From: a virus
Virus record (IMG/VR): IMGVR_UViG_3300045988_086497
Location: 1 to 45,310 of that record
Strand: one strand, 5' to 3'
Length of the DNA stretch: 45,310 bases
Shown here: positions 1 to 45,310 of the stretch, in pieces
Position numbering within the stretch: the stretch's first letter is position 1
How the letters are laid out: the number at the start of each line of letters is the position of its first letter
Made by a program: the position numbers and the translations under genes
The notes under the pieces: model-generated
What the model saw: the letters and a program-made list of their open reading frames with translations, nothing else
Databases searched by the model: none
What the model was told of the DNA's origin: nothing

Positions 1-55
1 AATTTGCTTCGAGCTACTACATGCCAAAAATTAGAAAACTTAATTTTTCACAAGC
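1..55. repeat. Terminal duplication copy 1 (identical to 45256..45310)
   Basis: 55/55 nt identity between the window start and end. Confidence 0.95.
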
Positions 56-197
56 GGTGGCTTTCGTTGAGGAAAATCCAAAAGTTTTACGGAAATTCAT
101 TGTAATTGACGAAGTAAGACACAAAGCTGTTGCTGATTTTCCTAAAATCAGTTTGGTTAGAAAAGTTTTGAAAAAAACGTTTGGGAGGAATCAATGA
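3..197 (+). CDS. Hypothetical protein, C-terminal part of junction-spanning ORF (N-terminal part at 45117..45310; about 111 aa once circularised)
   Basis: Frame open from window edge to TGA 195-197 and in phase with the ORF running off the 3' end; ATGA overlap with next gene. Confidence 0.5.
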   Translation, partial: FASSYYMPKIRKLNFSQAVAFVEENPKVLRKFIVIDEVRHKAVADFPKISLVRKVLKKTFGRNQ

Positions 198-418
198 TGA
201 ATTATGAAACGTTTTTTGAAACAATTAAAAGTCAAAAGCCAAAAGGAGTTCCTTTAGCAAAATACTTAATGACTCACCCATCACGAACACACTCAAGAAG
301 CACATTAGAAGTTGTCGCCAAAAACCTTAAACAATGTCAAAGGCAAAAACGATTGCCTTCAGAAACGGTGATGAGATGTGTTGAACAGTACTTTGATTTT
401 TCGGAGAAATTAAATTGA
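194..418 (+). CDS. Hypothetical early protein
   Basis: ORF with GGAGG upstream, tightly packed in a + strand operon. Confidence 0.6.
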   Translation: MMNYETFFETIKSQKPKGVPLAKYLMTHPSRTHSRSTLEVVAKNLKQCQRQKRLPSETVMRCVEQYFDFSEKLN

Positions 419-433
419 TCTGGGGAGGTAGCT

Positions 434-808
434 ATGACTATTGATATTTTAAAAGAAAAAATGGACGGAATTTACGGTTGGAGTATTAAAGATGGCAAAG
501 TAGAGCCACCCAAACACACTTTTTCAAAAGCGGTTAAAGACCGTGCGGACTATTTTGCGGAAATGCTAGAAGATGGAATGACATTTTTAGGTTGTTTAGA
601 TTGCATCTTTAGCAACGAAGAACCAGAAGATTACAGTTGGGGAGCTTCTAAAGATTGGTTACCTAAATCAAAAGAATTCCAAGAATGGGAAGCTCTAGGA
701 CGCAGTTTAGCACAAAGTGAGATAGCCATTTATTTGCTGTTTGATAATTGGGAGGAGAAAGGCGATGAGGATATAACAAGAGTTGAAATTGTAGAGGTGG
801 ATGAATGA
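434..808 (+). CDS. Hypothetical protein (acidic)
   Basis: ORF with GGGGAGG RBS; ATGA overlap with next gene. Confidence 0.65.
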   Translation: MTIDILKEKMDGIYGWSIKDGKVEPPKHTFSKAVKDRADYFAEMLEDGMTFLGCLDCIFSNEEPEDYSWGASKDWLPKSKEFQEWEALGRSLAQSEIAIYLLFDNWEEKGDEDITRVEIVEVDE

Positions 809-1056
809 TTAAAAAGTATATTAAAATTACGCCTGTGGAAGCGATTCAAGTAACTGAGGGGAATCACGTTGAAGTAAGGAAGTTCACGCGTCAATCTATT
901 ACATTTGGCTATGTGTTATCAATGCATTCAATTGACACTTTTGAAGGTAAAATGCATTTTTCAGATGGTGATTATCTCATTAAGAACCAAACTGGTGAAT
1001 GCTATGTATGCAAGAAAGAAATTTTTGAGAAAACGTATAAGGAGATTGAAGAATGA
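805..1056 (+). CDS. Hypothetical protein
   Basis: Translationally coupled ORF (ATGA overlaps at both ends). Confidence 0.65.
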   Translation: MIKKYIKITPVEAIQVTEGNHVEVRKFTRQSITFGYVLSMHSIDTFEGKMHFSDGDYLIKNQTGECYVCKKEIFEKTYKEIEE

Positions 1057-1322
1057 AAGAAACAATTTTAATTTTAGTTCTTACTTTATTCTTCGCTTTG
1101 TCTATTTGGGAAAACAGTGCTCTAAAAGAAAGAGTTGAAAACTTGCTTCAAGACATAGAATTTTACAAAAGAAAAGTTCTTGAACTTGAAAGACGAGTTG
1201 TGAAATTAGAATATAATCCAGCGATTAGAAGAGGTAAGCGAGAGGATAAAATTCAATCGCTTAAGTATGAATTGAAAAAGCTTGAAGAAGAGCGAGACAA
1301 TGATTATATTGAGTTCGATTAG
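1053..1322 (+). CDS. Hypothetical membrane-anchored coiled-coil protein
   Basis: N-terminal hydrophobic helix (ILILVLTLFFALSIW) followed by a charged heptad-like region. Confidence 0.6.
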   Translation: MKETILILVLTLFFALSIWENSALKERVENLLQDIEFYKRKVLELERRVVKLEYNPAIRRGKREDKIQSLKYELKKLEEERDNDYIEFD

Positions 1323-1355
1323 AAAGAAAGGTGAGTAACTCGTTGTGGTATTCGC

Positions 1356-1380
1356 ACAGGTTCGATTCCTGTGACGGGTA
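1356..1380 (+). other. Isolated tRNA T-arm plus 3' acceptor-like fragment (no complete cloverleaf)
   Basis: ACAGG-TTCGATT-CCTGT stem-loop followed by GACGGGTA; no complementary 5' acceptor strand upstream. Confidence 0.4.
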
Positions 1381-1696
1381 TACCCAGAATAAATTTAAAA
1401 TGGAATAGAGGTGTTAACGCACCCCTTCTCACAAATTAGTATATAGCTAGTTAGTCTACTGGGTGGCTAGCTAGCAACAGACTGAAATATTTAGAAAAGA
1501 GGAACTCCTTAAAATTCTGTACTATCAAACAAATCTAAAGCAAGTTATCAGTCGCTTGTTATTCTGCAAGGCGCTGCTTATTCTTCATGGAAACTCAATG
1601 CGGGTCGTGCGCCTGCCCAAAAAGAAAAGCCCTGCTTACGCAAGCTCTTCGTTGTATAAATTCGTTAACATTATTATACCACTAAGGAGCTAGAAA

Positions 1697-2107
1697 ATGA
1701 GCAAGGCATCACAATTACTTGACGAACTAAAAAACCTAGACACAGACATCCAAAGCAGAATCGACGAGGTAAGAACGCTAGAAGCTGGATTGTTATCTAG
1801 TCCTAAATGGTCGGCTGACAAATTTAAAGGCGGAAAAACAACAAAGGTCGATGATGTATATGCACAGCTTATAGTTTTAAAAGAGTCAATCGAACATGAC
1901 ACGAACGACGTTATCAATCGAAAGCTTGAATTGAGTAGACTTATCAATAATGTATCTAACCCAAAAGAACGTGCTATCTTACGCATGACGTACATTCTGA
2001 AACAATATCCAGAGGATGTAATGGAACATTTAAAAATCAGTCAATCAACTTATTATCGATTGCGCAAGCATGCAACGGAAGAAATTGATGTTTTTTTGGA
2101 GTCGTGA
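1697..2107 (+). CDS. ArpU/RinA-like late-gene transcriptional regulator (sigma region-4-like C-terminal HTH)
   Basis: About 136 aa, sits immediately upstream of terminase genes; C-terminal ERAILRMTYI...ISQSTYYRLRKHA resembles sigma-70 region 4 / ArpU family. Confidence 0.6.
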   Translation: MSKASQLLDELKNLDTDIQSRIDEVRTLEAGLLSSPKWSADKFKGGKTTKVDDVYAQLIVLKESIEHDTNDVINRKLELSRLINNVSNPKERAILRMTYILKQYPEDVMEHLKISQSTYYRLRKHATEEIDVFLES

Positions 2108-2195
2108 TAAAAAATGGGAATAAATGGCATAAACAAGGGTAATCTGGGCGTGCATGGTGTTCTCAATGTGTTATTATAGTATTGTCAATAAATGA

Positions 2196-2228
2196 GGGCA
2201 AGGCACCTATGAAGTGTCTGCCCTTTTT
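2196..2228 (+). terminator. Intrinsic terminator after the late regulator gene
   Basis: GGGCAAGGCAC / GTGTCTGCCC stem followed by TTTTT. Confidence 0.65.
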
Positions 2229-2254
2229 GTTATAGTTGGAGGGAAAATTGGAAA

Positions 2255-2506
2255 TTGAACGAGGAGCTAGATAATATCATTGATATTGATATGACTGATT
2301 TTGGTTTTGAAATCGATGACTTCTTGACAACGGAACAAAAAATTAAAGAAAATGATTATTCTGGTAGTTTAATTGACGATTTTATGTTTATGCCCATGTC
2401 GATAATCGACACAAGAAAGGGTGAGTGGCAGTCAAGAAAAAGAATGTGGAAAGAACTGGGTATTGCTTCTGAATTTGAAAAATTGGCTGAGTGGGGTCTG
2501 TTTTAG
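2255..2506 (+). pseudogene. Possible truncated remnant of a ParB-/N4-N6-type DNA methylase N-terminus
   Basis: Non-ATG start; 83 aa; segment SIIDTRKGEWQSRKRMWKELGI resembles the conserved N-terminal motif of phage DNA methylases but no catalytic domain follows. Confidence 0.35.
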
Positions 2507-2536
2507 ATCTAACTAAAAAGAAAAGGAAGTGAGGCG

Positions 2537-2986
2537 ATGGCTAATGAAGAAAACTTAAAAGGGCATGGTTTCCACGAACGAAGTGTGAGCGAAGTGCGAG
2601 AAGTTCAAAGAAAAGGCGGAATAAATTCTGGCAAAGCTAGGCGGAAAAAGGCGAATCTTAAAAAAGCATTTGAAGCTATTCTTGAAGCGGATGTTAAGAG
2701 TGATAAAATTAAGCAACAGCTTGAAAATATGGGTTTTGAAGCAACCAATGAAATGGCTTTGGCTATGGTTATGATGCAAAAAGCAATGAAGGGCGATGTT
2801 CGTGCGTTTGAACAGATTAGTAAACTAACTTCTATCGATACTAAAGACAGTCTTGATAGGAAAGAACAGCGCGAGCGCATTAAAGCTATTCAATTAGAAA
2901 ACAGCAAGCGTGAGAAAGTCTTGGAAAATAACCTTGAGACAAATATGACTGTTAATTTTGTGGGGGCGGATGATGTTAGAGATTAA
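2537..2986 (+). CDS. terS: Terminase small subunit
   Basis: Position directly upstream of and overlapping terL; basic N-terminal region (QRKGGINSGKARRKK) typical of small terminases paired with PBSX-type large subunits. Confidence 0.6.
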   Translation: MANEENLKGHGFHERSVSEVREVQRKGGINSGKARRKKANLKKAFEAILEADVKSDKIKQQLENMGFEATNEMALAMVMMQKAMKGDVRAFEQISKLTSIDTKDSLDRKEQRERIKAIQLENSKREKVLENNLETNMTVNFVGADDVRD

Positions 2987-4253
2987 TGTTGATATTCCAG
3001 AAATTGTCGGCGGTGGTTATGGTGAGTTCTGGCGTTCAAAGAATTTTTATAGAGTTCTAAAAGGTTCCCGTGGTTCAAAAAAATCAAAAACGACGGTATT
3101 AAATTACGTTGTAAGACTTCTTAAATATCCTTGGGCTAACTTACTTGTTATTCGCCGATTTTCAAACACCAACAAACAATCAACTTATACAGATTTCAAG
3201 TGGGCTTGTAACCAGTTAAATGTTGCGCACCTTTTTAAATTCAACGAGTCATTGCCTGAAATAACGGTTAGAAAAACAGGGCAGAAGATTCTTTTTCGTG
3301 GATTAGACGACCCATTGAAAATCACTTCTATAACAGTAGATGTTGGCATTCTATCGTGGTTGTGGGTAGAGGAAGCATATCAAATCGAAAGCGAAGATAA
3401 ATTTAGCACTGTTGTTGAATCAATTCGTGGTAGTGTTTCAGACCCAACATTTTTCAAGCAAGTAACTATCACATTTAACCCTTGGAATGAACGTCACTGG
3501 TTAAAGCGTGTGTTTTTTGATGAAGAAACACGCAGAGGTGACACGCTGGCCTTAACGACGACGTTCAGGTGCAATGAGTGGCTAGATGAAATTGATAAAC
3601 AGCGTTATGAAGACTTGTATGCCACTAATCCAAGACGTGCTCGCATAGTATGCGATGGCGAGTGGGGAGTTGCTGAAGGGCTTGTGTTTGAGAATACTAG
3701 AGTAGAAGAATTTGATATTCAGAAAACAGTACAGAGGGTGAAAGAGACTACTGCAGGAATGGACTTCGGTTTCACGCAAGACCCGACAACACTTATATGC
3801 GTTGCAGTAGATTTTGAAAATAAGCGTCTTTATCTTTACAACGAACATTATCAAAAAGCTATGCTCACAGATGATATTGTTAAAATGCTAAAGGACAAAG
3901 GAATGCAACGTTCTTATATTTCAGCAGATAGCGCAGAGAAACGTTTGATTGCTGAAATACGCAGCAAAGGCATCAACGGCATTGTACCTAGTTTAAAAGG
4001 TAAAGGTTCAATTATGCAAGGCATCCAGTTTATGCAAGGGTTTGAAATTATCATTCACCCTTCGTGCGATCATACAATAGAGGAGTTTAACACGTACACT
4101 TTTAAACAAGATAAAGAGGGAAATTGGTTGAACGAACCAATAGACGCTAATAACCACATTATCGACGCAGTACGTTACAGTCTTGAGCGTTATCATATTC
4201 AGAAAAGAAACACAAACCAGTTTGATACACTTCGAGCTGGTTTTGGCTTGTAG
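2970..4253 (+). CDS. terL: Terminase large subunit (PBSX/Terminase_3-like)
   Basis: Walker A-like GSRGSKKSKT, Walker B-like LSWLWVEEA, C-terminal nuclease-like NHIIDAVRY; ATG at 2970 preferred over TTG at 2958. Confidence 0.9.
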   Translation: MMLEINVDIPEIVGGGYGEFWRSKNFYRVLKGSRGSKKSKTTVLNYVVRLLKYPWANLLVIRRFSNTNKQSTYTDFKWACNQLNVAHLFKFNESLPEITVRKTGQKILFRGLDDPLKITSITVDVGILSWLWVEEAYQIESEDKFSTVVESIRGSVSDPTFFKQVTITFNPWNERHWLKRVFFDEETRRGDTLALTTTFRCNEWLDEIDKQRYEDLYATNPRRARIVCDGEWGVAEGLVFENTRVEEFDIQKTVQRVKETTAGMDFGFTQDPTTLICVAVDFENKRLYLYNEHYQKAMLTDDIVKMLKDKGMQRSYISADSAEKRLIAEIRSKGINGIVPSLKGKGSIMQGIQFMQGFEIIIHPSCDHTIEEFNTYTFKQDKEGNWLNEPIDANNHIIDAVRYSLERYHIQKRNTNQFDTLRAGFGL

Positions 4254-4264
4254 AAAGGAATTAA

Positions 4265-5797
4265 ATGGCTTATACAGAAACATTCGTTGACAGTACAGGT
4301 GAAACACATACGTTAAAACCTCGTTTTCATCGACAAGCAAGAATGCGCTATCGAGCGGAGAGCTTAGAGGAATTGTTTGCAGAAGATTTTAAACTTTTAA
4401 AACAATATATTGATCATCATCAAACAGTACAGCACCCACGTATTCAAGAATTGCTTGATTACGCAGAAGGAAATAATCACACGATTTTGGAATCTGAACG
4501 ACGCAAAGACCAAGATATGGCAGACGCACGCGCCGTTCATAATTTTGGTGAATACATTGCTACATTCAAACAAGGTTATCTTGTCGGGAATCCTATTCAA
4601 GTTTCTTACGACGATTCAGACAATGAAAGTGTTACCAAATTCTTAGAAGAGATTTCGAAAGACAACAGTTTCCATCAGCTGAACCGCTCTTTGGTGCTTG
4701 ACTTATCTAAAACAGGTCGTGCTTATGATTTGGTTTATCGCACACAAGAAGATGAGACTAAAGCGGTCAAACTCGATCCAACATCAACTTTTGTTATTTA
4801 CGATATGACGAAAGAGGAAAATAGTCTTGTTGGCGTTAGGTATTATGACAAGAATCAGTTTTCTGACAATCAAAAAATTATCGAACTGTACACGCCAGAT
4901 GAAATTTTGACTATTGACTCGTCTAAAGATTTCAAAGTCGTCGATAGAGCACCACATTATTTCGAGGCAATCCCTTTAACTGAATATCTCAACAGCTCGA
5001 ATAGCATGGGAGATTACGAGTCTGTGTTGTCTCTGATTGACTTGTACGACTCCTCTCAATCAGACACAGCTAATTACATGCAAGACTTGTCAGATGCGAT
5101 TCTAGCCATCATAGGACGCGTTAGCTTTCCTGCCGATTGCGACACTGCAGAGAAACAAATTGAATTTATGCGTAAAATGCGCAAAGCTCGTTTTTTTAAT
5201 CTAGAGCCACCGGTCGATGCAAACGGAAACGAAGGTTCTGTCGATGCAAAATATTTGTATAAGCAATATGACGTTAACGGAACAGAGGCTTATAAAAATC
5301 GTGTCATTGATGATATTCATAAAATTACAAATACGCCAGATTTAAGCGATGATAATTTTTCTGGAACACAATCTGGAGAGGCGATGAAATGGAAAATTTT
5401 TGGTTTCGACCAAAAACGTGTCGACATGCAAGCGCTGTTTGAAAAATCACTGAAACGTCGTTACAAGTTGATTGCTCGAATCAGCGAGACTTTAAAAGAA
5501 ATTCAAGATTTTGATTTGTCAAAAGTTCGCGTGACATTCGTTCCGAATTTGCCAGCAGATACTTCAAGCGTCGTTGCAAACGCTAAAAGCTTGTATGGTG
5601 TCGTCAGCGACGAAACAGTATACAGCATGTTACAATCAGCGACTGGCGTTGACGCTAAAACGGAAATGGAACGAATTCGAAATCAACAAGAAAATTCAAG
5701 CTTACTGTCGGTTCAGTTGGAGAAGAATAGTCGCTTGTCTGACAATGATTTAAATGGAGAAGACGATGGTAAACGAGTACTGGAAGAAGAGGATTAA
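4265..5797 (+). CDS. Portal protein (SPP1 gp6-like)
   Basis: 510 aa directly after terL; size and order typical of portal. Confidence 0.85.
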   Translation: MAYTETFVDSTGETHTLKPRFHRQARMRYRAESLEELFAEDFKLLKQYIDHHQTVQHPRIQELLDYAEGNNHTILESERRKDQDMADARAVHNFGEYIATFKQGYLVGNPIQVSYDDSDNESVTKFLEEISKDNSFHQLNRSLVLDLSKTGRAYDLVYRTQEDETKAVKLDPTSTFVIYDMTKEENSLVGVRYYDKNQFSDNQKIIELYTPDEILTIDSSKDFKVVDRAPHYFEAIPLTEYLNSSNSMGDYESVLSLIDLYDSSQSDTANYMQDLSDAILAIIGRVSFPADCDTAEKQIEFMRKMRKARFFNLEPPVDANGNEGSVDAKYLYKQYDVNGTEAYKNRVIDDIHKITNTPDLSDDNFSGTQSGEAMKWKIFGFDQKRVDMQALFEKSLKRRYKLIARISETLKEIQDFDLSKVRVTFVPNLPADTSSVVANAKSLYGVVSDETVYSMLQSATGVDAKTEMERIRNQQENSSLLSVQLEKNSRLSDNDLNGEDDGKRVLEEED

Positions 5798-6722
5798 GGC
5801 AGAACAGCTAGCTAAAATCGAGCGCGATGCGTCTTTGGGCGATGAATTTAAGCGTCTGTACAATTATCATTACAAGGAAATTGAAAAGGAAATACAAGCT
5901 TTCTATCATCGCTATTCTGATAAGAACGGCTTACCAATTGAAGAGGTGCGAAAACGAGTCGATGAAATGGACGTTAAAGCATTTGAAGAAAAAGCTAAAC
6001 GTTACGTTGCTGAGAAGAACTTTTCTCAAGAGGCGAACAGAGAACTTGGAATTTACAATCTCAAAATGAAAACGAATCGGTTGGAATTATTGCAACGTCA
6101 GCTTGATTTAGAGTTGATTGCTTTAGGTAACGATGAACAAAAACGCACCAAAGAGTTTGTCACAGAAGATTATATGCACGAAATCAAAACGCAAGCTGGA
6201 TTGCTTGGCAAGTCGGTGCTGACCAAAAGCGAAATCGTACAAACAGCTAAAACGCTACTTAATACGCCTTTTAAAGGTGCGACGTGGTCAGAGAACATCT
6301 GGAAACGTCAGAACGCACTGAGACAAGTTGTGGCAATAATGACGGAAGATTACATTCTGAAAGGAAAGAATCCAACGACGTTTATTGGTCAGCTTAGACA
6401 AGAATTTGATGTTTCTGCTAGTCAAGCCAAACGTCTGGCAGTGACAGAAGGTGCGAGAGTGGCGACAGAAGCACAAAAACAATCGTTGACAGCAAACGGT
6501 TATGACGAGTATGAGTACATAGCAGAACCAAGCGCTTGCCCGCATTGTGCCGCCCTAAGCGGTAAAATTTACAAAGTCAAGGACATGATGCCGGGTGAAA
6601 ACGCAGCACCTATGCACCCGCATTGTAGATGTTCGGTCGCTGCCCATTATTCAAGAAGCAAAGAAGAATACGAGGTTATACTTGATAAGTCAAGAAATAC
6701 GCCGTTAGGAGAGAATGGATGA
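5754..6722 (+). CDS. Head morphogenesis protein (SPP1 gp7 / Mu F-like)
   Basis: Follows portal; C-terminal CPHCAALSGK...HPHCRCS cysteine/histidine motif typical of the Mu F-like family. Confidence 0.8.
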   Translation: MEKTMVNEYWKKRIKAEQLAKIERDASLGDEFKRLYNYHYKEIEKEIQAFYHRYSDKNGLPIEEVRKRVDEMDVKAFEEKAKRYVAEKNFSQEANRELGIYNLKMKTNRLELLQRQLDLELIALGNDEQKRTKEFVTEDYMHEIKTQAGLLGKSVLTKSEIVQTAKTLLNTPFKGATWSENIWKRQNALRQVVAIMTEDYILKGKNPTTFIGQLRQEFDVSASQAKRLAVTEGARVATEAQKQSLTANGYDEYEYIAEPSACPHCAALSGKIYKVKDMMPGENAAPMHPHCRCSVAAHYSRSKEEYEVILDKSRNTPLGENG

Positions 6723-6725
6723 CTT

Positions 6726-6863
6726 GTGAAATTAAAGATTTTCATGAAGAAAAACAGAGAACGCATTGAGAAAAATAAGCGTGAGCCGGTGATTTTAAAA
6801 GCGCGTTTAGCAAATTTAAGCAGATACGCTGAACTGCTAGAACGAAAAATAGAAAGCTTATAA
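6726..6863 (+). CDS. Possible small basic coiled-coil protein (start uncertain: GTG 6726 or ATG 6744)
   Basis: Short ORF ending TAA 6861-6863; weak RBS. Confidence 0.3.
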   Translation: MKLKIFMKKNRERIEKNKREPVILKARLANLSRYAELLERKIESL

Positions 6864-6884
6864 GCTGATTTACGTAAGTCTTTC

Positions 6885-7076
6885 TTGCTTATCTGGCTAA
6901 TGCTTATTTTGTTCTTTGCTTGTGAGGTTAATATGTTTAGTTTACTTGCGATTATTTTTAGTATGTTACTACTAACGATTCTGGCAATACCGCTTTACCT
7001 GATCGTGGTAATTCCTGTCTGGTTTGTCGTAGGGATTGTTAAAGGCATAAAAAAAGGTTTAGAAAAAAATGAATAA
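6885..7076 (+). CDS. Small two-helix membrane protein (moron inside head module)
   Basis: 63 aa, almost entirely hydrophobic with a basic C-terminus; non-ATG start; followed by an intrinsic terminator. Confidence 0.45.
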   Translation: MLIWLMLILFFACEVNMFSLLAIIFSMLLLTILAIPLYLIVVIPVWFVVGIVKGIKKGLEKNE

Positions 7077-7077
7077 G

Positions 7078-7101
7078 AGTCGTATTTAATACGGCTTTTT
7101 T
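7078..7101 (+). terminator. Intrinsic terminator
   Basis: AGTCGTAT / ATACGGCT stem, 3-nt loop, then TTTTTT. Confidence 0.6.
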
Positions 7102-7106
7102 ATTTT

Positions 7107-7180
7107 GGGGAACATAGCAAAGAGGGGTAATGCGGCAGACTTTTAATCTGCAGGCGCAGGTTCGAATCCTGCTTTCCTCA
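7107..7180 (+). tRNA. tRNA-Lys(UUU)-like gene with weakened D-stem and one acceptor mismatch
   Basis: 74 nt. Acceptor GGGGAAC/TTTCCTC (6 of 7 pairs), D-loop with GGGG, anticodon stem GCAGA/TCTGC with loop CTTTTAA (anticodon TTT), 4-nt variable loop, T-arm GCAGG-TTCGAAT-CCTGC, discriminator A. Confidence 0.55.
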
Positions 7181-7355
7181 TTGACTTGGCTAGTCGTTAA
7201 ACAAGCCAAACAAACATCACTAGCGTGGCTTGTTTAGGTCGTGAATAGAATTACATTCAAGAGAGACTAGAGGGCGTGAGACGTCCGTTCTCGTGGCTCT
7301 ATGAGTGTATTGGAAGTTTGCGAACCATTCAGGACTAGCATGGGAGGAAAAAATA

Positions 7356-8000
7356 ATGAAAAAACAACAACTTATGGCGCTCAACGCACGTAACTTGCAA
7401 TTCTTTGCTGAAGGCGGCGAATCTGGCGGAGCAGACGCAGGCGGAAACGATAGCGGTTTGAACAACGATGCAGGAAATAACGACGCGCACGAAACAGATC
7501 CAGTTTTTGAAAGCCCTAAAACTCAATCAGAGCTCGATAGCATTATCAATAAAGCTAACCAAAAAGCTTTGGACAATTACAAAAAAGGCGAAGCTCAACG
7601 CATTCAAGACGCAATTGCCGAAGCGTTGAAAAAAGAGAAAGACTACTCACAATTATCAGAAGAGGAACGTGCTAAACGTGAATTTGAAGACAGCAAGAAA
7701 GTTTTTGCTGAAGAAAAAGCTAAATTTGAGCATGACAAATTGGTCGTACAAGTCGAGAAAGATTTGGTTTCTAAAGGTTTGCCAGCTGAATTCGCAGAAT
7801 TGTTTGCTCTAGATACTGCTGAAAACTCTTTGAAAAAAGTAGGAGAGTTCGAAGCAGTCTTCAATCAAGCGGTAGCTGAAGCTGTTAAGGTTTCCTTACG
7901 CCAAAAAGCGCCTGGCATTGGTGCTTCAAGCGTAAAACAAACCAATTACGGTGCTAGCTTGGCTCAACACGCTAATGCTAGCAGCAAGAAACTATTTTAA
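7356..8000 (+). CDS. Scaffolding protein (DUF4355-like)
   Basis: GGAGG RBS then ATG at 7356; N-terminal NLQFFAEGG motif; charged helical, coiled-coil-like composition; upstream of major capsid gene. Confidence 0.75.
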   Translation: MKKQQLMALNARNLQFFAEGGESGGADAGGNDSGLNNDAGNNDAHETDPVFESPKTQSELDSIINKANQKALDNYKKGEAQRIQDAIAEALKKEKDYSQLSEEERAKREFEDSKKVFAEEKAKFEHDKLVVQVEKDLVSKGLPAEFAELFALDTAENSLKKVGEFEAVFNQAVAEAVKVSLRQKAPGIGASSVKQTNYGASLAQHANASSKKLF

Positions 8001-8015
8001 AAGGAGGGGCATGAT

Positions 8016-8393
8016 ATGCCAAAAACATTTTTCGGTAATACTGAAATTCTTCATAACACACCTTACGAAGCAATTTCAGTTTTAGTTGACAAAACAACAA
8101 CAGGAACAGTAGTTGAGAACGGTCGAACTATTCTAAAAGCGGGAGCGATTCTCTCTGGGAACGGTGCTTCAGTTTTTGCAGACCGCACTAAAAAAGTGAA
8201 AGTTGAAACTAAACCGTCTGAAGCAACATACGTTGACGGAATCTTGCTTTATGATGTTGACGTCACAGACAAAGACGCAGTCGCTTCGCTTGTTTATCGC
8301 GGAACTCTGCGCGAAGACAAAATCGGAGCAGGAACTATTGACGAAAACGTCAAATCAAAACTACCACATATTCAATTTGTGAAAGGAGCTTAA
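8016..8393 (+). CDS. Head-associated protein (possible decoration protein)
   Basis: 125 aa ORF between scaffold and major capsid genes with GGAGGGG RBS. Confidence 0.55.
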   Translation: MPKTFFGNTEILHNTPYEAISVLVDKTTTGTVVENGRTILKAGAILSGNGASVFADRTKKVKVETKPSEATYVDGILLYDVDVTDKDAVASLVYRGTLREDKIGAGTIDENVKSKLPHIQFVKGA

Positions 8394-8397
8394 TAAT

Positions 8398-9447
8398 ATG
8401 CCATTAATTTACGATACAGTTACAGCCTCAAATCTTGCAGGATACTGGAATGCACGTCAACAAGAAGTTGACTCAACGATCGGTGAGAAGTTCTTTCCAG
8501 CTCGCAAACAGCTTGGCCTTAAACTTGCACTTGTAAAAGGTTCTGCAGGTCTTCCAGTTGTTTTGAAACCATCTGCTTTTGACACTAAAGCAACACTTCG
8601 CGAACGCATGAACGTCACTCTTGACGAACAAGAAATGCCATTCTTTAAAGAATCATTGCTTGTTAAAGAACAAGATCGTCAACAATTGAATGTTATCGCT
8701 CAGACTGGTAACCAAGCGCTTGTCGACACAATTGTTTCTGGTATTTTTGACGACAATGCAGCATTACTATCTGGTGCTCACGCGCGACTCGAAGCTATGC
8801 GCATGCAAGTTCTTGCCACTGGTAAAATCGGCGTTATCTCTAACGGTGTAGCGCAAGACTTTGATTATCACGTAGATCCAGCGCACAAAGGAACAACCAA
8901 AACAGCTTGGACAGACCTAGCAACATCAACACCGCTTGCAGACATTGAAGCTGCAGTCAGCGCTTTGGCAGAACTTGGATCAACTGCAGAAGTGATTATT
9001 CTTAACTCAAAAACTTTGAGTCAAATTAAAAACGCAAAAAGTACTCTAGCTTTGATTAAACCGACTGCACCAGACGCAGCAGCGGTTAAAAAATCAGAGC
9101 TTTTTGATTATCTCGAAAGTGAACTTGGTTTGACAGTGGTTGTTAAAAACCAAACTTACAAAGACGCTGACGGTGTTGTTAAAAAATACTACCCAGACGG
9201 GCACATCACTCTTGCGCCTAACGCAGAACTTGGTGAAACAGTCTTTGGTACTACACCAGAAGAAAGCGACCTTCTTGGTGGTAGCGTAACAAACGCTAAA
9301 GTCGAAATCGTCGACACTGGTATTGCAGTAACAACAACTACTAAAACAGACCCAGTAAACGTTGAAACTAAAGTCTCAATGATTGCACTTCCATCATTTA
9401 AAAACCTCGATGACGTTTACATGTTGACAACAGTGCCAGCACTCTAA
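8398..9447 (+). CDS. Major capsid protein (gpE-like family)
   Basis: 349 aa, position after scaffold; N-terminal YWNARQQ...FFPARK pattern resembles capsid protein E family. Confidence 0.85.
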   Translation: MPLIYDTVTASNLAGYWNARQQEVDSTIGEKFFPARKQLGLKLALVKGSAGLPVVLKPSAFDTKATLRERMNVTLDEQEMPFFKESLLVKEQDRQQLNVIAQTGNQALVDTIVSGIFDDNAALLSGAHARLEAMRMQVLATGKIGVISNGVAQDFDYHVDPAHKGTTKTAWTDLATSTPLADIEAAVSALAELGSTAEVIILNSKTLSQIKNAKSTLALIKPTAPDAAAVKKSELFDYLESELGLTVVVKNQTYKDADGVVKKYYPDGHITLAPNAELGETVFGTTPEESDLLGGSVTNAKVEIVDTGIAVTTTTKTDPVNVETKVSMIALPSFKNLDDVYMLTTVPAL

Positions 9448-9462
9448 TTGTGAGGTGATAAT

Positions 9463-9615
9463 ATGGCAAAAGTTATCGCAGGTTTTCGAGACAAACTCAC
9501 TGACGTAATCTACCCAGCAGGGTCTGAATATGTTGGTGATCGTGTCGAAGAGTTAACAAAGGCAGGTTTTTTGAAAAAAGAAATCAAAGCTAAACCTAAA
9601 AAGAAAGCTGAATAG
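9463..9615 (+). CDS. Small hypothetical protein (50 aa, lysine-rich tail)
   Basis: ATG 9463 preceded by GAGGTG; below the ORF-track size cutoff; fills the capsid-connector gap. Confidence 0.5.
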   Translation: MAKVIAGFRDKLTDVIYPAGSEYVGDRVEELTKAGFLKKEIKAKPKKKAE

Positions 9616-9623
9616 AGGTGCTT

Positions 9624-9968
9624 ATGGCTGATTTTGAAGACACAGTTTTGAACAATGTTAAAGAGGACTTAGATATAAGTGACGATGTGCAAGACAGAGT
9701 ATTAAAACGATTGATTTCAAAAGTCTGTGACCATTTCAAATTGGCTTACAGTACTGATGTTATCGAAGATAAATTTAGTTTTATTATCGAAGATTGCACA
9801 ATTAAACGTTTCAACCGCAGAGGAGCTGAAGGAGCTAGCTCTGAAACGGTTGAAGGACACTCAGTATCTTATGAAGACATCAAATACGAGTTCTTGCCTT
9901 ATGACGACCTTTTACAAAAGGAATTCTCGACAGGTAAGGTGAAGAACGGAAAGGTGTTTGTATTATGA
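9624..9968 (+). CDS. Head-tail connector protein (gp6-like)
   Basis: Position and size; ATG 9624 after AGAGG (GTG 9618 is an alternative start). Confidence 0.65.
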   Translation: MADFEDTVLNNVKEDLDISDDVQDRVLKRLISKVCDHFKLAYSTDVIEDKFSFIIEDCTIKRFNRRGAEGASSETVEGHSVSYEDIKYEFLPYDDLLQKEFSTGKVKNGKVFVL

Positions 9969-10282
9969 GAGAGGCAAATAGAGCAACGCTTGTTTTAAAG
10001 GGGAGTAAACCAGCTTACAACCCAGAAACAGGCAAAGTGGACAAAGGGACGGCACAAGAAGTTGTCGTTCCTTGTTTTGTGTCTGAAATGGGACTGGAAC
10101 TTAAAAATCAACTTTTGAACAATAAACTAAATGTTGACGCTTGGATTATGCGAGTTAATAAGCCGATTGCTGGCTCTGTAGAGAGCGTAAAGCTACACGA
10201 AAAGAAATACTACATCATCAATCGCAAAACGTTTTACAAGCGACGTGAGGCTATCTATTTGAGCGAGGTTAATCACGAATGA
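9965..10282 (+). CDS. Head closure / head-tail adaptor protein
   Basis: ATGA-coupled 105 aa ORF in the connector gene block. Confidence 0.6.
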   Translation: MREANRATLVLKGSKPAYNPETGKVDKGTAQEVVVPCFVSEMGLELKNQLLNNKLNVDAWIMRVNKPIAGSVESVKLHEKKYYIINRKTFYKRREAIYLSEVNHE

Positions 10283-10629
10283 GTGTTACTTTTAGCGGTG
10301 ATCAAGAGCTATTAAATGCTCTTGAAAAAATGGCTCGTACAGAGGTTTACAAAGAGGTTGTTAAGAAAAATGGCGCAGCACTTCAAAGGACAGTTCAACG
10401 CAAAGCTGTGTTTAAAAAAGGGTATTCGACTGGAGCGACTAAGCGTTCCATCAAGCTTGATTTAGCAAGTAATGGCTTGCGTGCGGTAGTTAAAGCTAAT
10501 ACCGACTATTCTGGCTACCTTGAAGTCGGAACTCGAAAAATGGAAGCTCAACCATTTATGCAACCAGCTTTCAACGAAATACAACCAAAATTTATTGATG
10601 ATTTAAGGAGAGCAGGCATTGTCAAATAA
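10279..10629 (+). CDS. HK97 gp10-like tail component
   Basis: GATKRSIKLD...TDYSGYLEVGTRKMEAQPFMQPAF resembles the HK97 gp10 family signature. Confidence 0.7.
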   Translation: MSVTFSGDQELLNALEKMARTEVYKEVVKKNGAALQRTVQRKAVFKKGYSTGATKRSIKLDLASNGLRAVVKANTDYSGYLEVGTRKMEAQPFMQPAFNEIQPKFIDDLRRAGIVK

Positions 10630-11008
10630 ACAACCAGACCAAGAAATACACGACGAATTAATTAAACGGTCTATTGCTCTAGGTTTGCCAGCATTTCCAT
10701 TTCTGCCAGACGATAACGAGCCTTATCCGTTCATGGTCGTGGCTTACACGCAGATTATCCCACAACCAACCAAAACTCGACTGATTGGCGAGGTCACAGT
10801 TCAATGCGACATTTGGGGAACTGCAGACGACAGGAAACTTGTTTCTGATTGGATTGGCAAGCTTATGGAAGAGTTCAGCAACATTAAAAAAATAGGCAGT
10901 AGGCAATGGTTTATGGAATATGAAAGTTCCAGCCAAATTATTAAAGATAATTCAACTCCAGAACTGCTTTATCACGGCGTTTTGGACTTGAGATTTAAAT
11001 TTATTTAA
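10619..11008 (+). CDS. Tail completion / tail terminator protein
   Basis: TTG start after AAGGAG; position immediately upstream of major tail protein. Confidence 0.55.
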   Translation: MSNKQPDQEIHDELIKRSIALGLPAFPFLPDDNEPYPFMVVAYTQIIPQPTKTRLIGEVTVQCDIWGTADDRKLVSDWIGKLMEEFSNIKKIGSRQWFMEYESSSQIIKDNSTPELLYHGVLDLRFKFI

Positions 11009-11025
11009 AGGAGGAATACACGAAC

Positions 11026-11511
11026 ATGGCTAATCGTGGTAAAGATAAAATCTTGATGTTTCGCAAACTAGGCGACCGCAAAGCAGCTGCTAAACTAGCT
11101 TTGCAAACAGAACACAAATGGAAATATGAACGTAAGAATGATTCGACCGCTACTAAAGACGGCTCAATCATTTCCGACAAAGGATTGGAAGTCACTCTTT
11201 CGATCGAAGCGGTGGCGACACGAGACGAACTAAACTTGATGTTGAAAGATTCCGTTGTTAATGGCCACAAGCTTGAAGTCTGGGAAATCGACCTCGCAGG
11301 CGATAAGCAAGAAAATAAATACCCAGCGCTTTATGCTCAAGGTTCGCTCAATTCTTGGGAAGTGCCAGAAAACGTTGAAGACCTTGAAACAGTCTCAACA
11401 GAAATGGCAATCGAAGGAAAACCAGTTACAGGTTACGCAACGCTTTCAGATGCGCAAATTGCAGAAATCAATTACGCATTTACTGACACTACTGAAATCG
11501 CTGGCGGATAA
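11026..11511 (+). CDS. Major tail protein (phi13-like)
   Basis: 161 aa, N-terminal MANRGKDKILMFRKL; followed by a terminator-like hairpin as often seen after abundant structural genes. Confidence 0.8.
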   Translation: MANRGKDKILMFRKLGDRKAAAKLALQTEHKWKYERKNDSTATKDGSIISDKGLEVTLSIEAVATRDELNLMLKDSVVNGHKLEVWEIDLAGDKQENKYPALYAQGSLNSWEVPENVEDLETVSTEMAIEGKPVTGYATLSDAQIAEINYAFTDTTEIAGG

Positions 11512-11523
11512 TTATTAGGAGTT

Positions 11524-11549
11524 AGGGGCTAAACAGCCCCTTATTTTTT
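11524..11549 (+). terminator. Hairpin / partial terminator after major tail gene
   Basis: AGGGGCT-AAAC-AGCCCCT followed by a T-rich run. Confidence 0.6.
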
Positions 11550-11569
11550 AGGTAAGGAGTACAAATATA

Positions 11570-11923
11570 ATGAAATCACTTGAAATCAATGGCAAAGAAT
11601 ATGATTTGCATTTTGGTATTGACTTTATTCGTGAAATGGATAAACGTTACCAAATCACGAACGAGGCGGGGGCTACTTTTGGCATGGGCTTGTCTAGCGC
11701 TGTCATTTACATTCAAGACAAGAACCCAGTTATTTTGGCAGATATTATTTTGTCAGCAACACATACACTGAAACAGATTCCACGCTTGGCAGATATTGAG
11801 GCATGGCTCGAAAGTCAAGAAGACTTGGATAAAGTGTTTGATGATTTTTTATCAGCATTAGCAACTGCACCGTTGACGAAATCAAAAGTCAAAGAGATGT
11901 TAACAGCAGTAGCAGAGGCTTAA
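11570..11923 (+). CDS. Tail assembly chaperone (gpG-like)
   Basis: Position between major tail and tape measure genes; contains slippery T_TTT_TTA at 11845-11851. Confidence 0.7.
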   Translation: MKSLEINGKEYDLHFGIDFIREMDKRYQITNEAGATFGMGLSSAVIYIQDKNPVILADIILSATHTLKQIPRLADIEAWLESQEDLDKVFDDFLSALATAPLTKSKVKEMLTAVAEA

Positions 11924-11970
11924 GCAACAAAACAACGTTAGCAAATAGCAGCAAGGAAGTATACGAAGAC

Positions 11971-12315
11971 ATGCTTGCTTCTGCTATTGGTTTATACGGC
12001 GTTAGCTCACTAACTGAAGCCAAACGCATGACCATCGAAGAGTTTAACGTGCGCAAGCGGGGCTACTTAATGCGACGATTGGACAGAGAGCGTGAGTTAT
12101 ATTTGCAAGCCTACCTGAACAGATTAATCAAAGCCGCGGATGAGAGTGGCAAGCAATACGTGTATGCCAAGTTTGAAGATTTTTACAACGAGGCAAAACA
12201 ACGAAACGCCGTGCTCGGAAACGGTCACGGAAACGCGGTAAACAGCGATTTAGTAGCAATCGCTAAACGCCGTCAAAAATATCTAAAAAAGGAGGTGGCA
12301 GATAATGGCAAGTAA
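11971..12315 (+). CDS. Tail assembly chaperone, gpT-like part (probably made as a -1 frameshift fusion with 11570..)
   Basis: The frame is -1 relative to the upstream gene and is open from exactly 11845 to 12315. Confidence 0.55.
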
Positions 12316-15300
12316 CTCTTATACTGTCGAGGCAGTTCTTAAAGCGGACACGTCCAATTTTACAAGCAACTTAGACAGAGCTAGCAGTTCTTTTAAGACG
12401 TTTACCAGCAACGCAAAAGACAAACTAGGCGCGATAAGCGATAACTTCGAAAAAGTCGGAAACTCGATGACCAAGAAACTAACCGTGCCGATAATGGCAG
12501 GACTAGGAGCTTCGGTTAAAACGTTTACGACTTTCGACGATTCAATGCGCAAGGTCGCAGCGACGTCTGGCATAGCGGCTGATTCATCTAGTAAAGCTTA
12601 CATGCAAATGCGCAAGCAAGCGCAAGACTTGGGAGCGACAACGCGATACAGCGCCTCTGAAGTTGCTGAAGGTATGAACTATATGGCGATGGCTGGTTGG
12701 AGTGCTGAACAAACTATGGCGGGTATTCCTGCTGTCTTAGATTTAGCGGCTGCCTCTGGTGAAAATCTCGGAACAACTTCTGATATTGTAACCGATGCCA
12801 TGACTGCGTTTGGTATGCAAGCCGAACAAGCGGGCGAATTCGCTGACATTTTAGCAGCGGCAAGTTCAAATGCCAACACTAACGTTTCAATGCTTGGTGA
12901 CACTTTTAAATATGTGGCACCAGTAGCTGGTTCACTTGGATTCAACGCAAAAGATACCGCTATAGCTATTGGATTGATGGCAAACAGTGGTATTAAAGGT
13001 TCTCAAGCTGGTACTGCTTTGCGCGCTGGTTTGGTTAACTTAGTTAACCCTTCAGAAGCTGCGCAAAAAGCTATGGATTCATTAGGTATTTCTGTAACAG
13101 ATAGTGAAGGGAACATGAAGAGTTTCCGAACTATCATGGGCGATTTACGTGAAAAAATGGGCGGTCTTTCAGAGGCCCAAAAAGCGTCTGCAGCTGCAAC
13201 CATCTTCGGTAAGGAAGCGATGTCTGGTTGGCTTGCTATTATTAACTCATCAGACAAAGATTTTAACAAGCTAACTAATGCTATTGATAATTCTCAAGGT
13301 GCCACTAAACGAATGGTTAACACCATGGAGGGTGGCATAGGTGGTTCATTCCGTAACTTAAAATCTGCCGTTGAAGGTCTTGGTATTGCGTTAGGTGAAC
13401 GCTTAGCACCGTACATTCAAAAAGCTGCTAAGTACATCACTGATTTAGCTCAAAAGTTTAAGGCTTTATCCCCAGCTCAGCAAGACACGATCATTAAAAT
13501 CGCCTTAGTTGTCGCTGCGATTGGGCCTTTGCTAATTGCTATTGGTAAAGTCTTTAAGGCTATAAAAACTGTAATTACAGTAGTTCAGTTATTGGCTAGC
13601 CCATTCGGTATCGCTGTGGTTGCTATTGCTGCTGCAGTAGCGGCATTCATTTACTTTTACACACATTCTGAAAAATTCAGAACGACCGTTAACAACGCTA
13701 TTAAAGGTGCAATCAAAGCGTGGAATAGTCTAAAAGCTGCGTGGAGCACAGCAAGGGAATGGGTGAGCGGTGTTTGGAACGGAATGAGAGAAGCTGTCAG
13801 CAATGCAATCGAGCGTATTAAAGCAACGTGGAGTGGCATTAAAGAAAACTTTACGAACGCTTGGAACGGCATTACTGAATGGTTCTCTAATCTCTGGAAC
13901 GGAATTAAACAGGCGCCGTCAAATGCTGTGGAGAGCATTAAAAATATGTGGTCTAACGTCAGAGAATTCTTTGCAAATCTTTGGAACGGAATCACGCAAA
14001 TTTTTAGCACAGTTTGGCAAACGATTCAGGCTACTGTATTACCTATTATTCAACCGTTTATCGACATCATGCTTAATTACTGGCGAAACTTATCAACGGC
14101 GTTTTCTCAAATCTGGGACGGTGTTAAGCAAGTTTTCCAAGGCGCGTGGGAAATGATTAAAGCTATCGTCATGGGTCCAGTGTTGATTATTTGTGATTTA
14201 ATCACAGGTAATTTTGGCAAGGTCGGTTCAGACTTGCAGTTGATTTGGCAAAGTATCACAGCAGGCGTAAGCATGGCGTGGAATGGCCTTCTCGGAATCC
14301 TTTCAGGAATTTGGAACGCTATTCTTGCTGCAGGCCAAGTAACATGGCAAATGCTGTCAACGGCTGTAGTAACCATCGTTGATGGTCTTGTTTCTGGCGT
14401 TGTTGGCTTGTGGAACGGTCTACAAAGTGCTGTAGTTTCGATTGCTAACGCGATTAAAAATGGAGCTGTTTCTGCTTGGAATGGTTTAACTAGCGGCGTT
14501 TCTAGTCTTGTTTCTAACCTTGTCGGTACAGTCACTGGCTTATGGAATGGATTACGCAGCAGTGTCATAAGCATAGCTCGAGGTCTTGTTTCTGGCGCAG
14601 TTAGTGCGTTTAACGGACTAGTTAGTGGTGTTAGCTCGATTGTTAGCTCTGTTCGAGGCGTTTTAAATGGTCTTGCTAACATCAATTTGGCTGGTGCAGG
14701 TCAAGCTATCATGAATGGCTTTTTGGGTGGCTTAAAATCTGCTTGGGGCGCTGTTCAAAACTTTGTCGGTGGTATCGCCGATTGGATTCGCGCTCACAAA
14801 GGGCCTATTAGCTATGACCGAGTGCTTTTGAGGCCTGCAGGTCAAGCAATTATGCAAGGTCTAAACGAAGGTTTGAATAATATGTTTGGGCAAGTCCAAA
14901 ATACTGTTCGCAATGTGACAGCAATCTTCGAGGACTTCAATCCTACTCAGACGGTTACGCTTGGTGTTGAAAGTAACACGAAGGCAATCACTGACAATAT
15001 TCAAGATTTCCAATCGCAGTTGCGTAGCAATATTGCTGATTTTAACGCGCAAATCGCTGACATGATGACGAATAATTACAGCTATCAATTTGAATATGGT
15101 AAGTACTCAAACAATATCGAAGTCACTTACAAGAATCAAGAAGGCGAAAAACTAGAAGTTATCAAAGAAGCTTTAGCTACTGTTCGTAGCGCTGTGTCTC
15201 GTGACACTGTTCTTAATATTAACGGGCGAGAATTTGCTCGTGCGACAGGTGACGATACTAGTGCTTATCAAAATAATAAACAACACATCGAAAACTTAGT

Positions 15301-15322
15301 TTGGGGGATAAAAGATGTCTAA
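12305..15322 (+). CDS. Tape measure protein
   Basis: 1005 aa, central hydrophobic segment, long array of W/F-containing repeats (WNG...), position after chaperones. Confidence 0.9.
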
Positions 15323-16871
15323 TTTTACATTCAAAGGCGTTGATTTATCGCCTTTTTTAGATGTTCTAGAAATTAATCGCACAGTCGGAAATGAGCGAAC
15401 GTTAACAACCGAAGATTTGATTGAAACAGGGGTCGAACTTCAACAGGTTTCATATGGTGCTAAGACCATAAAAGTTAAAGTCGCTCTAGCTTCTAGAGCT
15501 ATACCAGCCACGACTTTCGTTGATACAATCGAATATCCGACGACTAGCAACAATAACATTAACACTCTAAGAGAGCATGTTGCTATGTTGCTTCGTGCAA
15601 AAGAACCTTATAAGCTTGAACTGCCAGACGAGCCTAACCGCTTTTATATGGCTTTGCCTACAGGGAATATTGAACTTGACGGTATTTCTGATTGGTACGA
15701 CGAAACAACGATTGAGTTTTTTGTTCCTGATGGGTTAGCACATACCAACAGTACACGAGAGTTCCAATTTGCTAAGAATTCGGATGGTGTTTGGGAAACT
15801 GAAATTGTAAATGACGGTGGCGAAGATGTCACAGTCGATTATGAAATCAAGCTCAAGAAAGAGTCTGGTTTCGTTGGCATTGTGAGCGAATACGGTGCTA
15901 TGCAGTATGGGAAGATTGATGAACTTGACGGTTACATTGACCAGAAAAACGTCATTTTGCATGAAAATAAAAACGGTGATTTTGATGAATGGGTTGATGG
16001 CACTGTCAATTATGAAAACTCTCAAAAAATTATCAATACTAAAATGGGCGCTGATAAAGCGTATGGTGGGCGCTTGGGAACTTTGCTAGCGTTTTCTACC
16101 AGCGGAACATCTGGCGCTTATCAATATGGGGCGATTAAGGAATTAGAACTATCAGAAACAGCTCAAAATTGGTACATTTGGGCACGAGCTTGGTTTGAAA
16201 CTGGTTTAGACGGTCAAACTGGAGCTTGGTGTCTATCTGTAATCGATGAAAATAACCATTTTATCGCAGGCATGGCAATTGAGAAGAACGACACAATTGG
16301 AAATACTGCTCAGATTCGATTCTTGGTTGGCGACGGTGCAGGTGGCAGTCGAGTAGTTGATCCAACATTTAGCTTTACACCGTCATGTTGGTTCCCGCCA
16401 AACCCATACAGTTCAGAGGGACGTCAGGAAAACAAAGATGCGAATATGTTCGACATTTTAAAAGACAGTGAAACAATTGGCTTTTACTGGTACGGTTCAC
16501 GTTTTAACGTAAAAGAGCCGAGATTGAAAAATACCAAAGCTAAGAAAGTTCAATTCTTTGTCGGGCAATATGCAGGCAGAAATACAACAGACAGAATAGT
16601 GACGCTTCACTCGCTGAATTATTTCAGATTCGAAAAACTTCATGTGGATTATTGGAAAGATATTCCAAATCGTTATCGAGCTGGGTCAACGATAAAAATT
16701 GACGGTGCTAACGGTCAATTCTTTGTTAACAACCAACGAAAACAAGAAGATGAAATCCTTGGAACTGCCTATTTCAAAGCTCCACCGGGGAAGACGAAAG
16801 TTCGATTGTTAGTATCCAGCTTCGCAGAAGTTGAAAGTGCGAAAGCGACTATTGAGGAGGCTTATATTTAA
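15315..16871 (+). CDS. Distal tail protein (Dit), enlarged form with inserted domain
   Basis: First gene after the tape measure; 518 aa, roughly twice classical Dit size. Confidence 0.75.
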
Positions 16872-19800
16872 TGAATAATGTACGCATTGCCATTCGTGAT
16901 TCAACAGACAGCCATAACGTGGCTTTCTTTGATAATCAGGCAGGAATCAAATATAAGAGTGCTAATCTGCAACGTTTCTTAGCAGGTTCGGCAAGTATTT
17001 TAACGCTTAAATACAATTCAAAAGACATCGACACAATCCGCACAGGTTGCAAGCTTGCTTTTCGATATAAGAATCGTGATTACTGGCTTAACATCATGCG
17101 GTTTGAAAAACAAGGTTTTGAAGTTGAAATTACTGCTTACTCTTTGAATCTAGAGTTGAATAACGAAGAACGAGGAGTGCACAAGCCAGATAAAGCAATG
17201 TCGTTCGCTGAATACTTAGCTTATTACGACCCAGAAGGCTCGTTAACGCTCGGTGTTAACCAAGTGTCAGATAAGAAGATTAAGTTAGAATGGACGGGCA
17301 CAGACACGATTCTGGCACGTCTGTTTTCTATTGCTAATAGCTTTGACGCAGAGCTTGAATTTGTCACAGAACTGAACGATGACTATTCTTTGAAACGTCA
17401 TGTCTTGAATGTCTACAAGAAAGGTAATCTTGGCTCAAATAAGACAAGCACGCCTGTTCGAGTTGGGAAAGAGCTCAAAGTTATCAATTATAGCGACAAC
17501 ACAGAAGAATTGAGAACTGCTGTCAGAGCTACTGGTAAAGACGGTTTAACTATCGATGGATTGAATAAGAAAATCTACGACGATAATAAAGAGCTTCTTT
17601 ATTATTCAAGCGGTATGACAGTTTATGCGCCACAATCTCGTGACCGCTTTCCATCTGTCGGCAAAGGCTCAAATGACAACTGGATTGTTAAAGATTTGGG
17701 TGAAACACAGTACGAGACCAAAGAAGCGCTCTGGGGCTATATGTATGGAGAAATCCAAAAAATATCTGTGCCAGAAATCACCTACGAAGTCGAAGGTGCT
17801 ATAGATGCCGGCATCGGCGACACGCAAATATTAGTCGACGATAAGCACTTTGAACCAGCGCTTTATGTGCAAGCTCGGGTGTCTGAACTTGAAGATAACA
17901 TTTTGACAGGTAAAGTGACGAAGTCAACGTTTATTAATTTTGAACGCAAATACAGTCAGATTGCTGACAGCTTATTGAAACAGGTTGAAGCGCTCGCAGA
18001 GGACGCAGCGCCTTACATCGTCCGTTTGTCAACCGATAATGGCTACAATTTTAAAAACGGTCAAGGTACAAGCACAATCACAGCTAAACTCGAGAAGTAT
18101 AACAAGATTGTTAATGCAAAATGGAAATGGCTTATCAATAACAGCATTGTCAGCGAGACTTCAAGCGTTAAAATCAACGCTAGTCAAGTTACTGGTACGT
18201 TGAATGTGGTAGCAGTTGCAATTGTTGGCGGGAATGAAGTAGCTCGTGAATATATCACATTCACCAATTCTGATGACGGTGTCGGTATTAAATCAATCAA
18301 ACGTTATTACACGACTAACGACAAAGCAGAGGGTGTCACGGCTGGCGGTCAAAACTGGTCTACCAAACCAACGACTGTCACAACAGACAAAAAATATATG
18401 TGGTCTTATGATGTCATTACGTACACGAATGACACAAGTCTTGTCACAAATCCTGCAGTTATCGGTGCTCGTGGTGACGACGGTTTAGATGCTGATACAA
18501 CAGGCATCACAGAAGCGCTTGACAAAGCTAAGCAAGAATTGACTGTTTTATCAGCGAATATCGAAAAAGTGCGAAATGATTCGCTTGCAGCAGTCGAAGA
18601 AGCCAACCAGCAACTTACCGCAGTAGCTAATGATTTGTCTAAAGCAAAAACAGACTTGCAAAATGCAGTTAGCGCAGTTGACACGAAAGCTACTAATTTG
18701 CAAAGTGATGTATCAAATCTCAATACAAGTTTGTCTAACACAGCTAAAGCGTTGCAGACACAAGGCACGACATTAGCCAATCAAGCTAAAGAGTTACAGA
18801 CACAAGCTAGTCAGTTAACGGAGCAAGCAAAAGCGCAAGAGACGTTAACTACACGAGTAGAAAATGTTGAGACTACTGCTAACGGCACTAAGACGACAGT
18901 CAGCGAATTAAGTAAAACAGTTACTCAAAATGGCAAAGACATCACAAGTGTGTCGAACCGTACTAAGACGGTTGAAACTGGTTTAACTAGTGCTAAAACG
19001 TCAATTAGTGAACTACAAACAAGTGTATCAACAGCTCAAACTGATTTAACGAATCTGACTAAGCGAACTAAGACAGTTGAAGATGACTTATCAGGAACTA
19101 AAACCAGTCTTAGTGAGTTAACCCAAACTGTTTCAAGTGATGGCAAGACGATTGCTAGTCTAACCAGTCGAACTAAAACGGTAGAGGACGGTGTAAGTGG
19201 TCTTAAAACCACGATGTCAAGCGTGCAGAAAGATTTAACTGCTGTTACAACTCGGACTAAAACGGTTGAAGATGACTTGGCAGGAACTAAAACAATGCTA
19301 TCACAAGTTCAAACGACTGCTAATAGCACCAGCCAAAAAACAGCTACTTTAGAAACTGGTTTGAATGGGCTTAATGCGAAGTTTGATAGTTTAAATGTTG
19401 GTAATAAGAACTATTTACCAACATCACGAGTAATCAATTGTGGCTGCACTAACTTTAAATATAACGAATCATCGAAGAGCTGGACAATGACAGTACCGGC
19501 TGGCGCTACACGCTTTGGTAAAGGTATCACGTTCAACACAAGTGGTCTTAATATTCTCTTAAACGGCGGTGAAACGTTATTTTTCGGTTTGATGATAAAA
19601 GCAAATAAAGCATGTTCGTTCAACTACGACATCAATAATTATTTGTCTGGTACAACATCAAATGATAACGACGATAGAAGTAAGCAATCGTGGTCGCCGA
19701 CTAGTAAAAGTATTCCTCCTAATGTTTGGACGAGAGTGTGGTTTAGCTATACTGCTGAAGCTAACGTGCCAATTACAGAAGCTAATTCTAGTTTCGGTAT

Positions 19801-22699
19801 TGTCAACAATACTGAAGCAATCAATATCGAAATCAAAGAAGTGATGGTTGCTAAGTCAAACGTGCCTGTTGATTATCAAACGCCTGATGCTGACATCGAG
19901 CAAAAAGTAGCTGAGTACAAGCAGAACGCAGACCAAAACTACGCAAGCTTGCAAAGTACTGTACAAGCCTTAGATGGCACAGTGACAGCTAACAAAACCA
20001 CCGCCGACCAAACGGCAGCAGGCTTTAAGACACGCATTGAAAGTCTGGAGACGTATAAGGACGGTGAAACCACACGAGCCAGTCAATACTTTGAAAGTGC
20101 TAAGACTGAAACAGCACGGCAATTGACTGCTGAACGTACAGCAATTGCTAAGGATTACGTTGCTAAGTCAACATATACTAGTGATGTAACTGGTATTCGT
20201 AATGACTTAACAGCAACGACTACGACAGCAAACACGACTAAAACCAACCTTGCTAACTATCAAGCTAGCAATGATAAGGCAGTAGCTAACTTGCAAAGTA
20301 GTTTAACGACTACGAATGGCAACATTAGTAGTTTGCAGACGAAAGTTGAAGCAGTACCTGGTCAGATTACAAGTGCGGTGTCAGCAGTCGAGGGTAAGAT
20401 ACCGACGGAAATCGGCTCGTCAAATCTCTTACGAAAAACAGCTGTTAATACAGACAATCTGAGATACTTCACAGCATGGAATGTGTCAGTTAGTGTTGAT
20501 GGACAAGCGTTTAAAATCGTGACAACTGAAGCTAAGTCTGGCGGTTCTGGGTTCATCGGAAATAATAAAATCTACAATTTAACCAAAGACAGATTTTATA
20601 CTTTCAGCTTCTGGGTTTTAGCTAACAAAGATAAAACGTACAATTATAATGATTTAGGTCACTTTCAAGCTGTTGGAGAGGACAACACTACGAACAACTT
20701 AACGACACCGGTCTACAATCTAACTACTATAAAAGCTGGCGTTTGGACGCGTGTCTACTGCACATTTAAAGCCACAGCCACCGCTTATTTTAGACCTTAT
20801 TTTTTAGGTCTAAAAAGCGGCGACGAGATTCACATTCGCGACCTCATGTTAAACGAAGGAAAAATTCCTTTGACTTACACACCAGCTTTTGAAGATGACA
20901 TCTCTAAGCTCAACACGACACTAACGCAAACTGCGAACGGACTAACACAGCTTAGCACGAAAGTAACGTCGCAAGGCAACACAATTACATCACACACTAA
21001 CTCGATTAATTCTTTGACAACTGGCCTTTCTGCCAAAGTTTCACAGACTGACTTCAATACGTTATCTGGTCGTGTGACAACTGCTGAAAACAACATCACA
21101 GCGAAAGCTAACGAGTTAAGCAGTAAGATTAGTAGTGTCGAAGGGAAGATTCCAAACGGTGAAATGAACCTTGTCGAGTATGGCAGACCAGCTGATGGCT
21201 ACAGTACATATAATTATGTAGAATACTTAACACACCCATTTTATTACAATAGCGCTTTTAAAATGTATGTTATTAAAAATACAACTACAAGTGAGAAAAC
21301 GTTGGGCATGAATCGCTTTAAAGTTGAACGTAATACTGATTATACTTTGTATTTTAAAGGTTTTAACAGTAGCGAAATTACTCATATGGATGTCTGGTTT
21401 TTGAAACGTGTTAGTGGAAGTACAAAGGATTTTGACTCAGCGCAAATCTTAGTTAGCGGTCGCAAGTTATCATCTTCAAAAGCAGAAGATGTTTCGGTAA
21501 CTTTCAATACTGGCAACTATGATGAAGGTTATATTCGTTTCGATAACAACGGTTCAAAAACTGCAGGTACTAAAGCTTACTTATATTTCGGTGATGTTTC
21601 AGTTAAGAAAGGCAAATCAAACAATGGCTGGAGTCCGTCATTGGCTGAACTGGCAAGTAGTCAAGATTTAAAGAATGCACAGTCAGAACTCAAGCAGACA
21701 ACAGACTCAATCAAAGCGAGCGTGTCAAGCATACAGAATGCAGCAAGTAATGCACAATCAACAGCGAATACAGCTGTCTCAAAAGCAGATGCAGCACAAG
21801 CTGGTGTTAACACACTGGACAGCACGACAGTTAAAAGTGCGAGCTTAAACCTTGATAATAATGGATTCGTGACTAAAGTCGGTAAGACTATCAACGGCAA
21901 CAAGTTTGCGACAATGATTGCTCAGGACGAATCAGATGTTCAAATTATTGCCAAGAAAATGAAAGTTAGTGGTGACATGATTGTTAATGGTGCAATCACG
22001 GCGGAGAAACTAAACGTAAACAATTTGTCTGCAGTCAATTCAAACCTCGGTAAAATCAAAGGCGGTTCGCTCTTGCTTCAAGAGAACAAAACTGCGAGCA
22101 GCTCAGTTGACAACTGGGGCACATTCAACCGTCCGGCGCATAAGCAAGGTCTATACATGGACAATCATGGATTGGCTTCATCTGGTGCTATTCAGCGCAA
22201 GAACGGCGGCGAAACAAGGCCAACAGATATGCCGCTAGCTGTTTTACAATCTGGTGAACTACGCTTCTTAGTCGTTGATTACAACGATAATCTCGAGAAC
22301 GTCCTACACTATGGCCTGTCCGACCCCGATTTTGGCGCTATACGCTTTGAAATCGATAGCGAATTAAAACGACGTTTGACCATGACGTCATCAGGCTATC
22401 TAAACTTCCAAGCAACTAACTACACGAACTGGCAATCAACAGGCGTTGGCGGATGTGAGTATATGATTCAAGGACGCTTAGTACTGGTTAACTACGACGT
22501 GACATTTAATAGCGCTGGCACGCATACGATTGGCAATATTCCGCAAGAATTTACCAAGAAATCGCTCATGATGACAGCGAAAGCGTGGACGATTACGCCA
22601 CGAGACAAGAATATTCAGCTTAATTCAGACGGTAGCTTGTTTATTCTGGATGCAGAAAAAAACGTCAATTACCGCGGAACTTTAGTATTTAGTTATTAA
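16871..22699 (+). CDS. Tail-associated protein (Tal) fused to a long fibre / receptor-binding region
   Basis: 1942 aa; Tal-position N-terminus; Ser/Thr-rich coiled-coil segments with RTKTVE repeats alternating with three putative globular (possibly beta-rich) modules. Confidence 0.8.
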   Translation: MNNVRIAIRDSTDSHNVAFFDNQAGIKYKSANLQRFLAGSASILTLKYNSKDIDTIRTGCKLAFRYKNRDYWLNIMRFEKQGFEVEITAYSLNLELNNEERGVHKPDKAMSFAEYLAYYDPEGSLTLGVNQVSDKKIKLEWTGTDTILARLFSIANSFDAELEFVTELNDDYSLKRHVLNVYKKGNLGSNKTSTPVRVGKELKVINYSDNTEELRTAVRATGKDGLTIDGLNKKIYDDNKELLYYSSGMTVYAPQSRDRFPSVGKGSNDNWIVKDLGETQYETKEALWGYMYGEIQKISVPEITYEVEGAIDAGIGDTQILVDDKHFEPALYVQARVSELEDNILTGKVTKSTFINFERKYSQIADSLLKQVEALAEDAAPYIVRLSTDNGYNFKNGQGTSTITAKLEKYNKIVNAKWKWLINNSIVSETSSVKINASQVTGTLNVVAVAIVGGNEVAREYITFTNSDDGVGIKSIKRYYTTNDKAEGVTAGGQNWSTKPTTVTTDKKYMWSYDVITYTNDTSLVTNPAVIGARGDDGLDADTTGITEALDKAKQELTVLSANIEKVRNDSLAAVEEANQQLTAVANDLSKAKTDLQNAVSAVDTKATNLQSDVSNLNTSLSNTAKALQTQGTTLANQAKELQTQASQLTEQAKAQETLTTRVENVETTANGTKTTVSELSKTVTQNGKDITSVSNRTKTVETGLTSAKTSISELQTSVSTAQTDLTNLTKRTKTVEDDLSGTKTSLSELTQTVSSDGKTIASLTSRTKTVEDGVSGLKTTMSSVQKDLTAVTTRTKTVEDDLAGTKTMLSQVQTTANSTSQKTATLETGLNGLNAKFDSLNVGNKNYLPTSRVINCGCTNFKYNESSKSWTMTVPAGATRFGKGITFNTSGLNILLNGGETLFFGLMIKANKACSFNYDINNYLSGTTSNDNDDRSKQSWSPTSKSIPPNVWTRVWFSYTAEANVPITEANSSFGIVNNTEAINIEIKEVMVAKSNVPVDYQTPDADIEQKVAEYKQNADQNYASLQSTVQALDGTVTANKTTADQTAAGFKTRIESLETYKDGETTRASQYFESAKTETARQLTAERTAIAKDYVAKSTYTSDVTGIRNDLTATTTTANTTKTNLANYQASNDKAVANLQSSLTTTNGNISSLQTKVEAVPGQITSAVSAVEGKIPTEIGSSNLLRKTAVNTDNLRYFTAWNVSVSVDGQAFKIVTTEAKSGGSGFIGNNKIYNLTKDRFYTFSFWVLANKDKTYNYNDLGHFQAVGEDNTTNNLTTPVYNLTTIKAGVWTRVYCTFKATATAYFRPYFLGLKSGDEIHIRDLMLNEGKIPLTYTPAFEDDISKLNTTLTQTANGLTQLSTKVTSQGNTITSHTNSINSLTTGLSAKVSQTDFNTLSGRVTTAENNITAKANELSSKISSVEGKIPNGEMNLVEYGRPADGYSTYNYVEYLTHPFYYNSAFKMYVIKNTTTSEKTLGMNRFKVERNTDYTLYFKGFNSSEITHMDVWFLKRVSGSTKDFDSAQILVSGRKLSSSKAEDVSVTFNTGNYDEGYIRFDNNGSKTAGTKAYLYFGDVSVKKGKSNNGWSPSLAELASSQDLKNAQSELKQTTDSIKASVSSIQNAASNAQSTANTAVSKADAAQAGVNTLDSTTVKSASLNLDNNGFVTKVGKTINGNKFATMIAQDESDVQIIAKKMKVSGDMIVNGAITAEKLNVNNLSAVNSNLGKIKGGSLLLQENKTASSSVDNWGTFNRPAHKQGLYMDNHGLASSGAIQRKNGGETRPTDMPLAVLQSGELRFLVVDYNDNLENVLHYGLSDPDFGAIRFEIDSELKRRLTMTSSGYLNFQATNYTNWQSTGVGGCEYMIQGRLVLVNYDVTFNSAGTHTIGNIPQEFTKKSLMMTAKAWTITPRDKNIQLNSDGSLFILDAEKNVNYRGTLVFSY

Positions 22700-22726
22700 T
22701 TATTTTTATAAAAAAGGAGATATATT

Positions 22727-23071
22727 ATGGCAACAACAGAACTTATTAATGTAGATAAAATCACTCAACCTTTTGGTTTGGCACAAGCTCTTACTTACAT
22801 GATTGAGAACGGCGAATATATTCGTCATCGTAGCAACGGCTATGATTTCTACATGTATATTTCAAAAGAACAGAAACCAGTTGTGGTTAATGGCAAACGT
22901 CAGCTTAAAGAGTTTGAAAAAATCTATGGTATTTCACAATATGGCGGTTCAATCACTAACATTCCGCTCGCTGATTTGCTTGACGCCAAATGCTATATTA
23001 TGCAATTTGACGAAGATGGTAATCCAATCTGGGACTTGCCAGAAGAAACCACTGCTGAGCAATCAGCTTAG
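22727..23071 (+). CDS. Hypothetical protein, possible DUF2829-like fold
   Basis: GGAG RBS; FGLAQAL..IENGEYIRHRS near the N-terminus and IPLADLLDAKCYIM near the C-terminus loosely resemble DUF2829 motifs. Confidence 0.6.
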   Translation: MATTELINVDKITQPFGLAQALTYMIENGEYIRHRSNGYDFYMYISKEQKPVVVNGKRQLKEFEKIYGISQYGGSITNIPLADLLDAKCYIMQFDEDGNPIWDLPEETTAEQSA

Positions 23072-23087
23072 AGAGTGAGAGGAGATT

Positions 23088-23312
23088 ATGCATGTTGAAA
23101 TTTTAACAGGAGTGTTCTCGTTGATTGCTAGTTTGGTTGGTACTTTTGGCGGTATCATCACGAGCACTAAGCTGACTAACTATCAAATCAATGAGCTAAA
23201 AAAACAAGTTGATAAACATAACAGCGTCATTGAGCGCACGTTTAGACTAGAGGAACACAGTCGCTACGTTGATAAACGTATCACACGACTTGAAAGCGAG
23301 GTTGAGAAATGA
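23088..23312 (+). CDS. Membrane-anchored coiled-coil protein of the lysis cassette (XhlA-like / holin accessory)
   Basis: One N-terminal TM helix then charged coiled coil; directly upstream of holin. Confidence 0.55.
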   Translation: MHVEILTGVFSLIASLVGTFGGIITSTKLTNYQINELKKQVDKHNSVIERTFRLEEHSRYVDKRITRLESEVEK

Positions 23313-23506
23313 AACGTTATTTTGAAAAATTAGGAATTAAAGTTTTAAAAACCATGGCACAATCAGCAGTTGGTGTCATTGGAGCTAGCACGTTGATTGC
23401 ACAAGTCGATTGGAGAGTGGTTGTTTCAACTGCTCTGTTATCTGGCTTGGTTTGTATTTTGACAAATCTATCTGATTTGAAGGAGGAAGATGTCGATGAA
23501 AATTAA
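23309..23506 (+). CDS. Holin (two TM helices, acidic C-terminus)
   Basis: 65 aa, two hydrophobic segments, charged tail EEDVDEN, overlaps endolysin start. Confidence 0.65.
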
Positions 23507-24770
23507 ACGAACTCTTGCAAGCTTTGCTTTAGCAGTTGGCTTACTATTACAATCAACAGCTTATGCTGCGGTTGGCGACCAAGGCGTAGACTGGTCTCGC
23601 TATCAAGGTACGAATGGGATTTTTGGATATGCGCATGATAAGTTTGCCATTATCCAAATTGGTGGTGTTAACGGTGGTGGCATGTACGGGCAAACCACGT
23701 ATGAAACACAAGTGGCGTCAGCAATCGCACAAGGTAAACGTGCACATACTTACATCTGGTATCAAGTCGGCGGAAACGCAAGTCTTGGTGAACAAGTGTT
23801 AAACACATTCTTGCCGCAGGTTCAAACACCTAAAGGCTCAATTGTAGCCTTGGATTATGAAAGCGGTGCTAGTGCTGATAAACAAGCAAACACTAACGCT
23901 ATTCTGCATGGCATGCGAATGATTAAGACAGCAGGCTATACACCTATGTATTACAGCTATAAACCATATACAGTAGCTAACGTGTATGTCGACCAAATTA
24001 TTCGTGAGTTTCCGAATTCACTTTGGATGGCTGCTTATCCTAATTATGCGGTAACACCAACGCCAAATTACAATGTGTTCCCATCAATGGACGGTGTAGC
24101 AATTTACCAATTTACGTCAACATATATTGCTGGTGGTCTTGACGGGAATATTGATTTAACTGGTATTACGGACAATGGCTACACGAAACACAATAATCCT
24201 AAATCTGAAACACCAGCGATTAGTCAAGGTCAACAAGCGGACAACACGCCTAAATCTGACATTGCTGTAGGAAATCAAGTTAAAGTTAAATTTAGCGCTA
24301 ACGCATGGGCAACTGGTGAAGCTATTCCAAATTGGGTTAAAGGTCGTACATATGACGTAGCACAAGTGTCTGGCAGTCGTGTATTGTTAGCAGGTATTAA
24401 TTCGTGGATTAATAAAGCAGACGTGGAAATTATCTCAGTTTCATCTGCGCCAATTCAAGCGCCAGCAACTAATACGTACACAGTACGTTCTGGTGACACA
24501 CTTTCCAGCATTGCTGCCAAATTTGGTACAAGCTATCAAGCACTAGCAAGCTTGAATGGGATTGCTAATCCAAACCTTATCTACGTTGGACAAGTATTGC
24601 AAGTGACTGGTTCAGCAAGCACTGGTTCAGTTTACTACACAGTGCGCGCAGGTGATAATCTTTCAAGCATTGCAAGTCGTTACGGTACTAGCTACACATC
24701 AATCGCTAGTCTTAATGGTCTTACCAATCCAAACTTGATTTATGCAGGTCAAACACTTAAAATTAAATAG
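23490..24770 (+). CDS. Endolysin: signal peptide + GH25 muramidase + central domain + two LysM repeats
   Basis: N-terminal [23 protein letters not shown]|A; GH25-type [11 protein letters not shown]; two C-terminal YTVR.GD.LSSIA..(F/Y)GTSY...LNG..NPNLIY.GQ.L repeats. Confidence 0.9.
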
Positions 24771-24781
24771 ACACTTTAACA

Positions 24782-24810
24782 CCCCTAGCTTTTTAGCTAG
24801 GGGCTTTTTT
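24782..24810 (+). terminator. Intrinsic terminator after endolysin
   Basis: CCCCTAGCT-TTTT-AGCTAGGGG followed by TTTTTT. Confidence 0.85.
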
Positions 24811-24821
24811 GTTTGTATATT

Positions 24822-24891
24822 TTTACGGTATAACTATACGTAAATATCGTAAAAACAATAATTTTTTTACGATTTATTACGAAAGTTTACG
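24822..24891. promoter_or_regulatory. Cluster of TTACG/CGTAA motifs forming two inverted repeats (putative operator array)
   Basis: Six TTACG/CGTAA copies in 70 bp; ATCGTAAAAA (24846-55) / TTTTTACGAT (24864-73) is a perfect 10-bp IR. Confidence 0.45.
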
Positions 24892-24920
24892 TACTAAAAG
24901 ATAAAAATGAATAAAAAACG

Positions 24921-24949
24921 TTGCAAGTTATAAAATAATAATGTAAGAT
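24921..24949 (+). promoter_or_regulatory. Sigma-A-type promoter (TTGCAA-17-TAAGAT, TG-extended)
   Basis: Spacing and hexamers read directly; shares the ATGTAAGATA motif with the triplicated cassette promoters. Confidence 0.5.
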
Positions 24950-24954
24950 AGAGA

Positions 24955-25172
24955 TGGTTAAAAGACGATTAAAGTTCATTTCTAACCCAACGTTCTTGTC
25001 TATGCGTTGAATTCGTAGTGATACGAACATATAATTGAAGCACGTTATGTGGCTTGGCAGAGCTTAAAAACTGTTCCTCGGCGATAAGCCTAAAAAGCAC
25101 AATGAGGAGTTAGAGAAGTCGCTTGTCTCTAATCGTTAACCCCGCTGGAGGTTATCCAGCCTTGCTTTTTTT
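24955..25172 (+). ncRNA. Candidate structured RNA / cis-regulatory leader upstream of the PanA gene
   Basis: No ORF; GGTTAA..CGATTA (24955-70) pairs with TAATCGTTAACC (25129-40); TTCGTA-GTGA-TACGAA GNRA hairpin (25011-26); GCTGGA/TCCAGC hairpin plus T7 at 25143-71. Confidence 0.45.
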
Positions 25173-25228
25173 ATAATGCACAATATGACTGAAGACCTTT
25201 CTAAATTATTTAGTTATGGAGTAATACG

Positions 25229-25702
25229 ATGATTGATGTATTAAAAATTGTCAATTGGTTCAAAGTTCGAAATTATTCAGACATGAAAACTAATGATAAT
25301 GTTGAAGCTTTGACTCAATTAAAAGTAATGAAATTGTTGTACTATGCTCAAGGTGTATCGTTAGCCTTATATGATAAATTATTGTTTCCGGAAAAAATTC
25401 TAGCTTGGAAATATGGTCCAGCTATTCAAGAAGTGTATGATGTATACAGAGGATCAAGAGCGATAGTCGATATCACAAGTGATGGGATGAGTGATGAGGA
25501 AATTGGAGATTACCAAGAAGTAAACTCTAATCAAGAAGTAGCACTTATTTTAAATGCAGTTGTTGACGCATACGGCGACATGTCTGCAATAGAATTAATG
25601 AAGCAAACACATGAAGAAGCTCCATGGTTAGAAACAACTCAAAGTCAGGAAATCGATGTTAATCTAATCAAAGATTTTTTTGTTAAAGAAATAGTTGAAT
25701 GA
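25229..25702 (+). CDS. Panacea-domain protein (PanA / DUF4065, SocA-like antitoxin family)
   Basis: LTQLKVMKLLYYAQGVSLALYDKLLFPEKILAWKYGPAIQEVYDVY matches the DUF4065 core signature. Confidence 0.85.
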   Translation: MIDVLKIVNWFKVRNYSDMKTNDNVEALTQLKVMKLLYYAQGVSLALYDKLLFPEKILAWKYGPAIQEVYDVYRGSRAIVDITSDGMSDEEIGDYQEVNSNQEVALILNAVVDAYGDMSAIELMKQTHEEAPWLETTQSQEIDVNLIKDFFVKEIVE

Positions 25703-26121
25703 CAAAAATTAAAAGTAAAAAAGTAAAATCAAGACCAAAAATAAAGTCTAATAAACTTGAAGATTTTAAACCAGAATATGTTCAATTTAATTTTTCATTT
25801 ATTACTAAACACGAGAAATATAATTTAGAAAATAATAATTTAATCCATACGCTTTTACTAGAAAAAATTTATTATTTATCTTCTATGGACTGGGTTCAAG
25901 TGTTGGCTCTTAGGAAGGAGCAAGGAATTGAGACACTTAGCTCCCATGCATTAAAAAGATTCACTATACCCCTTGAATTCAAGGAGAGACGAGATGACTA
26001 TTGCACTGATAAATTTTTCGTGTTTCGCTTAAAAAATCAAGGCAGAGTAATTGGAAAGATGATAGATAAGACATTTTATATACTGGCTATTGATACAACA
26101 TTTGATTTGTATAAACATTAA
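25699..26121 (+). CDS. Putative cognate toxin of PanA (unassigned family; C-terminus loosely RelE/ParE-like)
   Basis: ATGA-coupled to the PanA gene; basic N-terminus; C-terminal FFVFRLKNQGRVIGKMIDKTFYILAIDTTFDLYKH. Confidence 0.5.
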   Translation: MTKIKSKKVKSRPKIKSNKLEDFKPEYVQFNFSFITKHEKYNLENNNLIHTLLLEKIYYLSSMDWVQVLALRKEQGIETLSSHALKRFTIPLEFKERRDDYCTDKFFVFRLKNQGRVIGKMIDKTFYILAIDTTFDLYKH

Positions 26122-26123
26122 CA

Positions 26124-26149
26124 CCCTAGCGCAAGCTAGGGCTTTTTTT
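26124..26149 (+). terminator. Intrinsic terminator after the PanA-partner pair
   Basis: CCCTAGC-GCAA-GCTAGGG followed by TTTTTTT. Confidence 0.85.
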
Positions 26150-26173
26150 AATTTTGTTGACGTCAACAAAATT
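26150..26173. promoter_or_regulatory. 24-bp perfect palindrome AATTTTGTTGAC|GTCAACAAAATT (putative operator)
   Basis: Perfect dyad abutting the terminator and overlapping the -35 of the next promoter. Confidence 0.6.
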
Positions 26174-26200
26174 GGCAGTCATACATGTTTATTGTATAAT
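26172..26200 (+). promoter_or_regulatory. Promoter TTGGCA-17-TATAAT
   Basis: Hexamers and 17-nt spacer read directly. Confidence 0.5.
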
Positions 26201-26203
26201 AGT

Positions 26204-26318
26204 TGCTGTAAGAGTGTAAAGGTCTTACTAGATAGGCAATGAGTGGGCTGGCGAGTACACGTTAAACTAAATACAGCAGGACTTCTTTGCAGGACTAGCT
26301 CACGCTAGTCATTTTTTT
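26204..26318 (+). ncRNA. Candidate small RNA (about 110 nt)
   Basis: No ORF; TGCTGT (26204-09) / ACAGCA (26273-78) closing pairs, GTAAGA/TCTTAC hairpin, terminator GACTAGC-TCAC-GCTAGTC + T7 (26293-26318). Confidence 0.45.
26293..26318 (+). terminator. Intrinsic terminator of the candidate small RNA unit
   Basis: GACTAGC-TCAC-GCTAGTC, one A, then TTTTTTT. Confidence 0.8.
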
Positions 26319-26319
26319 A

Positions 26320-26348
26320 TTGTTTCAAAAGTTAACATATGTTATAAT
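26320..26348 (+). promoter_or_regulatory. Promoter TTGTTT-17-TATAAT with TGn extension
   Basis: TGTTATAAT at 26340-48; -35-like hexamer 17 nt upstream. Confidence 0.55.
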
Positions 26349-26353
26349 ATTAT

Positions 26354-27001
26354 TATCGCAAGTTTAAAACAACTAACTAAATAATTTAGTGAAGATTGTT
26401 TGACAGCATGCTAAAGTTACATGCTTAATAGCTCGTTACGCTAATAGCGGGATACTGTTATTAGATAAGTAATCAATCTTTGATTGTTGCGAAGTGAGAG
26501 AATAGCAAGAGTGCGTGTAGCGTGGAGAATATGTGTAGCTAGGCTAAATCTAAACGGTGGTGGCGATAATAGACGTCTCTGTGAGAAATAACCCTGCAAA
26601 GCCCAAGCTTGACCGCTTGAAGCAAGTAGGGAGCTGTCAAAATAAGCCATTGTGCGCATTGACGAGTGAAAAGCTCGTTGCTTACACTAAAAGATTGTAC
26701 AAGTAGCCCAAAGGCGCAGTCATTGGAATATCTTTATATTGATACATTTAAAAATTTTCTGATACATTTAAAACATATTTCTGAATGTTGGGTGAACGTT
26801 GAAGGTAACCAATCCTGTCTAGTCATTAAACCTCTTAGGAAGTTGTGAGATAGCTCCTCATAGCTCAGACCTAAGACGACTATCAGCTAATAAGTTGCAT
26901 ATATTTGAAGCAGAGCGAAGGCTCATTTAGTTAGTTGTTTTAAATTTGTGATATAATTGTTGTATTAAGGGTCTTGAGCTAGCTTGCGCTAGCTCTTTTT
27001 T
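26354..27001 (+). ncRNA. Candidate large structured ncRNA (about 650 nt; ROOL/GOLLD-like context, family unverified)
   Basis: No RBS-preceded ORF. 29-bp closing helix 26354-82 / 26925-53 (27 Watson-Crick pairs, 2 G-U pairs). Internal hairpins (AGCATG/CATGCT, CAATC/GATTG, GACGAG/CTCGTT, TCTTAGG/CCTAAGA). Strong terminator at 26976-27001. Confidence 0.5.
26976..27001 (+). terminator. Intrinsic terminator of the large RNA unit
   Basis: GAGCTAGC-TTGC-GCTAGCTC followed by TTTTTT. Confidence 0.85.
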
Positions 27002-27019
27002 GTTGCCGCTATAACCACA

Positions 27020-27047
27020 AAAACAAGAAAAGTCCGGTTTAACGGAC
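27020..27047 (-). terminator. Minus-strand terminator-like hairpin
   Basis: GTCCG/CGGAC stem; T-rich tract (TTTTCTTGTTT) follows only on the minus strand. Confidence 0.4.
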
Positions 27048-27087
27048 AAAAAAATTTAAAAAATATCAAAAAAGTTTGAAAAAAGTG

Positions 27088-27116
27088 TTGACATTATATG
27101 CAATATTGTATATAAT
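27088..27116 (+). promoter_or_regulatory. Cassette promoter copy 1 (TTGACA-17-TATAAT)
   Basis: Consensus hexamers; about 80 percent identical to copies 2 and 3 over roughly 50 bp. Confidence 0.7.
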
Positions 27117-27176
27117 ATATATGTAAGGTTGAGGGAGGCAATCTTAGACAAGGAAACTAAAGAAAGGAGAAAAGTT

Positions 27177-27299
27177 ATGAAAAAGCATAAACGCAAACAA
27201 AAGAAAAAAGTTAGCAACGAAACAAAAGTAAATTTGATAATTGCAGTTATCAACTTACTAATCGCATTGCTAACTTTAATCAAAACACTATTTGATTAA
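27177..27299 (+). CDS. 40-aa micro-peptide, basic N-terminus + one TM helix (type I toxin-like)
   Basis: AAAGGAG RBS 8 nt upstream of the ATG; MKKHKRKQKKKVSNETKVNLIIAVINLLIALLTLIKTLFD. Confidence 0.45.
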   Translation: MKKHKRKQKKKVSNETKVNLIIAVINLLIALLTLIKTLFD

Positions 27300-27355
27300 T
27301 CTTATTCATAATGGGAGCGGGGCAAACGCCCCGAACCTATTATGTGTTTATGTTA

Positions 27356-27383
27356 ATTATAACAAAAGGTAGCCAAAATGCAA
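27356..27383 (-). promoter_or_regulatory. Convergent minus-strand promoter (TTGCAT-16-TGtTATAAT) that would give an antisense RNA over the 40-aa ORF
   Basis: Read on the reverse complement of 27356-27383. Confidence 0.45.
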
Positions 27384-27461
27384 GATAAAGACATTAGACG
27401 AATAACTTTGATTTTAATTATTATAACTGTTATCATCCTTATTATTTCTGCAATGTTGTAA
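27378..27461 (+). CDS. 27-aa hydrophobic micro-peptide
   Basis: MQDKDIRRITLILIIITVIILIISAML; weak AAAGG RBS. Confidence 0.35.
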   Translation: MQDKDIRRITLILIIITVIILIISAML

Positions 27462-27468
27462 AAAACTC

Positions 27469-27497
27469 TTGACAATATATATAATATTGTATATAAT
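27469..27497 (+). promoter_or_regulatory. Cassette promoter copy 2 (TTGACA-17-TATAAT)
   Basis: Lies within the 53-bp block 27461-27513, identical to 28409-28461. Confidence 0.7.
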
Positions 27498-27537
27498 AAG
27501 TATGTAAGATAAAAAAAGAACAAAAGAGGTAAATAAA

Positions 27538-27903
27538 ATGATTAAATGGAACGGAAAATCTACAAACGGCACTTGGAAAAAAGAAATTGTTGCAAACGAC
27601 TATGAAAGTTTGCTAGAAGAATTGGTTGATCGTGACATTATCGATGGCTACTGGAACATGGATAGCCAAGCTTTTGACGGACTTTGCGATTGTTCAGAAA
27701 TGCTTGAAAATCTTCGTGATGAGTATAATGAAGCTATCGAAGAAGACGACGATGAAAAAATGGCAAGTTTTGAAAAACAATTCGATGATATTGATTGGCA
27801 CGAAGATGTATTTAGTAAATTGTCTGATGATGATTTTGAATATGTAATTCGTGGTTGCAATAGCCAAGCATACTACCAAGAATTTGAAAAAGTAGAAGAT
27901 TAA
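27538..27903 (+). CDS. Strongly acidic small protein (121 aa)
   Basis: GAGG RBS; 36 D/E vs 11 K/R counted by eye; no TM segment or signal peptide. Confidence 0.7.
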   Translation: MIKWNGKSTNGTWKKEIVANDYESLLEELVDRDIIDGYWNMDSQAFDGLCDCSEMLENLRDEYNEAIEEDDDEKMASFEKQFDDIDWHEDVFSKLSDDDFEYVIRGCNSQAYYQEFEKVED

Positions 27904-27905
27904 TC

Positions 27906-27928
27906 AAGCGGTCGTATTGACCGCTTTT
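27906..27928 (+). terminator. Weak terminator / attenuator hairpin
   Basis: AAGCGGTC / GACCGCTT stem with a short T run. Confidence 0.45.
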
Positions 27929-27947
27929 ATATAAAGGAGAGAATAAC

Positions 27948-28217
27948 ATGGCTTACAACTGGCAACAATTCAAAAACGGACTTTTCGGTTTTTCATACGA
28001 TTATGAAGAACTACTAGCGGATTTAAAAGAAGATATTGCAACTGGTGATGTAGGCGATAAAATCGTAGTCATTCGCTACCGCAGAGATGATACAGACTAC
28101 AGACCAATTCGTGATTATCTATATGAGGGTGAAGCAGTAAGCGAAGATGAAGAATATAGTTTCGAGAACACAGCTGACGTTTTGGAAGAAATGGAAGCAA
28201 TGACAAGGATTTTTTAA
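27948..28217 (+). CDS. Acidic small protein (89 aa)
   Basis: AGGAGAG RBS; 23 D/E vs 9 K/R. Confidence 0.7.
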   Translation: MAYNWQQFKNGLFGFSYDYEELLADLKEDIATGDVGDKIVVIRYRRDDTDYRPIRDYLYEGEAVSEDEEYSFENTADVLEEMEAMTRIF

Positions 28218-28227
28218 GGAGGGGAAA

Positions 28228-28455
28228 ATGGAAGCAAACAGTAAAGACATTGAATGGCTTTTAGAAAACGCAACACAGTACATGATTTCAAAAGAAACGA
28301 ATGTACCGCAATCTAAAATTTCAAGATTAAAAAACGGAAAAATAAAAATGGAAAATTTAACGTTCGAAGTTGCTAGTATTTTAACGGATTTTTCTAAAAA
28401 ACTTCAAAAAAAACTCTTGACAATATATATAATATTGTATATAATAAGTATGTAA
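28228..28455 (+). CDS. Short XRE/Cro-like HTH protein whose 3' end runs into promoter copy 3
   Basis: GGAGGGG RBS; ISKETNVPQSKISRLKNGK HTH; the last ~13 codons are encoded by the repeated promoter block. Confidence 0.6.
   Translation: MEANSKDIEWLLENATQYMISKETNVPQSKISRLKNGKIKMENLTFEVASILTDFSKKLQKKLLTIYIILYIISM
28417..28445 (+). promoter_or_regulatory. Cassette promoter copy 3 (TTGACA-17-TATAAT)
   Basis: Lies within the 53-bp block 28409-28461, identical to 27461-27513. Confidence 0.7.
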
Positions 28456-28485
28456 GATAAAGAAAGACGAAATGAGGTAATTAAA

Positions 28486-28851
28486 ATGTTTGAAACAACT
28501 TTCTTAGTATTTTTTGATAACGGTCATGATTTTTATAATTTAGAAGTAAATGCTTATATTAGCGAAAATCCCGAACTAAGCAACGATGATATAGTAGCTT
28601 TAACGGAAGAATTTGAAAGTGAAGCACGTCATACCATTGGCAGAGGTTATTGTGGTGAATGCATAGGATTCCAAATTGCTGATAGTGTATGGGATTTGCA
28701 AGAAGAAGAAGGAAATGTTTCCTACAATGAAGAAACTTGCGAAATGTATGTTACAAATCCCGATTTTAAATGGCTAGAAATTTCTTGCGGCAAAGATGAC
28801 ATCATAAAAGCTTTTGAAGCACAAGAAGGCAAAGCAGATGATGACGAATAA
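28486..28851 (+). CDS. Strongly acidic small protein (121 aa) with a CGEC motif
   Basis: GAGG RBS; 31 D/E vs 6 K/R. Confidence 0.7.
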   Translation: MFETTFLVFFDNGHDFYNLEVNAYISENPELSNDDIVALTEEFESEARHTIGRGYCGECIGFQIADSVWDLQEEEGNVSYNEETCEMYVTNPDFKWLEISCGKDDIIKAFEAQEGKADDDE

Positions 28852-28873
28852 ATGAATATATGTTATACTATAA

Positions 28874-28899
28874 GTACCTCTTTTCGAGGTACTTTTTTT
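28874..28899 (+). terminator. Intrinsic terminator (first of a tandem pair)
   Basis: GTACCTC-TTTTC-GAGGTAC followed by TTTTTTT. Confidence 0.8.
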
Positions 28900-28912
28900 A
28901 TCTTACAAATTG

Positions 28913-28939
28913 CACCCGATTTTTTCGGGTGTTTTTTTT
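28913..28939 (+). terminator. Intrinsic terminator (second of a tandem pair)
   Basis: CACCCGA-TTTTT-TCGGGTG followed by TTTTTTTT. Confidence 0.8.
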
Positions 28940-28971
28940 GCAAAATAAAAAGCCTTGTCCGTAAAGCTTAA

Positions 28972-29171
28972 GGCGGGGAATTGGCGGGGACGAGTGCGAG
29001 AAAGCGCATGAGTATATAGTTGTTTCAATTATATCATAAAGGAAAGATTTTTAGTATAACTAACTGTACCCTGTTTTAAAGGCGTTTTTAAAGGGTTCTT
29101 AAAAAACAAAAATGATATTTTTTGCTATTTTTGGGTATTTTTTGATTTTGTGGCGGGGACAAAGGTGGGGA
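28972..29171. promoter_or_regulatory. Putative attP region with arm-type integrase binding repeats
   Basis: GGCGGGGA at 28972 and 28983, GGCGGGGA at 29152 and GGTGGGGA at 29164 (pairs spaced 11-12 bp) flank an AT-rich segment with phased T-tracts; abuts the integrase stop codon. Confidence 0.6.
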
Positions 29172-29176
29172 ATTTT

Positions 29177-30337
29177 TTACTTGATTGCACGCAAGAATGA
29201 ATCAGTAACTTCGTTAGCCACCTCATCTTGGATGTGCGTGTATTTCTGCGTCATATAAGCTGTTGAATGCCCCAATGCCACTGCCATGTGTTCAATAGGA
29301 ACGCCCGCAATCTGCCCTTGTGTAGCAAAGAAATGCCTCATCATATGAGGGGTGGCGTGAATATCGCAATTTCTGTTTACTTTTTTAAAGTTTGTAAATA
29401 TACGACTACAAGCGACTGGCTTTCCAGCATCCTTTCGAACTCTCTCACCAGCATCTAAAAAAAGAAAGTCGCTTTTTGAAAGAATCCGACCAGCTTTCTT
29501 AGCAATTTCGTTAGAAGTGTTTATTGCTGTTTTTAATAGTGCGCTAGTTTCTTCATCAACGACTACATAGCGCCTTGACGTTTTGGTTTTCATCCCTTTT
29601 CCGTTTGGTCTGCGATAAGTTCGGCTTTCGTCTAAAAATATTTTAAAACGATTACCTACTAACTCTAAAGAATTGAATTTTACTCCCACAACTTCGCTAC
29701 GTCGAAGCCCAAAATAGGTAAGACGCACCATTACGTAATTGTATTGAGACAATACTTTTTTAGCGCAGTTATCCCATTTTCTAAAATCTTCCAGAGAAAT
29801 TTGTTTGTTCTTTGGTTTGATTTCATTTTCTCCAATGTAGATTTTTAAAATAGGATTCTTATCAAGATAACCATTAACTACAGCATCGTTTATCATCGCT
29901 TCAAAAATGCCATTGGCTTGAACAACACTTGTTCTAGCATACTTTTTCAGCAACTGTGTAATGTGTTCTTCATAGTCAAGTCTTTCAATCTCTTTGAGCC
30001 TGACATTTCCAAAACGTTTTTGAAAACAATGTCTGTACTGTGTATCTTTGTTCGCTATCGTATCTGGCGCCCAACGCCCAGTTTTAATACGATTCTCGCT
30101 GTATATCTGCCAGTAATCATTAACAGTCATATTTTTACGTGGGTCGTAGTCACCAGTTGCAATTTTGTTTTCAATTTCAGCAAGTGCCTGTCTGGCTTCT
30201 GCAACTGTTTTTAAGCCACTAGCGCTCACTTCTGTTTGCTTACCATACAACTTGAATTTTCGGCGAACGTAGTATCGTTTGCCTTTTTTAGTTTCGTATG
30301 TATAAATATTTGGATATTTTGTCTTATTGTATTTCAT
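29177..30337 (-). CDS. int: Tyrosine integrase
   Basis: 386 aa; GLRRSE (Arg), HATPHMMRHFFAT (His-x-x-Arg), LGHSTAYMTQKYTH (His ... Tyr) catalytic motifs. Confidence 0.95.
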   Translation of the reverse strand: MKYNKTKYPNIYTYETKKGKRYYVRRKFKLYGKQTEVSASGLKTVAEARQALAEIENKIATGDYDPRKNMTVNDYWQIYSENRIKTGRWAPDTIANKDTQYRHCFQKRFGNVRLKEIERLDYEEHITQLLKKYARTSVVQANGIFEAMINDAVVNGYLDKNPILKIYIGENEIKPKNKQISLEDFRKWDNCAKKVLSQYNYVMVRLTYFGLRRSEVVGVKFNSLELVGNRFKIFLDESRTYRRPNGKGMKTKTSRRYVVVDEETSALLKTAINTSNEIAKKAGRILSKSDFLFLDAGERVRKDAGKPVACSRIFTNFKKVNRNCDIHATPHMMRHFFATQGQIAGVPIEHMAVALGHSTAYMTQKYTHIQDEVANEVTDSFLRAIK

Positions 30338-30393
30338 TTTTTCTCCTTATTAAAAATTAGCTTCTGGACAAGGCTTTTTTAACTTAGAGAACT

Positions 30394-30422
30394 TTGACAA
30401 TCACCCCTTTCAATGATAAAAT
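30394..30422 (+). promoter_or_regulatory. Promoter TTGACA-17-TAAAAT facing away from int
   Basis: Hexamers and spacer read directly. Confidence 0.55.
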
Positions 30423-30428
30423 GAGTAT

Positions 30429-30520
30429 ATGAAAAGCACTCTTTTACTAGAGTTCTTTTTATATCAAATGCTTACCCTTACACTCAAAGTTTGGCGATGG
30501 AGAGTGTGAGGGATTTTTTT
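30429..30520 (+). ncRNA. Candidate ~90-nt sRNA or leaderless 26-aa micro-peptide transcript
   Basis: Predicted start coincides with ATG 30429 (MKSTLLLEFFLYQMLTLTLKVWRWRV); terminator CCCTTACACTC / GAGTGTGAGGG + T7 at 30475-30520. Confidence 0.4.
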
Positions 30521-30797
30521 ATTTGCTGTTTAATTTTTTTAGTTCATCGATAATTTGTTGGTTTTGATTAATTAAAAGCCAGTTTTGTTCTACTAATGCA
30601 GATAAGTAAGAAAGCTTAGTTTGGTCGACGCCACTATTAAACGAAAGCGCCAGTCCTGCTTTGATAAGTCCATTACCCGCCATTTCATCTGCAATGCGTT
30701 GAACTTGAGCATAACTATCTTGAGATAATCCTTTAACACCACGAGCTTCAAGGTAAGCTTCAGTCTTTTCTTCTTTTGTTTTTCCAAACAATGCCAT
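30519..30797 (-). CDS. Hypothetical soluble protein of the lysogeny module
   Basis: GGAGGA RBS favours the second ATG (30797); between int and the ImmA-like gene, a common site for lysogen-expressed genes. Confidence 0.65.
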   Translation of the reverse strand: MALFGKTKEEKTEAYLEARGVKGLSQDSYAQVQRIADEMAGNGLIKAGLALSFNSGVDQTKLSYLSALVEQNWLLINQNQQIIDELKKLNSK

Positions 30798-30848
30798 ATT
30801 TTCCTCCATATTTTCAGCTTTTGACGTGGTTCAGTTTTGCACGTAATT

Positions 30849-31235
30849 TTAAATAACACTTTGCTGAATTTTTCTAAATTCATCTTGTATCATCGCTTCG
30901 CCCCAAGTCGTGGAAATACCGTATTGTGCAGCGAAGCGAACCCAATTAAAATCGTAAATGTCAGTTGATTTTAAATAATCAACTAGCAGCTCATGAATCA
31001 TAAATCTATCAGCTTGATTTTCATATTGTAAAAGTAATCTCTTGTAATGCTTGGGGTCATGGTTGATATGACCGATTTCATGTAAGATGACTTTTTCACG
31101 TTCTTGTTTAGACAATGATTCGTTAACACATATTCGTCTTAGGTCTGGGAAGTAGAACCCAGACCTTTCCCACATATCAGCAGGAAAAATGAATAATGAT
31201 ATTTTATATTCTTTTAAAAGCTCATCAATCTTCAT
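30849..31235 (-). CDS. immA: ImmA/IrrE-family metallopeptidase (anti-repressor protease)
   Basis: HEIGH zinc motif (VILHEIGHINHD); overlaps and follows the XRE repressor gene. Confidence 0.85.
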   Translation of the reverse strand: MKIDELLKEYKISLFIFPADMWERSGFYFPDLRRICVNESLSKQEREKVILHEIGHINHDPKHYKRLLLQYENQADRFMIHELLVDYLKSTDIYDFNWVRFAAQYGISTTWGEAMIQDEFRKIQQSVI

Positions 31236-31563
31236 CTCCCATTACCTCAATCGAAAGTTTAATAATTTGTTCTATTTTTTTAACGTCATCATCAGATAAT
31301 GGCTTTCCGTCAAACATCACGACTTTTTCACGCAAATTTGAAAGGTCGATTGACGGCTGCCAATCTGGCTTTTTATCAGCGAAACTTTCTGGATTAATTC
31401 CTAGAATATCGCAGATTTTAAAAATAGTTTCTGCTTTCGCATTCATTACACCACGTTCTAAAATAGAACGCATTGTTGTATACGGTATATCATTTTCAAG
31501 GGCAAAAGCCCTGACACTATTATATCTACTTTCGATAAGGCGTTTTAAATCTTTTTCGTCCAT
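31225..31563 (-). CDS. XRE-family phage repressor (CI/ImmR-like)
   Basis: N-terminal HTH (VRAFALENDIPYTTMRSILERG); divergent from the cro-like gene. Confidence 0.85.
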   Translation of the reverse strand: MDEKDLKRLIESRYNSVRAFALENDIPYTTMRSILERGVMNAKAETIFKICDILGINPESFADKKPDWQPSIDLSNLREKVVMFDGKPLSDDDVKKIEQIIKLSIEVMGDED

Positions 31564-31595
31564 TTTTTAAATTCCTTTTTTGATTTTCTTACTAT

Positions 31596-31624
31596 ATAAT
31601 AACATACGAAAAATCATATTTCAA
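31596..31624 (-). promoter_or_regulatory. Leftward (repressor) promoter TTGAAA-17-TGtTATTAT
   Basis: Read on the reverse complement; operator copy at 31604-31619 fills the spacer. Confidence 0.45.
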
Positions 31625-31657
31625 GCAAAAAAATAACAAAAAAAAATAAAAAAAGTA

Positions 31658-31686
31658 TTGACAAGGTGCGAAAATTCGTATATAAT
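31658..31686 (+). promoter_or_regulatory. Rightward early promoter TTGACA-17-TATAAT
   Basis: Consensus hexamers; operator copy 31666-31681 overlaps the spacer and -10. Confidence 0.7.
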
Positions 31687-31730
31687 AAAGTCAAGCTTAA
31701 GGAAACGATAGCTTTTTAAAATAAAACAAC

Positions 31731-31746
31731 ATACGAAAATTCGTAT
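31731..31746. promoter_or_regulatory. Operator, perfect copy ATACGAAAATTCGTAT
   Basis: Inverted half-sites ATACGAA/TTCGTAT; degenerate copies at 31604, 31666 and 31976. Confidence 0.65.
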
Positions 31747-31761
31747 TAGAAAGGAAACATA

Positions 31762-31974
31762 ATGAAAAATATTGAATACATTCGAAAAGAAAAAGGTATT
31801 TCGTTAGTTGATATTGCAGATTGTTTGCATTTAAAATCTCAAACAGTTCGTGAAAAAATCAATGGAGATTCTGATTTCAAATTCGGAGAAGCATTAAAAG
31901 TTCAACGGACTTTCTTTCCAGAATTCGATATTGTCTATCTTTTTCAAGAACATAAAGAATTATCTGTAGGGTGA
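31762..31974 (+). CDS. Cro-like HTH regulator
   Basis: First gene of the rightward operon; HTH ISLVDIADCLHLKSQTVREKING. Confidence 0.75.
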   Translation: MKNIEYIRKEKGISLVDIADCLHLKSQTVREKINGDSDFKFGEALKVQRTFFPEFDIVYLFQEHKELSVG

Positions 31975-31991
31975 TATACGAAAATTCATAA

Positions 31992-32104
31992 CTTCCCAGC
32001 TAGGTTGCTACGGTTCTAGCAGACAACCTCCGAAAATATAGATAATTGACATGATGAAACGAACTCCATTAGGTCTGCTAGGATTATACCAGCCTAGCTG
32101 GAAG
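31992..32104 (+). other. 113-nt extended imperfect hairpin
   Basis: CTTCCCAGCTAGG (31992-32004) pairs with CCTAGCTGGAAG (32093-32104); TTCTAGCAGAC (32014-24) pairs with GTCTGCTAGGA (32073-83). Confidence 0.55.
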
Positions 32105-32126
32105 ACAAAAAAAGAAAGGAGCAAAC

Positions 32127-32327
32127 ATGAAACCAAAACGTTATCCGTATAGCGGAAAGAAAAAGCAACCTGAAAAACAGATTGCTATCGAAGTAAATGG
32201 ATTAAAGGCTGATGTAGCTTCGGTTGCTTCAAGAACGAACCAAATTTTTAGTCGAATTGTAGGTGATACTAAAGTTTCCGTAGGCAGCAATGGTGTAGAA
32301 CTAGAAGCACCTATTGTGATTTTGTGA
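32127..32327 (+). CDS. Hypothetical protein
   Basis: AAAGGAG RBS; 66 aa. Confidence 0.5.
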   Translation: MKPKRYPYSGKKKQPEKQIAIEVNGLKADVASVASRTNQIFSRIVGDTKVSVGSNGVELEAPIVIL

Positions 32328-32331
32328 AGAT

Positions 32332-32520
32332 ATGTGGAAAAAATTAAATCATATTTTGATTGAAAAAGGAATGACAAAAAAAGAACTTGCGGAAAAAGCA
32401 GGAATTAGTAAAAACACAATCCAAAACATTCGGAATAGTAAAATCTCATTTCGAAATATGGTCAAAATCGCTGACGCTTTAGAAGTCAGTTTAGACGAAT
32501 TTAGAAAGGATAATACATGA
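32332..32520 (+). CDS. XRE-family HTH protein
   Basis: MTKKELAEKAGISKNTIQNIRN HTH. Confidence 0.7.
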   Translation: MWKKLNHILIEKGMTKKELAEKAGISKNTIQNIRNSKISFRNMVKIADALEVSLDEFRKDNT

Positions 32521-32693
32521 AAAGCCAAAGCATTATCGTTTTTTACAAAAAAGGCTTCAAAAGAATATTTCTTTTTGAAGCCGACAACATCGATGATATG
32601 TTCCGAGCCCTTGAATATGATGCGTTCAAAGGCGAGAAAGGCAGAGCATATTTTTTGGTTGATGGTGTTGAGATTAAATTAACAGATAGCTAA
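32517..32693 (+). CDS. Hypothetical protein (58 aa)
   Basis: ATGA-coupled ORF below the track cutoff. Confidence 0.5.
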   Translation: MKSQSIIVFYKKGFKRIFLFEADNIDDMFRALEYDAFKGEKGRAYFLVDGVEIKLTDS

Positions 32694-33070
32694 AGCCCGA
32701 GAGTTTTTAACGCAATCGTAGAAGCAAGTTGTTGAAAAATGGTTAAAGAAGTAGAGCCGACTGATTTTATAATCTTCTCTTTAGTTTGGTTAAAAACAGT
32801 TTCGGAACGAATATCACTTAATAATTCGTGACCCGACCAAGTTAAATCAGTAAGACGTAAAACAGTTGTGGTGTTATTGCCAGAAATTTTCAAACCTGTA
32901 ACATATTCTTCTTGCAATAATTTTAAAGCGTTATATTGAATTTCTTCTTCATTATATTTAGACAATTTTTTATAAGATTTGAAATTCGCAAGAATTAGCT
33001 CATCTTTACGATTTGGGATTTCTTCGATTGTTAGCAAAATATCTCTAATGCAATCATAATTTAATTTCAC
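32690..33070 (-). CDS. DUF2513-like winged-helix protein, antisense to the early operon
   Basis: AGGAGG 8 nt before GTG 33070; own TGgTATAAT promoter at 33094-33102 (minus strand); N-terminal YDCIRDILLTIEE pattern. Confidence 0.6.
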   Translation of the reverse strand: MKLNYDCIRDILLTIEEIPNRKDELILANFKSYKKLSKYNEEEIQYNALKLLQEEYVTGLKISGNNTTTVLRLTDLTWSGHELLSDIRSETVFNQTKEKIIKSVGSTSLTIFQQLASTIALKTLGL

Positions 33071-33172
33071 AATAATCACCTCCTTTCGAGATGATTATAC
33101 CAAAAAAAGCCACTGAAAAATCAGTGACTTACAAAAAATAACTTACTTACATTATACCAGAAAGGAAACGTT

Positions 33173-33424
33173 ATGGATAGTGTAATGCAACAATTCTCTG
33201 ATTGGCTCAAGGGCATAATCAAGGAAACATTGAACAAGCTTTTGGAAATCGAACGGGACGACGGATTTAACGAGCTGATGAATGCTACAGAAACATGCAA
33301 GTTTTTAGGTATTGATTACAGCACGTTTCAGAAATACCGCTATTCAGACGATTTTCCAAAAGAATTGCCAGCCAAACGCTGGTCAAAACGAGCTATTAAG
33401 AAATGGCTTGAAAATCAAATTTAA
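33173..33424 (+). CDS. Excisionase-family / MerR-like HTH DNA-binding protein
   Basis: ELMNATETCKFLGIDYSTFQKY...RWSKRAIKKWLE resembles the excisionase-type HTH. Confidence 0.55.
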   Translation: MDSVMQQFSDWLKGIIKETLNKLLEIERDDGFNELMNATETCKFLGIDYSTFQKYRYSDDFPKELPAKRWSKRAIKKWLENQI

Positions 33425-33458
33425 AAGCTTCTGGACAAGGCTTAGAAAGAGGAAGAAT

Positions 33459-33644
33459 ATGACATATTTAATTATCGCAGTAGCAATTTTAGCGTTCGCT
33501 GAAGTCATCGCATTAACATTATTTGGCAAACGAGCCCGTAAGAAAGAAGAACCAGTCAAACAATGGCACTCTTATGAAGAAAATATGAAAACTTACAACA
33601 AACTTGTAGGTTTACCAGAAAATTCGGTTTTCGGAGAAAGATAA
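33459..33644 (+). CDS. Small membrane protein (61 aa)
   Basis: GAGGAAG RBS before the internal ATG at 33459; N-terminal TM helix. Confidence 0.5.
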   Translation: MTYLIIAVAILAFAEVIALTLFGKRARKKEEPVKQWHSYEENMKTYNKLVGLPENSVFGER

Positions 33645-34072
33645 TGAATAGATTGAAAGAATTACGCAAACGCAGAGGTTTAACACTCGCAGAGCTAAAA
33701 GACGAAATAAAAGACAAGCAAGGCGTGTCGTTTTCTACCAGTCAATTGTCTTCTTTTGAAAATGGTAAACGTTCCCCAAGAAAGGAAAGCGCATGGGAAG
33801 CAATAGCAGACTACTTTGGTGTTAGTGTTGCTTATTTATTAGCTTATGATGACAACGATTTTGAAAAACAAATTAGAATTGACACTTTAAATAACGTACT
33901 TAACAAATTGTACAAAACGTATGATTTATTGCTAGAAAAAATAGACGAAGAAGCTTTCTGGGGAGGTTTTAAAGCAGCAGAGCTGATAGTGCAAACGCAG
34001 AAAATGATATTAGAAATTCCAGAAAATGGCGAGGTTGTAGATGAAAAAAATGATTGTTTGGGCTCTCTTTGA
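33644..34072 (+). CDS. XRE-family HTH protein
   Basis: LKELRKRRGLTLAELKDEI...FENGKRSP HTH. Confidence 0.7.
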   Translation: MNRLKELRKRRGLTLAELKDEIKDKQGVSFSTSQLSSFENGKRSPRKESAWEAIADYFGVSVAYLLAYDDNDFEKQIRIDTLNNVLNKLYKTYDLLLEKIDEEAFWGGFKAAELIVQTQKMILEIPENGEVVDEKNDCLGSL

Positions 34073-34832
34073 CAGTGGTAATGGCTCATACACTAAAGCA
34101 ATTAAAACGCTAAACGAAACGAAAGAAGCAAACATTGATGTTTACCCAATTGGCATTGACATTGAGCATAAAAATAGCCATTTCATTGAGCTAGATTTAG
34201 CAGATTACAAGCGATTGTTTGGCGATAACACGTTGTTTGATACGTTAGATAAACTTCCAAAACCAGATTTAATCATAGCGAGTCCACCTTGCGAAAGTTG
34301 GTCGACCGCTAGCTCTATTAAAAACGGTAATGCTTGTTGGAAACAAGAAGATTTATCTGATAGTTTGTTCGTTCCACAGAAAGAACCAAGCATGTTTACC
34401 ATCAGAACGAGCAAGGATTATGAGGAAGCTTACAACAATTATTATTATGACAGGCAATTTATGAAGCGTGTCAACGGTGAGTTGTGTGTGTTTAATACTA
34501 TTGAAACCATCAAACGTTATGAGCCATCTTACTTTATTATCGAGAATCCAGCAAATGGTCGGATTTGGAAGTATATTGAGGACGTAATGGGATTTTGCCT
34601 ACCTTACAAAAATCAGACAAGATACAACAATTATGGCTATCCGCTACAAAAACCTACAAAATTTGCTAGCAATCTTTTTTTAAATCTCAATAATGAGGTG
34701 AAGCCATCAGAAGTTAAATGGGAATATTTTTCGAGGTCTTATAATGAGCGTTCAAATATTCCACAGAAGCTTTTGCTAGACATTTTAAAAACAGTAATAA
34801 AACATTTCGAGGAGTCCGAAAATGGAAAATAA
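34041..34832 (+). CDS. Compact C5-cytosine DNA methyltransferase-like protein
   Basis: LFDSGNGSY (motif I-like), IASPPCESWS (motif IV PC-like), IIENPANG (motif VI ENV-like); only 263 aa. Confidence 0.55.
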   Translation: MKKMIVWALFDSGNGSYTKAIKTLNETKEANIDVYPIGIDIEHKNSHFIELDLADYKRLFGDNTLFDTLDKLPKPDLIIASPPCESWSTASSIKNGNACWKQEDLSDSLFVPQKEPSMFTIRTSKDYEEAYNNYYYDRQFMKRVNGELCVFNTIETIKRYEPSYFIIENPANGRIWKYIEDVMGFCLPYKNQTRYNNYGYPLQKPTKFASNLFLNLNNEVKPSEVKWEYFSRSYNERSNIPQKLLLDILKTVIKHFEESENGK

Positions 34833-34926
34833 TTACGATTTTGACACAGACGAAATCATGGTGATTGATTTTGATAAAAACGGCTGGCAAGGATGCTGGG
34901 GCGAAAGAGAGAACGATAATGACTAA
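34822..34926 (+). CDS. Possible 34-aa acidic peptide
   Basis: GAGGAG RBS 7 nt upstream; overlaps neighbours at both ends. Confidence 0.3.
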   Translation: MENNYDFDTDEIMVIDFDKNGWQGCWGERENDND

Positions 34927-35257
34927 AGCAGATGAAATCAGAAAATATTACAGAGATAATCCGTCAGCTTCCGTGAAAGAAGTTGTTGAAGCAACAGGAA
35001 TTGCGGACGGAAAGGTTCGAGCTTACATTTCAAAAGATGTCAAAGCAGGGCGATGTATTAGGTCAGATAATGGTATTGATTATAGCAGTTTCTTTTACGA
35101 AGAAGAGGAACGCAGCAGTTTGATTGAATGGAAAAACGATGTTCGTAGAGAACTAATCGACCAATTGCTAGAAGCTAATCGCAGAGAAACCGCTAGCGAC
35201 CAAATTCGTTTAAATGCTAAAGAAATTAATAAGCTACTAAATGAGGTGAATCGATAA
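34919..35257 (+). CDS. Hypothetical protein (possible HTH)
   Basis: Internal ATG at 34919 preferred over 34865. Confidence 0.6.
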   Translation: MTKADEIRKYYRDNPSASVKEVVEATGIADGKVRAYISKDVKAGRCIRSDNGIDYSSFFYEEEERSSLIEWKNDVRRELIDQLLEANRRETASDQIRLNAKEINKLLNEVNR

Positions 35258-35392
35258 TGTACACATACGAATACCGCTGTTTAGACTGTGGCAAGCGTTG
35301 GGAAATTATTGATAGCTATCCACCGCTTGAATGTCCACTTTGCGAAAGTGAACAGATTTATCAACTATGGAAAGTGAGGGCGTACGATTGAG
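35258..35392 (+). CDS. Zinc-ribbon micro-protein (44 aa)
   Basis: CLDCGK...CPLCES (CxxC-N14-CxxC). Confidence 0.45.
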
Positions 35393-35675
35393 AATATATG
35401 TCAATAAACGCAAAGAATTGATTTTAGCACCAGAAGTTTTTGAAAAATACGGTGGTGTCAGTAACGAAACCATGCAAATTAAAGGTGGTGAATTTACAAA
35501 GGAAATCGAAAAAGAAGTCAACGAAGCTATGCAAGAAATTGTTGAGCGTTGGCAACCATTTTTCGACAATATTCCTACTGAAGCACTATTTGCTGAAAGG
35601 CAACGACAAGTTAAAAACTTTAGTGATTTCGAAACAGTACTAACAGAACTGGTCGAGGAGGAATTTGGTAAATGA
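35367..35675 (+). CDS. Hypothetical protein
   Basis: ORF ATGA-coupled to the following ATPase gene. Confidence 0.55.
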   Translation: MESEGVRLRIYVNKRKELILAPEVFEKYGGVSNETMQIKGGEFTKEIEKEVNEAMQEIVERWQPFFDNIPTEALFAERQRQVKNFSDFETVLTELVEEEFGK

Positions 35676-36346
35676 AACTTACTAACGCAAGCAATATCGA
35701 ACTTACCAGAAACTGGCGTATTCTGATTTATGGAAAACCTGGTCTTGGTAAGACGACATTAATTAAACAATTAAAGGGTAAAACGATAGTATTATCGCTT
35801 GATAACTCGCAACGTGTTTTGGCAGGTAGTGAAAACATTGACGTCGTAGAATTTGATAGAGAACATCCGACAGAATGCATGACTAACTTTTTGAAAGAAG
35901 TCGATGAAATTCTTCCGGAATACGACAATTTAGTCATTGATAACATTTCAAGTTTTCAATCGGATTGGTTCATTGAACAAGGACGAAAGTCAAAGAACGG
36001 TATCAGCAACGAATTGCAACACTATTCGCAATGGACGAACTATTTTTTGCGAGTGTTAACAGCAATTTATAGTAAGCCAATCAACATTTATGTGACGGCT
36101 TGGGAAGATACGCACGATTTAAATTTGGAAACAGGGCAAATTATAACGCAATATGTTCCGCAAATCAGAAATAGTGTTTTAAGTCAGTTATTAGGGCTTA
36201 CAGATGTTGTCGGGCGAATCATTGTCAATGAAAAAACGGGCGGTCGTGGGGTCGTTTTAGAAGGTTCTGAAGGCACGTATGCTAAGAACCGTTTAGATAA
36301 ACGCACAGTCTGCTCTATTGAGGAAGTGTTTGAGTTTGAAACTTAG
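35672..36346 (+). CDS. AAA/RecA-like ATPase (Sak4-like)
   Basis: Walker A YGKPGLGKTT; about 224 aa; precedes the helicase. Confidence 0.8.
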   Translation: MKLTNASNIELTRNWRILIYGKPGLGKTTLIKQLKGKTIVLSLDNSQRVLAGSENIDVVEFDREHPTECMTNFLKEVDEILPEYDNLVIDNISSFQSDWFIEQGRKSKNGISNELQHYSQWTNYFLRVLTAIYSKPINIYVTAWEDTHDLNLETGQIITQYVPQIRNSVLSQLLGLTDVVGRIIVNEKTGGRGVVLEGSEGTYAKNRLDKRTVCSIEEVFEFET

Positions 36347-37679
36347 AGATTATCAAGAAGAACTCATCAACGGTATCAAACAATCAATGCTTGACGGAAA
36401 TCATTCAATTATCGTCCAAAGTCCACCACGTTCTGGAAAGACCGTAGTAATGGCGCATATTGCAAAAGGCGCTACTGATAAAAATAATCAAGTATTATTT
36501 TTCAGCCACCGAAAAGAAATCAATGAGCAGGTTTATAAGACGTTTGAAAATAACAACGTCAATATGGATTTAGTAACTATTGGTGGTGTTCAGTCGCTAG
36601 TTAGAAAACTAGATAAGCTTGATGAGCCGACAATCATATTAATTGACGAAGGTCATCATAGTAAAGCAAGTAGTTACAGGAAAATTATTGATTATTTTCC
36701 AAATGCTTATAAGTTACTGTTCACTGGTACACCAATTCGTTTAGATGGTTCGGGTTTTGACGATATAGCCGAAGATATTATTTTGGGTAAATCTGTCAAA
36801 TGGTTACAAGAACATGGACGAATTGCACTGTTTAAGTATTATGCGCCACTAATGATTGATGTTGCTGGTCTCAAAAAACGAGCTGGAGAGTTTACGAAGC
36901 AGTCAGTAGACGAAACCATGAAAACAGTGATTTATGGCGATGTTATCAAGCATTACGAGAAGCTAGCTAAAGGCAAACAAGCTATTGTTTACACACACAG
37001 CGTAAAAGCTTCTGAGAATGTCTCTAAGGCATTTAATGACGCTGGCTATAATTCTATGGCAGTAAGTGGTAAAACGCCAAGAGAAGCGCGTGAGACGGCA
37101 ATGCGAGCGTTTAGAAACGGTGATTTAAAAATCATGGTTAACTGTGAGTTATTCACTGAAGGCATTGACCTACCAAACGTTGATGTTTGCGTTATGTTAA
37201 GACCAACGCAGTCGCTATCGCTTTACTTGCAATTTGCTATGCGAGCGTTAAATCCTCGTGAGGGCAAAACAGCAATCATTATCGACCACGTCGGAAACGT
37301 TGAACGCTTTGGCTTGCCTAACCAAGACCGTGAATGGTCGTTGCAAGGTGTGGTTAAGAAAAAACAAACCGCAAAAATTGGCGAGCCAACTGTTCGAGTA
37401 TGTGAAAAGTGTTTTGCCACTTACTGGTCGAGCACTCGTACGTGTCCTGAATGCGGATACGAAAGTCCCCTGACCAAAAAAGAAATAGAAATTATGCGAG
37501 AAGCTGAACTCGCTGAAATTAATGAATTAAAACAGCAAAAAATAAAAAAACGTGTTCAGACTTATGTTTCGCCAGATATGTGTCGAAATATGAATGAACT
37601 TAAGGAATACCGAGACCAGCACGGCTATAAGAATGGCTGGGTCTGGTACATGGCTAAAAAAATAGGAATTTTGAGGTAA
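36318..37679 (+). CDS. SF2 DEAD/DEAH-box helicase with C-terminal zinc finger
   Basis: SPPRSGKT, LIDEGHHS, CEKC...CPECG; the true start may be TTG 36336 (MKLRDYQ). Confidence 0.85.
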   Translation: MRKCLSLKLRDYQEELINGIKQSMLDGNHSIIVQSPPRSGKTVVMAHIAKGATDKNNQVLFFSHRKEINEQVYKTFENNNVNMDLVTIGGVQSLVRKLDKLDEPTIILIDEGHHSKASSYRKIIDYFPNAYKLLFTGTPIRLDGSGFDDIAEDIILGKSVKWLQEHGRIALFKYYAPLMIDVAGLKKRAGEFTKQSVDETMKTVIYGDVIKHYEKLAKGKQAIVYTHSVKASENVSKAFNDAGYNSMAVSGKTPREARETAMRAFRNGDLKIMVNCELFTEGIDLPNVDVCVMLRPTQSLSLYLQFAMRALNPREGKTAIIIDHVGNVERFGLPNQDREWSLQGVVKKKQTAKIGEPTVRVCEKCFATYWSSTRTCPECGYESPLTKKEIEIMREAELAEINELKQQKIKKRVQTYVSPDMCRNMNELKEYRDQHGYKNGWVWYMAKKIGILR

Positions 37680-37685
37680 AAAAAC

Positions 37686-38144
37686 ATGTCAGTATTTGAA
37701 ATTGATTATTCACAAGCACAAGAATTTGCAAAAGTAACAGACGGAACATATGAAGTTTTGATTGATAAAGCTGTTCAAAACGCTAGTCAAGGCGGAACAG
37801 ATTTCTTAGATATCCAATTCAAAATCCGTGAAGATTATAATCAACAGTTCAAGAACAATCGCATTTTTCATAAAATCTGGATTAACAAAGAAACGAAAAA
37901 ATACCCAGTTGGGCAAGTAATGAATCTAGCTAAGCAATCTGGTATTCCAGATGGAACTAAATTCAACAGTCTTGATGACTATTTAAATATGTTGGTTGGT
38001 AAACCGCTTAAAGTAACTGTCAAAAACGAAACATCTGAATACAACGGTAAAACATACGAGAATTTGAATGTTAAGCGTATCGAGAAATCAGAACTTTCAG
38101 GTATGCAAGCACCAGAAGTGAATGATATTGATTTGCCGTTCTAA
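37686..38144 (+). CDS. DUF669-like protein (possible ssDNA-binding accessory)
   Basis: Conserved position between helicase and prim-pol; size about 150 aa. Confidence 0.55.
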   Translation: MSVFEIDYSQAQEFAKVTDGTYEVLIDKAVQNASQGGTDFLDIQFKIREDYNQQFKNNRIFHKIWINKETKKYPVGQVMNLAKQSGIPDGTKFNSLDDYLNMLVGKPLKVTVKNETSEYNGKTYENLNVKRIEKSELSGMQAPEVNDIDLPF

Positions 38145-38146
38145 TT

Positions 38147-38947
38147 ATGCAAATGGTGGATTATGCACTTCACTATCAGCGTAATGGATTTTCAGTCATT
38201 CCTATCTCACCAGATAGTAAGAAACCGCTTGTTAGTTTTGCAGATAAGCCACCAGCCGACGAAATTACGATAAAACGTTGGTGGCGAGATTATCCAAACG
38301 CCAATATAGCCATTCGAACCGATTTATTCTTTGTCATCGATGTTGATATGCACGGTGATGTCAATGGTTTGGATAACTTAAGACGTTGGGAGCACGCAAG
38401 GTTGATACCAAAAACCTTGCAAGCAACCACGCCGAGCGGTGGACGTCACATATTCTTAAAAAAACGTGATGATATTAGTATTTCTCAAAATATTGGTTTC
38501 ATTGACGGCGTGGATTTAAAAGCACACGTTAACAACTATGTGTTAGTCGCTCCATCGAGCACCTCTAATGGGCAATATAAATGGGATATGGTTCACTCGC
38601 CAGAAAACGGCGAAATGACTGAAGCTCCTTACGAGTTAGTGAAAGTTTTGAAAGATTTAAAACCTGATATGCCGTCGTATGACTTTTCGAGTTTTGCGTA
38701 TCAAGGAAGTAACAAAACAGCTAAATTGTTAGAACAAATTATTTTTGGTTTTGGCGATAATGGTGGACGTAATAATGCACTTGCTGAATTTGTCGGCGGT
38801 TTGCTATTAAGGAATGTTGACATACAAGCTACCTATGAATTGGCTAAAATGGCTAATAACAACACGACAGAACCGCTACCAGAAAATGAATTTGAACGAA
38901 CTTTCAAAAGTATGTTAGATAAGGAGGTGAGAAGGCGTGGTGATTGA
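38147..38947 (+). CDS. Bifunctional DNA primase/polymerase (prim-pol) domain protein
   Basis: NGFSVIPI, FVIDVDMH, SGGRHIF motifs. Confidence 0.75.
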   Translation: MQMVDYALHYQRNGFSVIPISPDSKKPLVSFADKPPADEITIKRWWRDYPNANIAIRTDLFFVIDVDMHGDVNGLDNLRRWEHARLIPKTLQATTPSGGRHIFLKKRDDISISQNIGFIDGVDLKAHVNNYVLVAPSSTSNGQYKWDMVHSPENGEMTEAPYELVKVLKDLKPDMPSYDFSSFAYQGSNKTAKLLEQIIFGFGDNGGRNNALAEFVGGLLLRNVDIQATYELAKMANNNTTEPLPENEFERTFKSMLDKEVRRRGD

Positions 38948-40457
38948 TTTTGACTTCTACCGTGAGAAACTTAAAGAAATTGAAAGTGACGGTTTTAAGC
39001 CAAGTAAACCAACGAATTGGAAAGCATTAAAAAATAAATGTGTTGCTTATCGAACCGAGTGGTTGGAAAACGCCAACGCTCCAGAAACCGATAAAGATAA
39101 ATGGAAAACCAAGAGCCTAAGCGAGCTTGCAGTCGCACAAGGAATTGACAAACTTTGTCACGTCGTTACGTTGCCAAATGGTCGAGTGGCTATCTATGAC
39201 CCTGACAATGGTTACTACCACAAAGACCCTAAATTTGCTTATAAAATTATTCATTTATTGCAACCAACATTTAATGAAACCAAATGCCGTAACGTGCTAT
39301 TCATGCTTGCAAGTATCGACCGTGAGTATGAATATCAGTCTATGTACTGCGATTTTGAACCAGAATACAGAGATGTCAGGCGGTTCATTCTTGTAAAAAA
39401 TGGCATTTACGACAGACAAAAACGTAAATTGCTGCCATTTGATTATAAATTTATTAATTTCAGCACCATTGAAACCAAGATAGTTCCAGACGCTCCACTT
39501 CCTGCCATTGGCGGTTGGGACGTGGAGTCATGGCTCTTGGATTTAATGAGTGGTGACGAAGATCTTGTAAAGCTACTATGGCAGGTGATTTCAGCGTCAT
39601 TGAACGGCAATTACAGTTATCGAAAATCTATTTGGCTGGTTGGAAACGGTAACGATGGTAAAGGGACGTTTCAACAATTGATTACTAATCTAATCGGGAA
39701 CAGTAACGTTGCGCCTTTGAAACTGAACCAATTTGCAGAGCGGTTTGGCTTAGCGATTATCGAAGGTAAAACAGTGATCATCGGTGACGATGTCCAAGCA
39801 GGTATTTATGTTGATGAATCGTCAAATTTTAATAGTGTAGTGACTGGTGAACCAGTTTCTGTCGAAAAGAAAGGCGAAAATCCTTACATGGCTGTGTTCA
39901 AAAAAACAGTTATTCAGTCAACGAATGGCATGCCGTCTTTCAAAAATAAATCAAATGGTACGTACAGACGTATTATTATCATCCCGTTTTTAAAAACATT
40001 TAGTGCTAAAGATGACAATTGGTCGATTAAAGATGATTACATTAAACGCCCAGAAGTACTTGAATATGTTCTTTGGAAAGCTATCAATCTTGATTTTGAT
40101 AGATTTAGTGAGCCAAAAGCGACTGAAGAACAAATGAAAGTGTTCAAAAAAGACAATAATACTGTTCTCGCTTTTGTTGAAGAATGGTTTGATAATTTTG
40201 AATCTACAGCACTGCCCACACGTTTCTTGTGGTGGCTATATAAAGAATGGTGCAAAGAAAACGGCTATACAGCCTTAAAGAAAACAACGTTTGAAAAAGA
40301 GTTAGCTGGTAATATTCCAAACGGTTGGATTTTGAAAACCGCAAGAGTAAAAGGAAAATTCTTCCCAAATGAAGATGCGCCGACACATTACAACATTTTT
40401 CCTTGGAACAATGAAAAAGACCCTCAAAAAGCTTTCAAATGTTACTGCAAGGAGTGA
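38937..40457 (+). CDS. Phage/plasmid primase, D5 / P4-family NTPase
   Basis: Walker A VGNGNDGKGT; 506 aa; follows prim-pol. Confidence 0.8.
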   Translation: MVIDFDFYREKLKEIESDGFKPSKPTNWKALKNKCVAYRTEWLENANAPETDKDKWKTKSLSELAVAQGIDKLCHVVTLPNGRVAIYDPDNGYYHKDPKFAYKIIHLLQPTFNETKCRNVLFMLASIDREYEYQSMYCDFEPEYRDVRRFILVKNGIYDRQKRKLLPFDYKFINFSTIETKIVPDAPLPAIGGWDVESWLLDLMSGDEDLVKLLWQVISASLNGNYSYRKSIWLVGNGNDGKGTFQQLITNLIGNSNVAPLKLNQFAERFGLAIIEGKTVIIGDDVQAGIYVDESSNFNSVVTGEPVSVEKKGENPYMAVFKKTVIQSTNGMPSFKNKSNGTYRRIIIIPFLKTFSAKDDNWSIKDDYIKRPEVLEYVLWKAINLDFDRFSEPKATEEQMKVFKKDNNTVLAFVEEWFDNFESTALPTRFLWWLYKEWCKENGYTALKKTTFEKELAGNIPNGWILKTARVKGKFFPNEDAPTHYNIFPWNNEKDPQKAFKCYCKE

Positions 40458-40710
40458 TGTTACTGGCTTGTTACCGATACCAGTAACAACGAAATGCCTT
40501 TATTATCAACGTTTTTCACTATCATTGTTACTTGTTACTTATTTTTATTAATATTAATAAAAATAAAATAAATATAAATATATATAGAGAGAGAAAAGGC
40601 AAAAATGCCGAAACAAGTAACGGAAAATGATCAAACCCCTTGATATCAAAGGTTTCGGCGGTTACTTGTTGGTGTAACTGCATTAGTAACAAAGTCTAGA
40701 AAGGTGGTTT
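40458..40710. promoter_or_regulatory. Putative origin of replication (iterons + AT-rich tract)
   Basis: About ten GTTAC/GTAAC motifs, including tandem TTGTTAC x2 (40525-38); IRs GTTACTGG/CCAGTAAC (40459-87) and CAAGTAAC/GTTACTTG (40614-68); AT-rich tract 40539-40590. Confidence 0.6.
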
Positions 40711-41037
40711 ATGACAACAGAATCATTAATTCAAAGTAAAATACGTGTGGCTTTATCACAAGCAGGACACAGAGTGTTTCGAGCGAATGTTGGTAAAGTC
40801 AGAATGGCAGATGGACGTTTCTTTGATACTGGTTTGCCAAAAGGTTTTTCAGACTTGTTTGGTTTTCGAAAAGATGGACAAATATTTTTCATCGAAGTAA
40901 AAAACGAAACAGGTCGTGTGAGACCTGAACAAAAACAGTTCTTGGAAACAATGAGAAGCTTCGGGGGGCTAGCGGGAGTGGCTAGAAGTCCAGAAGAAGC
41001 ATTGGAGATTGTAAATGGGCACAGTAAACACAAATAA
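40711..41037 (+). CDS. VRR-NUC domain nuclease
   Basis: GFSDLFGF...IFFIEVK motif. Confidence 0.75.
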   Translation: MTTESLIQSKIRVALSQAGHRVFRANVGKVRMADGRFFDTGLPKGFSDLFGFRKDGQIFFIEVKNETGRVRPEQKQFLETMRSFGGLAGVARSPEEALEIVNGHSKHK

Positions 41038-41275
41038 ATCAGCAGCTAAACACTGCGTCATATTTTGCAAACATCAAGATGAAACACCGCTTGATGTGTT
41101 GGAAAAGTTCATTGAATGGACGAAAGAAAAAAATATTAAAAGCTATATTGAGATTAGCAAGATGTTACATACGACACCAAAAGAAGCAAATCAATTATTA
41201 AATCTTGCAGTCTTACCAGATGACAGAATTGTTAAACGAATGAAAGAGGTAATGCATGAAAGTAAATGTATTTAA
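41015..41275 (+). CDS. Hypothetical protein
   Basis: Overlapping ORF in the operon. Confidence 0.5.
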   Translation: MGTVNTNKSAAKHCVIFCKHQDETPLDVLEKFIEWTKEKNIKSYIEISKMLHTTPKEANQLLNLAVLPDDRIVKRMKEVMHESKCI

Positions 41276-41687
41276 ATTTACCGACACTAAAACGGGTGAG
41301 ACATACACAGGTTCGATTGAAGATTATTACAAGCATTTAAACATTGCGAAAGCAACGTTGGAAAGTCGTATATACAGAAAACGAGTTATCAGAGAGTGGC
41401 TAGGCTATAAAGATAATGGCAAAGGCGCTGTACGTTTGACGACTTACACAGACATTAGAACTGGTAAAAGTATCTTCGGAACGAAAATGGATGCGCAACG
41501 ATTTTTTGGAATGACGTGGCAAGCGCTGGACATTAATATTAAAAGCGGTCTGATAGCGACTGAACCTAGTGTTAAGACGAAAGAAACTGAACCGAAAGTT
41601 AGAAAGATTGATAAGAAGTCTGACAGCAAGACGAAACGTGTGCTAAATAAGTGCTATTTAGAGCATGCGTTAGTTTTAGGCGTGTAG
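41256..41687 (+). CDS. Protein with two NUMOD/IENR-like DNA-binding repeats and a basic tail, no nuclease domain seen
   Basis: Internal repeat TDTKTGETYTGSIEDYYKHLNIAKATLESRI / TDIRTGKSIFGTKMDAQRFFGMTWQALDINI. Confidence 0.55.
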   Translation: MKVNVFKFTDTKTGETYTGSIEDYYKHLNIAKATLESRIYRKRVIREWLGYKDNGKGAVRLTTYTDIRTGKSIFGTKMDAQRFFGMTWQALDINIKSGLIATEPSVKTKETEPKVRKIDKKSDSKTKRVLNKCYLEHALVLGV

Positions 41688-41818
41688 AATCGATTTTAAG
41701 GTCTGTAACGTGCTATTTTATGGACGAAATGAAACATGAAATATTTTCTTGATAAATTATAAGGCTAAGTAGTAGAACTTGCAGAAACTAACAAGATGTT
41801 AACGAGGAGAAGTAAAAA

Positions 41819-42106
41819 ATGTATTTACCAGAAGAGCGTGAAACGGTTATCCGTTTTGATGAATTAGATAATGCTTGGTATTTTGAAACAAGCGTAAGAA
41901 AACATATTACTAAAATTGAAAAGCGTATTGAGCTTTACGAGATTTTAGATGAGGAATTTGATAAACGTGGCAATCGAATTTATATTCGTGCAAAAATGCT
42001 AGACGCAGGTATTAGTCCATTTGCTAAACCAAAACGAAAACTAACAGACGAGCAAAGACAAGCAATGTCTGAACGTGCTAAAACACGTTTTAAGGTCACA
42101 GAGTAA
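41819..42106 (+). CDS. Hypothetical protein
   Basis: GAGGAG RBS. Confidence 0.6.
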   Translation: MYLPEERETVIRFDELDNAWYFETSVRKHITKIEKRIELYEILDEEFDKRGNRIYIRAKMLDAGISPFAKPKRKLTDEQRQAMSERAKTRFKVTE

Positions 42107-42392
42107 AAGAAGATGTTACTCAGAGCAAACTGGAACGTGCGAATTATGTTTTGGCTCAAGGTGGTGTGATAATCCAGTTTTAACTTTTGAAAATCCAGAT
42201 GGTGAACGTATTGAAATCGATGGTTACTATTGGAGCTGGGGTGATTATCTTGAAATTAGGATTGACAACTATTTGAATTTTTCTGATTGGTTTTCAAAAC
42301 AAGATGTCGATTGGAATGTGCTAACAGACGATGGTTATGAGTATTTAGCGGATTTAGTTTGTTTGTATAGAGAGGAAAATGAAAATGATTAG
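42075..42392 (+). CDS. Hypothetical protein (start uncertain)
   Basis: ORF with no clear RBS at the annotated start. Confidence 0.45.
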   Translation: MLKHVLRSQSKRRCYSEQTGTCELCFGSRWCDNPVLTFENPDGERIEIDGYYWSWGDYLEIRIDNYLNFSDWFSKQDVDWNVLTDDGYEYLADLVCLYREENEND

Positions 42393-42555
42393 CATCTATT
42401 TAGTGATTTTAGCTTGGCTGACATTTCCAATGTTTACGATTTACGACAAGAAGAAACGAGTAAGATTTTGGATGTGTGGTCTGCTTTACTATCTTATTGA
42501 TACAATTAAAGCTTATTTTAATCAGAAAGAAACAAAAGGTGAAGATGATGAATAA
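42379..42555 (+). CDS. Small membrane protein (58 aa)
   Basis: GAGAGGAAA then ATG; two hydrophobic segments; below the track cutoff. Confidence 0.4.
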   Translation: MKMISIYLVILAWLTFPMFTIYDKKKRVRFWMCGLLYYLIDTIKAYFNQKETKGEDDE

Positions 42556-42685
42556 AAAAGCAAAGGCAGAATTACCAAAATGGTGGAACGACATTACATT
42601 TAAAATTGTTGAAAAGAAAACAGTTACAACACAATTGGCTGGCAAAGAGCCAAAAGGCAGCATTGCTGACGAGGTTATCAAATGA
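42545..42685 (+). CDS. Small basic protein (46 aa), ATGA-coupled to the methylase
   Basis: AAAGGTGAAG then ATG at 42545. Confidence 0.45.
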   Translation: MMNKKAKAELPKWWNDITFKIVEKKTVTTQLAGKEPKGSIADEVIK

Positions 42686-43590
42686 AGGAGCATAACAATC
42701 GTAAGAAAGCTAATCAATTTGCCGAATACATTACAGGCAAAGAGCTGAGAAAATATTTAGCTGACAAAATTAATAAATACTGTGGTGGATCTGTGTCAGT
42801 ATTCGATGGCGCTGCAGGTTCAGGACAACTAGAGCAATATTTAAACCTTAAAGAATTTCACGCTGTTGAAATTCAAGAAGAGGCTTGCGAAGCACTGAAA
42901 TACAATTATCCAAAAGCGGTTGTCAGCAACACAAGTTTCTTTCAATACGACAGCGACTATCAAGCTGACGCTGTCGCCATGAATCCACCGTTTTCATTGA
43001 AATTCAAAGACTTATCTGAAGATGACAGACAAGCGATTCAATTAGAATTTCCTTGGAAAAAATCAGGCGTGGTCGACGATGTATTCATGCTAAAAGCGAT
43101 GAAATACACAAAACGTTTTGGATTCTTTATCATGTTTCCTGGCATTGCCTACAGGGGTGCTGAAAAGAAAATGAGGAAGCTGATTGGGAATCGATTGGCA
43201 GAGTTGAATGCTGTTCGAAATGGTTTTGAGGATACAAATATTGAAGTCCTTTTCTTAGTCATTGACAAGGAAAAGACGAATTCAGATGTGCATAGAGAAA
43301 TCTACGACGCTAAATTGAAAAAGGCGGTGTATATAGATGGCTGTCAACTATCAGACGACTACCATTGGGAAATACCTCGTGAACCTCCGGTCAAGGAAGA
43401 AATAGACATCGATGCGGTGAATAAGGAATTGGATGATTTGGCGGTCAATCATTTGGAAAAACATTTGATGACAAATCTGTTGGTTATCCAGCAGTTTCAA
43501 GCCGACATTGATTATCTCGCTTTCATCCGCAGGTGTAGGGACTTGCTAGACCAATACGAAACTTACTATCGATTTGGAGCATCTGTATGA
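42682..43590 (+). CDS. N6-adenine DNA methyltransferase (compact HsdM-like)
   Basis: VFDGAAGSGQL (motif I), AMNPPF (motif IV). Confidence 0.85.
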   Translation: MKEHNNRKKANQFAEYITGKELRKYLADKINKYCGGSVSVFDGAAGSGQLEQYLNLKEFHAVEIQEEACEALKYNYPKAVVSNTSFFQYDSDYQADAVAMNPPFSLKFKDLSEDDRQAIQLEFPWKKSGVVDDVFMLKAMKYTKRFGFFIMFPGIAYRGAEKKMRKLIGNRLAELNAVRNGFEDTNIEVLFLVIDKEKTNSDVHREIYDAKLKKAVYIDGCQLSDDYHWEIPREPPVKEEIDIDAVNKELDDLAVNHLEKHLMTNLLVIQQFQADIDYLAFIRRCRDLLDQYETYYRFGASV

Positions 43591-44132
43591 CGCCGAAAGA
43601 AGTAAAGAAACATAAATTACTTGATGTTTGTGAACTCGTACCAGGAACTCGAGGGACTAAGTCAAAAACAGGTATTTTCCCAATATACGGAGCTGGTCTA
43701 AAGCCAACGGGTATGAGCGATGAAGCAAATTCCCCAGCGGGCAGCATTCGGCTGACCAGAAAAGGCTCTGTTGGCGATGTTTATCTACATAATGAACCAT
43801 TTTGGGCTGGGGGCGATTGTTTTATCGTAGAAGCCAAAGAAGAGGTGATTGACAAGATGTATTTGCTGCATTGGCTACTGATGAAGCAGAAGGAGTTAGC
43901 TGCGTGCGCTGAAGGTACTACCATTCCTAGATTAAATTTCCATCAATTAAGCTTTCTAGAGATAGAGGTGCCCGACATAGAATACCAGAAGGAGTCCGTG
44001 GCTTTGCTAGAGGAATTCTTGGACGGCTCAGAATGGTTTATACAGTCTATACCAACGGAAATAGACTTGTTACAAAGAAAAGCGCGAGGGCATTTTGATG
44101 CTTATATAAACAAACTAGTAACGAGTAAATGA
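43587..44132 (+). CDS. Half-size type I specificity subunit (single-TRD HsdS-like)
   Basis: KLLDVCELVPG... TRD start and IEVPDIEYQKESVALLEEF conserved-helix region; ATGA-coupled to the methylase. Confidence 0.8.
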   Translation: MTPKEVKKHKLLDVCELVPGTRGTKSKTGIFPIYGAGLKPTGMSDEANSPAGSIRLTRKGSVGDVYLHNEPFWAGGDCFIVEAKEEVIDKMYLLHWLLMKQKELAACAEGTTIPRLNFHQLSFLEIEVPDIEYQKESVALLEEFLDGSEWFIQSIPTEIDLLQRKARGHFDAYINKLVTSK

Positions 44133-44213
44133 AATTTAATTTAGTGGTTATCAACTGTTAGTTGACTACCGCGAACTATCAATAATTAGTTGACGGTTGG
44201 AAGTGAGGAAGGT

Positions 44214-44780
44214 ATGAATAAACAAGAAGTGATTAAAGAATTGGAAGAAAATAAGCGTGATTATAAAGCTACAGCATTAGACATACACTGGAATAATGCT
44301 TTAAACGTAGCTATTAACATTATCGAACAACTTAACGAGCCAGAAAAAGTGGTAGTGTCTAAGCTAGAAGCTGAATGGCTTGACAAACTAAAAGCATACT
44401 ACAGACACAGAGAAGACCGATTGTATGTCATAACACGCCAAGGTTGGGGAAATGATTTTTGTTTTAGCTGCCATGGGGAACAAATTGAACTATCATACAA
44501 GCCATATGAAGGGAAAGAAGACATTGAAAGTGTAAAACGTCGTCTAATAAATGCTATTCTTTACGGCTATGAAGTTGAGAAAGAAGAGCTGTATACAGCA
44601 AGATTGAAATCAACTGGTGAATATCTATACTATGATAAAGACTATGGAAATGCTTATCATATGAGTGTATGTGATAATATACCACAAAAAGTAAAAGGTT
44701 ATCACTTTACTGAAGAGGAGCTAATTGAATATTTTGCTTGGGAAAATGAAGCTTATGAAATCGAAGAGGTAGAAGAATGA
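44214..44780 (+). CDS. DUF1642-like phage protein
   Basis: GAGGAAGG then ATG 44214; composition and position typical of Lactobacillales phage early genes. Confidence 0.5.
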   Translation: MNKQEVIKELEENKRDYKATALDIHWNNALNVAINIIEQLNEPEKVVVSKLEAEWLDKLKAYYRHREDRLYVITRQGWGNDFCFSCHGEQIELSYKPYEGKEDIESVKRRLINAILYGYEVEKEELYTARLKSTGEYLYYDKDYGNAYHMSVCDNIPQKVKGYHFTEEELIEYFAWENEAYEIEEVEE

Positions 44781-45130
44781 CAATACCAAAATTTAGAGCG
44801 TGGGATGAAGATTCTCAAAAAATGAATGGGAATGTTGAAATCTATGTTGCTAAAGATAAAACAATTGAAGTACGTCCCAAAGACGATAAGACTATCGTTA
44901 TGCAATCAACAGGGCTGTTTGATAAGAACGACAAAGAAATTTTCGAGAGCGACATTGTAAAAGTTTTAAATTCGCTATATACCGTTTTTTACGATAGCGA
45001 AAAAGGCAGTTTTAGACTTAAGCCGCACGACAAGCGCTGGCATACAGATTATATGTCAAACTTTTCTAACGGCGGAAATTTTGAAATTATTGGAAATATG
45101 TACGAAGGAGTAAGTGATGATAATAGTTAA
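44777..45130 (+). CDS. YopX-family protein
   Basis: IPKFRAWDE..., QSTGLFDKNDKEIFESDIV, EIIGNMYE. Confidence 0.8.
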   Translation: MTIPKFRAWDEDSQKMNGNVEIYVAKDKTIEVRPKDDKTIVMQSTGLFDKNDKEIFESDIVKVLNSLYTVFYDSEKGSFRLKPHDKRWHTDYMSNFSNGGNFEIIGNMYEGVSDDNS

Positions 45131-45310
45131 CATTGGAAAAGAAACAGAACTGTTTAAGACAGTTGAAGAAAATTTAGAATTTTTAGGTTTTGAGTTTTCT
45201 GTTAAGAAAGCTTGGAGCAGAGAACTGTTAGAAGAGTGTATTAAACATGATTATGAATTTGCTTCGAGCTACTACATGCCAAAAATTAGAAAACTTAATT
45301 TTTCACAAGC
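45117..45310 (+). CDS. Hypothetical protein, N-terminal part of junction-spanning ORF (continues at 56..197)
   Basis: ATG 45117 overlapping the YopX gene end; frame open to the window edge and in phase with 3..197. Confidence 0.5.
   Translation, partial: MIIVNIGKETELFKTVEENLEFLGFEFSVKKAWSRELLEECIKHDYEFASSYYMPKIRKLNFSQ
45256..45310. repeat. Terminal duplication copy 2 (identical to 1..55)
   Basis: 55/55 nt identity between the window start and end. Confidence 0.95.

Follow-up and report, generated by a model that had tools for sequence, protein, structure and literature searches.

The accessory region between the endolysin and integrase genes of the viral record IMGVR_UViG_3300045988_086497 raises the question of whether its closely spaced RNA and protein units form one undescribed system or are cassettes of separate kinds. 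We analyzed this island (positions 24771–29176, 4406 nt) within the whole 45,310-nt stretch of viral DNA, referred to as the window. We consider it probable that the island is a patchwork of cassettes, nearly all of recognizable kinds and including an anti-CRISPR locus, rather than one new system, and that it represents the accessory arm of a temperate Streptococcus bovis/equinus-complex phage.

The initial annotation divided the island into at least six units, each with its own promoter and terminator. It is bounded as follows.

23490–24770: endolysin with GH25 and LysM, preceding the island
24782–24803, + strand: intrinsic terminator ending the endolysin gene and bounding the island on the left (9-bp stem with 6 G-C pairs, T-run)
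28872–28894 and 28912–28932, + strand: tandem terminators at the end of the island, ahead of the att region and integrase gene (terminator scan)

Coding sequence accounts for 2330 nt (52.9%) and three RNA units for ∼22% of the island, in line with the earlier description of a region about half non-coding and unusually rich in RNA genes, and the set of open reading frames also agrees. All units lie on the + strand, and the integrase (29177–30337) and adjacent lysogeny genes lie on the − strand, as had been noted. Seven + strand intrinsic terminators are found in the island (at 24782, 25144, 26124, 26293, 26976, 28872, and 28912). CTAGC-N4-GCTAG hairpins are common to terminators of the island cassettes, and the endolysin terminator is a variant of this family. 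Between 23500 and 31500, we count 15 terminator-like sites (4.9 ± 2.2 in shuffles) and 46 promoter-like sites (28.7 ± 4.3 in shuffles). Promoters matching the consensus at 12/12 positions are located at 27088, 27469, and 28417, and an 11/12 promoter is located at 26172.

The first two units comprise a structured RNA and a gene pair.

24921–24949, + strand: probable promoter of the Bacilli-1 unit, TTGCAA-17-TAAGAT (read by eye)
24956–25172, + strand: Bacilli-1 RNA unit, ∼220 nt (Rfam RF02931)
25229–25702, + strand: PanA-type antitoxin with a SocA/Panacea domain, 157 aa (PF13274)
25699–26121, + strand: PanA partner, putative toxin, 140 aa, net charge +10 (AF2 model and Foldseek)
26124–26141, + strand: PanA operon terminator, CCCTAGC-GCAA-GCTAGGG (terminator scan)

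Unit 1 is a Bacilli-1 RNA, whose core (25011–25075) scores 78.6 bits against RF02931 (gathering score 55.6) and is followed by two more hairpins and a terminator with a T-run (25144–25160). The fold z-score of the unit is −2.2, and RNAalifold returns 50 pairs for 14 homologues, 17 of them with compensatory changes. The probable promoter scores under the threshold of our scan; at the matching place, 75–90 nt upstream of helix P1, relatives have TTGCAA or TTGACA-17-CATAAT. PanA matches PF13274 with 74.5 bits (cut-off 25.7); its assignment as a SocA equivalog was rejected (49.4 bits versus a cut-off of 190). The start codon of the partner gene overlaps the PanA stop codon (ATGA). The partner matches no Pfam or PADLOC family, and its own family spans Lactobacillales. 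Its AF2 model (pLDDT 85.8) resembles RelE, with nearly all top Foldseek matches being RelE/YoeB/YafQ/HigB toxins at weak, non-significant E-values (0.1–1; TM 0.5–0.57). PanA and its partner are a Panacea-type toxin-antitoxin module, which bears out the toxin-antitoxin-like pair proposed from the sequence.

Between the unit 1 terminator and the PanA start codon, no promoter-like site reaches the scan threshold, and units 1 and 2 are thus probably one transcription unit; a TATAAT at 25172–25177 has no usable −35 element. A separate promoter for unit 2 is consequently not confirmed. The promoter would first yield the structured Bacilli-1 leader RNA, ending at its intrinsic terminator, and read-through may then produce translationally coupled PanA and the basic toxin, such that the terminator would keep the RNA in large excess over the toxin transcript. 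In ∼35 other streptococcal loci, a PBECR4 nuclease gene lies directly 3′ of Bacilli-1. No mention of the Bacilli-1 motif was found in the literature searched, and we regard its link to PBECR4 as the most original lead of this analysis.

Two further units are ORF-free.

26172–26318, + strand: unit 3, ∼110-nt ORF-free transcript, candidate small RNA (promoter and terminator scan)
26320–26348, + strand: probable ROOL promoter with extended −10 (TTGTTT-17-TATAAT after TGT; read from the sequence)
26361–26943, + strand: full-length ROOL RNA, the ∼650-nt ORF-free unit (Rfam RF03087)
26976–26995, + strand: ROOL terminator, GAGCTAGC-TTGC-GCTAGCTC (terminator scan)

ROOL RNAs form RNA-only nanocages. 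The island copy covers the complete RF03087 model (positions 1–574 of 574; 248.6 bits, gathering score 99.1, E = 1.4e-55) and shares 86–89% identity with the ROOL of S. equinus phages; the region similar to other ROOL phages starts at 26339. It appears to be a self-contained gene, transcribed from a promoter of its own and ended by its own terminator. Unit 3 has a TTGGCA-17-TATAAT promoter (26172–26200) and a terminator at 26293–26310, matches no Rfam family, and has a fold z-score of −0.93. Javan213 and Javan215 keep it from the −10 box to the terminator, with no conserved ORF.

The fifth unit encodes two micro-peptides.

27088–27116, + strand: promoter copy 1, 12/12 consensus, driving the micro-peptide unit (promoter scan)
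27177–27299, + strand: micro-peptide 1, 40 aa (ORF list)
27318–27333, + strand: G-C hairpin between the two ORFs, lacking a T-run (kept in Javan291 and Javan616)
27378–27461, + strand: micro-peptide 2, 27 aa, hydrophobic (ORF list)

Micro-peptide 1 matches no family and has a strong ribosome-binding site, a basic N terminus, and one hydrophobic helix, a pattern kept together with an invariant 5′-UTR in Javan291 and Javan616; a gene is called at its position in a further locus (L057). The start region of micro-peptide 2, ATGCAAGATAAA, is also kept in relatives. The two may be a pair of small membrane peptides. In Javan291 and Javan616, the unit adjoins a repressor gene. Promoter copy 1 contains a palindrome with one mismatch (27091–27109), and a near-palindromic + strand promoter reads alike on the other strand. 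This accounts for the convergent promoter reported for this unit, which matches the consensus at only 9/12 positions.

The remaining features form the largest protein-coding block.

27469–27497, + strand: promoter copy 2, 12/12 consensus, putative Aca11 operator (promoter scan)
27538–27903, + strand: acidic protein A, 121 aa, net charge −25, anti-CRISPR candidate (AF2 model and Foldseek)
27906–27926, + strand: hairpin 3′ of the protein A gene with a weak T-run, possible partial terminator (terminator scan and sequence)
27948–28217, + strand: divergent paratox-like protein, 89 aa, net charge −14 (profile comparisons)
28228–28455, + strand: Aca11-family helix-turn-helix repressor (the “mini HTH” protein), 75 aa (PDB 9lx2 match)
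28417–28445, + strand: promoter copy 3, 12/12 consensus, at and downstream of the aca11 3′ end (promoter scan)
28486–28851, + strand: acidic protein B, 121 aa, net charge −25, orphan family (ORF list)

Unit 6 comprises two transcription units, not four, and three of its proteins are strongly acidic, as previously described. [quoted passage not shown] The three palindrome-bearing copies occur in the island only (chance expectations 0.00 and 0.30 for two patterns). The HTH protein matches Aca11 (PDB 9lx2) over residues 1–64 (E = 2.7e-11) and the N-terminal domain of AcrIIA15 (E = 1e-4), and shares 58% identity with the Javan128 aca11 homologue located ahead of AcrIIA28, a validated anti-CRISPR (PMC8934645). 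Its gene is present at ∼97–98% nucleotide identity in the satellites Javan212, Javan218 (annotated there as 63 aa), and Javan219. Arg-39, essential in the published Aca11 (PMC12282945), corresponds to isoleucine in the island protein. Aca11 represses acr promoters on both sides of its own gene via an inverted repeat between −35 and −10 (PMC12282945). Judged by its sequence, the combination of the HTH protein, acidic proteins, and repeated palindromic promoters is an acr-aca11 locus like those described previously (PMC8934645 and PMC12282945). Upon cell entry, the three near-identical promoters would fire strongly, giving rise to acidic proteins A and B, the paratox-like protein, and Aca11; Aca11 would then bind the palindromes on either side of its gene, upstream and downstream, and shut the promoters off.

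None of the three acidic proteins matches a deposited Acr structure by sequence, and protein A has no sequence-level match. When its AF2 model (pLDDT 92.3) was compared with 350,542 PDB chains using Foldseek, the best three matches were all AcrIIA15 (8jft_C, 8jfo, and 8jfu; probability 1.00, E = 2e-3 to 2e-2, 17–23% identity, TM 0.40–0.57, best 0.53–0.57), and the next match had an E-value of 0.7. Protein A is thus predicted to adopt a fold like that of the AcrIIA15 C-terminal domain, the similarity being structural only, which agrees with its earlier description as DNA-mimic-like. The authors of the AcrIIA15 structure described this fold as having no structural neighbors (PMC10901769). Protein A may act as a mimic of double-stranded DNA and the PAM, and would then block Cas9. 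Acidic protein B matches no family or PDB entry, and its family has only 9 representatives among 1.84 billion proteins; comparison with protein A led us to reject it as a paralogue. Javan128 has AcrIIA28, and Streptococcus sp. F0441 has AcrIIA3, in the slot of protein B (PMC12282945); by this position, protein B is an anti-CRISPR candidate.

The paratox-like protein scores 19.9 bits against PF24313, under the cut-off of 27, and matches phrog_2133 (E = 2e-4). Alignment of its family to paratox with hhalign covers paratox residues 5–59 of 61 (probability 92.9%, E = 3.7e-7); the equivalents of Prx Asp-32, Glu-38, and Glu-44 are invariant, and those of Glu-6 and Glu-9 vary (Prx residues as in PMC8383118). 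This acidic protein may bind the DNA-binding domains of proteins such as ComR. These conserved residues, the many HTH proteins bound by paratox (PMC11754733), and the canonical paratox found at the same prophage-end position in relatives also speak for a different reading of the block, in which all acidic proteins are paratox-like host regulators that protect the prophage by blocking ComR-driven competence or other DNA-binding proteins, and the HTH protein is an ordinary small phage regulator. We consider this unlikely: the HTH protein is specifically Aca11-like and comes with Aca11 promoter architecture, protein A finds AcrIIA15 alone among the PDB chains, and the equivalent Javan128 slot holds a validated anti-CRISPR. 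For the paratox-like gene alone, the host-regulator and anti-CRISPR readings are compatible.

Genes expressed from a prophage typically have the position and orientation seen in this island. Exclusion of other phages is a frequent role of toxin-antitoxin pairs and small membrane proteins encoded there, and the micro-peptide unit has a repressor gene as its neighbor in two relatives. The island could accordingly serve mainly in defense of the lysogen, with the PanA pair acting in abortive infection, the membrane peptides in superinfection exclusion, and ROOL as a defense RNA. We regard this as doubtful, as no island protein matches a PADLOC defense model, the acr-aca locus, which makes up the largest protein-coding block, is counter-defense, and ROOL also directly follows the lysin gene in S. 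equinus phages such as Bsingle, among neighbors that lack an integrase.

The anti-CRISPR locus and its neighboring cassettes are carried separately by related phages, and the island is hence a mosaic and not a single system. At most 20% of it is covered by any phage record. None of 93 ROOL-bearing viral loci contains PanA, its partner, or acidic protein A or B, only 3 of the 93 have an Aca11-like gene, and a consensus promoter with palindrome lies downstream in only 4 of 63 ROOL loci. In two loci (L055 and L056), the PanA pair is accompanied by HicAB instead of by ROOL and the acr locus, and a PanA-like ORF is fused to half a ROOL at a recombination scar in another (L075). In Javan213 and Javan215, unit 3 is directly followed by a palindromic-promoter cassette, with no ROOL. 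Recombination probably brought together at least five independently mobile cassettes to form the island. That the six units instead make up one integrated, previously undescribed defense or anti-defense system, in which Bacilli-1, unit 3, and ROOL cooperate with the proteins, is highly improbable: they are closely packed and co-oriented within one accessory region, a few phage contigs of the S. bovis/equinus complex (L123, L138, and L142/L188) repeat the succession of unit 3, ROOL, and a palindromic-promoter cassette, and acr islands can hold RNA-based anti-CRISPRs (bioRxiv 10.64898/2026.06.01.729453), yet every unit belongs to a separately distributed family. The modular, accessory character seen in the initial annotation is thus retained, and its undescribed, co-occurring arrangement is not: ROOL and Bacilli-1 are Rfam families, and the acr-aca11 locus and Panacea-type pair are of known kinds.

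Like PanA/PanT type II modules, the PanA pair couples a Panacea-domain protein translationally to a small basic partner and occurs in prophages; it differs in that the partner cannot be placed in a named toxin family and that the pair, apparently devoid of its own promoter, comes after a structured RNA with a terminator. Bacilli-1 shares with RF02931 the 65-nt core, two covarying hairpins, and a conserved single-stranded stretch, but the conserved unit is larger (∼165–215 nt, with two extra hairpins and a terminator) and lies directly upstream of toxin-type genes. Judged from locus layout alone, the PBECR4 loci are reminiscent of type III toxin-antitoxin systems (ToxIN, CptIN, and TenpIN) in having a promoter, structured RNA, intrinsic terminator, and nuclease-type gene; Bacilli-1, however, has no tandem-repeat array, and the island encodes a protein antitoxin. 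ROOL corresponds to the published RNA (Weinberg 2017, PMC5737381; Kretsch 2025, PMC12286853) over the whole covariance model, with no structural difference, and in its phage context and rumen/gut host. It differs in lacking a tRNA-island neighbor (the sole tRNA is 19 kb away) and in being a stand-alone promoter-terminator cassette, present or absent between the same neighbors in related phages.

Paratox and the island protein are both small, acidic, and encoded at a prophage end, with a profile-level relationship and the three conserved acidic positions, but the latter has a 23-residue N-terminal extension and a 6-residue insertion, remains under the Pfam threshold, and is encoded within the aca11 operon rather than beside a virulence gene. 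With AcrIIA15 from Staphylococcus (PMC7104187 and PMC10901769), the locus shares an HTH domain resembling the N-terminal domain, an operator between −35 and −10, and, in the protein A model, the fold of the negatively charged C-terminal dsDNA/PAM mimic. The two domains are separate genes here, with the paratox-like gene between them, sequence homology to the C-terminal domain is not detectable, and the host genus, and probably the Cas9 orthologue too, is a different one. Compared with the acr-aca11 loci of Song et al. (2022, PMC8934645; 2025, PMC12282945), the acidic proteins have no sequence similarity to AcrIIA28, the additional promoter copy drives two micro-peptides, and Aca11 carries isoleucine for Arg-39. 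In common with those loci, the locus here lies at the prophage end and encodes a small HTH protein of the Aca11 family; aca11 has strong sigma-70-type promoters on both its upstream and its downstream side, each with an inverted repeat placed between −35 and −10, and small genes for acidic proteins occupy the regulated slots.

The region between the endolysin gene and the integrase gene (window 24771–29176) is a phage accessory island of ordinary type, unusually dense in recognisable cargo. The window appears to be the complete genome, circularly permuted, of a temperate siphophage, with its genes ordered as structural genes, a 1942-aa tail protein, holin, endolysin, island, integrase, other lysogeny genes and early genes. 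Its near nucleotide matches are all phages, prophages and satellites of Streptococcus equinus, infantarius, macedonicus and gallolyticus, and the same phage was also assembled from run ERR866564 (L054 and L057; L-numbers denote retrieved comparison loci and Javan names streptococcal prophages or satellites).

Features of the island and its flanks (window positions; strand where assigned)
23490–24770, endolysin gene (GH25 plus LysM)
24956–25172, unit 1, Bacilli-1 unit including its terminator
25011–25075, unit 1, Bacilli-1 RNA core
25699–25702, unit 2, overlap of the PanA stop and partner start codons
26172–26200, plus strand, promoter of unit 3, a candidate sRNA
26293–26310, plus strand, terminator of unit 3
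26320–26348, plus strand, extended -10 promoter-like site ahead of ROOL
26361–26943, unit 4, ROOL RNA
26976–26995, plus strand, terminator after ROOL
27088, promoter copy 1, driving unit 5 (micro-peptides)
27469, promoter copy 2
27538–27903, unit 6, acidic protein A
27948–28217, unit 6, paratox-like 89-aa protein
28228–28455, unit 6, aca11 homologue
28417, promoter copy 3
28486–28851, unit 6, acidic protein B
29177–30337, minus strand, integrase

A scan of 23500–31500 returned 15 terminator-like sites (4.9 ± 2.2 in shuffled sequences) and 46 promoter-like sites (28.7 ± 4.3 in shuffles). The island itself holds seven plus-strand terminators and three consensus promoters matching at 12/12 positions. 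Its coding share is 2330 of 4406 nt (52.9%), and three ORF-free transcription units make up ∼22% of it. The initial annotation, which had described a promoter- and terminator-rich island that is about half non-coding, was thus mostly accurate. It had also given every unit its own promoter, but no site at scan threshold lies between the unit 1 terminator and the PanA start. The convergent promoter proposed for unit 5 turns out to be the mirror image of a near-palindromic plus-strand promoter, and the cassettes of unit 6 stand as two transcription units, not as four. The claim that the arrangement is undescribed fails, the cargo being mostly recognisable. A known defence system in the island was rejected, as none of its eight proteins matched a PADLOC defence model. 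New material is limited to three anti-CRISPR candidates, a candidate sRNA, a peptide pair, the cassette behaviour of ROOL and the linkage of Bacilli-1 to toxin genes. The outcome is a readable map of eight ORFs that are labelled 'hypothetical' in public records of related phages, and of three unannotated RNA genes.

The island is not one system. The distribution of its cassettes rules out a single co-inherited unit, and no phage record covers more than 20% of it. PanA, its partner, protein A and protein B are found at 0 of 93 IMG/VR ROOL loci, an Aca11-like gene at three and Bacilli-1 at two, both from the same phage. The metagenomic prophages L055 and L056 run from lysin to Bacilli-1, the PanA pair, HicAB and host genes, and both lack unit 3, ROOL and the acr locus.

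L055:8740–9360, HicA/HicB pair
L056:8739–9359, HicA/HicB pair

At L075:1310–1984 (minus strand), Bacilli-1 is followed by a second terminator and then by a truncated PanA-like ORF that continues, in frame, into the 3′ half of a ROOL RNA (partial match, 121.7 bits); this fusion is a recombination scar. In the window, an exact CTAGC-N4-GCTAG core recurs in three terminators (26126–26139, 26295–26308 and 26979–26992; 0.02 expected in shuffles), the lysin terminator (24785–24800) is a close variant of the same hairpin, and a 17-nt repeat (24768–24784 and 26110–26126) lies ahead of two terminators. The shared cores and the repeat are plausible recombination joints at cassette boundaries.

The largest RNA of the island is a full-length ROOL (RF03087, 248.6 bits against a gathering threshold of 99.1, E = 1.4e-55, positions 1–574 of 574). 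ROOL RNAs, a class already described from phages and prophages, are large and form RNA-only nanocages (PMC5737381, PMC12286853); the homo-oligomeric cage was seen by cryo-EM in other members (PMC12286853). Copies with 86–89% identity directly follow the lysin in the S. equinus phages Bsingle, PY1-9, 36L and Javan207. Unit 3 leads into ROOL in L123 and L138, as in the window, and directly into the palindromic-promoter cassette, without ROOL, in Javan213 and Javan215. ROOL is therefore present or absent between the same neighbours and behaves as an insertable cassette, which provides a natural isogenic comparison for the study of its function. A general association of ROOL with aca11 or with palindromic promoters was rejected, these being found at only 3/93 and 4/63 loci, respectively. 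Many described ROOL copies reside in tRNA islands; the window copy does not, because the tRNA-Lys (UUU) gene (7106–7181), located among left-arm genes, is 19 kb away.

Unit 3 is conserved from its -10 box through its terminator in Javan213 and Javan215, where it directly follows the lysin genes. This comparison revealed no conserved ORF, no Rfam family matched, and the predicted fold is no better than that of shuffled sequence (z = -0.93). That either unit 3 or Bacilli-1 might be a viral sgRNA, a tracrRNA or a repeat-derived RNA was rejected for want of support: Rfam returned no tracrRNA at E values up to 1 across the island and up to 10 for unit 3, and alignments to the CRISPR repeats of St1, St3 and Spy and the tracrRNAs of St1 and Spy were no better than with shuffles. 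In a few S. bovis/equinus-complex phages, unit 3 and ROOL lie just upstream of the anti-CRISPR promoters, and they might act as RNA counter-defence factors, a reading that we regard as quite improbable and as less likely than a partnership of Bacilli-1 with toxins.

Unit 6 is best read as an anti-CRISPR locus of the acr-aca11 kind, with predicted Acr activities. Its 75-aa HTH protein matches the Aca11 structure (PDB ID 9lx2; E = 2.7e-11, residues 1–64 on both sides) and also the N-terminal domain of AcrIIA15. With the aca11 homologue of Javan128, behind which lie a palindromic promoter and the validated Acr AcrIIA28 (PMC8934645), it shares 58% identity. Among the Aca11 DNA-contact residues, Tyr-18 and Gln-28 are conserved and Arg-39 is replaced by Ile-39, flanked by Lys-38 and Lys-40. 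An 87-nt promoter module occurs in three copies, all within the island, and carries the palindrome ACAATAT-N5-ATATTGT between -35 and -10, perfect in copies 2 (27472–27490) and 3 (28420–28438) and with one mismatch in copy 1. One palindromic promoter is located upstream of the operon and one within the 3′ end of aca11. The published Aca11 locus likewise has an inverted repeat between the -35 and -10 of promoters on both sides of aca11, and this 'bidirectional' arrangement, with inverted-repeat promoters up- and downstream of the gene, was shown experimentally (PMC12282945). The window palindromes are thus a putative Aca11 operator.

Satellite Javan218 (L007:3001–4918) has the same aca11 at 98% nucleotide identity. 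Behind it come a TTGACA-17-TAAAAT promoter, a gene for a PanA-like protein and one for its 178-aa partner, and then a canonical paratox; phages and their satellites therefore have the Aca11 module in common. The window ORF is 12 codons longer than the annotated Javan218 copy (75 against 63 aa). Since its 3′ end (28408–28455) extends through promoter copy 3, the additional residues are encoded by the promoter itself. The Javan213 gene that follows the paratox-like ORF was also considered as an aca11 and discarded, showing no similarity. In other S. bovis/equinus-complex phages, consensus promoters at the equivalent position carry different spacer palindromes (CATGGTATTAATACCATGG and TACATGTA; L182, ∼290 nt beyond the ROOL 3′ region, and L004:3778–3806). 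The differing palindromes suggest a family of cassettes that differ in repressor specificity.

Acidic protein A has a net charge of -25 and yields a confident model (pLDDT 92.3), whose top three Foldseek hits in the PDB are all AcrIIA15 (probability 1.00, best TM scores 0.53–0.57, 17–23% identity); no other PDB chain matched it. The predicted model shows the fold of the AcrIIA15 C-terminal domain, an acidic three-stranded sheet plus helices; PDB profile and Pfam searches returned no sequence homology to AcrIIA15. In AcrIIA15 this domain is an acidic mimic of double-stranded DNA and PAM, with a fold without known neighbours (PMC10901769). In AcrIIA15 an N-terminal HTH is joined to the inhibitory domain; protein A lacks an HTH, and the one in the island is the product of a separate gene two ORFs downstream. 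Protein B belongs to a rare orphan family (nine representatives among 1.84 billion proteins) and occupies the site downstream of aca11 where validated Acrs sit. Proteins A and B show no similarity that would make them paralogues, and neither the paratox-like protein nor protein B resembles AcrIIA28.

The 89-aa protein scores below the Pfam cut-off for PF24313 (19.9 against 27 bits), and hhalign aligns it to paratox residues 5–59 of 61 (probability 92.9%, E = 3.7e-7); judged by these alignments it is a divergent paratox. The acidic residues by which paratox contacts ComR are Glu-6, Glu-9, Asp-32, Asp/Glu-38 and Glu-44 (PMC8383118). The equivalents of Asp-32, Glu-38 and Glu-44 (Asp-56, Glu-62 and Glu-68) are invariant in the paratox-like family, and those of Glu-6 and Glu-9 (positions 25 and 28) vary. 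The presence of a paratox relative inside an aca11 operon suggests that inhibition of competence and regulation of anti-CRISPRs are linked. Against the Cas9 of the S. bovis/equinus complex, unit 6 offers three anti-CRISPR candidates, plus a defined putative Aca11 operator; one candidate, by its model, may be a stand-alone relative of the AcrIIA15 DNA-mimic domain.

Promoter copy 1 drives two micro-peptides with a G-C hairpin between their ORFs; the first (40 aa) has a basic N-terminus and one hydrophobic helix, and the second (27 aa) is hydrophobic. Unit 5 is conserved as a whole in Javan291 (L111:2470–2800) and Javan616 (L112:2470–2800), where it adjoins a divergent CI-like repressor gene and where its 5′ UTR (∼40 nt) is invariant. 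In Javan616 a different palindrome, ACACGGT-N3-ACCGTGT, occupies the promoter spacer. Neither peptide matched a family, and tblastn with the 40-aa peptide gave no hit, probably owing to its low-complexity filter. We also rejected the peptides as a type I toxin-antitoxin pair in which an antisense promoter converges on the toxin gene: minus-strand promoter matches reach only 9/12, lie inside near-palindromic plus-strand promoters and are their mirror images, and no minus-strand terminator was found near the peptides.

Unit 1 contains the Bacilli-1 motif (RF02931, 78.6 bits against a gathering score of 55.6, model positions 1–65 of 65), on which our literature search found no paper. An alignment of 14 homologues from the S. 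bovis/equinus complex, the mitis group, pyogenic streptococci, S. suis and Gemella reveals that the conserved unit exceeds the Rfam model in length. It comprises two 5′ hairpins, an invariant single-stranded stretch, two further hairpins and a terminator. Compensatory changes occur in 17 of the 50 pairs of the fold, among them five of six in helix P1 and five of seven in helix P2. A promoter-like element (TTGCAA or TTGACA-17-CATAAT/TAAGAT) keeps its position 75–90 nt upstream of the first hairpin, from which a transcript of ∼215 nt follows for the window. The promoter at 25007–25035 (10/12 in the scan) was dropped as the start of unit 1, because it lies inside covarying helices P1 and P2 and the conserved promoter is upstream of them.

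Scanning for the Bacilli-1 core identified 51 loci, three of them outside the Firmicutes, the number predicted by chance. At ∼35 loci of streptococci and Gemella, a ribosome-binding site and an ORF for a PBECR4 nuclease (PF18813, 169–187 aa) come ∼10–25 nt past the T-run of the unit, and we saw neither a promoter nor a gene for a protein antitoxin in the interval. Examples from L061–L110 are the following.

L077:3832–4001, minus strand, Bacilli-1/PBECR4
L094:3376–3549, minus strand, Bacilli-1/PBECR4
L082:2584–2758, minus strand, Bacilli-1/PBECR4

The same pairing is found in the prophages or satellites Javan155, Javan201, Javan577, phi30c and phiGBSVK-D. In phages of the S. bovis/equinus complex, Bacilli-1 precedes PanA and its partner (window, L055–L058 and L073). 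The link to toxin genes is not absolute: Bacilli-1 directly precedes ROOL in L142 and L188, and a second class at six mitis-group loci (L079, L092, L093, L098, L107 and L110) shares the 65-nt 5′ domain, differs in its 3′ domain, which is unrelated and carries a terminator of its own, and is followed by no toxin-type ORF.

PanA carries a SocA/Panacea domain (PF13274, 74.5 bits against a cut-off of 25.7) and falls short of the NCBIfam SocA equivalog NF047745 (49.4 against 190 bits). Its stop codon overlaps the start codon of the adjacent, co-oriented partner gene in an ATGA, by which the two are predicted to be translationally coupled, and they are kept together in L055–L058. The partner, a basic protein of 140 aa, belongs to a family spread through Lactobacillales and has no profile match in the PDB. 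Its AF2 model (pLDDT 85.8) finds as best Foldseek matches nearly all RelE, YoeB, YafQ or HigB, all weak (E = 0.1–1, TM 0.5–0.57). Kinship with PBECR4 was rejected (hhalign probability 0.3%).

Because an RNA, a terminator and a toxin-type gene follow one another across loci, and no promoter at scan threshold precedes PanA, units 1 and 2 are best read as one operon with an RNA leader that ends in a terminator. In the window, a Bacilli-1 module would have been recombined onto the PanA and RelE-like pair. It is possible, if somewhat doubtful, that in prophages and satellites of streptococci Bacilli-1 is not a free-standing sRNA and is instead encoded in cis as the RNA partner of nuclease-type toxins, where it would either act as their antitoxin or control their expression as a conditional terminator. 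Its recurrent link to PBECR4 or PanA toxin genes provides the first testable functional hypothesis for this orphan Rfam motif. The layout is reminiscent of type III toxin-antitoxin systems, which the ∼35 PBECR4 loci resemble in placing an RNA gene, a terminator and a toxin-type gene in one transcription unit, and the window in having no promoter-like site at scan threshold ahead of PanA. The antitoxin RNA of type III systems consists of tandem repeats that are processed by the toxin, whereas the Bacilli-1 unit has no tandem repeats; if the proposed partnership is correct, Bacilli-1/PBECR4 would represent a new analogue of these systems, one with a non-repetitive RNA.

Follow-up and report, generated by a model that had tools for sequence, protein, structure and literature searches.

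What kind of element occupies the roughly 600 nt that lie downstream of the endolysin and upstream of the integrase in this viral genome (IMG/VR record IMGVR_UViG_3300045988_086497; the window analyzed here is the whole stretch of 45,310 nucleotides, positions 1 to 45,310)? A sequence-only reading had proposed a large ornate phage noncoding RNA of the ROOL or GOLLD type, and had named an unrelated new large RNA and a MITE-like DNA element as alternatives. Here, we report that the element at 26354..26953 (plus strand) is a full-length ROOL RNA gene; the family is already known, and the kind of element is not new. The best explanation of the locus, to which we assign a probability of about 0.93, is a ROOL RNA gene (RF03087) forming a self-contained cassette in the endolysin–integrase accessory region of a temperate Streptococcus siphophage.

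Promoter, terminator, and extent of the unit

The promoter proposed from the letters, TTGTTT-17-TGtTATAAT, is present (Table 1). Its extended −10 element, TGnTATAAT, a signal of the type used by host RNA polymerase, is kept in 33 of 33 aligned loci and ends 5 to 9 nt short of where the closing helix, P1, starts, while the sequence further upstream of it is unrelated between clades. The −35 boxes differ among homologs (TTGACT, TTGATT, TTGAAA) with identical spacing (a 17-nt spacer in the window). A consensus promoter scan did not list the TTGTTT/TATAAT pairing, because the window −35 hexamer matches only three of six bases.

The strong terminator placed at 26976-27001 was recovered by a terminator scan (7 terminator-like sites found in the region versus 1.2 expected). 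It begins 22 nt past the end of P1, and its stem (26976-26995) has 8 bp, including 5 G-C pairs, around a 4-nt loop, with the T-run reaching 27001. A G+C-rich hairpin and T-run soon after P1 were seen in every homolog with downstream sequence available, the hairpin sequences themselves being different. Since promoter and terminator are kept in the homologs, the RNA can be regarded as an autonomous cassette, with a predicted transcription start near 26355 and a predicted transcript of ~647 nt (roughly 26355 to 27001). A small unit upstream (26172-26317) was considered as part of the ROOL element and rejected, as it is separately promoted and terminated, matches nothing in Rfam, and folds with a z-score of just −1.3.

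Small genes on the same strand follow the RNA, among them one for a 40-aa peptide (27177-27299), as would be expected if the RNA were a cis-acting leader or regulatory RNA for these genes. That is very unlikely, given that the strong terminator closes the unit, that the downstream gene is served by a perfect TTGACA-17-TATAAT promoter of its own (27088-27116), and that the downstream genes vary between homologous loci whereas the RNA cassette is kept.

Table 1. Features of the ROOL locus in the window (window coordinates)
Feature	Coordinates	Strand	Basis or remark
−35-like hexamer TTGTTT	26320..26325	+	Read from sequence; weak, 3/6 match to TTGACA
Extended −10 TGtTATAAT	26340..26348	+	TG 26340-41, TATAAT 26343-48
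ROOL RNA, first to last base of closing helix P1 (600 nt)	26354..26953	+	RF03087, covariation, fold z-score
P1 5' strand	26354..26382	+	Pairs with 26925-26953
P2 hairpin	26385..26415	+	Rfam positions 25-57
P3 multi-hairpin domain	26418..26519	+	Stem 26418-23/26514-19
P3a	26434-26469	+	Within P3 domain
P3b CAAUC/GAUUG	26474-26486	+	Within P3 domain
P3c UUGC/GCAA	26487-90/26505-08	+	Within P3 domain
Apical mini-hairpin UCUC-UGU-GAGA, after conserved AAUAGACG	26576..26586	+	100% paired, 3/4 pairs compensatory
Long hairpin, loop carries kissing UGAC (26610-26613)	26592..26631	+	Stems 84-88% paired, 7 compensatory pairs
Junction GUCA, partner of loop UGAC	26636..26639	+	99.2% paired; 2/4 pairs change on both sides
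Pseudoknot 5' strand UGCGC	26653..26657	+	Pairs with GCGCA 26714-18
Hairpin GACGAG-UGAAAAG-CUCGUU, GAAA-containing loop	26661..26679	+	Rfam positions 306-319
Linker domain, closing helix GCCCAA (26706-11)/UUGGGU (26788-93)	26706..26793	+	Rfam positions 347-413
20-nt tandem duplication inside linker	26740..26784	+	TRF: period 20, 2.1 copies, 92% matches
3' long hairpin	26833..26876	+	Outer stem UCUUAGG/CCUAAGA; inner stem 26841-50/26856-65
Hairpin GAGC-GAAG-GCUC adjoining P1	26913..26924	+	Rfam positions 543-554; invariant
P1 3' strand	26925..26953	+	Pairs with 26354-26382
Intrinsic terminator GAGCUAGC-UUGC-GCUAGCUC then UUUUUU	26976..27001	+	Terminator scan

Family match and conserved secondary structure

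The search with Rfam large-RNA models that had been suggested for this locus returned ROOL at full length as the only large-RNA match, so that the proposed ROOL/GOLLD-type RNA is borne out and narrowed to ROOL. RF03087 (Weinberg et al. 2017, PMC5737381; Cousin et al. 2017, PMC5643018) scored 248.6 bits (E = 1.4e-55), 2.5 times its gathering score of 99.1, and the match spans 26361-26943, end to end on the model (positions 1-574 of 574); it reappeared at permissive scan settings. The window agrees with 146 of the 191 strongly conserved (upper-case) consensus bases, and several of the disagreements are matched by a compensatory change in the pairing partner; of 159 consensus pairs, 119 form in the alignment as given. 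All conserved ROOL blocks are found (AAUAGACG, GUACAAGUAGCCCA, UUCUGAAUG, GGGUGAA, GUAACCAAUCC, GCUCAGAC, and GAGCGAAGGCUC), and four of these (AAUAGACG, GUACAAGUAGCCCA, UUCUGAAUG, and GCUCAGAC) are invariant across our alignment. The window copy shares with ROOL the ~600-nt size, the long P1, the order of the multi-stem junctions, the variable linker closed by GCCCAA/UUGGGU, the pseudoknot, the kissing complementarity, the phage location, and the Lactobacillales host. It differs in a P1 longer than that of the model (29 versus 16 bp), in a shorter P3b with a UUU rather than a GNRA loop, and in a P3c register unlike that assigned by cmscan. A small hairpin at model positions 443-459 is missing, and the score lies below those of oral-streptococcal and clostridial ROOLs (249 versus 310-350 bits). 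Nothing contradicts membership in the family.

GOLLD, which has a ROOL-like phage context and large size (PMC5737381, PMC12286853), or a new class resembling ROOL only in size and context, has next to no probability: the ROOL match is end to end, all ROOL blocks are in place, and neither GOLLD nor any other large-RNA family gave an Rfam match in 24700-29300, whether at the gathering threshold or at E<=1. Both the GOLLD option and the unrelated new RNA of the sequence-only reading can thus be dropped.

For comparative analysis, 32 distinct homologous sequences from streptococcal phages and viral contigs (64-92% identity; 33 with the window) were aligned with MAFFT (alignment A1), the alignment not being fitted to any structure. 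A blastn search of the element against a plasmid collection gave no match. A scan of a genome collection (596 Gb) with the degenerate pattern AATAGACG-N(100-130)-GTANNAGTAGC was too loose, as a profile HMM filter retained only 7 real ROOLs among the 120 loci fetched, and neither the Enterococcus faecalis nor the Ligilactobacillus salivarius ROOL was among these 7. In the cmscan alignment the outer stem of the 3' long hairpin was shifted by one base and P3c was placed wrongly; the homolog alignment served to correct both. After register correction, 160 pairs in 26 helices were tested.

The outcome of this covariation check was strongly positive. On A1, 83.6% of cells were paired (versus 35-42% in slid controls) and 58 pairs showed double-sided compensatory changes (versus 7-16), although the sample amounts to about two clades plus within-clade variation and these cell counts overstate the number of independent events. 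None of 500 shuffles reached the observed covariation score. Folding energies are −175.3 kcal/mol for the sense strand (z = −5.66) and −132.5 kcal/mol for the antisense strand (z = −2.49). Stems, pseudoknot, and loop/junction complementarity are maintained by compensatory substitutions in the 32 relatives.

These substitutions bear on coding potential as well. The window contains internal open reading frames of 72, 60, 49, 35, 33, and 30 aa, and GenBank PQ621707-PQ621717 place one or two CDS features on the homologous stretch, annotated as "hypothetical protein" genes in related S. equinus phages. It is nevertheless extremely unlikely that the region codes for protein, since its substitutions are compensatory for RNA pairing and none of the frames is conserved: no more than 1-3 of 33 homologs have those of 72, 60, 49, 33, and 30 aa intact, and that of 35 aa is intact only in the 10 sequences of the closest clade (clade A). 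There is no codon periodicity (variable columns of the 72-aa frame, for example, fall 40/40/44 over the codon positions).

P1 consists of 29 contiguous pairs (27 Watson-Crick and 2 G-U, as previously described) with zero mismatches; the run of 20 pairs counted before is its longest purely Watson-Crick stretch. The arms were recovered independently, at the same coordinates, by a repeat search. Across the 33 sequences, 95.1% of P1 cells are paired, all 29 pairs are supported, and 9 change on both sides. The arms are near-perfect inverted repeats, and the cassette occurs in phages whose flanking genes otherwise differ, both of which would suit a MITE-like mobile DNA element bounded by 29-bp terminal inverted repeats. 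We regard the chance of this as close to nil and consider the proposal excluded. No 2- to 10-bp target-site duplication was found at either possible boundary, each arm is single copy in the 45-kb window (5 mismatches allowed), and the promoter and terminator, although external to the arms, move together with them. The G-U pairs of the arms are C-A mismatches on the other strand, and the arms of homologs vary by G-U/A-U switches and compensatory double changes, which argues for selection on pairing of the plus-strand RNA and not for a transposase binding site. What lies between the arms is conserved, structured RNA that Rfam matches over its full length.

Inside the ROOL RNA closed by P1, P2 is built of an outer stem (UUUAG/CUAAA), an internal loop (GUGAAGA), an inner stem of 3 bp, and the loop UUGACA; the outer stem is 100% paired, and clade B switches three of its five pairs, giving CCAAG/CUUGG. 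The P3 stem is likewise 100% paired, with five of six pairs compensatory, and P3a contributes 6 compensatory pairs. The P3c register adopted here beats that of cmscan, with three pairs forming in 33 of 33 sequences and two double-sided switches. The apical mini-hairpin, whose form (4 bp and a 3-nt loop) is common in distant ROOLs, appears from the stem order and from the text of PMC12286853 and PMC12990946 to be Kretsch P7/Wang P10. The equivalent of the hairpin at 26661..26679 reads GGCCG/CGGCC in clade B. With the register corrected, the outer stem of the 3' long hairpin is 100% paired (3 compensatory pairs) and its inner stem 88% paired (3 compensatory pairs), and the GAGC-GAAG-GCUC hairpin is 100% paired in 33 of 33 sequences.

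Among the eight local helices listed from sequence, six proved to be conserved ROOL elements (CAATC/GATTG, TTGC/GCAA, GACGAG/CTCGTT, TGCGC/GCGCA as the pseudoknot, TCTTAGG/CCTAAGA, and GAGC/GCTC) and two did not: AGCATG/CATGCT, which competes with covarying stems, forms in no clade but the closest, and TAGC/GCTA as a helix is not conserved.

Linker, tertiary contacts, and predicted cage

The helix that closes the linker domain is nearly invariant in the 33-sequence alignment, and the variable linker within it (26712-26787), which carries the 3' strand of the pseudoknot on its 5' flank (GCGCA, 26714-18), does not align between clades. Between conserved anchors it measures 70 nt versus 37-50 nt in eight other ROOLs and is the longest in the sample because of a private 20-nt tandem duplication. 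The direct repeat noted earlier, TGATACATTTAAAA at 26740 and 26760, is part of this duplication, and the ~24 extra nucleotides (A1 columns 425-448) are absent from 32 of 32 homologs.

Exhaustive scanning for non-nested pairs that covary gave far too many false positives, the sample being essentially two clades; only two tertiary pairings were kept, both matching published ROOL contacts and complementary in the Rfam consensus. The first is the UGCGC/GCGCA pseudoknot, which corresponds to the J9/12-L13 pseudoknot of Wang and to P10 of Kretsch. It was tested sequence by sequence and not per column, since MAFFT had gapped one strand in clade B, and at least 5 bp of complementarity was found in 33 of 33 sequences; clade B has UGCAC/GUGCA (a compensatory G-C to A-U switch) and the consensus UGCC/GGCA. 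The second pairs the hairpin loop UGAC with the junction GUCA in the window, with UAGC/GCUA in clade B and GGCA/UGCC in the Rfam consensus. In solved ROOL cages the equivalent contact is an inter-subunit kissing bridge (B4 in PMC12286853; L11 with J11/9 in PMC12990946), and by analogy with these structures UGAC/GUCA would act between molecules.

Within the loop UAGCU (26851-55), which caps the 3' long hairpin, AGCU is self-complementary; the central GC of this loop is invariant, and the UAGCU variant occurs in two distant ROOLs as well. By comparison with B6 of PMC12286853 and L15-L15'' of PMC12990946, the loop may form a symmetric inter-shell kiss. The GNRA tetraloop of the second P3-domain hairpin was not found in the window, where P3b reads CAAUC-UUU-GAUUG with UUU in place of the consensus GUGA. 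We infer that the P3b loop is the L5 of Wang, in whose structure a GNRA loop docks on P2 (the P2-L5 tetraloop/receptor; PMC12990946), so this contact may be absent or replaced in the window copy; the GNRA-loop feature of the P3 domain is peripheral and variable within the ROOL family.

ROOL cages are known to assemble without protein (PMC12286853, PMC12990946, PMC12191101), with the env-120 and Enterococcus faecalis RNAs solved as octamers and that of Ligilactobacillus salivarius as a hexamer (PMC12286853, PMC12990946). By homology with these structures, the window RNA is likely to build a cage of this kind. It would fold as a flat monomer closed by P1, and 6 or 8 such monomers would then self-assemble, unaided by protein, as a hollow cage of dihedral symmetry, joined by the UGAC/GUCA kiss, A-minor contacts, and the self-complementary loop, with the A/U-rich variable linker and its 20-nt duplication presumably disordered in the interior. 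The stoichiometry (hexamer versus octamer) is not predictable from sequence. Our working guess is that such a cage is a scaffold for sequestration or encapsulation from which the prophage or its host profits.

GOLLD RNA is likewise large, ornate, and found in phages, and it too makes a cage that needs no protein and has a disordered linker inside, but it is unrelated in sequence and fold, larger (often >800 nt), and assembles as 10- to 14-mers. OLE RNA and phi29 prohead RNA are, like ROOL, natural homo-oligomers that self-associate via kissing loops. They have no common sequence, fold, or context with it, OLE RNA acting as a dimer, together with proteins, at the membranes of extremophiles and phi29 prohead RNA a ring of ~120- to 174-nt molecules on the packaging motor.

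Genomic context and significance

Rfam ROOL matches were found in four related phage records, each time directly after the endolysin. Published descriptions place ROOL in phages or prophages, "often" beside tRNA genes, and a tRNA lies within about 600 nt in 10 of the 14 non-streptococcal ROOL loci that were fetched. Unlike most of these, the window copy has no adjacent tRNA, the only tRNA gene in the window (7106-7181) being 19 kb away, and no tRNA was found in the flanks of 32 of 33 streptococcal-clade loci.

The L. salivarius ROOL is made constitutively, is very stable, and exceeds 16S rRNA in abundance (PMC5643018). Judged from this member and from the position of the cassette, the window RNA is probably made by the host polymerase apart from the phage late operon, and would for that reason probably be present in lysogens; it probably also accumulates. 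One could go further and take the streptococcal ROOLs as a distinct functional subgroup that has lost the association with tRNAs. Its members would then have turned into "morons" with promoters of their own, occupying the lysogenic-conversion slot at the prophage end nearer attR among cassettes that are toxin-antitoxin-like, Paratox-like, or encode small acidic or membrane proteins, and the RNA would be made in the lysogen, acting on host physiology or competing phages and not in lytic growth. We hold this extended reading to be unlikely, though well short of negligible.

Closed cages made without any protein are known for very few natural RNAs, of which ROOL is one. The streptococcal loci described here make up a ROOL subgroup in which the RNA has a conserved promoter and terminator of its own, neighboring tRNAs are absent, and the place after the endolysin is fixed, which argues that tRNA association is not essential for ROOL function. 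Running Rfam as a matter of routine would put right the "hypothetical protein" labels that the homologous stretch bears in deposited S. equinus phage genomes. Cultivable Streptococcus phage-host pairs are available for tests of deletion, expression timing, and assembly, the cultivable S. equinus phages being PY1-PY9, 36L, and Bsingle, and, if the distinct-subgroup reading is true, the isolated S. equinus phages and their hosts would be a tractable system for ROOL function.

Family identification and relatives

The entire window was scanned against Rfam 15, which returned a match to RF03087 (ROOL, a large phage RNA family) at 26361-26943 on the plus strand (248.6 bits; gathering score, 99.1; E = 1.4e-55; model positions 1 to 574 of 574). 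The leading interpretation of the sequence-only reading, a large phage noncoding RNA of the ROOL or GOLLD type, was therefore right, and the comparison with Rfam large-RNA models that it had proposed was positive for ROOL. GOLLD and its other option, an unrelated new large RNA, are excluded by this full-length match, and a permissive Rfam scan of 24700-29300 found no further large-RNA family. The window copy is identical to the consensus at 146 of 191 strongly conserved positions and forms 119 of 159 consensus pairs in the cmscan alignment; several of the mismatches are compensatory pairs (e.g., CCC/GGG to UUU/AAA in stem P2). The element, which a standard Rfam scan is enough to find, is an ordinary, somewhat divergent member of an already described family, and its identification is not new.

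A blastn search of deposited phages found the element in 11 phages of Streptococcus equinus (86 to 87% identity) and its 3' third in PH15 and Javan246, both S. gordonii phages; Rfam called ROOL in all four related phage records fetched. Additional homologs were collected from viral contigs with a core-motif scan followed by a profile-HMM filter, giving 32 distinct full-length relatives in total, which fell into two clades (clade A, 87 to 92% identity to the window; clade B, about 64%). The 33 sequences were aligned with MAFFT without fitting structure, and the Rfam structure was projected via the window row; for the final covariation test, one mis-registered stem was corrected and the kissing pair was added.

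Transcription unit

The promoter claimed from sequence alone is present (TTGTTT, 26320-26325; 17-nt spacer; TGtTATAAT, 26340-26348). It was not called by a consensus promoter scan because its -35 box fits at only three of six bases, for which the extended -10 compensates; TGnTATAAT ends 5 to 9 nt ahead of the terminal helix P1 in all 33 sequences. The terminator noted in the same reading was also found (8-bp stem with five G-C pairs, 26976-26995, then a T-run), the region holding seven terminator-like sites versus 1.2 in shuffles, and a G+C-rich hairpin with a T-run lies soon past P1 in every locus with downstream sequence available. Between clades, the upstream sequence, -35 boxes, and terminator hairpins all diverge; nonetheless, promoter and terminator positions are kept, which points to an autonomous cassette, predicted to be transcribed by a sigma-70-type polymerase into an RNA of ~647 nt. 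A leader for downstream genes is excluded, as the terminator closes the unit and a separate perfect promoter lies at 27088-27116.

The unit is noncoding, as had been claimed: no internal open reading frame is conserved among the 33 homologs, five of the six being intact in just one to three of them and the sixth (35 amino acids [aa]) solely in the 10 clade A sequences, and substitutions lack codon periodicity. The "hypothetical protein" features that records PQ621707-PQ621717 carry on the ROOL stretch are almost certainly mis-annotations. In Streptococcus phage Bsingle (PQ621708.1), coding sequences 4146-4286 and 4339-4467 lie inside the ROOL RNA (Rfam, 247.5 bits, 4023-4581), and sister records have one or two such calls, very probably spurious.

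Fold and tertiary contacts

P1 pairs 26354-26382 with 26925-26953 exactly as first described (27 Watson-Crick and 2 G-U pairs, zero mismatches), and a repeat search gave the same arms. Folding energy is -175.3 kcal/mol (z = -5.66) for the sense strand, and the antisense strand folds more weakly (z = -2.49). Covariation among homologs, a check suggested at the outset, was positive. Across the 33 sequences, 83.6% of cells were paired versus 35 to 42% with partners slid by one to three columns, and 58 pairs changed on both sides versus 7 to 16, with the caveat that the sample is chiefly two clades, so that cell counts overstate how many events were independent; the slid controls share this relatedness yet stay far below the observed pairing. 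The observed covariation score was matched by 0 of 500 shuffles, and P1 itself was 95% paired with nine compensatory pairs. A MITE-like DNA element bounded by the helix arms, the other alternative first raised, does not hold: a search for target-site duplications found none, each arm is single copy in the window, and the helix evolved through G-U intermediates and compensatory changes that are specific to the plus strand.

Two non-nested pairings match published ROOL contacts. TGCGC/GCGCA, listed earlier as a local helix, is a pseudoknot between the junction past the central stem (26653-26657) and the linker's 5' flank (26714-26718), and all 33 sequences have it (TGCAC/GTGCA in clade B; UGCC/GGCA in the consensus). 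From stem order and the text of PMC12286853 and PMC12191101, we infer that it is Kretsch P10, or Wang J9/12-L13. In the second, loop UGAC (26610-26613) is complementary to junction GUCA (26636-26639); the consensus has GGCA/UGCC here, and clade B has UAGC/GCUA. The conserved ROOL kissing loop is intermolecular in cryo-EM structures, according to PMC12286853 (bridge B4) and PMC12990946 (L11 with J11/9'), and by position, judged from stem order and those texts, UGAC/GUCA would be that loop. Within the 3' long hairpin loop UAGCU (26851-26855), AGCU is self-complementary and its central GC never varies, which would fit the symmetric inter-shell kiss B6, alias L15-L15'', if stem order and the published texts map the stem numbers correctly.

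The window linker is the longest in the sample (70 nt between anchors versus 37 to 50 nt) because of a 20-nt tandem duplication found in none of the 32 homologs; the 14-nt direct repeat reported at 26740 and 26760 is exact and belongs to it. Unlike the ROOL model, this copy lacks the small hairpin of model positions 443 to 459, and its short P3b has a UUU loop where the consensus has GNRA. The TTGC/GCAA helix of the sequence-only reading is P3c and is better supported than the cmscan register (three pairs in 33 of 33 sequences, two double-sided switches). The apical hairpin (4 bp, UGU loop) has the same form in distant ROOLs and gives no choice between hexamer and octamer.

Other ROOL members form protein-free, hollow, dihedral cages of six or eight copies with the linker inside (PMC12286853 and PMC12990946), and by analogy the window RNA would assemble into such a cage, its linker likewise enclosed. 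As one ROOL member is highly stable, abundant, and constitutively expressed (PMC5643018), the window RNA may be so too. Our guess is that the cage might sequester or enclose something, benefiting the prophage or lysogen.

Phage setting and accessory region

The window resembles a complete temperate siphophage genome, closest in a mosaic manner to phages of the S. equinus, S. gallolyticus, and S. ruminicola group (coverage of a 12-kb query by any one record, ≤35%). Beyond the integrase, an ImmA/IrrE-type metallopeptidase and an adjoining Cro/CI-like open reading frame have the usual lysogeny switch layout, confirming the phage as temperate. ROOL lies between endolysin and integrase, a slot that adjoins attR in the integrated prophage; it is within the final 0.4 to 2 kb of the record in Javan207, Javan246, and PH15. 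The slot is a series of separately promoted cassettes, of which the ROOL cassette is common to homolog loci and the flanking genes mostly are not. Besides ROOL, the series comprises Bacilli-1 RNA, the SocA/Panacea-domain gene with its overlapping partner, the small-RNA-like ~110-nt unit, three genes under copies of a single 87-nt promoter cassette, and the weakly Paratox-like open reading frame.

Features of the accessory region and other loci in the window
Feature	Position	Strand	Details
tRNA-Lys, anticodon UUU	7106-7181	+	Structural-gene module, in the gap from an ORF end at 6722 to an ORF start at 7305
Endolysin	23490-24770		
Bacilli-1 RNA	25011-25075	+	Rfam RF02931, full-length, 78.6 bits (gathering score, 55.6)
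Terminator-like hairpin	25144-25160		Accompanies Bacilli-1 RNA
SocA/Panacea antitoxin-domain protein, 157 aa	25229-25702	+	Pfam PF13274, 74.5 bits
140-aa ORF	25699-26121	+	PHROG matches of unknown function only; 4-nt overlap with 157-aa gene
Bidirectional terminator	26123-26142		Closes 157-aa/140-aa gene pair
~110-nt unit	26172-26317	+	Own promoter (26172-26200) and terminator (26293-26310)
ROOL RNA	26354-26953	+	First to last base of P1
87-nt cassette, three copies	27079-27165, 27460-27546, 28408-28494	+	68-92% identity
40-aa basic, hydrophobic peptide	27177-27299	+	Under 87-nt cassette; no family match
Two very acidic 121-aa proteins	27538-27903, 28486-28851	+	Under 87-nt cassettes; no family match
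89-aa ORF	27948-28217	+	Weak Paratox match: PF24313, 19.9 bits (cutoff, 27); PHROG 2133, E = 2e-4
Integrase	29177-30337	-	
ImmA/IrrE-type metallopeptidase	30849-31235	-	PF06114, 40.4 bits
Cro/CI-like helix-turn-helix ORF	31225-31563	-	Pfam matches all sub-threshold

Bacilli-1 RNA is a second known structured RNA in ROOL's accessory region, 240 nt past the stop of the endolysin gene and some 150 nt ahead of the SocA/Panacea-domain gene; it also occurs in one homolog locus (91% identity). The SocA/Panacea-domain gene and its overlapping partner are a candidate Panacea-type toxin-antitoxin pair. The ~110-nt unit directly upstream of ROOL has a near-consensus promoter (TTGGCA-17-TATAAT), is partly conserved (71 to 77%) in three homolog loci, and may be a small RNA; it had no Rfam match, and its fold z-score was just -1.3. 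Each 87-nt cassette combines a perfect TTGACA-17-TATAAT promoter with a ribosome-binding site and drives a different small gene, and the cassette is found in part in PH15-like loci. Paratox, encoded by streptococcal prophages, is a blocker of natural competence; a Paratox-like protein would fit a lysogenic-conversion region, the match being sub-threshold and not significant.

No tRNA lies near the window ROOL, the sole tRNA being 19 kb off, unlike the published picture. A tRNA flanks only 1 of the 33 loci of the streptococcal clade, whereas 10 of 14 non-streptococcal loci fetched have tRNA genes or arrays within about 600 nt (L208, L239, L052, L005, L118, L036, L085, L027, L092, and L038); L036 also has a RAGATH-33 RNA near ROOL. 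The remaining interest is this tRNA-independent, moron-like setting of the streptococcal ROOL subgroup, for which cultivable phage-host pairs exist for functional tests of ROOL.

What the first reader, a model, noticed from the sequence alone, without database searches (positions are those of the whole stretch)
27538..28851. Three strongly acidic small proteins (net charge about -25, -14 and -25): DNA-mimic / anti-defence candidates
ORFs 27538 (121 aa; 36 D/E, 11 K/R), 27948 (89 aa; 23 D/E, 9 K/R) and 28486 (121 aa; 31 D/E, 6 K/R) lack TM segments, signal peptides and recognisable enzymatic motifs. They share no obvious sequence similarity with one another. Small, very acidic phage and plasmid proteins include the DNA mimics Ocr, ArdA and Arn, among other anti-restriction and anti-defence proteins. 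Here they sit behind very strong promoters in a lysogen-expressed position. That could mean protection of the prophage or host from incoming nucleases, or inhibition of DNA-binding proteins of competing elements. A 75-aa XRE-like HTH gene is embedded between them.
Basis: partly seen in the sequence, partly recalled or inferred. Interest (0 to 1): 0.65.

Follow-up and report, generated by a model that had tools for sequence, protein, structure and literature searches.

The report
Aca11-controlled anti-CRISPR island in streptococcal phage

Summary
ORFs 27538, 27948 and 28486 are the three most acidic of 73 ORFs in the window, are unrelated to each other, are under purifying selection, and sit behind perfect consensus promoters.

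The window is a Streptococcus bovis/equinus-group temperate phage, and the genes lie in the variable region between lysin and integrase.

- **HTH gene (28228-28455):** a homolog of Aca11, a characterised anti-CRISPR-associated repressor. All three promoters carry a 24-bp inverted repeat from the -35 to the -10 box, as Aca11 operators do.
- **ORF1:** a stand-alone homolog of the C-terminal domain of AcrIIA15, a double-stranded-DNA mimic that blocks the PAM site of Cas9. Fold match, profile bridging and the essential Tyr-Tyr motif agree. Its relatives sit beside Aca11, Aca12 or Aca13 in other phages.
- **ORF2:** a free-standing copy of the non-HTH domain of Aca12, which a paper cites as a domain of AcrIIA36, and a remote relative of paratox.
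- **ORF4:** an orphan that always has its own operator-bearing promoter.

Verdict: a new member of a known kind, an acr-aca locus. No activity was tested. I could not exclude identity with AcrIIA33-35, whose sequences were not held.

The parts
27088..27116 (+). Promoter copy 1 (TTGACA-17-TATAAT). It carries the 24-bp inverted repeat at 27093-27116, ATTATATGCAAT|ATTGTATATAAT, which has 1 mismatch to the perfect palindrome.
   Evidence: 12/12 consensus; member of repeat family D1; inverted-repeat match with chance expectation 0.00. It is nearly identical to the promoters flanking the Aca11 homolog in L018.
27177..27461 (+). First cassette behind promoter copy 1: a 40-aa basic plus transmembrane peptide (27177-27299), a GC hairpin, and a 27-aa transmembrane peptide (27378-27461). 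Function unknown; whether it belongs to the anti-defence island is uncertain.
   Evidence: Sequence; translations; only weak sub-threshold family hits.
27469..27497 (+). Promoter copy 2 with the putative Aca11 operator at 27474-27497. It drives ORF1, ORF2 and aca11.
   Evidence: 12/12 consensus; repeat D1 reference copy; inverted repeat. The layout matches the experimentally defined Aca11 promoter of Streptococcus sp. F0441: TTGACA, an inverted repeat reaching the -10 box, then TGTAAGATAAA (PMC12658196).
27538..27903 (+). ORF1, 121 aa, net charge -25. A stand-alone homolog of the AcrIIA15 C-terminal (dsDNA-mimic, Cas9-inhibiting) domain, and the best anti-CRISPR candidate here.
   Evidence: - AF2 model pLDDT 94.8.
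- The Foldseek top three PDB hits are all AcrIIA15 (E 2.4e-3, probability 1.00, TM 0.55/0.59), and the next hit has E 1.5.
- Profile to P0103 at E 1.3e-4 in 1.84e9 proteins, then P0103 to AcrIIA15 at E 4.3e-21.
- S109, Y112 and Y113 align with S158, Y161 and Y162.
- Homologs lie beside Aca11, Aca12 or Aca13.
27906..27926 (+). GC-rich hairpin directly after ORF1, followed by a short T/A tract. It may be an attenuator or weak terminator between ORF1 and ORF2.
   Evidence: Inverted repeat AAGCGGTC-GTAT-TGACCGCTT in the sequence. The terminator scan flagged it on the opposite strand. Function not tested.
27948..28217 (+). ORF2, 89 aa, net charge -14. A free-standing homolog of the C-terminal non-HTH domain of Aca12 (cited as a domain of AcrIIA36), and a remote homolog of paratox.
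   Evidence: - 33-41% identity to the C-terminal ~80 aa of Sfi21 orf140b, O1205 ORF57, TP-J34 orf60 and others, which are Aca12.
- hhalign against paratox: probability 91.3%, E 9.7e-7, over the whole of Prx.
- 9 of 14 family members hit Pfam Paratox, all below its cut-off.
- The acidic residues E6, E9 and D32 of Prx align with D25, E28 and D56.
28228..28455 (+). ORF3, 75 aa: aca11 homolog, an HTH repressor of acr promoters. Its last 12 codons read through promoter copy 3.
   Evidence: - PDB 9lx2 Aca11, E 2.7e-11 over residues 1-64; AcrIIA15 N-terminal domain, E 1e-4.
- DNA-contact residues Y18, K22, Q28, S32 and K38 are conserved; R39 is Ile.
- One extra A relative to the satellite-phage homologs shifts the stop codon.
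28417..28445 (+). Promoter copy 3 with the putative Aca11 operator at 28422-28445. It drives ORF4. This matches the known Aca11 architecture of a second, downstream regulated operon.
   Evidence: 12/12 consensus; 92% identical to copy 2 over 87 nt; inverted repeat. Aca11 represses promoters on both sides of its gene (PMC12282945).
28486..28851 (+). ORF4, 121 aa, net charge -25. An orphan acidic protein and a candidate anti-defence protein by context only.
   Evidence: - 11 homologs, none named.
- No Pfam, PHROG or NCBIfam family.
- AF2 pLDDT only 63; no fold match in PDB or BFVD.
- Homologs always follow their own consensus promoter with an inverted repeat, once directly after Aca13.
- dN/dS 0.06-0.11.
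28872..28932 (+). Two intrinsic terminators (28872-28894 and 28912-28932) closing the ORF4 unit, before the attachment-site and integrase region.
   Evidence: Terminator scan.

Best explanation
**What it is.** The segment 27.09-28.93 kb is an Aca11-regulated anti-CRISPR (anti-defence) island. It lies in the post-lysin variable region of a temperate phage of the Streptococcus bovis/equinus group.

**How it most likely works.**
- On DNA entry, host sigma-A RNA polymerase fires the perfect consensus promoters without needing any phage factor.
- Promoter 2 gives one transcript for ORF1, ORF2 and aca11 (ORF3). Promoter 3 gives ORF4.
- ORF1, a stand-alone version of the AcrIIA15 inhibitory domain, is predicted to act as a negatively charged dsDNA mimic. 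It would sit in the PAM-binding cleft of the host type II-A Cas9 and stop target DNA binding.
- ORF2, a free copy of the acidic paratox-like domain otherwise fused to the HTH in Aca12 (cited as a domain of AcrIIA36), is predicted to bind a DNA-binding surface of a host or phage protein. Candidates are a Cas effector or an HTH regulator such as ComR.
- ORF4 is a third, orphan candidate inhibitor.
- As Aca11 accumulates, its dimer binds the 24-bp inverted repeat running from the -35 to the -10 box in all three promoter copies and turns the island down.

**Shown here.** Gene and promoter anatomy, homologies, the fold of ORF1, conserved key residues, repeated association with three Aca families, and purifying selection.

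**Inferred.** All binding and inhibition activities, the identity of the Cas9 or other targets, and the timing of expression.
For: **Regulator and operators**
- ORF3 matches Aca11: PDB 9lx2, E 2.7e-11.
- Three 12/12 promoters lie in an 87-nt repeat.
- The 24-bp inverted repeat occurs three times against 0 expected.
- A perfect version of the same palindrome flanks the Aca11 homolog in L018.
- The layout matches the experimentally mapped Aca11 operators and their two-sided regulation (PMC12658196; PMC12282945).

**ORF1**
- AF2 pLDDT 94.8. The only significant PDB fold matches are three AcrIIA15 entries.
- HMM bridging through the HTH-fused P0103 and P0093 reaches AcrIIA15 at E 4.3e-21; the C-terminal domain alone gives 1.5e-17.
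- Y161 and Y162, whose mutation abolishes AcrIIA15 activity, are conserved in 30 and 32 of 35 family members and in ORF1 (PMC10901769).
- ORF1 homologs lie next to Aca11 (window, L018), Aca12 (L020, L021, L030, L031) and Aca13 (Javan288, L008).

**ORF2**
- It is homologous to the Aca12 C-terminal domain. Aca12 is cited as a domain of AcrIIA36 (PMC13551039).
- Its link to paratox rests on hhalign at 91% probability.

**ORF4**
- Every homolog examined has its own promoter with an inverted repeat, and one locus places it directly after Aca13.

**Region**
- In related S. thermophilus phages the same post-lysin region holds AcrIIA5 (Sfi21 orf140a) and Aca12.
Against: - No functional test exists for any of the three proteins.
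- ORF1 is only about 21% identical to the AcrIIA15 C-terminal domain (22 of 104 aligned). Several Cas9-contact residues differ: D72 to N, Y97 to I, Y141 to F, S157 to N. The target and even the activity could therefore differ.
- The direct Foldseek E-value is modest (2.4e-3, TM about 0.55-0.59).
- All ORF2-paratox scores are below Pfam's curated cut-off. I could not read the AcrIIA36 paper, so which domain carries the Acr activity is unknown to me.
- ORF3 lacks Arg39, which is essential in the characterised Aca11, and it carries an odd 12-residue hydrophobic tail.
- Aca11-like genes are not exclusive to Acrs. In satellite Javan218 one precedes a SocA/Panacea pair. In this window the first promoter copy drives tiny membrane peptides.
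- The host's CRISPR-Cas content cannot be seen from the window.
Confidence: 0.72

Rival explanations
1. ORF2 is a paratox-type regulator blocker, not an anti-CRISPR. It would bind the DNA-recognition helix of ComR, or of other HTH or DNA-binding proteins, to shut off natural competence or rewire host transcription. That would protect the prophage from recombination, as paratox does at the same end of S. pyogenes prophages.
For: - hhalign probability 91.3%, E 9.7e-7, over the full length of Prx. Prx is the top PDB hit of the family profile. 9 of 14 members hit Pfam Paratox.
- Prx residues E6, E9 and D32, needed for ComR and Esub1 binding, align with acidic D25, E28 and D56, and D56-Y57 is nearly invariant.
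- The genomic position is the same, among the last genes before the attachment site.
- Prx binds many HTH proteins (PMC11754733).
Against: - All scores are below Pfam's gathering threshold.
- ORF2 has a 22-residue N-terminal extension with an invariant FSYDY motif, and a 6-residue insertion, both absent from Prx.
- Canonical paratox genes exist separately in S. equinus elements, so ORF2 is not simply the local paratox.
- Its closest relatives are the C-terminal domains of Aca12, cited as a domain of AcrIIA36, inside acr operons.
Confidence: 0.3
2. The acidic proteins are general DNA mimics aimed at other defences, such as type I restriction-modification, BREX or other DNA-sensing systems. They would work like Ocr or ArdA rather than as Cas9 inhibitors.
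For: - Extreme negative charge.
- Aca-regulated operons are predicted to hold diverse anti-defence genes beyond Acrs (PMC13551039).
- Paratox binds a type I S-subunit-like protein, Esub1 (PMC11754733).
- ORF4 has no relative of known function.
Against: - No sequence or fold similarity to Ocr, ArdA or Arn.
- ORF1's only structural and sequence relative is a Cas9 inhibitor.
- The flanking regulators and neighbours in related phages are all tied to type II-A Acrs.
Confidence: 0.15
3. The island is a set of ordinary accessory cassettes (morons) under an Aca11-like repressor, with no anti-defence role. The cassettes could be superinfection-exclusion, toxin-antitoxin or host-physiology genes, and the acidity would be incidental.
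For: - In satellite Javan218 the 96%-identical HTH gene precedes a SocA/Panacea pair, not an Acr.
- Promoter copy 1 in the window drives tiny membrane peptides.
- Some Aca-adjacent candidates in the literature tested negative: Cand1 and Cand3 (PMC12282945). The orf16.1 family lies next to ORF1 and ORF4 homologs.
Against: - ORF1's homology to a proven Acr domain includes the two essential tyrosines.
- ORF1 and ORF2 are independently associated with three different Aca families and with matching operator-bearing promoters.
- Purifying selection acts on all three genes.
Confidence: 0.1

Closest known systems
AcrIIA15 (Staphylococcus delphini; PDB 8JFO, 8JFT, 8JFU), C-terminal inhibitory domain
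   Same: - ORF1 shares the fold of three beta-strands plus five or six helices.
- It shares the N-terminal strand motif: MIKWxGK in ORF1 and its family, IVYRGR in AcrIIA15.
- It shares the C-terminal signature SQ[AV]YY[QH]EFE, including the two tyrosines essential for Cas9 binding.
- It is strongly negatively charged.
- It sits behind a consensus promoter with an inverted repeat between -35 and -10, controlled by a related HTH.
   Different: - ORF1 is free-standing; the HTH is supplied in trans by Aca11 rather than fused.
- Identity is about 21%.
- Contact residues D72, Y97, Y141 and S157 are replaced.
- The host is Streptococcus, so the Cas9 target would differ from SauCas9.
- Activity is untested.
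Aca11 (Streptococcus sp. F0441, WP_009730540.1; PDB 9LX2) and its acr-aca11 locus
   Same: - ORF3 aligns over residues 1-64 (E 2.7e-11).
- Contact residues Y18, K22, Q28, S32 and K38 are conserved.
- Duplicated TTGACA-17-TATAxT promoters lie upstream and downstream of the gene. Each has a 24-bp inverted repeat running from the end of -35 through -10, followed by TGTAAGATAAA.
   Different: - The operator half-site sequence differs: ATTATATACAAT against AGTATATAACA.
- Arg39 is Ile.
- There is a 12-residue hydrophobic C-terminal extension.
- There are three promoter copies instead of two.
- The cargo genes are not among the Aca11-associated Acrs listed in Song 2022 Table S1.
Aca12 (WP_033585136.1; Sfi21 orf140b, O1205 ORF57, TP-J34 orf60), cited as a domain of AcrIIA36
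   Same: ORF2 is 33-41% identical to the C-terminal ~80 residues, including the invariant FSYDY, R43, DY and the C-terminal EM..IF motifs. It occupies the same place at the end of the post-lysin variable region.
   Different: ORF2 lacks the N-terminal HTH entirely. It is followed by a separate HTH gene of a different family (Aca11), so the domain order is in effect split and swapped.
Paratox (Prx, PF24313; PDB 6CKA, 7N10)
   Same: - A small acidic phage protein encoded at the prophage end.
- The profile-profile match covers the whole of Prx.
- The acidic residues used to grip the recognition-helix arginine of ComR and Esub1 are conserved.
   Different: - The match is below Pfam's threshold.
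- ORF2 is 89 aa against about 60 aa.
- It has an extra N-terminal segment and a loop insertion.
- It is embedded in an acr-aca operon rather than next to a toxin gene.
Variable region downstream of lysin in S. thermophilus phages (AcrIIA5, AcrIIA6, AcrIIIA2 and others)
   Same: Same genomic slot, consensus sigma-A promoters including internal ones, small unrelated genes, and Acr content.
   Different: The host clade differs, the phage is temperate, and the gene set differs. Here the region also carries a ROOL RNA and a SocA/Panacea pair.
Ocr, ArdA, Arn
   Same: Small size, very low pI, and presumed mimicry of DNA.
   Different: No sequence or fold relationship was detected. Those proteins target restriction-modification systems, not Cas9.

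Membership tests
[not shown]
   AF2 model pLDDT 94.8 with elements E-E-H-H-H-H-H-H-E. The Foldseek top three PDB hits are AcrIIA15 chains (E 2.4e-3 to 1.6e-2, probability 1.00, TM 0.55/0.59), and the next hit has E 1.5.
AcrIIA15 C-terminal domain family (ORF1) | Detectable sequence homology | tested here: met
   The direct profile search against PDB found nothing. The ORF1-family profile does hit P0103 (E 1.3e-4) and P0093 (E 2.2e-5) over their C-terminal domains in 1.84e9 proteins. P0103 then hits AcrIIA15 at E 4.3e-21, and the C-terminal-domain chain alone at 1.5e-17.
AcrIIA15 C-terminal domain family (ORF1) | Residues essential for inhibition: Y161 and Y162, also S158 | tested here: met
   They align with Y112, Y113 and S109. 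The two tyrosines are conserved in 30 and 32 of 35 aligned family members (mutational data in PMC10901769).
AcrIIA15 C-terminal domain family (ORF1) | Other SaCas9-contact residues (D72, Y97, Y141, S157) | tested here: not met
   They are replaced by N10, I35, F92 and N108. This fits a different Cas9 target but weakens any claim of identical binding.
AcrIIA15 C-terminal domain family (ORF1) | Binds Cas9 in the PAM-interacting cleft and blocks target DNA binding | not testable with these tools
   Needs interference assays, pull-downs or structures with streptococcal Cas9.
Aca11 (ORF3) | HTH protein homologous to WP_009730540.1 / PDB 9LX2 | tested here: met
   E 2.7e-11 over residues 1-64; phrog_1529 at 1.4e-18.
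Aca11 (ORF3) | DNA-contact residues Y18, K22, Q28, S32, K38 and R39 | tested here: inconclusive
   Five of six are conserved. The essential R39 is Ile39, flanked by K38 and K40. The operator sequence also differs, so co-variation is plausible but not shown.
Aca11 (ORF3) | Inverted-repeat operator between or over the -35 and -10 boxes of promoters on both sides of the gene | tested here: met
   The 24-bp inverted repeat lies at 27093, 27474 and 28422. A perfect palindrome sits at the same position beside the L018 Aca11 homolog.
Aca11 (ORF3) | Represses those promoters | not testable with these tools
   Needs EMSA or a reporter assay.
Aca12 (cited as a domain of AcrIIA36) (ORF2) | C-terminal acidic domain with FSYDY...R...DY...EM..IF motifs | tested here: met
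   33-41% identity to seven Aca12 proteins; E 5e-10 to 9e-15 in the small local database; invariant columns.
Aca12 (cited as a domain of AcrIIA36) (ORF2) | N-terminal HTH DNA-binding domain | tested here: not met
   ORF2 begins about 10 residues before the FSYDY motif and has no HTH. It is therefore a relative of one domain, not a member of Aca12.
Paratox, PF24313 (ORF2) | Score above Pfam's curated cut-off (27 bits) | tested here: not met
   19.9 bits, E 5.8e-4. The best among 14 relatives is E 2.4e-4.
Paratox, PF24313 (ORF2) | Profile-level homology over the whole domain, with the binding residues E6, E9 and D32 | tested here: met
   hhalign probability 91.3%, E 9.7e-7, Prx residues 4-61. 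The binding residues align with D25, E28 and D56.
Paratox, PF24313 (ORF2) | Binds the ComR DNA-binding domain and blocks competence | not testable with these tools
   Needs binding and competence assays.
Ocr / ArdA / Arn DNA mimics (all three ORFs) | Sequence or fold similarity to these families | tested here: not met
   No Pfam or PHROG hit to them. No fold hit for ORF1 or ORF4.
Anti-CRISPR candidate by guilt-by-association (criteria of Song et al. 2022) (ORF1, ORF2, ORF4) | Under 300 aa, directly upstream or downstream of an Aca in the same orientation, and fused to an Aca in some homologs | tested here: met
   - ORF1 lies beside Aca11, Aca12 or Aca13 and is fused to an HTH in P0093, P0103 and AcrIIA15.
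- ORF2 lies beside Aca11 or Aca13 and is fused in Aca12.
- ORF4 lies downstream of Aca11 or Aca13; no fusion was seen.

The most novel reading that the evidence does not exclude
The paratox fold may be a portable module that grips DNA-binding surfaces, reused by streptococcal phages for different ends. ORF2 and the C-terminal domain of Aca12 (cited as a domain of AcrIIA36) would be paratox relatives. This would tie anti-competence (ComR blockade) and anti-CRISPR or anti-repressor functions to one ancestral domain. In this reading ORF2, released from its HTH partner, acts in trans. It would act either on Cas9 or on an HTH such as ComR or even Aca11 itself, giving the island an anti-repressor that tunes its own shut-off. 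Together with ORF1, this shows that Acr domains and Aca HTH domains are shuffled as separate genes or fusions between Staphylococcus and Streptococcus elements.
Probability: 0.25. Interest if true: 0.75.

Novelty: new member of a known kind. Interest (0 to 1): 0.55.

Why it matters
**A family for AcrIIA15.** The inhibitory domain of AcrIIA15 was reported as an orphan fold in Staphylococcus. Here it has a sizeable free-standing family in Streptococcus phages, signature MIKWxGK...[SG][QN]AYYQEFE, wired to three different Aca regulators. If ORF1 works as predicted, these are ready-made candidate inhibitors of streptococcal Cas9 orthologs. They also form a natural experiment in how a DNA-mimic scaffold is retargeted, since the Tyr-Tyr anchor is kept while peripheral contacts change.

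**Paratox and Aca12.** The ORF2 result suggests that paratox and the second domain of Aca12 are related. That would connect two literatures, phage control of competence and anti-CRISPR, and would offer a testable idea for what the Aca12 C-terminal domain does.

**Annotation.** Current pipelines leave all four genes as 'hypothetical'. The promoter-plus-operator module (TTGACA, 24-bp inverted repeat, TGTAAGATAAA) is a usable search handle for further cassettes such as ORF4 and the six-promoter array in L009.

Tried and rejected
**Spurious or sub-threshold protein matches**
- ORF1 against the Cpl-7 cell-wall-binding repeats (PDB 5i8l, summed E 2.9e-6). Each repeat matches at only E 8-40, there is no Pfam CW_7 hit, and the region lies in a helical segment of a confident, different fold. 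I treated this as spurious.
- Sub-threshold Pfam and PHROG hits of ORF1 to tail assembly chaperones, S100 and ExsD. I rejected these as compositional.
- NCBIfam gave no names for any of the acidic ORFs.

**ORF4**
- Fold searches against PDB and BFVD on a pLDDT-63 model found nothing with E below 0.1.
- tblastn against phage records gave only chance hits.

**Searches that returned little**
- The direct PDB sequence search with the ORF1 profile missed AcrIIA15. The link needed the fold search and the representative-library search.
- The GTDB representative-genome scan with the ORF1 alignment found nothing. A degenerate QAYYQEFE DNA pattern found only two true loci among nine.

**Relationships among the three acidic ORFs**
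- hhalign probabilities were 0.2%, 35% and 0.2%, so I rejected any relationship.

**Comparisons with named Acrs**
- I tried to match the three ORFs to the tested candidates of Song et al. 2022 Table S1 by motif. No motif of ORF1 or ORF4 occurs there, and FSYDY occurs only in Aca12.
- The supplementary sequences of the AcrIIA33/34 and AcrIIA35 papers, and the AcrIIA36 paper itself, were not held. Identity with those cannot be excluded.

**Limits**
Full report
**What the window is.** BLAST of 25.0-29.2 kb against phage records hits only Streptococcus phages and satellites of the S. equinus, S. infantarius, S. macedonicus and S. gallolyticus group. The ORF map shows structural genes up to a lysin at 23490-24770. 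A 4-kb accessory region follows on the + strand, then an integrase at 29177-30337 on the - strand and repressor-side genes. The finding therefore lies in the post-lysin, pre-attachment-site 'variable' or 'moron' region of a temperate siphovirus.

**Checking the observation.** The three ORFs exist with exactly the stated lengths and charged-residue counts. Among 73 non-overlapping ORFs of the window they are the three most acidic, at -0.21, -0.21 and -0.16 net charge per residue and pI about 4.05-4.08. Profile-profile comparison finds no relationship between the three families. Against homologs from other phages, dN/dS is 0.04-0.23, so all are genuine genes under purifying selection.

The 'very strong promoters' are real. 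Three perfect 12/12 matches to TTGACA-17-TATAAT lie at 27088, 27469 and 28417. They sit within an 87-nt direct repeat whose copies 2 and 3 are 92% identical.

**The embedded HTH gene is Aca11.**
- ORF3 (28228-28455) matches the solved anti-CRISPR-associated protein Aca11 (PDB 9lx2) at E 2.7e-11 over residues 1-64. It also matches the HTH domain of AcrIIA15 at E 1e-4.
- The Aca11 reference sequence in Song et al. 2022 Table S1 (PMC8934645) shares IEWLL.NA..Y.ISK...V.Q..IS.L.N.K...ENLT with ORF3.
- Of the residues shown or predicted to contact DNA (Y18, K22, Q28, S32, K38, R39; PMC12282945, PMC12658196), five are conserved. R39 is Ile.
- Aca11 is known to repress promoters both upstream and downstream of its gene, through an inverted repeat lying between or over the -35 and -10 boxes.
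- The published F0441 promoter probe (GTGTTGACAGTATATAACAAATGTTATATACTATACTTGTAAGATAAATAAAA) has the same layout as the window repeat (CTCTTGACAATATATATAATATTGTATATAATAAGTATGTAAGATAAAAAAAG).
- In the window, a 24-bp palindrome-like element runs from the last base of the -35 box through the -10 box in all three copies. It has 1, 2 and 2 mismatches to ATTATATACAAT|ATTGTATATAAT, against 0.00 matches expected by chance.
- The perfect palindrome occurs twice next to a 51%-identical Aca11 homolog in an unrelated prophage, L018. This is comparative evidence that it is the operator of this Aca11 subtype.

**ORF1 is a free-standing AcrIIA15 inhibitory domain.**
- With a 20-sequence alignment, AlphaFold2 gives a confident model: pLDDT 94.8, two N-terminal strands, six helices and a C-terminal strand.
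- Foldseek against the PDB returns three AcrIIA15 entries as the only matches with probability 1.00. The best is 8jft_C, the C-terminal domain bound to SaCas9-sgRNA, at E 2.4e-3, TM 0.55/0.59 and 23% identity over 119 columns. The fourth hit has E 1.5.
- An HMM of the ORF1 family searched against 1.84 billion representative proteins finds 45 relatives. Two of them are HTH-fused proteins: P0093, 174 aa, and P0103, 172 aa, E 1.3e-4 over its residues 64-172.
- P0103 in turn matches AcrIIA15 at E 4.3e-21, and the C-terminal-domain-only chain at 1.5e-17. P0093 matches at 2.4e-9.
- In a joint alignment, AcrIIA15 ...ENSSSQVYYHEFEI lines up with ORF1 ...RGCNSQAYYQEFEK. S158, Y161 and Y162 correspond to S109, Y112 and Y113. 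The tyrosines are conserved in 30 and 32 of 35 family members.
- D72, Y97, Y141 and S157 are replaced, and overall identity is 22 of 104.

I therefore file ORF1 as a member of the AcrIIA15 C-terminal-domain superfamily. The anchor motif is kept and the peripheral contacts have diverged, as expected if it addresses a different Cas9.

**Association of ORF1 with Aca genes.** ORF1 homologs lie:
- directly after an Aca11 homolog and its operator promoter in L018;
- directly before Aca12, with a 4-nt overlap, in Streptococcus sp. HSISM1 and HMSC074B11 (L030, L031), and before Aca12 in two metagenomic prophages (L020, L021);
- directly after Aca13 in phage Javan288 and in L008.

Three independent Aca families, plus natural HTH fusions, satisfy the guilt-by-association criteria used to discover AcrIIA24-32.

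**ORF2 is a stand-alone Aca12 C-terminal domain and a remote paratox relative.**
- tblastn finds 34-41% identity to the C-terminal ~80 residues of 128-143-aa proteins. These are the last gene before the attachment site in S. thermophilus phages O1205 (ORF57), Sfi21 (orf140b) and TP-J34 (orf60), and in S. uberis, S. mitis and S. mutans phages.
- Those proteins carry an N-terminal HTH. They are the Aca12 family of Song et al. 2022, as shown by an FSYDY motif search in Table S1.
- They follow AcrIIA5 in Sfi21, O1205 and phiKSM96, and an AcrIIA31-like gene in MissE2.
[quoted passage not shown] 2025 (PMC13551039). I could not read that paper.
- Independently, Pfam's only hit for ORF2 is Paratox (E 5.8e-4, below threshold). 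9 of 14 family members give the same sub-threshold hit. Prx is the top PDB hit of the family profile (E 0.017).
- hhalign of the ORF2 plus Aca12-C-terminal-domain alignment against six paratox sequences gives probability 91.3% and E 9.7e-7 over Prx residues 4-61.
- Prx residues E6, E9 and D32 grip the recognition-helix arginine of ComR and of Esub1 (PMC11754733). They align with D25, E28 and the nearly invariant D56.

The domain-level homology to Aca12 is secure. The paratox link is probable but remote. ORF2 plus ORF3 looks like a split and order-swapped counterpart of an Aca12-type protein, with the HTH replaced by one of the Aca11 family.

**ORF4.**
- Only 11 homologs exist in 5.8 billion clusters, none named.
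- There is no family hit. The model is poor, at pLDDT 63, and no fold match was found.
- Context is the only evidence. In L008 an ORF4 homolog directly follows Aca13 behind its own consensus promoter with an Aca13-type inverted repeat. The same locus carries ORF1 (disrupted) and ORF2 homologs upstream of Aca13.
- In L009-L011 an ORF4 homolog is the last of six small cassettes, each with a consensus promoter and a 13-bp-arm inverted repeat.
- ORF1-ORF2-[Aca]-promoter-ORF4 is therefore a conserved module in which the Aca gene and the matching operators have been exchanged.

**Mechanism proposed.** Consensus sigma-A promoters let host polymerase express the island immediately. ORF1, and probably ORF2 and ORF4, neutralise host defence. 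Aca11 then binds the three operators and turns expression down. This is the established logic of acr-aca loci. [quoted passage not shown]

The anatomy and the homologies are shown here. Every activity is inferred.

**Cautions.**
- The Foldseek E-value is modest, and identity to AcrIIA15 is low.
- ORF3 lacks R39 and carries 12 extra hydrophobic residues. One additional A in an A-run puts the usual stop codon, which lies inside the -35 box in the satellite-phage homologs, out of frame.
- A 96%-identical HTH gene in S. equinus satellites precedes a SocA/Panacea pair rather than an acidic ORF.
- Promoter copy 1 in the window drives two tiny membrane peptides.
- The host's CRISPR-Cas type is not visible in the window.
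- I could not compare the ORFs with AcrIIA33-35, or with the untested and negative candidates of those papers, because the sequences were not held.

**Comparison and novelty.** The kind of system is well known: an acr-aca island with an autorepressor and duplicated operator promoters. Three things appear new relative to what I could read.
- (i) A streptococcal, free-standing family of the AcrIIA15 inhibitory domain, linked to Aca11, Aca12 and Aca13.
- (ii) The homology between ORF2, the Aca12 C-terminal domain and paratox.
- (iii) ORF4 as an orphan candidate.

I rate the finding 'new member of a known kind', with interest 0.55. The most novel reading not excluded is that the paratox fold is a general binder of DNA-binding surfaces, reused for anti-competence, anti-CRISPR or anti-repressor roles (probability about 0.25).

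Noticed in passing
window 26361-26943 (+): A full-length ROOL RNA (Rfam RF03087, 248.6 bits against a gathering score of 99.1, model positions 1-574). It is bracketed by a 40-nt inverted repeat (26343-26382 / 26925-26964) and followed by a terminator at 26976-26995. This large structured RNA of unknown function sits in the same accessory region as the anti-CRISPR island.
   Followed up: partly
window 25011-25075 (+): A Bacilli-1 small RNA (RF02931, 78.6 bits against a gathering score of 55.6) immediately after the lysin terminator, with a promoter-like site at 25007-25035.
   Followed up: no
window 25229-26121 (+): A SocA/Panacea-domain gene (25229-25702, Pfam PF13274, 1.7e-20) overlaps a basic 140-aa partner (25699-26121, phrog_38762). 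This looks like a toxin-antitoxin-type pair. A similar pair follows the Aca11-like gene in satellite phage Javan218.
   Followed up: partly
window 26172-26316 (+): A near-consensus promoter (TTGGCA-17-TATAAT, 26172-26200) and an intrinsic terminator (26293-26310) bracket about 110 nt with no sizeable ORF and no Rfam match. This may be an undescribed small RNA just upstream of ROOL.
   Followed up: no
window 27088-27461 (+): The first copy of the Aca11-type promoter drives a 40-aa peptide with a basic N-terminus and one transmembrane segment (27177-27299), not an acidic protein. A GC hairpin and a 27-aa transmembrane peptide (27378-27461) follow. Only weak, sub-threshold hits to type I toxin-like families were found.
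   Followed up: partly
window 28395-28455 (+): ORF3 (aca11) ends 12 codons later than its satellite-phage homologs. One extra A in an A-run puts the usual TGA stop, which lies inside the -35 box of the next promoter, out of frame. The result is a hydrophobic tail, LLTIYIILYIISM. This is either a real variant or a homopolymer sequencing error.
   Followed up: partly
protein P0037 (ENA metagenome contig): A 140-aa protein made of an ORF4-like body fused in frame to the last ~25 residues of an ORF2-like protein. This suggests recombination between neighbouring cassettes through their acidic tracts.
   Followed up: no
L009 618-4348 (ENA ERZ18327520 contig k141_195835): Six consensus promoters, each with a 13-bp-arm inverted repeat (ATATAGTATATAA-N-TTATATACTATAT type), precede small ORFs of 76-182 aa. 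The last is an ORF4 homolog. No Aca gene is visible in the 4.9 kb held. This is an array of candidate anti-defence cassettes.
   Followed up: no
L007 1238-1789 (phage TP-J34 orf57) and L005 2128-2331 (phage MissE2_0002): TP-J34 orf57 is 183 aa, the size reported for AcrIIA6, but I did not compare it by sequence. MissE2_0002 visibly resembles AcrIIA31 when the two sequences are read side by side; no alignment was run. Both lie upstream of Aca12 and are annotated as hypothetical.
   Followed up: partly
window 30394-30528 (+): An 11/12 promoter with an extended -10 TG (30394-30422), followed by a weak match to ctRNA_pT181 (30416-30528, 31.7 bits, below the gathering score of 56, E 0.28). It lies antisense to the start of the gene at 30519-30809, so it may be an antisense RNA in the lysogeny module.
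   Followed up: no
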